From Candidatus Iainarchaeum sp. (GTDB taxonomy: Archaea > Iainarchaeota > Iainarchaeia > Iainarchaeales > GCA-2688035), in assembly GCA_028713935.1 (NCBI GenBank), contig JAQTNI010000003.1, positions 17,391-49,390 on the forward strand: a DNA stretch of 32,000 nucleotides. The letters are read 5' to 3'. The first letter of the stretch is position 1. The number at the start of each line of letters is the position of its first letter. Below, piece after piece: positions 1 to 32,000 of this stretch. Position numbers and translations under genes: made by a program. The notes under the pieces were generated by a model that saw nothing but the letters and a program-made list of their open reading frames with translations, made no database searches and was not told the DNA's origin.

Positions 1-83
1 ATCAGTTATATTTAAATACTTCTTGGGTACATAATTATGTAACAACACATTCAGGCGACAGTTTTTGCAAAGGAGTGTTCTCA

Positions 84-416
84 ATGAAAATCAAAATTTT
101 GTTTTTGGCAATCGCAGCAATTTTTTTGGCTAGCCAGGTTTCTGCCTATTATTATTGGGGCGGAAGTTATGGCGCCCTGGAATATCCTAACAGCTATTAT
201 AATTACACTTACAGTGGCGCAAGCTATGGGCCTAGCTACGGATATGATTATTACTACAATTTCACTCCGTATTCAACCTATTCCTATTATTCAAGCTGGC
301 AGCCATATGCAACATATTATGAGCCTGTATATTACACATACCCTGCTTATTACTCAGGATATGACAAGGAATTTTATTGGAGCGGATTCGGCTTTAATTT
401 TGCCTATCTGCATTAA
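84..416 (+). CDS. Secreted tyrosine-rich low-complexity protein (orphan)
   Basis: ATG at 84 with aaaggag at 69-75, 8 nt upstream (the ORF track starts at GTG 75). MKIKILFLAIAAIFLASQVSA looks like a signal peptide. The remaining ~89 aa contain 30 Tyr, 3 Trp and 5 Phe by my count, three SYG motifs, no Cys, no Arg and one Lys. Confidence 0.6.
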   Translation: MKIKILFLAIAAIFLASQVSAYYYWGGSYGALEYPNSYYNYTYSGASYGPSYGYDYYYNFTPYSTYSYYSSWQPYATYYEPVYYTYPAYYSGYDKEFYWSGFGFNFAYLH

Positions 417-424
417 ATAATTTG

Positions 425-457
425 GCAGGCAAATTTTGCCTGCAATTCACTATTTTT
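425..457. terminator. Hairpin plus T-run between convergent genes
   Basis: Inverted repeat gcaggca-aattt-tgcctgc at 425-443 (7-bp stem) followed by tattttt at 451-457. It lies in the 45-nt gap between the stops of the Tyr-rich gene and ecfT. Confidence 0.4.
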
Positions 458-461
458 AATC

Positions 462-1058
462 TCAGGCTCTTCCGTTCTTTTTTCTTAAATAATAGGCTAT
501 TGCAAGCTCGTCTGACTTCTGAAGAGCTGTTATGAACAATGGCACTAGAATTGATTTTAGGTAATGCAATGGCCTTTTAGGGGAAATTCCGCGCAGTTTT
601 TGTATGTCTTTTATTTCCAAAAAATCCCTTTCAATTTCAGGCAAAAACCTGAATAACGCGAAAATTGGAAGTGAAACTGCTTCAGGCATTCTTAATTTTT
701 GGAAAAGCCTTGCAAGCGCAAAGGCATCAGTGGAAAAGGAAAAAAAGCTTGTTGCCATCAGCAAATTGAAAACCCTTATGTTTGAAACAACAATTAATTG
801 AACCAGGTTTATTCCCGTACCTTTAAGAAAAAACCAGAAACCAAAATCAGCAAGCAGCAGGAAAGGAATTACTCCAAGAAAGCCTTTGAAAGAATCAAAG
901 CCAGCAATTGCAAGAAGAAACAGCAAAATAGCAAACAGGGCTAGCTGTGCTTCAATGCTGTTAAGCAGGACAGCGAGGACAAAAAAAAATGCAAATAAAA
1001 TTATTTTCAGTAATTCTGGAGCCCCTGAAAAAAGCGATTTGCTTTTGTATTGGAACAT
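462..1058 (-). CDS. ecfT: ECF transporter transmembrane (T) component, short form
   Basis: Polytopic hydrophobic protein directly downstream of the ABC ATPase. The C-terminal part has Arg-Gly coupling-helix-like motifs (ALARLFQKL, IQKLRGISPK). At 198 aa it is shorter than typical EcfT. The ATG at 1058 overlaps the ATPase gene by 52 nt and there is no alternative start in between. Confidence 0.6.
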   Translation of the reverse strand: MFQYKSKSLFSGAPELLKIILFAFFFVLAVLLNSIEAQLALFAILLFLLAIAGFDSFKGFLGVIPFLLLADFGFWFFLKGTGINLVQLIVVSNIRVFNLLMATSFFSFSTDAFALARLFQKLRMPEAVSLPIFALFRFLPEIERDFLEIKDIQKLRGISPKRPLHYLKSILVPLFITALQKSDELAIAYYLRKKNGRA

Positions 1059-2179
1059 TCTTCCAGCACCCCCTTTTCAATAATAAAAACCCTGTCACAG
1101 TAATCAAGCAATTTTTTGTCATGAGTTGAAATTATCATTGAATCACTGCTATTGCTTATGAAGCCGTAAACAACTGCCTTGTTTTCAGAATCAAGCCAGG
1201 TTGTTGGCTCGTCAAGCAAGGCAATTGTGCCTGCTTTTACAGCTGCAATGCTGACAAGTTTTTGCTGGCCCCTGCTGAGCCTGTCAGGAGAGCTTTTCAA
1301 CAGGTGAGAAATTCCAAGCAAGTGCGCATTTGCCTTGTCAAACAACTCTTCTTCAACTGTTTCATTGAAAAACAAATGGGAAGGATTCTGGGGAGCAAAA
1401 GAAACCTTTTCTTTGAGCAATAGTTTTCCTGAAAACTTATTAAGGCGGGCAATTGTTTTCAGCAAAGTTGTTTTGCCTGAACCGTTTCTTCCAATAATTG
1501 CAATTTTTTCGCCTTTGTGAAGAGAAAAACCAGCAGAAAGCACTGTCGGAGCAGAAATTTTAAAATCCGCTTCCAGGACAATTTCTTTTAATGTGTTTTT
1601 TTTCTTTTCTGGCAAAAAAACTTTTTTTGGCTTCTGCAAAAAAAACTTTTTTTCAGCGGAAACAAAATTGTCTTTCTTGTCAAACCAAACAATTGCGCCT
1701 CTGCCCGCTTTTTCAAGCATTTTCCTGAAGCGGCCTGATTCGACAGGGTCCAATAGTTCCAAAGGCTCATCAAGAAGAAGCGCTTCAGGCTTAAGGGCAA
1801 GGTTTGCTATCAGGTTGAGCTTCTGCTTTTCCCCTTCACTGAACTGAAAAATGTTTCTTTCAAGCAAATGCCCAGCATTAAGCTTTTTTGCAAGCAAAAC
1901 CCCTTTTTCTCCAAGCTCTTCTTTCGCTGAAATCGCAAAAAACTGGTTTGAAGGATTCTGCATTATCAAGGAGGCCTTTGCAGGCAATTTGTATTTTCCT
2001 GAAATTTGTGCAGGAACAAAATCAGGAATAACTCCTGCCAGAAAAAAAGCCAGGCTTGTTTTTCCTGTTCCATTGGCACCTATTATTGCAATCTTTTCAT
2101 TGGAGCCAATCTGCAAATTCAGGCCTTGAATTATTTTTTTGGCTTTAAACGCAAGTGAAAAATTTTCCAGCTTAATCAT
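1007..2179 (-). CDS. ecfA: Fused tandem ABC ATPase (EcfA-EcfA'-like), 390 aa
   Basis: Two nucleotide-binding domains. NBD1 has Walker A GANGTGKT, Q-loop MQNPSNQF, degenerate signature FSEGEKQK, Walker B LLLDEP and no H-loop His (IVWFDKKD). NBD2 has Walker A GRNGSGKT, Q-loop PQNPSHLF, signature LSRGQQK, Walker B ALLDEP and H-loop ISTHD. Confidence 0.85.
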   Translation of the reverse strand: MIKLENFSLAFKAKKIIQGLNLQIGSNEKIAIIGANGTGKTSLAFFLAGVIPDFVPAQISGKYKLPAKASLIMQNPSNQFFAISAKEELGEKGVLLAKKLNAGHLLERNIFQFSEGEKQKLNLIANLALKPEALLLDEPLELLDPVESGRFRKMLEKAGRGAIVWFDKKDNFVSAEKKFFLQKPKKVFLPEKKKNTLKEIVLEADFKISAPTVLSAGFSLHKGEKIAIIGRNGSGKTTLLKTIARLNKFSGKLLLKEKVSFAPQNPSHLFFNETVEEELFDKANAHLLGISHLLKSSPDRLSRGQQKLVSIAAVKAGTIALLDEPTTWLDSENKAVVYGFISNSSDSMIISTHDKKLLDYCDRVFIIEKGVLEECSNTKANRFFQGLQNY

Positions 2180-2708
2180 CCAATCTGGCCTTCAGGCGTG
2201 TTGAAAAAACAAGGAAATAGGCAATCCAAAAATCCATTGCAGCAAGAATAATGTTTGGCACAATAAACAATTCCACTGGAAATTTTTGCAAGGCAATTTC
2301 AGTCGGAATGCCAAAAAAAACAGGTATTGCCCAGTAATAATTGAACAAAACCATTATTGCAGGCCTTGCAGCAAGGCACAAAACAAAGGCAGCAACCATT
2401 GCTTTTTTTCCAAAACCGAATTTTTTGCCAATAATGCCGACAATCAGGACCATTACAATTGTTGCTGCAAATTTCATTATTGCGCCGACAATGCCGGTTG
2501 GGGCAAAAATTGCTATTCCGATTGCGGAAACAAGGCTTGTCAATAATCCCCCTGAAAGGCCGAGAATAAAAGTGCCTGCAAGCCATGGCACACCAACAAC
2601 ATCAATGTCGATTACCCCTCCATACGAATAGGAAATTTTCCAGATCTGGAGTATGACACTGATTGCAGCCAGTATTGCTGCCGCAAAAATAATCCTGTAC
2701 CTGTGCAT
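2172..2708 (-). CDS. ECF transporter substrate-binding (S) component, substrate unknown
   Basis: Small (~178 aa) protein with about 6 TM segments immediately upstream of, and overlapping by 8 nt, the ECF ATPase. Start moved to ATG 2708 (MHRYRIIFAAAILA...) because the ORF-track start at 2828 overlaps the upstream gene and adds a non-hydrophobic extension. Confidence 0.55.
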   Translation of the reverse strand: MHRYRIIFAAAILAAISVILQIWKISYSYGGVIDIDVVGVPWLAGTFILGLSGGLLTSLVSAIGIAIFAPTGIVGAIMKFAATIVMVLIVGIIGKKFGFGKKAMVAAFVLCLAARPAIMVLFNYYWAIPVFFGIPTEIALQKFPVELFIVPNIILAAMDFWIAYFLVFSTRLKARLDD

Positions 2709-2781
2709 ATGAAAAGAATGCCAGGCATTACTTAAAAATGTTTTGCTTAACAAAAAAGAGTAACCAACATAATATTGCTTT

Positions 2782-3204
2782 TTACTTTTGCTTCCTGCGC
2801 AGCTCCAATTCTTCCAGGATTTTGCCAATGCCCCTTATTTCATACGGAGTCCATTGTTTTGTCGGAATATCATAGGCCCTTGCACTTTTTTCAAACCGCC
2901 CAAGGAATTCCTGGACAGCCATTATTTCTCCATAATGGCCTGCAATTGCTTCCAGCGAAGCGAGAGGCAGGTTTTTGATTTCTTCTGGTTTCAAAGCAAT
3001 TTCAATTATTTGCTTTCCACCCTTGGTATGCATGACTGCGAAGCCCGGCAAAAATGATGCAAAAGACATTCCCAAAAAAGTTACCCTGGTTTGAGCCAAT
3101 TCAAAATCAAGCAATTTTTCTTCCAATTCCATGTGAATTTTAGACTTCTGGCTTGCTCGTTTGGGACGCAGAGTGACTCTTAGATTTTTTAAAAACCTTA
3201 ACAT
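2782..3204 (-). CDS. Hypothetical protein with basic N-terminus
   Basis: 140-aa ORF in the operon, 7 nt after the ribL stop. No motif recognised. The N-terminus MLRFLKNLRVTLRPKRASQKSK is K/R-rich. Confidence 0.5.
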   Translation of the reverse strand: MLRFLKNLRVTLRPKRASQKSKIHMELEEKLLDFELAQTRVTFLGMSFASFLPGFAVMHTKGGKQIIEIALKPEEIKNLPLASLEAIAGHYGEIMAVQEFLGRFEKSARAYDIPTKQWTPYEIRGIGKILEELELRRKQK

Positions 3205-3211
3205 GCCTTAA

Positions 3212-3628
3212 TCACTTTTCCTTGTTTTGCAGTATTTTGCTTGTCTTGAATTTTTCAGGTTGGAAAGGCTTTATGCGCACAATCATTGGATGCAAGCCGA
3301 GCTTTCCAAGCTCCTGCGCCAGGGAAAACTCGCTTTTCCACTGGTCATAGCCCAAAGCAATTATTTGAGGCCTGTGCTTTTGGATTGTGCTCCAGGAGCG
3401 CATTTCCCTATCCCCCAAAACAGCTTCATTTACAAAATCAAGTTTTTTTATTTCTTCCAGGCGGGCTTTTTCATTGTGCAAAGGCTTCTTGCCTTTTATA
3501 ACAACTGAATTTTTGTCGCGTGCAACAACAACAATCAAATAATCGCCAAGCTTTTTTGCCTCCTGCAAATAATAAAGGTGCCCTTGGTGGACAATGTCAA
3601 AAGTCCCGAAAGCCATTACCTTGCGCAT
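3212..3628 (-). CDS. ribL: Cytidylyltransferase-family nucleotidyltransferase, archaeal FAD synthase (RibL)-like
   Basis: AFGTFDIVHQGH (the (T/H)xGH nucleotidyltransferase motif), LIVVVARD, ~138 aa, matching the size and motifs of archaeal RibL / glycerol-3-phosphate cytidylyltransferase-like enzymes. Start set at ATG 3628; alternatives are TTG 3640 and ATG 3616. Confidence 0.65.
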   Translation of the reverse strand: MRKVMAFGTFDIVHQGHLYYLQEAKKLGDYLIVVVARDKNSVVIKGKKPLHNEKARLEEIKKLDFVNEAVLGDREMRSWSTIQKHRPQIIALGYDQWKSEFSLAQELGKLGLHPMIVRIKPFQPEKFKTSKILQNKEK

Positions 3629-3641
3629 AAAAAAAACCAAT

Positions 3642-4253
3642 TTATCTTTTTGACGGGGAAGTGATAATTGAATTCAACAGGCGGATTGCATACTCTGCAG
3701 ATGCAGCCCTTTCAAAAGAGTTCCTGTCAAACAATTTTCTGTTAAACTTAAGCACAGCAATAATCTCAGGCCTAAAGTAAGATGGATCTTCAGCAAGAGC
3801 GCTTTCAAGTATTTTTTTCCATTTGTTTAATTCAGTTCTAAGTTTCTCGGAATCAGCCAAACCGCGATGCCTTGCTCTTAACTCAATTAAAATAAAGTTT
3901 TTTAATTCTCTTCCAAGAGCAGTTCTAAGAAATTCGTCAATTATCTTTTTTCTTTGCAATCTTGCTTTTATGTTTACAGGCTGACCAGGTGTGGAGCTCG
4001 CATAAAACCTGCCTTGAAAAGCCAAAAGCCTTCGCGCTGGCTTGCCCTTAAGCGAACCAGTCAGAAAACCAGCCCTGTCAAATTTTAAGCCTGTTGCCTT
4101 TGATTTTCTTCTTTCCGCCCTGGCTTCTGCAGAGCGCTGGGCAAAGCTTGCGCTCTTCCTCTTTGCAACTACAGTTGTCCTTTCTGGAGATCTTTTTTGG
4201 CCTGGGGTTTTTCTTTCTGCCTGCGGTTGTTTTCTTGGTGCAAAAGGCTTCAT
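3642..4253 (-). CDS. Highly basic hypothetical protein (first gene of the ribL/ECF operon)
   Basis: ATG at 4253 with a TATA-like tataaata at 4277-4284, about 25 nt upstream. The N-terminal ~100 aa are R/K/P/Q-rich and look disordered. The C-terminal AEYAIRLLNSIITSP resembles the C-terminal module of the 5394 and 5800 proteins. Confidence 0.55.
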   Translation of the reverse strand: MKPFAPRKQPQAERKTPGQKRSPERTTVVAKRKSASFAQRSAEARAERRKSKATGLKFDRAGFLTGSLKGKPARRLLAFQGRFYASSTPGQPVNIKARLQRKKIIDEFLRTALGRELKNFILIELRARHRGLADSEKLRTELNKWKKILESALAEDPSYFRPEIIAVLKFNRKLFDRNSFERAASAEYAIRLLNSIITSPSKR

Positions 4254-4317
4254 GGCAAACACAAACTCCAATTAAGTATAAATACTTTCACAATATATAA
4301 TTTAGCTGGTTATTGGC
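4254..4317. promoter_or_regulatory. Divergent promoter region with two TATA-like boxes
   Basis: tataaata (4277-4284) lies ~25 nt from the minus-strand ATG 4253. atatataa (4293-4300) lies ~20-25 nt from the tyrS ATG 4318. There is no room for SD leaders, so both mRNAs are probably leaderless. Confidence 0.45.
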
Positions 4318-5388
4318 ATGAATACTGAACAAAAGGTTGCGCTTGTAAGGCAGGTTGGCGAGGAAATTATTACTGAACAGGAACTATTTGAATTGTTTGA
4401 CAAAAAAAAACAGCCAGTTGCCTATGACGGGTTTGAGCCGAGCGGAAACATTCACATTGCACAGGGCCTGTTAAGGGCAATTAATGTGAACAAGATGACA
4501 AAGGCAGGCTGCAAATTCAAGATGCTTGCTGCTGACTGGCATGCATTGGCAAACAACAAGTATGGCGGGGACCTTGAAAAAATCCAGGCCTGCGGAGATT
4601 ATCTTATAGAAGTGTGGAAAGCAACTGAAATGGATTTTAAGAATGTTGAATTTGTAAGGTCAAGCGGCATTGTAAAAAAAGAGGATTACTGGAAAAAAGT
4701 AATGCGGATTGCAACCAAAATAACAGTGAACAGGGCAGTAAGGTCTTCACAGATAATGGGCAGGAAGGAAAGCGAAACCCAGAATGCTTCACAAATTTTT
4801 TATCCCTGCATGCAGGCAGCTGATATTTTCCAGTTGAGTGTTGACATAACAGAATTGGGAATGGACCAGAGAAAAGTGAATGTGCTTGCAAGGGAAATAG
4901 GGCCTGAACTGGGTTTCTGGAAGCCTGTTGTTGTGAGCCACCATATGCTGATTGGCTTGTCACAAATTAAGAGCGATGCGCAGGGCATTGAAAGGGCAAT
5001 TGAATTGAAAATGTCAAAATCAATTCCGGATTCCGCTATTTTCATGACTGATTCTGGAGAAGAAGTTGAAAGAAAAATAATGAAGGCTTATTGCCCTGAA
5101 AAACAATTGCAGGAAAACCCGATTATTGAATATTGCAAATTCATTGTTTTTGAAAAAAACAAAAAAATGAAAATTGAGCGGCCTGCAAAATTCGGCGGTG
5201 ACATTGAAATCAATTCTTTTGAAGAGCTTGAAAGGCTTTTTTCCGGCGGGGAACTGCATCCAATGGATTTGAAAAAAAGCCTTGCCTTTTACATCAATGA
5301 AATGCTTTTCCCAGTGAGAAAGCATTTTGAAAAAGGAAAGGCAAAAGAGCTTCTTGAAAAAGTCCAGGGTTTCAAGGTTACAAGGTGA
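4318..5388 (+). CDS. tyrS: Tyrosyl-tRNA synthetase, archaeal/eukaryotic type
   Basis: Class I aaRS motifs: YDGFEPSGNIHIAQG (HIGH-like) and KMSKS. FYPCMQAADI and GMDQRKVNVLARE are typical of archaeal TyrRS. 356 aa. Confidence 0.92.
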   Translation: MNTEQKVALVRQVGEEIITEQELFELFDKKKQPVAYDGFEPSGNIHIAQGLLRAINVNKMTKAGCKFKMLAADWHALANNKYGGDLEKIQACGDYLIEVWKATEMDFKNVEFVRSSGIVKKEDYWKKVMRIATKITVNRAVRSSQIMGRKESETQNASQIFYPCMQAADIFQLSVDITELGMDQRKVNVLAREIGPELGFWKPVVVSHHMLIGLSQIKSDAQGIERAIELKMSKSIPDSAIFMTDSGEEVERKIMKAYCPEKQLQENPIIEYCKFIVFEKNKKMKIERPAKFGGDIEINSFEELERLFSGGELHPMDLKKSLAFYINEMLFPVRKHFEKGKAKELLEKVQGFKVTR

Positions 5389-5393
5389 AAAAA

Positions 5394-5759
5394 ATGAGGA
5401 GGAATGCGTTAAAATCCATTAAGCCAACCACTTCCCAGGTGAGAAGGCTGCGAACTTCACAAGTTGAAAAAGCACAGAGGGCGTCAGCAGGCATTGGGCC
5501 TGGGCTTGCACAAAGAGAAAGAGATTTTATAATAAAAGTTAGGGCAACTGCAGCAAGCCTTCAAGGGTGGTTTCCAAAAAAAGTTGCTTCTGGAACACTG
5601 GCGCGGCTGATAGCCCAAACAATGTATGAAAAACCAAGTGAGCCTGCAGTTTTTGCAATAAAAAGAATAATTGAAACTCCAAAAAAGGAAGACATAGTTC
5701 CGCCCCAAGAAAGGCAAAAAATGCCCCCAAGGCCTGGCTTGAAAAGGAAAAAGAAATGA
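5394..5759 (+). CDS. Basic orphan protein, paralogue A
   Basis: ATG 5394 with ggtga 5 nt upstream; the alternative GTG 5385 overlaps the tyrS stop. Aligns along its length with the next ORF (LR.S.V...PG...RER...ARLIAQTMY...AIKRIIETP...PPRPGLKRKKK). Confidence 0.55.
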   Translation: MRRNALKSIKPTTSQVRRLRTSQVEKAQRASAGIGPGLAQRERDFIIKVRATAASLQGWFPKKVASGTLARLIAQTMYEKPSEPAVFAIKRIIETPKKEDIVPPQERQKMPPRPGLKRKKK

Positions 5760-5799
5760 TTGCGTTAAAAAATTATTTTTTTATTCAGGAGGCAAAAAA

Positions 5800-6156
5800 A
5801 TGGCGAGGCGTATCAGCAGAAGCCCTAGTCATAATGATACTTTTGGAGCTAAATTAAGAGTTTCCAGAGTTGCAAGTGCGAATAAGTTACGAATCCGTGA
5901 TAGGCCGGGAATTGAAGAGGCAGAAGCTGCTTTCAGGGAAAGAGTTTGGAACCTGGCAAAGGAAACCCCAAAAAATGCGAAGCTGCACACCAGAGCAGTA
6001 ATGATAGCAAACAGAATTTATGCCCCTGCAAACCCCAGCACTATTGCAATAACGACAATAGAGAGAATACTCCAAACCCCGCTTGCAAGCGCCGAAATAA
6101 CAAAAGAAAAACAAAAATTTGAGGCAAGGCCAAGAATGCCAAAAAAGAAAAAGTAA
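5800..6156 (+). CDS. Basic orphan protein, paralogue B
   Basis: ATG 5800 with a strong SD aggagg at 5787-5792. Shares the module RAVMIANRIY...AITTIERILQTP and the tail ARPRMPKKKK with paralogue A. Confidence 0.6.
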   Translation: MARRISRSPSHNDTFGAKLRVSRVASANKLRIRDRPGIEEAEAAFRERVWNLAKETPKNAKLHTRAVMIANRIYAPANPSTIAITTIERILQTPLASAEITKEKQKFEARPRMPKKKK

Positions 6157-6215
6157 GAAAATTGCAGTGAAAAAATTTAAATAGCTGGAATTCCTTATAA
6201 ACTAAGTGATTTTGA

Positions 6216-6833
6216 TTGAATCTGAATATTTTCAAGGTAAGCAGTTCTGTTGACGGCAATTTTGAAAAGCCGAACATTGCATTGGCATTGGTTATTGTGA
6301 TTGTGCCTGCAATTATTGCGGCAATCGGCTATATTGCGGATGGCCTGAACATTGACTGGGCAGAATTTGCAATCCAGCACATTGTAATGCGGTATGTTTT
6401 GTTCTTTGTTTTGGCTGCAATGATTTTTGCAATAGGAATTGCTTTTCACAGGAAAAGCCGCGAAGGGCTTTTTGCAGGAGTTGTTTCCGCGCTTGGCTTT
6501 TTTTATGTTTTTGCAATAATACTTGCAGTAATTTCACAGCTTGCACAGAGGCTTGTTTTTTCCCCAGCTTTCCTTGCAAAGCTACAGTTGCTTTCGGCTG
6601 CAACAACACAGGAAGCAGCCGCAACAGTCGCATTGCTCATTGCAACAATGCCAAAGGAAATTAATTTTCCGCTTTTTTTTGCATTGATTATAATTGGCCT
6701 GATAATTTATGTCTGGCAGTATTTTACATTGTACAAAATAATTTCTTTTTCTTCCGGAGAAAGGCCATGGGTGAACATTGCCTGCTGGGCAGTGGTTGTT
6801 TTCATATACGGGCTTATTTCCGCAGCACTATAA
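6216..6833 (+). CDS. Integral membrane protein, unknown function
   Basis: About 5 hydrophobic helices. Only a TTG start (6216) is available near the 5' end, so the start is uncertain. No family motif recognised. Confidence 0.5.
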   Translation: MNLNIFKVSSSVDGNFEKPNIALALVIVIVPAIIAAIGYIADGLNIDWAEFAIQHIVMRYVLFFVLAAMIFAIGIAFHRKSREGLFAGVVSALGFFYVFAIILAVISQLAQRLVFSPAFLAKLQLLSAATTQEAAATVALLIATMPKEINFPLFFALIIIGLIIYVWQYFTLYKIISFSSGERPWVNIACWAVVVFIYGLISAAL

Positions 6834-6861
6834 AACAGGGGTGGCTTGATTGTCTCTTGAA

Positions 6862-7296
6862 ATGGAATTGTTTGACCCTTTCAGAAAAAAGAAAAAATTT
6901 GAGAATTTCATGCAGGATTTTTTTGAACCCATGAAACTGCCTTTAAGCGCTGGCCTGCGCTCACCGCTTGTTGACATCAGGGACAAGGAAAAAATGCTGG
7001 AAGTGACTGCCGAGCTTCCCGGAGTTGAAAAAAAAGACATTGACATTGATATCCAGAACGGGAGCATTGCAATCAGGACTGAAATGCACAGGGAAAAAAA
7101 AGAGGAAACAAAAAGCAAGGGCTATTACTTTCACGAAAGGGCTTACAGCGGCTTTTACAGAATGCTGCCATTGCCAAGCGAAGTAATCCCTGGCAGGGCA
7201 AAAGCTGAATTTTCAAACGGCTTGCTCAGGATTGAAATCCCAAAAGCAAAGCTGATTAAAGCGGCAGGCAAAAAATTCAAAGTCAAGGTAAAATAA
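6862..7296 (+). CDS. hsp20: Small heat-shock protein (Hsp20 / alpha-crystallin domain)
   Basis: PLVDIRDKEKMLEVTAELPGVEKKDIDIDIQNGSIAIR ... GFYRMLPLPSEV...AEFSNGLLRIEIPK is the canonical alpha-crystallin domain pattern. ATG 6862 (ORF-track TTG 6850). A T-rich stretch follows the stop. Confidence 0.85.
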   Translation: MELFDPFRKKKKFENFMQDFFEPMKLPLSAGLRSPLVDIRDKEKMLEVTAELPGVEKKDIDIDIQNGSIAIRTEMHREKKEETKSKGYYFHERAYSGFYRMLPLPSEVIPGRAKAEFSNGLLRIEIPKAKLIKAAGKKFKVKVK

Positions 7297-7341
7297 TTTT
7301 TTCATTGCCTTTTTTCTTTTTTTTGCTTGCTATTTCTAATT

Positions 7342-7899
7342 ATGAAAAAACTGCTCAGGCTGCAGAACCTGCAGAAACGCAATTCCCTTTCCCAAAAAGA
7401 AATAATTGAAAAAAGCTTTGCAATAAAAGAAAGGCTTTTTTCCCTGCAGGAATTCAAAAAGTCTGAAAAAATCCTGTTTTATGTGGGAATCAAGAGTGAG
7501 GCCAGGACAAGTGAAATGATTGGGGAAGCGCTTGGCCTTGGAAAAACTGTTGCAGTGCCCTTATGCGATTTTGAAAAAAAAGAAATGCGCGCAGTGCAAA
7601 TAAATTCCCTGGATTGCCTGGAGGAAAAAAAATTCGGCCTGCTTGAGCCAAAAACAGGAAAAAAAATTCCTGTTCAAGAGATTGACCTGATTATAGTGCC
7701 GGGAACTGCTTTTGACTTGAAATGCGAAAGGCTGGGTTATGGCGGAGGGTTTTTTGACAGGTTCCTGAAAAAAACAAAAAAAAGCGCAAAAAAAATCGGG
7801 CTTGCTTTTGAATGCAACATTGAGAAAAAAATCCCAAGCACAAGCCGGGATGTAAAAATGGATAAAATAATAACTGAAAAAAGAATTATTATCGCTTAA
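7342..7899 (+). CDS. 5-formyltetrahydrofolate cyclo-ligase (MTHFS)
   Basis: Family pattern: KILFYV...E..T......A...GK.VAVP, IDLIIVPGTAFD..C.RLGYGGGFFDRFL. About 185 aa from ATG 7342. Confidence 0.8.
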   Translation: MKKLLRLQNLQKRNSLSQKEIIEKSFAIKERLFSLQEFKKSEKILFYVGIKSEARTSEMIGEALGLGKTVAVPLCDFEKKEMRAVQINSLDCLEEKKFGLLEPKTGKKIPVQEIDLIIVPGTAFDLKCERLGYGGGFFDRFLKKTKKSAKKIGLAFECNIEKKIPSTSRDVKMDKIITEKRIIIA

Positions 7900-7914
7900 A
7901 AAGGAGATGAAAAT

Positions 7915-9000
7915 TTGATTTATTCAGGAGAACATTGCATAGGGGAATTTTTTTCTTGCCCAAAAAAAAATTTAAATAACAAGAAAAAAATAGAAAACCT
8001 GCTTATTACAGGAATAAAAAAATTCGGCCTAACACTTATAGGAATCCACACCCACCAATTTAAGCCATTTGGCCTAACCTCAATAGCAATTATTGGCGAA
8101 TCGCATATTGCTATACATACTTACCCTGAAAATGGGCGTGCCTCCATTGATATTTATACCTGCTCTGAAAAATCAGAAATTCCATTAAAGTTGCTGCAAT
8201 TTTTTAAATGCAAGCTAAAGCCGCAATCAGTAAAAAAAATTTTGGTTTGTAGGGGGAATAGGCTCCAAGTAAAGAATGGCGATTGGGTTGCTGATTCTTC
8301 TTGCCCTGATTTTACCGTAAAATATAAAGTCAAGAAAAAACTTTTTAGCAAAAAATCTAAGCATCAGCAAATAGATATTATTGAAAATAATGCCTTTGGC
8401 AGAATGCTATTTTTGGACAATGATTTGCAAATAGCTGAGAGAGGGTTTGCAAATTATAATAAAGCTCTGATTTCTCCATTAATCAAAGCAAAAAATAAGC
8501 TGAGCAAAATACTCATACTGGGCGGAGGAGACGGCGCACTTGCAGCAGAGCTCTTGAAACATAATCCAAAAAAGGTTACTATTGTAGATATTGATGAAGA
8601 AGTTATTAATGCATCAAAAAAAATTTTGCAAAAAATAAACAAAAATTGTTTTAATGACCAGAGAGTAAAAATCATAATTGATGATGCATGCAGATTCTTA
8701 GAGAAAGAACATAGCTTTGATGCAATCATATGTGATTTAACTATGCATCCTGAAATTTTTTCGAAAAAGAAAAGAGGAGCCTATTTCCATGAAATCTTTT
8801 CAAACATAAATAAAAAATTAACTGCGAATGGGATGATAACAATGCAATTGTGCGCAGAAAATGATATCAATACTTTTAAAATTATAAGCAAATTATTATC
8901 AAAATACTTCGCAGGTATTCAATTCACAAAACAATTTATCCCGGCATATCTACAAAATTGGGTTTTTGTTTCTGCAAAACAAACAGAAAAAAACATTTGA
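7915..9000 (+). CDS. Fusion of pyruvoyl-dependent S-adenosylmethionine decarboxylase (SpeH/SpeD class 1) and a spermidine-synthase-like aminopropyltransferase
   Basis: The N-terminal ~115 aa contain IIGESHIAIHTYPENGRASIDIYTC (ES self-cleavage site and HT(W/Y)PE motif). The C-terminal part contains FGRMLFLDNDLQ, ILILGGGDGALAAELLKH, VTIVDIDEEVI and RVKIIIDDA (SpeE fold). TTG start at 7915 is forced: the in-frame stop is at 7897-7899, there is no ATG before the conserved N-terminus, and an SD aggag lies at 7902-7906. Confidence 0.75.
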   Translation: MIYSGEHCIGEFFSCPKKNLNNKKKIENLLITGIKKFGLTLIGIHTHQFKPFGLTSIAIIGESHIAIHTYPENGRASIDIYTCSEKSEIPLKLLQFFKCKLKPQSVKKILVCRGNRLQVKNGDWVADSSCPDFTVKYKVKKKLFSKKSKHQQIDIIENNAFGRMLFLDNDLQIAERGFANYNKALISPLIKAKNKLSKILILGGGDGALAAELLKHNPKKVTIVDIDEEVINASKKILQKINKNCFNDQRVKIIIDDACRFLEKEHSFDAIICDLTMHPEIFSKKKRGAYFHEIFSNINKKLTANGMITMQLCAENDINTFKIISKLLSKYFAGIQFTKQFIPAYLQNWVFVSAKQTEKNI

Positions 9001-9017
9001 TTTTATTGGGGAATAAA

Positions 9018-10307
9018 ATGAAGATTTTGCTTGTTGGAAGCGGAGGAAGAGAACATGCGCTTGCCTGGAAAATAAGGCAAAGCAGGCTTTGTGAAAAGCT
9101 TTTTTGTGCGCCTGGAAATGCGGGAACCTCTGAAATTGCGGAGAACATTCCAATCAATGCAGAAGATGTCAAGGCACTGGCTGATTTTGCTGAAAAACAT
9201 AAAATTGGCTTGACAATTGTGGGGCCTGAAGCGCCTCTTGTTGAGGGAATTGTGAATGAATTTGAAAAGCGCGGCCTGAAAATTTTTGGGCCAAGCGCAA
9301 AAGCCGCAATGCTTGAGGGAAGCAAGATTTTTGCAAAAAAAATAATGCAAAAATATGGGATTCCGACTGCGGAATCAGGGGAATTTGTTTCTGCAGAAAA
9401 AGCCCTCGCCTACTTGAAAAACAAAGGCGTGCCAATTGTGGTAAAGGCGGATGGCTTGGCAGCGGGAAAAGGGGTTTTTGTCTGCAACAGCCCCGAAGAA
9501 GCGGAAAATGCTGTTAAAAAAATTCTTCTGGAAAGCGCTTTTGGCTCTGCGGGAAAAAAAATCCTGATTGAAGAGTTTCTTGAAGGCGAAGAGGCAAGCT
9601 TTTTGGCTTTCAGCGATGGAAAGAACATTCTTCCAATGGTTTCAAGCCAGGACCATAAAAGGGCTTTTGACAAAGACCTTGGGCCGAATACTGGCGGAAT
9701 GGGAGCTTATTCGCCTGCGCCGGTTGTCACAAAAAAACTTGAAAAAAAAATTTTGAAAGGGATAATGCAGAAAACAATTGATGCAATGAAAAGCGAAGGC
9801 GCAGAGTACAAAGGGGTTCTTTATGCGGGGTTAATGATAAAAAACTGGGAAGCAAAAGTCCTTGAATTCAATGCACGCTTTGGCGACCCTGAGACACAGG
9901 CAATTTTGCCTCGCATGAAATCCGACATTCTGGAAATAATGCTTGCCTGCATTGAAGGAAACCTTGCTGAAAAAAAAATCAAATGGTCAAAAAAGCACTG
10001 CACCTGCGTAGTGCTTGCCTCAGGGGGATATCCGGGCAGGTACAAAAAAAACAAGGAAATTTTTGGGCTTGAAAAAGCTCGGGAAATCAAAAATGCACTT
10101 GTTTTTCATGCGGGAACAAAAATTGAAAATGGGAAGATTTTAACAAATGGCGGCAGGGTTCTTGGAATAAGCGCGCTTGGAAAAACAATTGAGGAATCAA
10201 TAGGCAATGCATATTCAGCTGTTTCAAAAATTTCCTTTGAAAAAATGCATTGCAGGAAAGACATTGGAAAAAAAGCGATTAAGAAAAAATTATCTCACAT
10301 AGCCTAA
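9018..10307 (+). CDS. purD: Phosphoribosylamine-glycine ligase
   Basis: MKILLVGSGGREHALAWK, ATP-grasp core VVKADGLAAGKGV, EFNARFGDPETQ, GGRVLG. Start moved to ATG 9018 because the ORF-track start at 8958 adds 20 non-homologous residues overlapping the upstream gene. Confidence 0.93.
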   Translation: MKILLVGSGGREHALAWKIRQSRLCEKLFCAPGNAGTSEIAENIPINAEDVKALADFAEKHKIGLTIVGPEAPLVEGIVNEFEKRGLKIFGPSAKAAMLEGSKIFAKKIMQKYGIPTAESGEFVSAEKALAYLKNKGVPIVVKADGLAAGKGVFVCNSPEEAENAVKKILLESAFGSAGKKILIEEFLEGEEASFLAFSDGKNILPMVSSQDHKRAFDKDLGPNTGGMGAYSPAPVVTKKLEKKILKGIMQKTIDAMKSEGAEYKGVLYAGLMIKNWEAKVLEFNARFGDPETQAILPRMKSDILEIMLACIEGNLAEKKIKWSKKHCTCVVLASGGYPGRYKKNKEIFGLEKAREIKNALVFHAGTKIENGKILTNGGRVLGISALGKTIEESIGNAYSAVSKISFEKMHCRKDIGKKAIKKKLSHIA

Positions 10308-10535
10308 TTCTTCCATTGCCTCTTCAACAATTACTCCTAGCCTGTTGCTGCCTGGTTTTTCATCCTGCTTCTCTCTGGAACAATCAATTGCACCCTCATT
10401 AATTTCCTTGAGAAGGGAACGCACAGCATGCTTAATCAGGTCAGTGCGGTTCTCAAAAGAAGAATTTTCAAGGGCAGAATCAATTTCTTTCAGAAGCTTA
10501 TTGCCTAAACGAAGAGTAACCAATTTATTTGCCAT
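10290..10535 (-). CDS. Ribbon-helix-helix (CopG/antitoxin-like) DNA-binding protein, orphan
   Basis: MANKLVTLRLGNKLLKEIDSAL...NRTDLIKHAVRSLL has the beta-strand/helix/helix RHH pattern. It aligns with the antitoxin at 23680-23916 (TLR...K.E(I/L)D...E...(T/S)D(L/I)(I/L)...V). The 3' end overlaps the purD 3' end by 18 nt. Confidence 0.6.
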   Translation of the reverse strand: MANKLVTLRLGNKLLKEIDSALENSSFENRTDLIKHAVRSLLKEINEGAIDCSREKQDEKPGSNRLGVIVEEAMEELGYVR

Positions 10536-10626
10536 ACAAAGATATATACATTTGTTGTATAAAAATCTTTGCAAATAGGGCCAAATTATGTATAAGGCGC
10601 ATAAGAAGGCAATTGTATATACAATT
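10536..10626 (-). promoter_or_regulatory. Candidate RHH operator array / promoter
   Basis: Perfect 16-nt palindrome aattgtatatacaatt at 10611-10626. Imperfect 20-nt palindrome acaaagatatatacatttgt at 10536-10555, abutting the RHH ATG. Hexamer TGTATA occurs 3 times on the plus strand (10556, 10589, 10614) and twice on the minus strand (10545-10550, 10618-10623). The minus-strand tttttatac (about 10557-10565) lies ~25 nt upstream of ATG 10535 and is a TATA candidate. Confidence 0.35.
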
Positions 10627-10629
10627 AGA

Positions 10630-11244
10630 TTACAAATCAGTAATTTTTACCTTGTTTTCTTCGACTTTTATTTTTCCTTCCGCAAATAATTTTATTGCCT
10701 TTATGATTACTTCCTGTTCTGCTTTCTGCACCTTGGCTTTGAGGGAATCAACTGTCTCGTTTTCCGCAACAGCCACTGCTTTCTGCATTACAATCGGACC
10801 TGAATCTGCTTCTTCTGACAAAAAGTGCAGTGTGCAGCCAGTCACTTTTACGCCTGAATCCAGAACTTCTTTGTGCACGTCTTTGTCCCAGCCCTTGAAA
10901 GAAGGCAGAAGCGAAGGGTGAATATTCATTGCCCTGTTCCTGAATGCATCAACAAAAATTTTTGTAAGAATCTTGTTATAGCCAATAAGAAGAACCAATT
11001 CCACTTTGCGCTTTTCAAGCTCTTTTACCAACTGCAAATCAAATTCTTCCTTGCTTTTGAAATTTTTTGGATTAAGAAAAATCGCTTCAATGCCGTGCTT
11101 TTTCGCGCGTTCAAGCGCAAATGCATCTGCCTTGTTTGAAACAACACAGGCAATCTGCGCTGAAAGCTTTTTCGCGGCAATCGCATCAATCACTGCCTGC
11201 AAATCACTCCCTTTTGTGCTCGCCAGAACACCAATTTTAAGCAT
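10630..11244 (-). CDS. purN: Phosphoribosylglycinamide formyltransferase (folate-dependent)
   Basis: KIGVLASTKGSDLQAVIDA, NIHPSLLPSFKG, EEADSGPIVMQ (formyltransferase catalytic N-H-D pattern). The ATG directly abuts the folD stop (tgaatg). Confidence 0.9.
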   Translation of the reverse strand: MLKIGVLASTKGSDLQAVIDAIAAKKLSAQIACVVSNKADAFALERAKKHGIEAIFLNPKNFKSKEEFDLQLVKELEKRKVELVLLIGYNKILTKIFVDAFRNRAMNIHPSLLPSFKGWDKDVHKEVLDSGVKVTGCTLHFLSEEADSGPIVMQKAVAVAENETVDSLKAKVQKAEQEVIIKAIKLFAEGKIKVEENKVKITDL

Positions 11245-12096
11245 TCAAACCCCTAAAATTTTTTTTGCAGCAATTATTGTGTTTTCCATTAGGCAGGCAA
11301 CTGTCATTGGCCCAACTCCCCCCGGAACAGGAGTTAGCCAGGAAGCGATTTTTTTTGCTGATTCAAAATCAACATCCCCAAAAACCTTTTTTTCTTCCAC
11401 AAAAATTCCCGCGTCAATAACAATTGCACCCTGCTTTATTATTTCTCCCGAAACAAGGTTTTTTTTCCCTGCTGCGCTTACAAGAATATCTGCTTTTTTC
11501 GTGAAATCCGAAATGTTTTTTGTTGCCTTATGGCAAATGCTTACAGTTGCATTCCTGTTCAGGAGCATTAGTGCAAGCGGCTTTCCAACCACAATTGAAT
11601 GGTTGATTATGCAGGCATTTTTGCCCTCAATTTTAATGCCAGTGCTTTCAATCAGCTTAATTATTCCTTTTGCAGTGCAGGAAGCAAGTGTTTCTGTTCC
11701 CTGGCAAAGCAGGCCAAGGCTTTCAGAGCAGAAGCTGTCAACATCTTTTTCAGGGGAAATTGAATTCAATATTTTTTCCCTGTTAATGTGCAGGGGCAAT
11801 GGCAATTGCACTAAAATTCCATGCACTGCTGCGTCGGAATTCAGGTTTTTGATTTTTTCAATCAGCTCTTTTTCTGAAATTTTTTCAGGCAAAAAAATGT
11901 TTTTTGATTCAATTCCGATTTTTTTGCATGCATCGTGCTTTTTCTGCACATACAATTTTGAATCAGGCCTTTCCCCTACAAGAATAACTGCAAGGCAGGG
12001 AACAATTCCAGTGCCTTTAAGCATGGCAACTTCTTTTTGGAGGCTTTCAAGAAGCTGTTCAGACAATTTTTTTCCGTCAAGAATTTGTGCTGCCAT
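11245..12096 (-). CDS. folD: Bifunctional methylenetetrahydrofolate dehydrogenase/cyclohydrolase
   Basis: MAAQILDGKKLSEQL..., PCLAVILVGERPDSKLYVQKK, VQLPLP, INHSIVVGKPLALML, LTPVPGGVGPMTVACL. Start moved to ATG 12096 because the ORF-track start at 12207 overlaps the guaB 3' end. Confidence 0.9.
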   Translation of the reverse strand: MAAQILDGKKLSEQLLESLQKEVAMLKGTGIVPCLAVILVGERPDSKLYVQKKHDACKKIGIESKNIFLPEKISEKELIEKIKNLNSDAAVHGILVQLPLPLHINREKILNSISPEKDVDSFCSESLGLLCQGTETLASCTAKGIIKLIESTGIKIEGKNACIINHSIVVGKPLALMLLNRNATVSICHKATKNISDFTKKADILVSAAGKKNLVSGEIIKQGAIVIDAGIFVEEKKVFGDVDFESAKKIASWLTPVPGGVGPMTVACLMENTIIAAKKILGV

Positions 12097-12122
12097 AATA
12101 AAACGCTTTTTAAAAAAAAGTT

Positions 12123-14975
12123 TCAGCTGTAATTCTGGGATTCTTCTGTTATTGTAACATCGTGGGGATGGCTTTCGCGAAGCCCTGCAAGCGTTATTCT
12201 GCGCCATTTTGTTTTTAACCTGAGGTCATCAATTGTACCTGCCCCAACCATTCCCATTCCGCTTCTTAAGCCTCCAAGAAGCTGGAAAGACACTTCGCCT
12301 ATTGTGCCCTTGAATGGGACAACTCCTTCAATGCCTTCGGGGACAAGTTTTGCTTCTTCTGCCTTGTCCTGGAAATACCTGTCTGTTACATCGGAGTCTT
12401 TTCTTTCTGTCATTGCCCCAAGCGAGCCCATTCCCCTGTATTGCTTGAGTTTTCTTCCGCCAAAAAAAATCATTCTGCCGGGTGTTTCCTCGCAGCCAGC
12501 AAAAAGCTTTCCAACCATTACGCTGCTTGCGCCTGCTGCTATTGCCTTTACAATGTCTCCTGAATACCTTATGCCGCCGTCTGCAATTATTGGGCAATTG
12601 TGCTTTTCAGCCGCTTCTGCGCATTCTGCTATTGCAGAGAACTGCGGAACTCCTACGCCTGCAATGATTCTTGTGGTGCAATTGTGCACTGCCAAGCGAT
12701 TTGCAACATAAGAATTGTCTTCCTCAACTTCCAAGTTATAAACATTCATGTCCACCTGCTGTTCTTTTACGGAGTCAATTGAAAAATAAATATAGTTGCT
12801 GTCAGACCAAGATTGTTGTTTTTTTGTAATAGTTTCCAATGGCTTTGCATCAAGGCCAAGATCTTTCAAAAATGAATCATATTGCTTTCCAGATACTCCA
12901 AGAATATAAGTGTCTGCCCAATTCTGGTTCTTTGGCTTATGGAGCCCCAAGGAAGGCAAATAGCCCAATCTGGAAATGATTTCCGTAATCTGGAATGCCA
13001 GAGAGGGGGAGGTTGTTTTATATCTCAATCGCCCTGCCTCTGTAAGGCAGCCGTCACCATTTATTGCCCCAACCAAAAAAGATTTTAGAAGGGTAGAATC
13101 TTGGTTTAAAACAAGCTCGGGGGCCTTTTTGTTGTTCGCGCCAAGCACGAATAAAGATTCAAAAAAACCAGCAATAATATTTGAAAACACATGCACAGTT
13201 GCACTATTCCTTTTACTGCTGAATATTACTTTCGATTTGGAATAGCCAAAAACTGTTTCAACCAGCTTTATTATTTCTGAATGGTATTCTTTTTCTTCTG
13301 CAGAAAATGCGAAGCAGAGCTGCCTGTTGTTGGCATTTCCCATTACATAGCCTTCTGCCGCAAAGTATCCAAACAGTTTCATTAGATTCGCATCCAGAGA
13401 AACAAACCTGTTTATTTTGTTTGGCTCAATTTCGCGGGAATAACTGGTTTCATTCAAATAAAAATTGATTTCCTGATTCAGCTGCATGTCAAAAGATTTT
13501 CTGCCATGGACAATGTTTGCAACTATTCTCGGCGTTGTGGAAAATTTTTCAGCAAGCACCGGGAATGACTCCTTGTTCTGGTTAAAACCAATTTTGCCAG
13601 CCCAAATTTTTGCATTATCCCATTCATAATTCGGAAAAAATTCTAAAAGGTCAAAAGTAATTCCTGGGCCTTCAATTTGCCTTGATTCTGCTTTTGGAAC
13701 AGCAACAATATCTTCCGGCTCCAGGAGCCCGGCCGGAATCCAGGACAAACCCTTATTATGCTTGCCTTTCCCAAAAAAATATTTTGCACCAAATTTCTTT
13801 TTCTTATCCACGGGGTAAAAAAAATGCATCCCATAAACAGGGTGATTCGGAGTTATAAATAATTCGCCTGGAGTTCCGCCGGTTTTTATTTTAAGCATTT
13901 TCCCCTTGTGCCTGCGAACATATTTTTTTGTTACCATTCGAGACCTGCCCCTGTGAGTGATAACAAAATCGCCAACTGCTATGTCCGCTATTGGCTTTAC
14001 AGAATAATCTGCCATCAAAACTTGCGCATTCCCATCAAGGCATATGCTTCCCGGCCCAATTCCCACTTTTATTGCGTCTGCTCCCGCTGAAATCAGGTCT
14101 TCTGTTGCCTCTGCTGTTGCAACATTTCCCGCAACAACCTGAATTTCAAATTCTTTTTTGATTTTTTTTAATGCATCAATTACAATTTTGTTATGGCCAT
14201 GGGCAGTGTCAAGGACTATTGCATCAACTTCTGCTTCAACAAGTTTTTTTGCGCGTTCAAATTCTTTCTGGCTTGGCCCTACTGCTGCGCCTACCAAAAG
14301 CCTGCCCTGCTTGTCTTTCAGGGCAAGGGGAAATTTTTCTTTTTTTTGGATGTCTCCTGCAGTAATCAGGCCTTTGAGCCTGCCATCTGAATCCACAATT
14401 GGCAATTTTTCTATTTTGTGCTTGTGGAGTATCTGCTTTGCCTCTTCTGTTGAAACAAATTTGTCAACTGTTACAAGGTTTTTTGTCATGATTTCTGAGA
14501 CCTTTTTTTGAGGGTTATTCTCTAACCACAAATCCCTCTGGGTTACTATGCCGACAAGCCTGTTGTTTTTGTCAAGCACTGGGAAGCTTCCGATGCCGCT
14601 GCTTTTCATCAGGCCCCTTATTTTTGAAAGGGAATCATTTTCAAGAAGCGTGACAGGATTTTGCACTATCCAGAATTCAGAGCGCTTTACTTTTGCGGCT
14701 TCTTCGGCCTGTTTTTCAGGGGGCATGTTGCGGTGGATTATTCCAATTCCGCCCTGCCTTGCAATCGCAATTGCTGCTTTGCTTTCAGTGACAGTGTCCA
14801 TTGCGGCTGAAACAATTGGGATATTGAGAAAAAGTTTTTTTGTAAACCTGGTTTTAAGGTCTGCGTCTTTTGGCAGCACATCTGATGCAGCCGGAACAAG
14901 AAGAATATCATCAAAACTCAGGGCAATTTCCGGAAGGGAGAGTTTTGTTTTCATGATTAATTTGCTTTCAATCAT
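12123..14975 (-). CDS. guaB: IMP dehydrogenase precursor containing an intein
   Basis: [21 protein letters not shown], a CBS pair region (about aa 100-210), and the active-site loop GIGPGSI / CTTR split by a 454-aa insert. The C-terminus has [12 protein letters not shown]. Exteins total 496 aa. An alternative start at ATG 14954 (MKTKLSLPE) would place the TTTTAAAA box ~24 nt upstream. Confidence 0.9.
12681..14042 (-). mobile_element. Class-1 intein with LAGLIDADG homing-endonuclease domain (454 aa)
   Basis: Codons checked on the sequence. gga agc ata TGC (Cys1 at 14042-14040) follows GPGSI, and cac aat (HN, Asn at 12683-12681) precedes TGC (+1 Cys at 12680-12678). Block B is TPNH. The LAGLIDADG motifs are [14 protein letters not shown] (13344-13385) and [15 protein letters not shown] (13044-13088). 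Block F is [15 protein letters not shown] and block G is RLAVHN/C. Confidence 0.87.
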
Positions 14976-15013
14976 TTTAAAATGCTTTTCTCATTCGATA
15001 AAGAAGGGATTTT

Positions 15014-16276
15014 TTGGGGGCAACAGTAATAGTGGGCTTGCAGTTCGGTGATGAAGGAAAAGGCAAAATAACTGATTTTTTTGCTGAAAAAGCAGACCTC
15101 GTTGCAAGGTTCAATGGCGGCAACAATGCTGGGCATACAGTTGTTGTTGGGGAAAAAAAATTCAAGTTTTTTTTGCTGCCAAGCGGGGCAGCTCATAAAA
15201 AAAAGTGCTGCATTGGTGCAGGAGTTGCCTTAGACCCAAAAACAATGCTGAAAGAAATCACTGGGCTTGGGGAAAAAATTGACCTTGTGATTGATGCAAG
15301 GGCACAGATAGTAATGCCATGGCATAACCTGCTTGACCTTGCGATTGAACAAAAAAAGGATTCCCAAAAAATCGGCACTACTGGCAGGGGAATAGGGCCT
15401 TGCTATGCAGACAGGGCTTCAAGGTCAGGAATAAGGTTTTTGGAGCTTGTGGATGAAAAAAGGCTGCAAAAAAAAATTTCAGAGAATTTTGGACCAAACA
15501 GGCTTTTGCTGGAGCTTGTTTTTGGGTTTTCACCTGGAAGCGATTTTTCAGAAAAAAAAATTTTTGAAGAGTATTCCGAGCTTGGAAAAAAATTGAAAAG
15601 TTATTGCGGGGATGTTTCCCTTGAAACAAGCAATGCAATAAATTCTGGCAAAAAGGTTTTGCTTGAGGCTGCGCAGGGAACTTTTTTGGACAATGATTTT
15701 GGCACTTATCCTTTTGTCACAAGTTCGCATCCGATTGCAGGCGCTGCGCTTACTGGAATTGGGCTGCCTGCAAAGGCAATTGAAAAAATAATCGGGGTTG
15801 CAAAGGCGTACACTACAAGAGTTGGCTCTGGGCCTTTTGCAACAGAGCTTAACAATGAAATTGGAAGCAGGATAAGGGAAAAAGGCATGGAATTTGGCAC
15901 AACTACTGGCAGGCCACGAAGAGTGGGCTGGCTTGATTTGGTTTTATTAAGGACTGCAAACAGGCTGAATGGCACAGGCGAAATTGTAATGACAAAAATC
16001 GATGTGCTTTCAGGCATTGAAGAATTAAACATCTGCACTGAATACCTGCTTGAAGGCAAAACAATAAGAGAGGTTCCTGCTGACACTGAAAAAATTTCCA
16101 AATGCATTCCTGTTTACAAAAAATTTCCCGGCTTTGAAATCAGCGGAAAAGAAAAGTCTTTTGCAGAGCTTGGCAAAAACGCAAGGGCCTATGTTGAATT
16201 TGTTGAAAAAGAACTGAAAACAAGAATTTCAGTTGTTTCAATCGGCGCAGAAAGAAACCAGACAATTCTGCGCTAG
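15014..16276 (+). CDS. purA: Adenylosuccinate synthetase
   Basis: VIVGLQFGDEGKGKITD, NAGHTV, GTTGRGIGPCYADR, GTTTGRPRRVGWLD. TTG start at 15014 is forced: the in-frame stop is at 14999-15001 and there is no ATG before the P-loop. Confidence 0.9.
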   Translation: MGATVIVGLQFGDEGKGKITDFFAEKADLVARFNGGNNAGHTVVVGEKKFKFFLLPSGAAHKKKCCIGAGVALDPKTMLKEITGLGEKIDLVIDARAQIVMPWHNLLDLAIEQKKDSQKIGTTGRGIGPCYADRASRSGIRFLELVDEKRLQKKISENFGPNRLLLELVFGFSPGSDFSEKKIFEEYSELGKKLKSYCGDVSLETSNAINSGKKVLLEAAQGTFLDNDFGTYPFVTSSHPIAGAALTGIGLPAKAIEKIIGVAKAYTTRVGSGPFATELNNEIGSRIREKGMEFGTTTGRPRRVGWLDLVLLRTANRLNGTGEIVMTKIDVLSGIEELNICTEYLLEGKTIREVPADTEKISKCIPVYKKFPGFEISGKEKSFAELGKNARAYVEFVEKELKTRISVVSIGAERNQTILR

Positions 16277-17805
16277 TGCTTGAAGTGCCTTTTTCCTGAA
16301 AAAACAAGTGCAATTTTGTGCTGGTTTGCTGCCTGGATTACTTCCTTGTCCTGGATGCTTCCGCCCGGCTCCATTATTGCCTCTATGCCTGCTTTTGCTG
16401 CAATGTCAATGCTGTCCCTGAAGGGAAAAAAGCCGTCGCTTGCAAGAACGCTTTTTTTGTGAATGGCACCTGATTTTTTTATTGCAAACTCAACAGAATC
16501 CACCCTTGACATTTGTCCCGCCCCTATTCCAACAGTTGCTTTTTCTTTTGCAAGCACAATTGCATTGCTTTTCACATGCTTTGCAATTTTCCATGCAAAA
16601 AGCAAATCCCTTAATTGATTTTCAGAAGGCTTTTTTTCAGAAACAAATTGGAGGTCTTTTTCGTTCAGGGAAAGAGAATCTTTTTCCTGCACAAGCAGGC
16701 CGCTGTTGATTTTCTTGAAATCAAATTTGTCTGGGCGGATTTGTTTTGATTCAAGAATCCTTAAATTTTTCTTTTCCCTTAATTTTTCAAGAGCCTTGTT
16801 TTCAAAAGCAGGCGCAATAACTATTTCATTGAAAAAGCTTGTAATTTGCACTGCTGTTTCAATGTTGCATTGCCTGTTCAATGCAATAATGCCTCCGAAT
16901 GCAGAAAGCTTGTCACAGTCAAGTGCTTTTTCAAAAGCATTTTCTATTTTTTCAGCAGATGCCGCCCCACAGGGATTTGTGTGCTTAACTATTACTGCTG
17001 CCGGCTCTTCAAATTCTGAGAGCAGTTCAAGGGCTGCATCGGCATCATAAATATTGTTGAAGGAAAGCTCTTTGCCATTAAGCTGCTTTGCAGATGCAAT
17101 GCCCGCGGGACTTATTGGCCTGCCGTAAAACGCCCCTCTTTGATGCGGGTTCTCGCCATACCTGCATTCAAATTTTTTTTCGAATGCAAGGACAAGTTTT
17201 TCGGAAAAAGTTTCTTCCTGCAAAAATTGCGAATGAAAATAATCCTGTATTAATGCGTCATAAAAAGCAGTGTGCTCAAAGGCTTTTGCTGCGCATTTTT
17301 TCCTGAATTCAGGCGTTGTGGCTTTTTCAGATTTTAATTGTGAAATTAATTCAGGATATTGCAAAGGTGAAACTATTACTGTGACTGATTCAAAGTTTTT
17401 TGCCGCCGCCCTTATCATTGAAGGCCCTCCAATGTCAATGTTTTCAACTGCCTCTTCAAGTGAAATCCCCTGCTTCGAAATTGTTTCCTTGAAAGGGTAG
17501 AGGTTTATTATCACAATGTCAATTAAGGCAATTTTTTTTTGCTCAAGGATTTCAAGATCCTGCTTGTTTTTTCTTCTTGCAAGTATGCCTGCATGGATTT
17601 TTGGATGCAGTGTTTTCACCCTGCCTCCCAGAATTTCAGGAAAGCCAGTGAAATCAGAAACTTCTGTCGCTTCAATTCCCGCTTCTTTTATTGCTTTTGC
17701 TGTGCCGCCAGTTGCAATTATCTTATAGCCAGCGTCCTGCACAACCCTTGCTGTTTCCAGAAGCCCTGTCTTGTCTGAAACAGAAATCAAAGCAATTTTC
17801 TCCAT
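16273..17805 (-). CDS. purH: Bifunctional AICAR formyltransferase / IMP cyclohydrolase
   Basis: ALISVSDKTGL, ATGGTAK, GGRVKTLHPKIHAGILARR (MGS-like cyclohydrolase domain), and a C-terminal AICARFT domain with GIGAGQMSRVDS. 510 aa. Confidence 0.93.
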   Translation of the reverse strand: MEKIALISVSDKTGLLETARVVQDAGYKIIATGGTAKAIKEAGIEATEVSDFTGFPEILGGRVKTLHPKIHAGILARRKNKQDLEILEQKKIALIDIVIINLYPFKETISKQGISLEEAVENIDIGGPSMIRAAAKNFESVTVIVSPLQYPELISQLKSEKATTPEFRKKCAAKAFEHTAFYDALIQDYFHSQFLQEETFSEKLVLAFEKKFECRYGENPHQRGAFYGRPISPAGIASAKQLNGKELSFNNIYDADAALELLSEFEEPAAVIVKHTNPCGAASAEKIENAFEKALDCDKLSAFGGIIALNRQCNIETAVQITSFFNEIVIAPAFENKALEKLREKKNLRILESKQIRPDKFDFKKINSGLLVQEKDSLSLNEKDLQFVSEKKPSENQLRDLLFAWKIAKHVKSNAIVLAKEKATVGIGAGQMSRVDSVEFAIKKSGAIHKKSVLASDGFFPFRDSIDIAAKAGIEAIMEPGGSIQDKEVIQAANQHKIALVFSGKRHFKH

Positions 17806-17826
17806 GTCAATTCTCCAAAAATTTTT

Positions 17827-18927
17827 TCAGGGCTGAAAAACAATTTTTTTCTGCCTGATAACGACTTTTTTTTCTCCCCTGCAAACACTGCCAAGCTCGA
17901 ACGAATTAATTTTGTATTTTTGGGCAATTTTTTTTATTGCCTCTGAGCTTTTTTCAGGCGCAATTATTGCATAGCCGATTCCCATGTTCCAGGTTGAATA
18001 TGCCTCTTCATCTGAAATTTTTGCTTTTTCCTGCAAAAACCTGAAAATTCCCGCTGGTTCAGGAAGAGAATGAATTTCATAGGAAAATGGCTTTTTTGCG
18101 CGCATTATTTTTTTCCAGCCATGGCCTGTAATGGGCGCAAGGTAATGAAGTTCTGTTTTTTCAAGCATTTCAATCAAAGGGCGGGTATAAAGCCTTGTTG
18201 GCTTTAAGATTTCTTCTCCCAAAAAATTTCCAGTTTCAGGAATTTCAAAAAAATATCCATCGGGGAGAGATTCCGCAACTTTTCTTGCAAGCGAAATCCC
18301 GTTTGAATGCAGGCCGCTGCTTTCAAGACCGATGATAAGATCGCCTTCTGAAATATCCTTTCCAAAAACAAGCCTTGTTTTTGGCTGAATAATGCCAACA
18401 GACGCCCCCGCAATATCCAAAGTTTCTGGATTTACAATGCCCTGCAATGTTGGTGTTTCTCCGCAGGGAATTGCCATTCCGATTTCATCTGCGGCTTTTC
18501 TGAAGCCTTCAAACAAAAATTTTATTTTGTCATTGCCATCAAACCAGGCAGAGTTGCCAGAGCTGATTATATCGCCATAAACAATTGCATCGGCCCCTAT
18601 TGCCGCAAGGTCGTTTGTGCTCATTGCAACATTGTCAATGCCAACCCCTTCATAATATTTTGCGCCTTTTCCCCTTTTGTCATTGCACATTGCATCAGCT
18701 ATGAGATTTTTTGTGCCCAACCCTTCAACATTGAAAGCCAGGAAAAAATCCTGTTCAGGAAGCTCGAATGCAATTGCCGGCTCTCCAATTGTGCCTTCAG
18801 CAATTTTTATTCCAAGCCTTTTCGGATTTGAAATTGTGCCTGAAAATTTTTCAATTGCGGCTGCCTTTACAGGGTCTAACTTTGAATAATCCACAAAATC
18901 CTTGTATTTCATAAAAACCAATTCCAT
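17827..18927 (-). CDS. purM: Phosphoribosylformylglycinamidine cyclo-ligase (AIR synthetase), divergent subtype
   Basis: The PurM-fold motifs are present but variant: VEGLGTKN (DGVGTK), DNVAMSTNDLAAIGA, CGETPTL (GGETA), SSGLHSNGISLARK, ITGHG, WNMGIGYAII. It has its own TATA-like tataattta about 20-25 nt upstream. Confidence 0.82.
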   Translation of the reverse strand: MELVFMKYKDFVDYSKLDPVKAAAIEKFSGTISNPKRLGIKIAEGTIGEPAIAFELPEQDFFLAFNVEGLGTKNLIADAMCNDKRGKGAKYYEGVGIDNVAMSTNDLAAIGADAIVYGDIISSGNSAWFDGNDKIKFLFEGFRKAADEIGMAIPCGETPTLQGIVNPETLDIAGASVGIIQPKTRLVFGKDISEGDLIIGLESSGLHSNGISLARKVAESLPDGYFFEIPETGNFLGEEILKPTRLYTRPLIEMLEKTELHYLAPITGHGWKKIMRAKKPFSYEIHSLPEPAGIFRFLQEKAKISDEEAYSTWNMGIGYAIIAPEKSSEAIKKIAQKYKINSFELGSVCRGEKKVVIRQKKIVFQP

Positions 18928-18991
18928 TTTTTTATTATGGCTCTAAATTATACTGCTTTTTCCCAGGTTTTTTGCAAAACCAAACCATACT

Positions 18992-19585
18992 TTATCGGTG
19001 TGTTCTATTTTTTTTTCGAGCGACCTTTCGAGCATTTTTGAGTGCTTGGATTCTTTTGGGCGATGTCGCTCTCCAATAATGCAGGAGCTGATGAATATTT
19101 GGATAATCAAACCATTTTATTTTCAGACGGGAAACCCCCAGCAATCGAGCAATCCGAAAAGCATGAAGAGGGTGCATTACCACTATATCCCCAGTTTCTG
19201 TATTTCGGAGTTTCAGTGCCCATTTTCGTTCTCGAAGTGAAGTCACTACATGCGCTTTGTCTGTTGGAAGAAAATTAGCTTTCATTGCTTTAAGGGGATC
19301 GCGTAATGTGAGATAAATATTAAACAAGGCTGCATTATCTAATGCAACCACGCGCATTCCGCGCTGTCTGGCTCTTTTGGCAAGTGCAGTGTAAGAAAGC
19401 GGCCCATCGGAAGTAATTTTGTGCAACATTACAGGCACTGGCAATTTTAAATCTTTTTCCAAGTCAGTTTCAGGATATTCAATATAAAGGGTTCTTTCAG
19501 GAGACAAATATTTTGAAAAGCGGGCTAATGGCGGACCATGAGCATGGTCTATTGCCAAAATTGTGGCTTTAAATTTTTTTTTCAT
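18992..19585 (-). CDS. Orphan protein inserted between purQ and purM (possible TraB/Tiki-like fold, very tentative)
   Basis: 197-aa ORF with ATG 19585, 13 nt after the purQ stop. The motif order AIDHAHG ... YIEYPE ... RGMRVVALDN ... RERKWA ... VVMHPLHAF loosely recalls the TraB/PrgY/Tiki pattern GxxH...E...RD...GxxH. The C-terminal tail is basic (ARKVARKKNRTHR). Of its Arg codons, 13 of 19 are CGN, 6 are AGA and none is AGG. Confidence 0.55.
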   Translation of the reverse strand: MKKKFKATILAIDHAHGPPLARFSKYLSPERTLYIEYPETDLEKDLKLPVPVMLHKITSDGPLSYTALAKRARQRGMRVVALDNAALFNIYLTLRDPLKAMKANFLPTDKAHVVTSLRERKWALKLRNTETGDIVVMHPLHAFRIARLLGVSRLKIKWFDYPNIHQLLHYWRATSPKRIQALKNARKVARKKNRTHR

Positions 19586-19598
19586 TCAGATTCCCATT

Positions 19599-20399
19599 TC
19601 ACTTAAAATATTCAACTGCATTCCGGAATATTCTCATTCCTTCGCTTTCATCAGGCAGGCTTTTTCCTTCGCGTTTCAGTTTTTCTTTCTGGAGCAACCA
19701 GCCATTCTGCTGCGTAAAAAGAATATTTCTTTCAGGATGGGGCATTAAGCCGAAAACCCTTCCCGTTTCATTGCAGATGCCTGCAATGTCTTCCAATGCG
19801 CCATTCGGATTTGCAGGGAATCTGCCTTTTGCCAATGCGCCTTTTTCATTGGCATACCTGAAAACAACCTGCGAGTTTTCATTCAGCTTTTCAAGGACGT
19901 TTTTTTCCGCAAAAAATTTTCCCTCGCCATGCGCAACAGGCAGGCGAATTGTTTCAATGCCTTTTGTGAAAACGCATTTTTTTGAAAATGCCTTCAGGTA
20001 AACCCATCTGCATTCATAGCGCGCGGAATTGTTGCGCATTAACGCGATTTTTCTTTCACCGAAGCACTTTTCAAAGCCCGGAACAAGGCCGAGGTTTGCA
20101 ATTGCCTGAAAGCCGTTGCAGATTCCAATTACAAGATTTTCAGCTTCAATAAATTTCTCAATGGCAGGCCAGATATTGCTCTTGATTTTGTTTGCAAGCG
20201 CATTTCCCGAACCAGTGTCATCGCCATAAGAAAATCCGCCTGGAAAAGCAAGAATCCGGAATTCACTGAGTTTTTGAGGGGCTGCTATCAGGTCATTTAT
20301 ATGCACAATTTCTGTTTCCGCGCCTGCTTTCCTGAAAGCAAAGGCTGTTTCTTCCTCGCAGTTTATTCCATAACCACTTAGAACAATTGCTTTCACCAT
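19599..20399 (-). CDS. purQ: FGAM synthase glutaminase subunit
   Basis: Class I amidotransferase: VIGICNGFQ (nucleophile Cys) and GLMPHPER (His). ATG at 20399 overlaps the purL stop by 1 nt (TGATG); the ORF-track TTG is at 20402. Confidence 0.9.
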   Translation of the reverse strand: MVKAIVLSGYGINCEEETAFAFRKAGAETEIVHINDLIAAPQKLSEFRILAFPGGFSYGDDTGSGNALANKIKSNIWPAIEKFIEAENLVIGICNGFQAIANLGLVPGFEKCFGERKIALMRNNSARYECRWVYLKAFSKKCVFTKGIETIRLPVAHGEGKFFAEKNVLEKLNENSQVVFRYANEKGALAKGRFPANPNGALEDIAGICNETGRVFGLMPHPERNILFTQQNGWLLQKEKLKREGKSLPDESEGMRIFRNAVEYFK

Positions 20400-23368
20400 C
20401 AATAACCCTCAAAAGTTTTTTTATAGGAATTTTCAAGTTTTTTAATTGGAATGAAAAATTTTTTTGTTCCAACAGGCTTTATAACAAGCCCTTTTTTTGC
20501 AATAACTTTTCCTATTTCCGCAAAAGAATTGCCATTCATAATTCTCTCAAATTCCTTCTTGTTTTTTTTGCTTAGTGTTGCAACAATCCTGCCCTGTGAT
20601 TCTGAAAACAAGAGTTCGTCATTCCTGAGTTTTTCTGCAGGCAGTTTTTGCAGTGAAATTTCCATGCCAAGCTGCGAGGCAATGCAGATTTTTGCAACTG
20701 CGATTCCAATTCCTCCCAAGCCTACTGGCTGGCAGCTTGCAACAAGCCCTTTTTCAATTGCATTGCTTAAAGCCGAATACAATTTTTTTGATTTTTCAGA
20801 ATCAACTTTTGGAGCATTTTTCCCTAAAAATTTTTTTCCTGAAAGCTTTTCCCCCATAAAGGAAAGGTATTCGCTTGCGCCAAGCTCGTTTTTGGTTTCC
20901 CCAAGCGCAAAGACAATATCCCCGGAAAATTTTGCGTCCATTGAAACGCATTTTTCGGAATTTTCAATTTTTGCAAGGGAACTTATCAACAGTGTGGGAG
21001 GAACTGAAATTTTTATTGGATTGTTGTTTTCATCATATCCTTTAAAATCATTGAACATGCTGTCTTTTCCTGAAATAAATGGGGTTTCAAATGCAACTGC
21101 AAAATCAAAGCAGGCCTGTGCAGCCTGTTTCAATTGCCAGAGCCTTTCGGGTTCATTGCTGCTGCACCAGCAAAAATTGTCAAGCAATGCAATTTCTTCA
21201 GGATTTGCGCCAATGCAGACAAGGTTCTTGATTGCTGAGTCAATTGCGCAGGCAGCCATCCAGTAACAGTCAATGTCACCGTAAGAAGGGTAAAGCGCAT
21301 GGGAAATTCCAAGGCAAAGCTTTGAATCAAGCAATGGCCTTACTGCGGTTGCATCTGCATTCACTCTTCCTTTTCCCTGCAATGGCTTGAGAACAGAACT
21401 GCCCTGCACTTCATGATCGTATTGTGCTGAAACAAATTCCCTGCTGCAGATATTCTGCCTTGAAAGCATTTTACAGATTGCATCTTCAAGGCAGGGCTCT
21501 TCAAATTTTGTGCTTTCCTGGATTTGTGTTTTTGTTTCTGAAAAAAGCCTTTTTTTTGGCAGGCCATTGTGCAGGAATTCCAAATCAATGTCCATTATTG
21601 TTTCGCCATTGTTTTTTACAATGCACTTTCCCGAATCAGTGAATTCCCCTATTACTGCGACTTCAACTCCCCTTTTCCGCATCAAATCCAAAAATTTTTC
21701 AAGGTTTTCCTTTGGAATTGCAAAAGTCATTCTTTCCTGGCTTTCAGAAATCCAGATTTGCCATGGCTGCATTCCGGGATATTTTAAGGGAACTTTTTCA
21801 ATTCCTACAACACAGCCATTGCATTCTTTTGCCATTTCAGCAACTGAACAGCTTAATCCTCCTGCTCCATTGTCTGTTATGCTGCTGTATAATTCCATCT
21901 GCCTTGCTTCCTTGATTATTGCATCGCTCATTTTTTTTTGCGTAATCGGGTCGCCGATCTGGACTGCTGTTGCAGGGCTTCCGGAAGAAAGTGCTTCGGA
22001 AGAAAAAGTCGCTCCGTGAATCCCGTCAAGCCCAACCCTGCCACCAGCCATTACTATCAAATCACCGGGCATTGCTGATTTTTCAGAAGAGCTTTTCCCG
22101 TTTATCTGCCTTGGAATCAGGCCAATTGTGCCGACAAAAACAAGGGGCTTTCCCTTGTATCTTTCGTCAAAAAACATAAAGCCCTGCGTGGTTGGAATTC
22201 CGGAGCAGTTGCCGCCTGAATTCACTCCTTCAATTACCCCAAGCATTATTTTTTCTGGCGAAAGCATTTTGCTTGACTTGTTTTTTCCCTTGTACAAAGG
22301 CCTTGAATCAAAAGGAGAGGCAAAGCAAAAGCCATACCTGTTCACAATTGGCTTTGCGCCTTTTCCAAATCCAATCGCATCCCTGTTAACGCCAACAATG
22401 CCCGTAATTGCGCCCCCGAATGGGTCAAGCGCGCTCGGGCTGTTATGGGTTTCAACCTTGTCTGTTACCAACCATTCTTTTCCAAATTCAATTGCACCTG
22501 AATTGTCAAGAAAAACAGAAACACAATTGTCCTTGCTGCCTTTTTTTTGCCTGATTATGTCAGTTGCCTTTTTTATTTTTTCCTTAAAAATGCCTTGTTT
22601 TATTTCATCAAGCTCTGCGGAAAAAATCGTGTGCTTGCAGTGCTCGCTCCATGTTTGTGCAAGGCTTTCAATTTCAATGTCAGTCGGTTTTCTCCCAAGT
22701 TTTGCAAAAAAATCCCTTATTGCCTTCATTGATTCAAGGTCAAGAGCAAGCGGGCCTCTTCTAGTGCCTGTGCCAGTATCAAGTATGCCTTCCTTGCCTA
22801 TTTTTGCAAGCTCTTCATCGCTTAGATTCAAATCAATTTTTTTTGCTTCAGCTGCATTGCCAAGCCTTACAACTGGCGCAATCACATCCATTCCTTTTTC
22901 CTTGAGGAATTGTTCCCTGCTTTTTATGTGGATTCTCTGGATAAGGGGATTTGCAAAGCCAAGCGCGATTTTTTCTGCTTCCTCTTTGCTTAAAGCGCCT
23001 TTCAAAAAAAGTTCCTGTGAAGAATAAACCCGCGCAGAAATCTTCCTTTGCCTTGCAGCAAAAAAATCCGTGATAAGCTCTGTTGCAGTGTTGCCAATAT
23101 TGTCAGTCACTCCTGGAAGAAAGCCAATTTCAATGCACCAGCTAAAATCATTTCCAGGGGAGTCTCCCAAAAAAGCTTTTTGTGAAACAGGGTTATGCAA
23201 AAGCCCTGGCAATTCAAGCATTTCAGAATCATTCAAATCAGATTCAATTGTGTAAACATCAGCAATCTTCAAATTTTCAGCCTTAAAGCCCATTGAAGCA
23301 AGCTGCTTTTTTTTAATTGCTTCCCTTGCATCGCTGCCAGTGTTTACGGCTATCCTCGCTAACCCCAT
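20399..23368 (-). CDS. purL: FGAM synthase synthetase subunit with fused PurS-like N-terminal domain (989 aa)
   Basis: AQTWSEHCKHTIF at aa 238-249, then duplicated PurM-like domains (DNGAGGLS, GDPITQKK, ISGKDSMFN). About 175 extra N-terminal residues contain FLPGVTDNIGNTATELI and FANPLIQRIHI, matching PurS and the large-PurL N-domain (GV.DP.G..a, LLaNPvIE). Confidence 0.9.
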   Translation of the reverse strand: MGLARIAVNTGSDAREAIKKKQLASMGFKAENLKIADVYTIESDLNDSEMLELPGLLHNPVSQKAFLGDSPGNDFSWCIEIGFLPGVTDNIGNTATELITDFFAARQRKISARVYSSQELFLKGALSKEEAEKIALGFANPLIQRIHIKSREQFLKEKGMDVIAPVVRLGNAAEAKKIDLNLSDEELAKIGKEGILDTGTGTRRGPLALDLESMKAIRDFFAKLGRKPTDIEIESLAQTWSEHCKHTIFSAELDEIKQGIFKEKIKKATDIIRQKKGSKDNCVSVFLDNSGAIEFGKEWLVTDKVETHNSPSALDPFGGAITGIVGVNRDAIGFGKGAKPIVNRYGFCFASPFDSRPLYKGKNKSSKMLSPEKIMLGVIEGVNSGGNCSGIPTTQGFMFFDERYKGKPLVFVGTIGLIPRQINGKSSSEKSAMPGDLIVMAGGRVGLDGIHGATFSSEALSSGSPATAVQIGDPITQKKMSDAIIKEARQMELYSSITDNGAGGLSCSVAEMAKECNGCVVGIEKVPLKYPGMQPWQIWISESQERMTFAIPKENLEKFLDLMRKRGVEVAVIGEFTDSGKCIVKNNGETIMDIDLEFLHNGLPKKRLFSETKTQIQESTKFEEPCLEDAICKMLSRQNICSREFVSAQYDHEVQGSSVLKPLQGKGRVNADATAVRPLLDSKLCLGISHALYPSYGDIDCYWMAACAIDSAIKNLVCIGANPEEIALLDNFCWCSSNEPERLWQLKQAAQACFDFAVAFETPFISGKDSMFNDFKGYDENNNPIKISVPPTLLISSLAKIENSEKCVSMDAKFSGDIVFALGETKNELGASEYLSFMGEKLSGKKFLGKNAPKVDSEKSKKLYSALSNAIEKGLVASCQPVGLGGIGIAVAKICIASQLGMEISLQKLPAEKLRNDELLFSESQGRIVATLSKKNKKEFERIMNGNSFAEIGKVIAKKGLVIKPVGTKKFFIPIKKLENSYKKTFEGY

Positions 23369-23424
23369 AAAAACCCTGTTAGATTAAGAAAAGCAACAAT
23401 ATTAAAAAAGCTTTTTTTATGTGC

Positions 23425-23679
23425 CTATAATTTTTCATAAACCTTTTTTCTGTGGCCAATGCTGAGCAGCGTAATTGCTTTTTTTGGAGTGCTGATTTGG
23501 GCAATAATCCTGTATTTTCCAATCCTCAGCTTGAACAATTCTTTGCCTGACAGGCGCTCAAAAAACAGGAAAGGAGTTTGCTTTGTTGATTCAAGCTTTT
23601 TCTTGATTCTTTCTCTCAAAGGGGCTTCAAGCTTTTTGAGTTCCCTTGCAAAAGTTTCTGTAAGGAGTATTTCAAACAA
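23425..23679 (-). CDS. relE: RelE/ParE-family type II toxin
   Basis: FEILLTETFARELKKL...ERLSGKELFKLRIGKYRIIAQI...ITLLSIGHRKKVYE is the RelE/StbE consensus pattern. The ORF has no ATG at all. The TTG start follows the antitoxin TGA in frame. Confidence 0.8.
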   Translation of the reverse strand: MFEILLTETFARELKKLEAPLRERIKKKLESTKQTPFLFFERLSGKELFKLRIGKYRIIAQISTPKKAITLLSIGHRKKVYEKL

Positions 23680-23916
23680 TCAGATTCCCCATTTCTTTTC
23701 GGCTTCTTTAAGGGGCAAAACCCTGCCTTTCTTGATGTCTTCAAGGGATTTTTCAATCTGCAAAATTTCTTCCGCTTCCAGAGAATCAGAGTCCTTTGCA
23801 ATATTAACAAGCCTCTGAAGAATATCGGAATAACTTTCTTTTCCAAAATTCTTGAAGCCATCCAATTCATTCTTAACCCTGGTTTCAACCCTCAAAGTAG
23901 TGGTCTGAACAGCCAT
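23680..23916 (-). CDS. RHH-type antitoxin partner of RelE
   Basis: MAVQTTTLRVETRVKNELDGF...SYSDILQRLVNIA (RHH) plus an acidic C-terminal half (toxin-binding style). Directly upstream of, and contiguous with, relE. ATG 23916. Confidence 0.6.
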   Translation of the reverse strand: MAVQTTTLRVETRVKNELDGFKNFGKESYSDILQRLVNIAKDSDSLEAEEILQIEKSLEDIKKGRVLPLKEAEKKWGI

Positions 23917-23933
23917 AAACAATCACAAATATA

Positions 23934-23949
23934 CTCTTGTATACAAGAG
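23934..23949. promoter_or_regulatory. Perfect 16-nt palindrome, candidate TA operator
   Basis: ctcttgtatacaagag lies 18 nt upstream of the antitoxin ATG, between a TATA-like tttatatg (minus strand, about 23950-23957) and the start. Confidence 0.45.
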
Positions 23950-23976
23950 CATATAAACAGTGCCTTTTGGGTTTTG

Positions 23977-24456
23977 TTAGAGTTTCCAGTTCGCTATTTT
24001 GTATTTTTCTGTTTTTAGGAGTTTTCCAATTTCTTTTTGGATTTCTTTTATATCTTCCTTATTGAGCGGTTCGTTTTGTTCATAGAATTCTGGATGTTCC
24101 TGCCTGTGTGGAAAATTGCAAGCTTGCCCATACAACTGGATTTTTGCACTTTTTGCCCTGCCGTATAAGTGGATATGCAAATAAGGCCCTTCTGGATTGA
24201 AAACACTCCAATTTCCATTATCCTGATAATTTATCCTTCCAATGTCTATCCCTCTTCTTTTCAAAGCCTTTGTCATGGCTTCTCCAATAAGAACTGTCAA
24301 GCGCATTAGTTCTACTGCTTGTTTCGGGGTAAGTGCTTGCCTATCCAAAACTTTCTTTTTTGGCTGTATTCTGATGTGGCTGCCATCTGCCCTTGTAATG
24401 TGTGGGCTGTCAACAGCCTCAACAATGAAATCAGCTGTTTCATATATTAATGACAT
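23977..24456 (-). CDS. HIT-family nucleotide hydrolase/transferase
   Basis: Histidine triad PYLHIHLYGR (HxHxHxx), the upstream DGSHIRIQPKKKV (GHxLVxPK-like), and QDNGNWS. 159 aa. Confidence 0.8.
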   Translation of the reverse strand: MSLIYETADFIVEAVDSPHITRADGSHIRIQPKKKVLDRQALTPKQAVELMRLTVLIGEAMTKALKRRGIDIGRINYQDNGNWSVFNPEGPYLHIHLYGRAKSAKIQLYGQACNFPHRQEHPEFYEQNEPLNKEDIKEIQKEIGKLLKTEKYKIANWKL

Positions 24457-24518
24457 AAAGGTAAATAAGAGTAGAAAGTTATTAAAATTATTTTAATCTG
24501 TTGTAATATGGTTTCTGC

Positions 24519-25337
24519 ATGGGTAAAGATGTTCTTGCTGTTTTTGGCTCTGCTTCAGATTCAAATGTTTTTGAAGCACTGATGCTTTCCCTCAGGGAAA
24601 AAAAGATTTCTTCTGAATTGAGGATTTGCTCTGCTCACAGAACTCCAAAGGAACTTGAGCGCATTGTTTCTGAAACAAGTGCAAAAATAATAATTGCAGG
24701 TGCGGGATTGAGCGCTGCTTTGCCTGGCGCTATTGCCTCAAAAACAACAAAGCCAGTGATTGGAATTCCGATTGAAAACAATTATTCGGGTTTGGATGCA
24801 TTGCTTTCAGTGCACCAGATGCCCCCCGGAATCCCTGTTTTGGGAGTTGGGGTTAATGCAGCTGAAGAAGCTGCGCTTGCTGCGAAGCTTGCGCTGCAAA
24901 GGCATGATTCAATAAAAATAATAAAAAATTTTTATTCTGAAAAATTTGAAAAAAAATTTGTTTCCCTTACTGGGCTGCTCGGGGAATTAAATGCAAAATT
25001 TGAAATTGCGGAAAAAGCTGGAAAAATAAGGGAGAATGAAGTTGCAATTAATTTTGTTGGCCTGGATTTGGGCGAGGGAATTGCTTTGAAAGCCGGGCTT
25101 GCAATTAATGTGCCTTTGCTTGAAAAAGACTCTGCAGAAGATGCAAAACTGCTCCTGCAAAAAACAGGAAAGGGATTATGGGTTGGCCTGAACAGGCTTG
25201 AAAATGCGGGAATTGCTGCTGCTGAATTGCTTGCGATTTCAGATGAAAAAATCCTGCAAAAGCTTGCGGGGCAGAGAAAAGCGGGGGCAGAAAAGGTTGT
25301 TTCTTCTGATGCAGAACAATCAAAAAAATGGAATTGA
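24519..25337 (+). CDS. purE: N5-CAIR mutase / AIR carboxylase (PurE) with a degenerate C-terminal half-repeat
   Basis: LAVFGSASDS, CSAHRTP, IIIAGAGLSAALPG, PVIGIPI, HQMPPGIPVLGVGV (aa 1 to about 135), followed by ~135 extra aa. The tail of the extra part, GLWVGLNRLENAGIAAAELLAISDEKILQKLAGQRK, mirrors the canonical PurE C-terminal beta-alpha unit. Confidence 0.8.
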   Translation: MGKDVLAVFGSASDSNVFEALMLSLREKKISSELRICSAHRTPKELERIVSETSAKIIIAGAGLSAALPGAIASKTTKPVIGIPIENNYSGLDALLSVHQMPPGIPVLGVGVNAAEEAALAAKLALQRHDSIKIIKNFYSEKFEKKFVSLTGLLGELNAKFEIAEKAGKIRENEVAINFVGLDLGEGIALKAGLAINVPLLEKDSAEDAKLLLQKTGKGLWVGLNRLENAGIAAAELLAISDEKILQKLAGQRKAGAEKVVSSDAEQSKKWN

Positions 25338-25369
25338 ATAATTATTAAACTGAACATGCAATAATTATT
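25337..25369. repeat. Two copies of the palindromic 10-mer aataattatt upstream of purC
   Basis: Exact copies at 25337-25346 (overlapping the purE stop) and 25360-25369, spaced 23 nt start to start. The second copy is 16 nt upstream of the purC TTG start. Confidence 0.25.
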
Positions 25370-25384
25370 GTTGGGGTTGGTTTT

Positions 25385-26347
25385 TTGGGAAGCGTAAAAG
25401 ATTTGGAAATAAAAAAGCCCGCAACTGAAAAAGAAACAGGAATCGGGGTTTTCACTTTTACTGATGATTACAGTGTTTTTGATTATGGGAAAATGCCTGA
25501 CATTATTCCCTGCAAGGGAGAAGCGCTCTGCAGAATGGCTTCTTATAATTTTCAGGAATTGGAAAAGCTTGGAATAAAAAGCCATTTTAGGGGCCTGGTT
25601 TCAGGAAGCAAAATGGAAGTGGATTTGGTGCGGGTTTTGTATCCGCAAAAAGGGGAATTAAGGCAGGGAATGCGCAATTATCTTGTTCCTCTTGAAGTGA
25701 TTTACAGGAATTCCCTGCCTGAGGGAAGCAGTGTTTTCAAAAGAATTGATTCTGGAGAGCTTGACTGGAAAAGCCTTGGGCTTAAAAAAAAGCCTGTGCC
25801 TGGAGAAAAACTTTCAGAGCCGATAATGGATGTCAGCACAAAGCTTGAGGCAACAGACAGGTATCTTTCCTGGGAAGAAGCAAGAAAAATTTCTGTTTTG
25901 GATGAAAAGCAAATTGGGGAATTGAAAAAAACTGCCTTGAAAATAAACACTTTTTTGAACAAGAGGGCAAAAAAAATTGGTTTGGAGCATGCCGATGGAA
26001 AAGTTGAATTTGGAATTTCCCCCGATGGAAAATTGATTCTTCTGGATGTTGCAGGCACTCTCGATGAAGACAGGTTTTTGTTCAACGGGTTTCACATTAG
26101 CAAGCAGGTTTTGCGGGATTATTACAAAAAAACACCTTGGTATGCAATAATTGAAAGGGAAAAGGCAGAAGGGAAAGGAAAAGGCAATTATACTGTTCCC
26201 CCAGGCCTTCCAAAAGAGCTTGTTGAAATAGTCAGTGACATGTACAAAAGCGTCTGCGAAGCTTGGATTGAAAAAAAAGTGTGGAACGCACCACACATTG
26301 AAAGCATAGTGGAATCCTATAAAGGATTCATGGAAAAACAGGGATAG
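25385..26347 (+). CDS. purC: SAICAR synthetase
   Basis: GSVKDL, FTFTDDYSVFDYG, IPCKGEAL, LVPLEVIYRN, DVSTKLE, GLEHADGKVEFG, LLDVAGTLDEDR. TTG start at 25385 is forced: the in-frame stop is at 25361-25363 and there is no ATG. Confidence 0.87.
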   Translation: MGSVKDLEIKKPATEKETGIGVFTFTDDYSVFDYGKMPDIIPCKGEALCRMASYNFQELEKLGIKSHFRGLVSGSKMEVDLVRVLYPQKGELRQGMRNYLVPLEVIYRNSLPEGSSVFKRIDSGELDWKSLGLKKKPVPGEKLSEPIMDVSTKLEATDRYLSWEEARKISVLDEKQIGELKKTALKINTFLNKRAKKIGLEHADGKVEFGISPDGKLILLDVAGTLDEDRFLFNGFHISKQVLRDYYKKTPWYAIIEREKAEGKGKGNYTVPPGLPKELVEIVSDMYKSVCEAWIEKKVWNAPHIESIVESYKGFMEKQG

Positions 26348-26355
26348 ATGATTGT

Positions 26356-26751
26356 ATGGCCGGGGGAAAGCCTAAAAGAACGACTGCGAGAAGGATTGCC
26401 GAAGTGGAATTAAAATTATTGCCGAAAGGAATAATTAGACCACGGGGTTCTAATGTTTATCCCGAAACCATGGCACTGCTTAGATATAGTGGGGGAATTG
26501 CGGCTTTAAAAATAGCAAACATTGATTCCAAAAGAAATCGGGAATTGGTCAAACAAATTGCAATATTGGAGACAGAATATTGGATTTCAAAAAACCCAGC
26601 CATTTTAGCAAAGAAGGAACCAATGGAATTGAATTTGCAACTGCAAGCATTTAAAAACGGGCATGATTTTGAGCTCACTTCCCTAGGGGAAACAGGACGA
26701 TTAGTTCAACAGGTTCGGCGCATAGTAAAAGAAAAAATACAGAGTAATTAG
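26356..26751 (+). CDS. Orphan protein between purC and purB
   Basis: 131-aa ORF with ATG 26356, 8 nt after the purC stop. Basic N-terminus MAGGKPKRTTARR. No motif recognised. The SD for purB (aggtgg, 26749-26754) overlaps its stop codon. Confidence 0.5.
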   Translation: MAGGKPKRTTARRIAEVELKLLPKGIIRPRGSNVYPETMALLRYSGGIAALKIANIDSKRNRELVKQIAILETEYWISKNPAILAKKEPMELNLQLQAFKNGHDFELTSLGETGRLVQQVRRIVKEKIQSN

Positions 26752-26761
26752 GTGGTTTTGA

Positions 26762-28168
26762 ATGGATTTGTTTGACAATATCGGGCCCTTGGATTACAGG
26801 TATTATGGGAGAGACGCAAAAATTTTTGAATTGTTAAGGCCTTTTTTGTCTGAAAATGCGCGCATAAAATACCAGGCAAAAGTAGAGGCTGCTCTTGCAA
26901 AAGCTCTTGCAAAAAAAGGCATTTGTCCAGAAGAAATTGCTGAAGAAATTGAAAAAGCAAGCTTGCTGGTTACAGCTGAAGAGGTTTATGCAGAGGAAGA
27001 TAAAATAAAGCATGATGTAAGGGCGCTTGCAAACTGCATCCGCGCAAAAGTCAGCGCAAAGGCAAAGCCGTTTGTGCATTTTTCCGCAACTTCCTATGAT
27101 ATTGTTGACACTGCAAACGCGCTTCGTTTTAAAGAGTCCGCTGAACAGGCATTGCTGCCTGCTCTTTTGGCGCTTGAAAAATTGTTTATGGAAATTGCTT
27201 TAAGGGAAAAGGAAACTCTCCAGATTGGAAGGACTCATGGGCAGCATGCAGAGCCGATTACTTTTGGATTTGCAATTGCATCCTATGTGAGCAGGCTTGG
27301 AGGAAGAATAAAGGCAATTGAAACTGCAAAAAACAATCTGTGCGGAAAATTTTCAGGGGCAGTCGGGGCGTATAATGCGAGCAGCCTGTTTTTTGAAAAT
27401 CCTTTTGAATTTGAAAACGAAATAATGCGGGAGCTTGGCCTTAAAACAAGTGTTTCCAGCACCCAGATTGTTGAGGCAGAGCCTCTTGCGGATTTGATGC
27501 ATGCAATAATTTCGTGTTTTGGAGTGCTTGCAAATTTTGCGGATGACATGAGGCATTTGCAGAGAAGCGAAATTGGAGAAGTGGGAGAGACTTTTGATGC
27601 AAGGCAGGTTGGCAGCAGCACAATGCCACAGAAAAGAAACCCGATTAATTTTGAAAATGTGAAAAGCCTCTGGAAAGAATTCATGCCGAGAATGAACACT
27701 GTTTACCTTGACCAGGTTTCAGAGCATCAAAGAGACCTGACAAACAGCGCTTCGCAAAGGTTTTTGCCTGAAATGGTCGCTGCATTGTTTTTAAGCGCAA
27801 AAAGAATGGAAAAAACAGCTGGCAAAATGAGTGTTGACAGGAAAAACATGGAACAGAATTTTGCAAAAAGCAGGGGAATGCTTGTGGCTGAACCGCTTTA
27901 CATGCTGCTTGCTTTTCATGGGCATCCTGATGCGCATGAAGAAGTCAGAAAACTCACCTTGAAGGCACAGGCGGAAAAACTTTCCCTGCAGGAAATAATA
28001 AAAAAAGAGGCTTCCTTAAAACCCTTTTTAAAAAAGTTTTCAAAAAAGCAATTGGAAATAATTGAAAACCCTGAAAAATACACTGGCTTTGCAGCAAAAA
28101 AAACAGAAAAAATAATTGAACACTGGAAAAAAGAATTAAGAATAATTAAGCCAAATTTTTATTTGTAA
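26762..28168 (+). CDS. purB: Adenylosuccinate lyase
   Basis: GRTHGQHAEPITFG and the fumarate-lyase signature GSSTMPQKRNP. 468 aa. Confidence 0.92.
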   Translation: MDLFDNIGPLDYRYYGRDAKIFELLRPFLSENARIKYQAKVEAALAKALAKKGICPEEIAEEIEKASLLVTAEEVYAEEDKIKHDVRALANCIRAKVSAKAKPFVHFSATSYDIVDTANALRFKESAEQALLPALLALEKLFMEIALREKETLQIGRTHGQHAEPITFGFAIASYVSRLGGRIKAIETAKNNLCGKFSGAVGAYNASSLFFENPFEFENEIMRELGLKTSVSSTQIVEAEPLADLMHAIISCFGVLANFADDMRHLQRSEIGEVGETFDARQVGSSTMPQKRNPINFENVKSLWKEFMPRMNTVYLDQVSEHQRDLTNSASQRFLPEMVAALFLSAKRMEKTAGKMSVDRKNMEQNFAKSRGMLVAEPLYMLLAFHGHPDAHEEVRKLTLKAQAEKLSLQEIIKKEASLKPFLKKFSKKQLEIIENPEKYTGFAAKKTEKIIEHWKKELRIIKPNFYL

Positions 28169-29427
28169 AAAGGAAAAGCCTTGCAGAATTCTTTTACCTC
28201 TGCTTTTATTTCGGCTAATTTTGCTGGGTCTGATGCATTTTCAATTCCTTTTGAAATAAATTCGCCTACTTCTTTCATATGGGTTTCTTTCATGCCTCTT
28301 GTTGTGATTGCAGGAGTGCCAATTCTTATTCCGCTTGGGTCCCAGGGAGTCCTTGAATCAAAAGGAATAGTGTTCTTGTTGCAATAAATGCCTGCCAATT
28401 CCAAAGCATGCTCAACCTGTTTTCCAGTAAGGGACTTGCTCTTGAAAACATCAATAAGAATCAAATGGTTGTCTGTGCCGCCGCTTACAAGGCGAAGCCC
28501 TTTTGCAATCAGCACATCAGCAAGTGCCTTTGAGTTTTTCACTATCTGGGCAGCGTAATCCCTGAAAGAAGGCTCCAGGGCTTCTTTAAAGGCAACTGCT
28601 TTTGCAGCAATAACATGCTCATGGGGCCCTCCTTGCAGGCCTGGAAAAACAGCCTTGTCAATTTTTTCAGCAAAAGCATTTTTGCACATTATCATTGCAC
28701 TGCGCGGGCCTCTAAGGGTTTTGTGGGTTGTTGTTGTAACAACATCAAAATAAGGAACAGGATTTTCGTGGACTCCTGCAGCACACAATCCCGCAATATG
28801 CGCAATGTCAGCACAGCAATAAGCGCCCACTGCATCGCTTATTTCTCGAAAAGCCTTGAAATCAATTGCCCTTGGATAAGCAGTATAGCCTGAAAGAATC
28901 AATTTTGGCTTTGCTTCAAGAGCAAGCTTTTTTATTGCATCATAATCAAGCATTTCAGTTGTTTTGTCAACTCCATAAGAAACGCATTTGTATTGCCTGC
29001 CTGAAAAATTCACTGGATGCCCATGGGTCAGATGGCCTCCTTCAGTGAGCTTCAGCCCCATAAAAACATCCCCAAGTTCCATAAGGGCATAATACATTGC
29101 CATATTGGCAGGGGAACCGCTTAAAGGCTGGACATTCACATGCTCTGCAGTGAACAATTTTTTTGCCCTTTCAATTGCAAGGTTTTCAATTACATCAATA
29201 AACTCGTTGCCTCCGTAATAGCGCTTGCCCGGATACCCCTCAGAATACTTGTTTGTTGCAATGCTGCCAAGCGCTTCAAGAACTCCCTGGCTAACAAGGT
29301 TTTCGCTTGGAATAAGCTCTATTCCTTCCATCTGCCTCTGCTTTTCACTAATAAGGGCATTGTAAATTTCTTCATCAGCCTTTTTCAAAAATTTCAAATC
29401 TGTTTCAAAAAGAATTTTCTTTGCCAT
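28159..29427 (-). CDS. glyA: Serine hydroxymethyltransferase
   Basis: ELIPSENLVS, YPGKRYYGGNEFID, GGHLTHGH, VVTTTTHKTLRGPRSA (PLP-Lys motif). Start moved to ATG 29427 (MAKKILFE). Confidence 0.93.
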   Translation of the reverse strand: MAKKILFETDLKFLKKADEEIYNALISEKQRQMEGIELIPSENLVSQGVLEALGSIATNKYSEGYPGKRYYGGNEFIDVIENLAIERAKKLFTAEHVNVQPLSGSPANMAMYYALMELGDVFMGLKLTEGGHLTHGHPVNFSGRQYKCVSYGVDKTTEMLDYDAIKKLALEAKPKLILSGYTAYPRAIDFKAFREISDAVGAYCCADIAHIAGLCAAGVHENPVPYFDVVTTTTHKTLRGPRSAMIMCKNAFAEKIDKAVFPGLQGGPHEHVIAAKAVAFKEALEPSFRDYAAQIVKNSKALADVLIAKGLRLVSGGTDNHLILIDVFKSKSLTGKQVEHALELAGIYCNKNTIPFDSRTPWDPSGIRIGTPAITTRGMKETHMKEVGEFISKGIENASDPAKLAEIKAEVKEFCKAFPFYK

Positions 29428-29536
29428 AAAAACCACACAACCCAAAAAAAACCGTGAATAATTAAGGGCGCATTGGTATTAAAATAATTGCATTTTTTGG
29501 ATTCAAATGAAAAGAATGAGAAACAGTAGAAAAAAA

Positions 29537-29953
29537 TTATTTGCTTGTTAATTCTTTAAGCAGTTCTGTTGTGTTGAATACTTTTACTTGTGATTGTTTT
29601 TTTAGTGCTGAATCTTGTGTCCAGAGTGCACAGTTTATTTTTAGTGCTAAGGCAATGAATGGCCAGTCATCCTCATGCCCTTTTGGGCATAGTTCCAGTG
29701 CTTTTTGTTTAAGCAAACCATATTCTTCTACTGGCAGTATTGTTACATTTTCTAGTTCTAATGCTAGTGCTGTTTCGAATTCGCTTTCAGTCATTGAGCC
29801 TTTTTGCTTGAATTCTTCTTTGTGCGCCAGTATTTCAAGTGTAATGCTTTCAGGGGCAAATAATTCAAAAACTTTGGAAAACAACAGTTTTCTTGTGTCG
29901 CCTTTTCTCAGCAAAGAGGCCACGAGAATATTGGTGTCCGCTACCAGTTGCAT
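29537..29953 (-). CDS. vapC: PIN-domain toxin (VapC)
   Basis: MQLVADTNILV (Asp6), later acidic residues in HEDDWPFIALAL and LWTQDSAL. 138 aa. The ATG abuts the stop of the upstream small gene (ATG TAA ATG). Confidence 0.8.
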   Translation of the reverse strand: MQLVADTNILVASLLRKGDTRKLLFSKVFELFAPESITLEILAHKEEFKQKGSMTESEFETALALELENVTILPVEEYGLLKQKALELCPKGHEDDWPFIALALKINCALWTQDSALKKQSQVKVFNTTELLKELTSK

Positions 29954-30193
29954 TTACATCCGCTCGTTGTGCCATTTTGCAATGCCTGCTTTTATTTTTT
30001 TTGACAGTTCCGCAATATCCTTGTCTGTGGCTTTTGATTTTGATGTTAATTTATCCATTAATTCGAGTTTTGACAATTCTGTTTCAAAAGCTTTTCTTGC
30101 CACTGCTGACCAGTTCACTGTTTCAAATTTTTCCAGCTTTCCCTTCATTTCTTCAGGCACGGAAATACAAACATTAGCCAAACAAATCACCAA
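29954..30193 (-). CDS. vapB: VapB-type antitoxin (putative)
   Basis: 79-aa ORF immediately upstream of vapC. ISVPEEMKGKLEKFETVNWSAVARKAFE resembles archaeal VapB-like antitoxins. The start is uncertain (TTG 30193 or GTG 30190). A TATA-like tataaatatta lies ~25 nt upstream. Confidence 0.55.
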   Translation of the reverse strand: MVICLANVCISVPEEMKGKLEKFETVNWSAVARKAFETELSKLELMDKLTSKSKATDKDIAELSKKIKAGIAKWHNERM

Positions 30194-30278
30194 TATATTA
30201 TGTGCAAATAATATTTATAATACTTTCTTTGTGGCATGCAAAAATGGGATTTGAAAAATAGGAATTGAAATTGGAAAA

Positions 30279-30608
30279 CTATTTGGCTTTTGGTTTTCGC
30301 TTAAGCGCATTTTTTTGCTTGTCTGGCTCAGCATAATTATGCAATTCACTTCGCCTGTCCATCCAAAAAGGCCACAGCCCCCCTCTGCCTTTTTGAGGAT
30401 CTCTTAAAGATGCCCATCGAGGGTACTCTTTGGCGTCATCACTGAATCTCTGATCCAAGCTTTCTTCGGGAGGAACAAATCCAGGTTGTTCTCCTATTAT
30501 CATTCCCATCTTTGTGATGGGAATTTTACGAATTTCAAGCGGCGGAGTTGTGCGAAGACGCAAATTTTTTGTTCCAATTCTTTTTGGTCGAGGTCGATGA
30601 AAAGCCAT
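30279..30608 (-). CDS. Orphan protein with basic termini
   Basis: 109-aa ORF with ATG 30608. N-terminus MAFHRPRPKRIGTKNLRLR, C-terminus KQKNALKRKPKAK. Five of its first six Arg codons are CGN (cga, cga, aga, cgt, cgc, cgt), unlike the flanking housekeeping genes. Confidence 0.5.
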   Translation of the reverse strand: MAFHRPRPKRIGTKNLRLRTTPPLEIRKIPITKMGMIIGEQPGFVPPEESLDQRFSDDAKEYPRWASLRDPQKGRGGLWPFWMDRRSELHNYAEPDKQKNALKRKPKAK

Positions 30609-30664
30609 GCAATTTCACTAATGGATAATACAATTAGAACTATTTAAAAGTAATTATTTTGGAA

Positions 30665-31375
30665 TTATGCATTCAGCCTGAACATTTTTTTTCCGAAGAC
30701 ATATGCCTTGTCAATGTGAAGGCCTGTTGAAAAAGCGGAATCAACTTTGCTCAGGAAAGTGTTGAATCCAACATAGCTGATGCTTATTCCAAGCGCAAAG
30801 GCAGTCCTTTCAATTGCAACAATTGGAATCAGGGCAATCCATGCCTCTGCCGGCATTGGAACAGTATAAAGCCAGATAGTGCTTCCAATTGCATGCGCAG
30901 TGAAAGTGGCTCCAAAGCTTCTTGCAATAAGCCTTTTGCTGAACAATTTTGCAAAAACAGGAATAAGCCAGTATAAAGCATAAAACCAAACCTGCTGTCC
31001 AACAGGGTTAAGCCAGAACAATGCCATGCAGGCAAGCGGAACAAGCAAGCTTGCATCTTTCAGGCTTTTTTTCTGCAAATATTTTCCAAAGTAAAAAGCA
31101 CCAAACAGCATTGGAGTTAATCTGAGAAGATTTATTGGTTCAATTGCCTTGCCGCTCAAAAAAAACTCTGATGCCTGTGCAATTAAAACAGAAAGAGCGC
31201 CAAAAACAGGCCCCAAAAATCCGCCCGCAATCGGCCCGAAAAACTGGAAAAAAGTGAAACTCTGGTTCTCAGCCCCAATAATCGTGCTGAAATTTATTTT
31301 TGAGGCAATAAAAACAATTATTGCAAATGCAATTAAGAAAAAAAGCCCTTTTTTTGAAAAAAATTTTATCTGCAT
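30665..31375 (-). CDS. Integral membrane protein, possibly a BioY-like ECF S-component (tentative)
   Basis: About 6 TM helices. SFTFFQFFGPIAGGFLGPVFGALS resembles the BioY N-terminal motif (P.T.Q.F.....AG..LGP..GA.S). ATG 31375 (ORF-track TTG 31381). Confidence 0.5.
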   Translation of the reverse strand: MQIKFFSKKGLFFLIAFAIIVFIASKINFSTIIGAENQSFTFFQFFGPIAGGFLGPVFGALSVLIAQASEFFLSGKAIEPINLLRLTPMLFGAFYFGKYLQKKSLKDASLLVPLACMALFWLNPVGQQVWFYALYWLIPVFAKLFSKRLIARSFGATFTAHAIGSTIWLYTVPMPAEAWIALIPIVAIERTAFALGISISYVGFNTFLSKVDSAFSTGLHIDKAYVFGKKMFRLNA

Positions 31376-31422
31376 ATTCAAGAAGAATAATTACGACTTA
31401 TTTAAAAAACCTTTTGAAGCCT

Positions 31423-32000
31423 TCAAAAGCGCTCTTGCAAACAAGGAAGCTTGCGCTCTCCAACATTGGAAAATTCGTTCAAAACCTTTTTTTGGAAAAA
31501 AGCCCCAATAACAGGAATTGCCTCGCTAACAAAAAAAATGCTTCCCGCAACTAAAACAATTTCTTCCTGGCGTTTTAATGCCTCTTCAACAGCCGCTTTC
31601 ACACTTCCAAATTCACGGATTTTTTCGCAGTATTTCTCAGTCTCATGCGCAAGAATCTTTGTGTTGGCACCCCGCCACTCTGCGCTTGCAAGAAAAACCT
31701 CGCGCGCAAGAGGCACTATTTCCCTTGCAATTCCACTGATATCTTTGTTGCTTGCAGTGCCAAAAACAAGCAAAATCTTTCTGCGGGGAAATTCCGCAAG
31801 CATTGTTTTTTTCAAAACTTTCGCGGCTGCTGGATTGTGCGCTGAATCCAGCACAACTAATGGTTTCCCGCGCAAAACCTGGAATCTTGCAGGCCATTCT
31901 GCCTCTGCAATTCCTTTTTCAACTGCGCTCTTCGGAATCTTAAGGCCTTTTTGCCTTAAAATTTTGGCTGCTTCAAATGCAAGCGCTGCATTCCAGAACT
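31423..32000 (-). CDS. folC: Folylpolyglutamate synthase / dihydrofolate synthase (Mur-ligase family), 5'-truncated by the window edge
   Basis: My translation upstream of the ORF-track TTG stays open to position 32000 (...FWNAALAFEAAKILRQKGLKIPKSAVEKGIAEAEWPARFQVLRGKPLVVLDSAHNPAAA...). WPxRF, LDxAHNP, LVFGTASNKD and VAGSIFFVSE match the FolC C-terminal domain. Confidence 0.75.
   Translation of the reverse strand, partial: FWNAALAFEAAKILRQKGLKIPKSAVEKGIAEAEWPARFQVLRGKPLVVLDSAHNPAAAKVLKKTMLAEFPRRKILLVFGTASNKDISGIAREIVPLAREVFLASAEWRGANTKILAHETEKYCEKIREFGSVKAAVEEALKRQEEIVLVAGSIFFVSEAIPVIGAFFQKKVLNEFSNVGERKLPCLQERF

Follow-up and report, generated by a model that had tools for sequence, protein, structure and literature searches.

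What is a 454-residue insertion doing in the catalytic loop of an IMP dehydrogenase (IMPDH), and can the enzyme still be made from such a gene? In the window (the whole stretch of 32,000 nucleotides analysed here, from a probable DPANN archaeon), guaB lies in an otherwise intact purine operon cluster as an ORF of 950 amino acids plus a stop (12123..14975; this and all features below are on the reverse strand), the real start codon of which may be Met at residue 8. The precursor is recognised as IMPDH by Pfam PF00478 (495 bits), contains two CBS domains according to Pfam, and scores 570.5 bits against TIGR01302 with the insert still in place, which is at equivalog level (cut-off 481.5). The IMPDH models fall into two pieces on this precursor, breaking at residues 312/313 and restarting at 765/766, around an insert (12681..14042, precursor residues 312–765) delimited by junctions, profiles and fold, whose coordinates, as given in an earlier note on this DNA, we confirmed to the base. 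The N-extein (residues 1–311; 14043..14975), covered by the Pfam IMPDH match over residues 18–313, comprises the N-terminal part of the IMPDH barrel with the CBS pair and ends in KVGIGPGSI, and the C-extein (residues 766–950; 12126..12680) runs through the IMPDH C-terminus; both were assigned by profile matches and alignment to T. maritima IMPDH (1vrd). Virtual splicing, in which the insert is deleted, yields a 496-residue product that aligns with 1vrd (569 bits) without gaps through GPGSICTTR, as do other solved IMPDHs across the same segment, so that the catalytic loop is rebuilt as the note had claimed. The catalytic cysteine of P. aeruginosa IMPDH, Cys304, lies in this active-site loop (PMC3606566), and the residue directly following the insert is the only cysteine of the loop, bearing out the note's view that the catalytic nucleophile and the +1 splicing nucleophile are one and the same.

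The ends of the insert read as intein junctions, with KVGIGPGSI followed by CLDGNAQVL on the N-terminal side and ANRLAVHN followed by Cys+1 on the C-terminal side. Cys1 (residue 312, codon TGC at 14040..14042), the nucleophile of splicing step 1, is invariant at all N-terminal junctions recovered in the intein family described below; the last asparagine (residue 765, Asn454 of the intein; 12681..12683) is placed by the junction reading, and Cys+1 (residue 766, codon TGC at 12678..12680) would serve both as the nucleophile of step 2 and as the IMPDH catalytic cysteine of GSICTTR. The N-terminal half of the Hint domain (intein residues 1–75; 13818..14042), delimited by profiles and the family alignment, carries blocks A and B, the latter with TPNH (residues 64–67; 13842..13853), whose Thr64 and His67 are invariant in the family. 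The C-terminal half (residues 401–454; 12681..12842), delimited by TIGR01443 and the same alignment, carries block F (residues 434–448; 12699..12743) and block G, RLAVHN (12681..12698), ending in His453-Asn454. Each hallmark named in the note (Cys1, TPNH, two LAGLIDADG motifs with their acidic residues, HN and Cys+1) was found. In the intein and LAGLIDADG profile check it had proposed, intein_Cterm TIGR01443 (20.8 bits, cut-off 15.6), LAGLIDADG_3 PF14528 (39.4 bits, cut-off 22.5) and Vint/Hint (27.7 bits, barely over the cut-off of 27) passed, while Intein_splicing PF14890 (29.3) and intein_Nterm TIGR01445 (18.6) matched under their curated cut-offs of 35.8 and 24.5, and Hom_end_hint PF05203 likewise matched below its own. 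The agreement of junctions and motifs is far beyond chance.

Position 4 of block F is Asn436 (VYNLEV) where aspartate is usual; in class-1 inteins this aspartate assists steps 1 and 2 (PMC10663303). All members of the guaB intein family have asparagine at F:4, as do 28 of 28 related inteins from other hosts, so that this is a clade trait and not decay. An aspartate at F:4 is not strictly defining for class-1 inteins. Judged on sequence and predicted fold, the insert is confirmed as a class-1 intein by Cys1, TxxH, HN with Cys+1, the Hint fold and the restoration of the extein, the F:4 aspartate being replaced.

Nested in the Hint domain is a LAGLIDADG double-motif homing endonuclease domain (intein residues 206–400; 12843..13427), with motif 1 at residues 220–233 (13344..13385; Glu230) and motif 2 at 13044..13091 (Asp330), assigned by PF14528, a sequence match to PI-PkoII (E 8e-9) and the fold of I-DmoI. 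Both catalytic acidic residues, Glu230 and Asp330, are present in the window copy and conserved in almost all family members. An AF2 model of the intein (pLDDT 77.7, pTM 0.73; pLDDT <50 in the C-terminal 12 residues) matched PI-PkoII (2cw7, E 3e-17), TliVMA (7qsu, E 9e-17), PI-SceI (E 1.5e-13) and PI-PfuI in fold searches. With Foldseek, the DOD core matched the I-DmoI fold at a TMt of about 0.75, and I-DmoI and I-Tsp061I matched the endonuclease domain of the predicted model at TMt 0.61–0.76 and rmsd 3.1–4.6 Å; the modelled domain has the alpha-beta-beta-alpha-beta-beta-alpha pseudo-dimer fold. Between the N-terminal Hint half and the endonuclease lies a middle module (residues 76–205; 13428..13817), recognised from family conservation and a sub-model with a pLDDT of 86, that contains a conserved three-helix HTH-like unit (13503..13565). 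It has zero matches in Pfam even at an E of 10, and Foldseek returned just LacI/CcpA/PurR headpieces at non-significant E values of 0.16 or worse, for which reason we only tentatively propose that it may be an extra DNA-recognition region. The LAGLIDADG inteins of solved structure (PI-PkoII 2cw7, TliVMA/PhoVMA 7qsu/7qss/7qst, PI-SceI 1vde/1lws and PI-PfuI 1dq3) share with the window intein a Hint domain split by a two-motif endonuclease and accessory DNA-binding elements, and match its predicted fold at E of about 1e-17 to 1e-9; they are, however, only 11–16% identical to it and reside in DNA polymerase, VMA ATPase and RNR. The HTH-like middle module of the window intein has no sequence-family match.

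A homologous intein occupies the identical guaB site in 28 of 185,579 GTDB species representatives, from DPANN and Heimdall archaea, Acidobacteriota, Bacillota, Chloroflexota, Myxococcota and Poribacteria, and in 22 JGI metagenome contigs, amounting to about 50 public loci, with database proteins carrying it too; the guaB intein allele is thus rare but not unique. All complete junctions in these 50 loci read C1...HN followed by C+1, with no internal stops, and every full-length family copy has an open reading frame. The nearest relative of the window intein is only 56% identical to it, and of the 105 positions that are nearly invariant in the family, the window copy deviates at only 3, all non-catalytic. 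An exact-match search for the precursor found no record. The two closest syntenic relatives of the window (L054 and L055), whose guaB exteins are 74–76% and neighbouring genes 59–82% identical to its own, both have an intact empty guaB site, as expected for a mobile element; in L054 this site reads GGGCCAGGAAGTATA/TGCACAACCAGGATAATT, the slash marking the insertion point. In sample 3300004210, contigs with the intein (L074 and L077) and without it (L056) occur together. A search of IMG/VR for a viral copy returned only distant inteins in other genes, at ≤32% identity, and thus no close copy that might account for movement between domains.

Our preferred reading, to which we give a probability of about 0.88, is a selfish, mobile element, a class-1 intein with a LAGLIDADG homing endonuclease nested in it, inserted in frame between Ile311 and the catalytic cysteine. 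By homology to characterised class-1 inteins, we infer that translation would yield the 950-residue precursor, in which Cys1 would undergo an N-to-S acyl shift aided by Thr64 and His67 of block B; the thioester would be attacked by Cys+1, the future IMPDH catalytic thiol, giving a branched intermediate, after which cyclisation of Asn454, helped by His453, would free the intein and an S-to-N shift would leave a normal Ile-Cys peptide bond in a 496-residue IMPDH with its whole catalytic loop. Because the unspliced precursor carries a 50-kDa domain within the mobile active-site loop, it is very probably enzymatically inactive, and the host would hence need splicing to be efficient and constitutive. 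Once excised, the intein is probably a homing endonuclease: intein-free guaB would be cut at the highly conserved site GGnCCnGGnAGyATh/TGyACnACnmG and the intein copied in by recombinational repair. Such homing into guaB would explain the patchy cross-domain distribution of the allele, and this patchiness, the empty sites in the closest relatives and an omega of 0.05–0.13 on the endonuclease domain are indirect evidence for it.

The same family data bear on whether the element still moves. Pairwise dN/dS is about 0.07–0.13 for the whole intein and 0.05–0.13 for the endonuclease domain, with dS near saturation; the intein family, endonuclease domain included, evolves under purifying selection, which for the window copy itself is not measurable owing to the distance to its nearest relative. 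It appears unlikely, but has data in its favour, that the intein is a splicing-competent yet immobile passenger whose endonuclease no longer cuts DNA, and which persists only because an essential enzyme would be lost through any imprecise deletion in the catalytic loop. Within Acidobacteriota, intein divergence tracks extein divergence (Spearman 0.82 over all pairs), and intein GC follows host GC over a range from 0.30 to 0.65, indicating long vertical residence; moreover, the endonuclease domain is clearly damaged in some members, with residues 247–349 missing in L027 and GND replacing GDG in P0159. Degenerate endonucleases of this kind are, however, as expected from the homing cycle, and the retention of both catalytic acidic residues in the window copy and almost all other members, together with the absence of the intein from the window's closest relatives, argues against immobility. 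Purifying selection on the endonuclease domain is, in addition, as strong as on the splicing domain, which would not be expected if the domain were dead.

A more speculative proposal, which we regard as very unlikely, is that of a post-translational switch that gates GMP synthesis by redox state or by a ligand, with a Cys1-Cys+1 disulfide or active-site occupancy keeping the precursor unspliced until conditions suit. It draws on the cysteines at both junctions, on the long retention of the allele under purifying selection, and on the redox-trapped inteins documented in other systems (P. abyssi MoaA and others, PMC10663303), which share oxidisable cysteine nucleophiles with the window intein. 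In those inteins, however, a particular additional cysteine is present or a disulfide has been demonstrated, whereas the window intein has only the obligatory Cys1 and Cys+1, and neither the intein nor the extein residues beside it show a further conserved cysteine or a CxxC-like motif in the family alignment. Since the active site of the host enzyme requires a cysteine at +1, and Cys1/Cys+1 pairing is common among inteins, the pair provides no specific signal; the hosts, furthermore, include both anaerobic DPANN archaea and aerobic soil Acidobacteriota and have no shared ecology. Were the intein co-opted as a gate on guanine-nucleotide synthesis, which we hold to be highly improbable, splicing could be delayed by oxidation of the Cys+1 thiol or of Cys1, or by a ligand bound in the half-formed active site; GMP production would then be coupled to cellular redox or purine status, and a benefit to the host could explain purifying selection on the entire element, endonuclease included, across Archaea and Bacteria. 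Lastly, a non-splicing insert in a guaB pseudogene, or an assembly chimera, is scarcely credible in view of a frame open over 2,850 nt, a place inside the otherwise intact purine operon cluster, fully conserved exteins that exceed the TIGR01302 equivalog cut-off despite the insert, splicing residues that are all intact, and the recovery of the same architecture from about 50 separately assembled genomes and metagenomes.

Regarding composition, the window intein has a GC of 0.396 and a GC3 of 0.385, both like those of the window, and a recent acquisition was rejected on the basis of this match; its codon fit of 0.093 is the lowest among 16 genes (others 0.12–0.24), although this is a weak test. 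Elsewhere in the window, a second intein, for example in the 989-residue PurL, was considered and rejected, as PurL has only AIRS/PurL domains and an unmatched N-terminal extension, and neither a tRNA scan nor an Rfam scan of the window returned any RNA genes.

IMPDH itself is an intein host of record: the split inteins IMPDH-1 and IMPDH-2 were reported in IMPDH from GOS and phage metagenomes by Dassa et al. in 2009 (PMC2677866). They have the host protein, the active-site loop and class-1 chemistry with Cys1 in common with the window intein, which is contiguous, whereas their two halves are encoded separately in nature and flank a free-standing gene for a Vsr-like endonuclease; they also occur in viral contigs, where the window intein family was not found. 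As read from IMG/VR loci L137–L140, their insertion is RVGIGGG/C...HN/SICSTR, placing their site, GIGGG/SICSTR, two codons upstream of the window site, GPGSI/CTTR, and they use Ser+1 (PMC11766414) as opposed to Cys+1, which makes the window insertion point distinct. What the two share in sequence does not go beyond the generic blocks of the Hint domain (BLASTP E 0.003), and the inteins are unrelated. The literature on inteins in IMPDH yielded only IMPDH-1/-2 and engineering uses, with no paper on the contiguous allele, and Novikova's 2016 survey of inteins does not name IMPDH in its main text. Where the earlier note had suggested that IMPDH is not a commonly listed intein host and that the site may be rare or new, the site is indeed distinct, rare and without a paper, but the host was already published in 2009 and the allele is not unique. 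This is a real, ordinary intein at an apparently undescribed insertion point, which gives IMPDH a second, independent intein insertion point, the site of the phage split inteins lying two codons away, and it leaves the current understanding of inteins unchanged.

A precedent for a +1 Cys that is the catalytic cysteine of a nucleotide-metabolism enzyme is found in ribonucleotide reductase, in which inteins sit directly N-terminal to the thiyl-radical cysteine (PMC2677866); enzyme and chemistry nevertheless differ, a radical cysteine there and a covalent E-XMP* thioimidate in IMPDH, and the inteins are unrelated. The guaB allele strengthens the rule that, in enzymes of nucleotide metabolism, intein homing is directed at the most conserved catalytic loops, and provides a clean natural case of a host catalytic nucleophile doubling as the +1 splicing nucleophile. 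With a conserved endonuclease and hosts in DPANN, Asgard and at least five bacterial phyla, the family offers a data set for cross-domain transfer and long-term persistence. The LAGLIDADG enzyme, predicted to recognise a near-universal guaB sequence, could interest meganuclease developers, and a contiguous Cys1/Cys+1 intein with the native junction GSI/CTT could interest protein engineers.

Translation of the guaB open reading frame (950 aa, window 12123–14975, minus strand) placed the junctions of the insert at ...KVGIGPGSI/CLDGNAQVL... on the N-terminal side and at ...ANRLAVHN/ on the C-terminal side, ahead of a 13-residue extein stretch (slashes mark splice junctions). Cys1 is precursor residue 312 (14040–14042), the terminal Asn of the intein is residue 765 (12681–12683), and residue 766 (12678–12680) supplies the +1 Cys, all on the minus strand, so that the 454-aa insert proposed at 12681–14042 was located exactly. 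The IMP dehydrogenase (IMPDH) profile matches, to Pfam PF00478 (495 bits) and to NCBIfam TIGR01302 (570.5 bits, equivalog cut-off 481.5), are interrupted precisely at both junctions. Within the insert, LAGLIDADG_3 (39.4 bits, cut-off 22.5), Vint/Hint (27.7, cut-off 27) and the intein C-terminal model TIGR01443 (20.8, cut-off 15.6) all scored above threshold, with the remaining Hint models under theirs; the top solved-structure relative by sequence was the intein endonuclease PI-PkoII (2cw7, E 8e-9).

Removal of the insert in silico yielded a 496-aa protein that aligned to Thermotoga maritima IMPDH (1vrd) at 569 bits, gapless through a 20-residue stretch of the active-site loop, and a 104-aa segment spanning the junction was likewise gapless against dozens of solved IMPDHs. 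Readings of the insert as an assembly artefact or of guaB as a pseudogene are effectively excluded. Since the cysteine of this loop forms the covalent E-XMP intermediate (Cys304 in the Pseudomonas aeruginosa enzyme, loop 297–315; PMC3606566), the +1 splicing nucleophile is the catalytic nucleophile of IMPDH, and the double role that the earlier note assigned to this residue, like its intein interpretation as a whole, was correct.

The intein carries block A beginning at Cys1, block B (TPNH, intein aa 64–67), a 15-residue block F (aa 434–448) and block G (RLAVHN, aa 449–454), as well as two LAGLIDADG helices, with motifs of 13 and 10 residues and acidic residues Glu230 and Asp330, respectively. 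An AlphaFold2 model built from a six-sequence family alignment (mean pLDDT 77.7, pTM 0.73) matched PI-PkoII (E 3e-17), the TliVMA intein (9e-17), PI-SceI (1.5e-13) and PI-PfuI (1e-9) in Foldseek, and its endonuclease core matched I-DmoI with a TMt of about 0.75. The Hint N-half is separated from the endonuclease by a conserved middle module with three helices (aa 76–205), which had no match in Pfam and reached a pLDDT of 86 when modelled by itself; it includes a conserved three-helix unit, LAEKFxTTPRVIGxIV (aa 160–180, window 13503–13565, minus strand). The module resembles only LacI/CcpA/PurR HTH headpieces (about 2 Å rmsd over ~47 residues, at a non-significant E of at least 0.16), and from these models it is a possible accessory DNA-recognition region of the homing endonuclease. 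The one textbook departure is Asn in place of Asp at block F position 4, which is invariant within the IMPDH-hosted family and also present in all 28 of the related inteins that word-indexed search retrieved from other host proteins, and is therefore a clade trait and not decay. A 12-residue C-terminal block running into VHNC, including this Asn, is nearly identical in the inteins of database proteins P0009–P0036, which are overall only about 25% identical and sit in many unrelated host proteins, among them glycosyltransferases, UDP-glucose dehydrogenase and DNA methyltransferases; this likeness partly reflects selection bias of the word-index search, but it also hints that these inteins form a large clade whose C-terminal splicing half is very conserved.

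We assign a probability of about 0.88 to a canonical class-1 intein that is predicted to splice constitutively, giving active IMPDH, and whose LAGLIDADG domain would act, or have acted until recently, as a homing endonuclease against the empty guaB site. That the endonuclease is instead inactive and the element simply trapped in guaB appears unlikely, given strong purifying selection on this domain: Nei-Gojobori dN/dS among members 75–85% identical was 0.07–0.13 overall and 0.05–0.13 in the endonuclease domain, values that are approximate because dS is about 1 or higher. Mean column identity was even over the Hint, middle and endonuclease segments (0.60–0.66), and the window copy departs at 3 of 105 near-invariant positions (G71, N288, V299), none catalytic, compared with 0–6 in other members. 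Endonuclease degeneration does occur elsewhere, with splice junctions intact, in a Poribacteria locus lacking intein aa 247–349 (L027, 1570–2727) and in protein P0159, in which GDG of LAGLIDADG motif 2 is replaced by GND; both forms are consistent with a homing-element cycle of invasion, fixation and decay. Redox-conditional splicing, as raised in the earlier note, is highly improbable, as Cys+1 is dictated by the host, the intein family has no further conserved cysteine, host lifestyles range from anaerobic to aerobic, and nothing supports it specifically.

The closest orthologues of the window exteins (P0037, 76%; P0038, 74%; a partial Ca. Iainarchaeum protein, 80%) lack the intein, being only 485–488 aa long. 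On the contigs of these orthologues, L054 and L055, gene order equals that of the window, adjoining proteins are 59–82% identical, and the empty sites differ from the fused window site only at synonymous positions. Together with the even conservation, the dN/dS values and the degenerate forms, these intein-free relatives speak for a functional and mobile element. Across the family, intein and extein divergence were correlated (Spearman 0.82), a crude UPGMA tree resolved three clades, one archaeal with the window among its members, one of Acidobacteriota and one of mixed bacteria, and intein GC followed host GC from 0.30 to 0.65; GC and GC3 of the window intein equal genomic values, with synonymous-codon fit alone slightly low. 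These latter signals favour long residence over recent arrival and, combined, suggest mostly vertical descent with rare transfers.

Word-indexed protein search returned only seven IMPDH-hosted relatives (42–57% identity), followed by inteins of unrelated host proteins at about 25%. A family-alignment scan of 185,579 GTDB species representatives found the intein in 28 (L001–L028; 39–56% identity over all 454 residues), all with junctions GPG[SAT]I/C...HN/C[TI]TR and none with internal stops. Archaeal hosts were uncultured, DPANN (Ca. Iainarchaeum) and Heimdallarchaeota; bacterial hosts included many Pyrinomonadaceae/Acidobacteriota, along with Bacillota, Oscillochloris, Polyangiaceae and Poribacteria. 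A further bin carries the label Heliobacteriaceae, to be treated with caution because the intein of that bin groups with Acidobacteriota. JGI metagenomes added 22 loci, and exhaustive HMMER of 1.84 billion cluster representatives placed only five in the clade (P0157–P0159, P0007, P0162), the insertion site being identical throughout; beyond these five, scores dropped from the 380 bits or more of complete copies to about 200 bits, the level of generic multi-intein proteins. No IMPDH-hosted relative was found among IMG/VR viral contigs. Public records label the intein-bearing proteins plainly as IMP dehydrogenase. One of them, P0158 (812 aa), apparently lacks the CBS subdomain, so the allele would occur in CBS-less IMPDH variants too. 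JGI sample 3300004210 (Ga0066639) holds intein-plus (L074, L077) and intein-free (L056) guaB contigs of related archaea, a co-occurrence that might offer a natural place to look for homing in progress.

The insertion site is rare, as the earlier note suggested, but IMPDH has been a known intein host since 2009, when the naturally split IMPDH-1/-2 inteins were reported from marine and freshwater metagenomes, with a free-standing Vsr-like endonuclease between the split halves (PMC2677866); these carry Ser+1 (PMC11766414, PMC11168065). An IMPDH-1 N-intein probe, used solely for searching, retrieved real IMG/VR loci (L137–L140, 86–95% identity) whose junctions read RVGIGGG/CFVPG...VHN/SICSTR. Their site lies two codons upstream of that of the window intein and likeness is limited to generic Hint blocks (BLASTP E 0.003), and we therefore regard the two as independent invasions of adjacent positions in one loop. 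Insertion immediately ahead of a catalytic cysteine is not new in principle, as the commonest RNR intein site is immediately N-terminal of the thiyl-radical Cys (PMC2677866). The window intein is real and of an ordinary type, and its point of insertion is rare; no LAGLIDADG intein that is contiguous and sits at the catalytic Cys of IMPDH was described in the literature searched, and in that sense the allele is new. Block A likeness to IMPDH-1 alone also retrieved L141 (2308–4932; IMG/VR 3300023179_000009, a 459-kb viral contig), a large LAGLIDADG intein whose host looks like a DNA polymerase III alpha/PHP-type protein.

Almost the entire window (462–29445) is a purine/one-carbon supercluster comprising purD, purN, folD, guaB, purA, purH, purM, purQ, purL, purE, purC, purB, glyA and 5-FTHF cyclo-ligase, together with an ECF/ABC transporter and a class-Ib aminoacyl-tRNA synthetase, and the top homologues are from Diapherotrites/Iainarchaeum (DPANN) archaea. 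As many DPANN lack the de novo purine pathway, a full one in a DPANN-type genome merits attention. PurL (20399–23368, minus strand, 989 aa) matches TIGR01736 only from residue 211; its N-terminal extension of roughly 200 aa matched no family and may represent a fused region resembling PurS, and the L054 relative has the same form (999 aa). In the 272-aa PurE reading frame (24519–25337, plus strand; 288 aa on L054) the PurE domain covers aa 5–132 only, the C-terminal part of about 140 aa giving no match. AdoMet decarboxylase SpeD (aa 3–114) and spermidine synthase SpeE (aa 121–356) are fused in a single 361-aa reading frame (7915–9000, plus strand).
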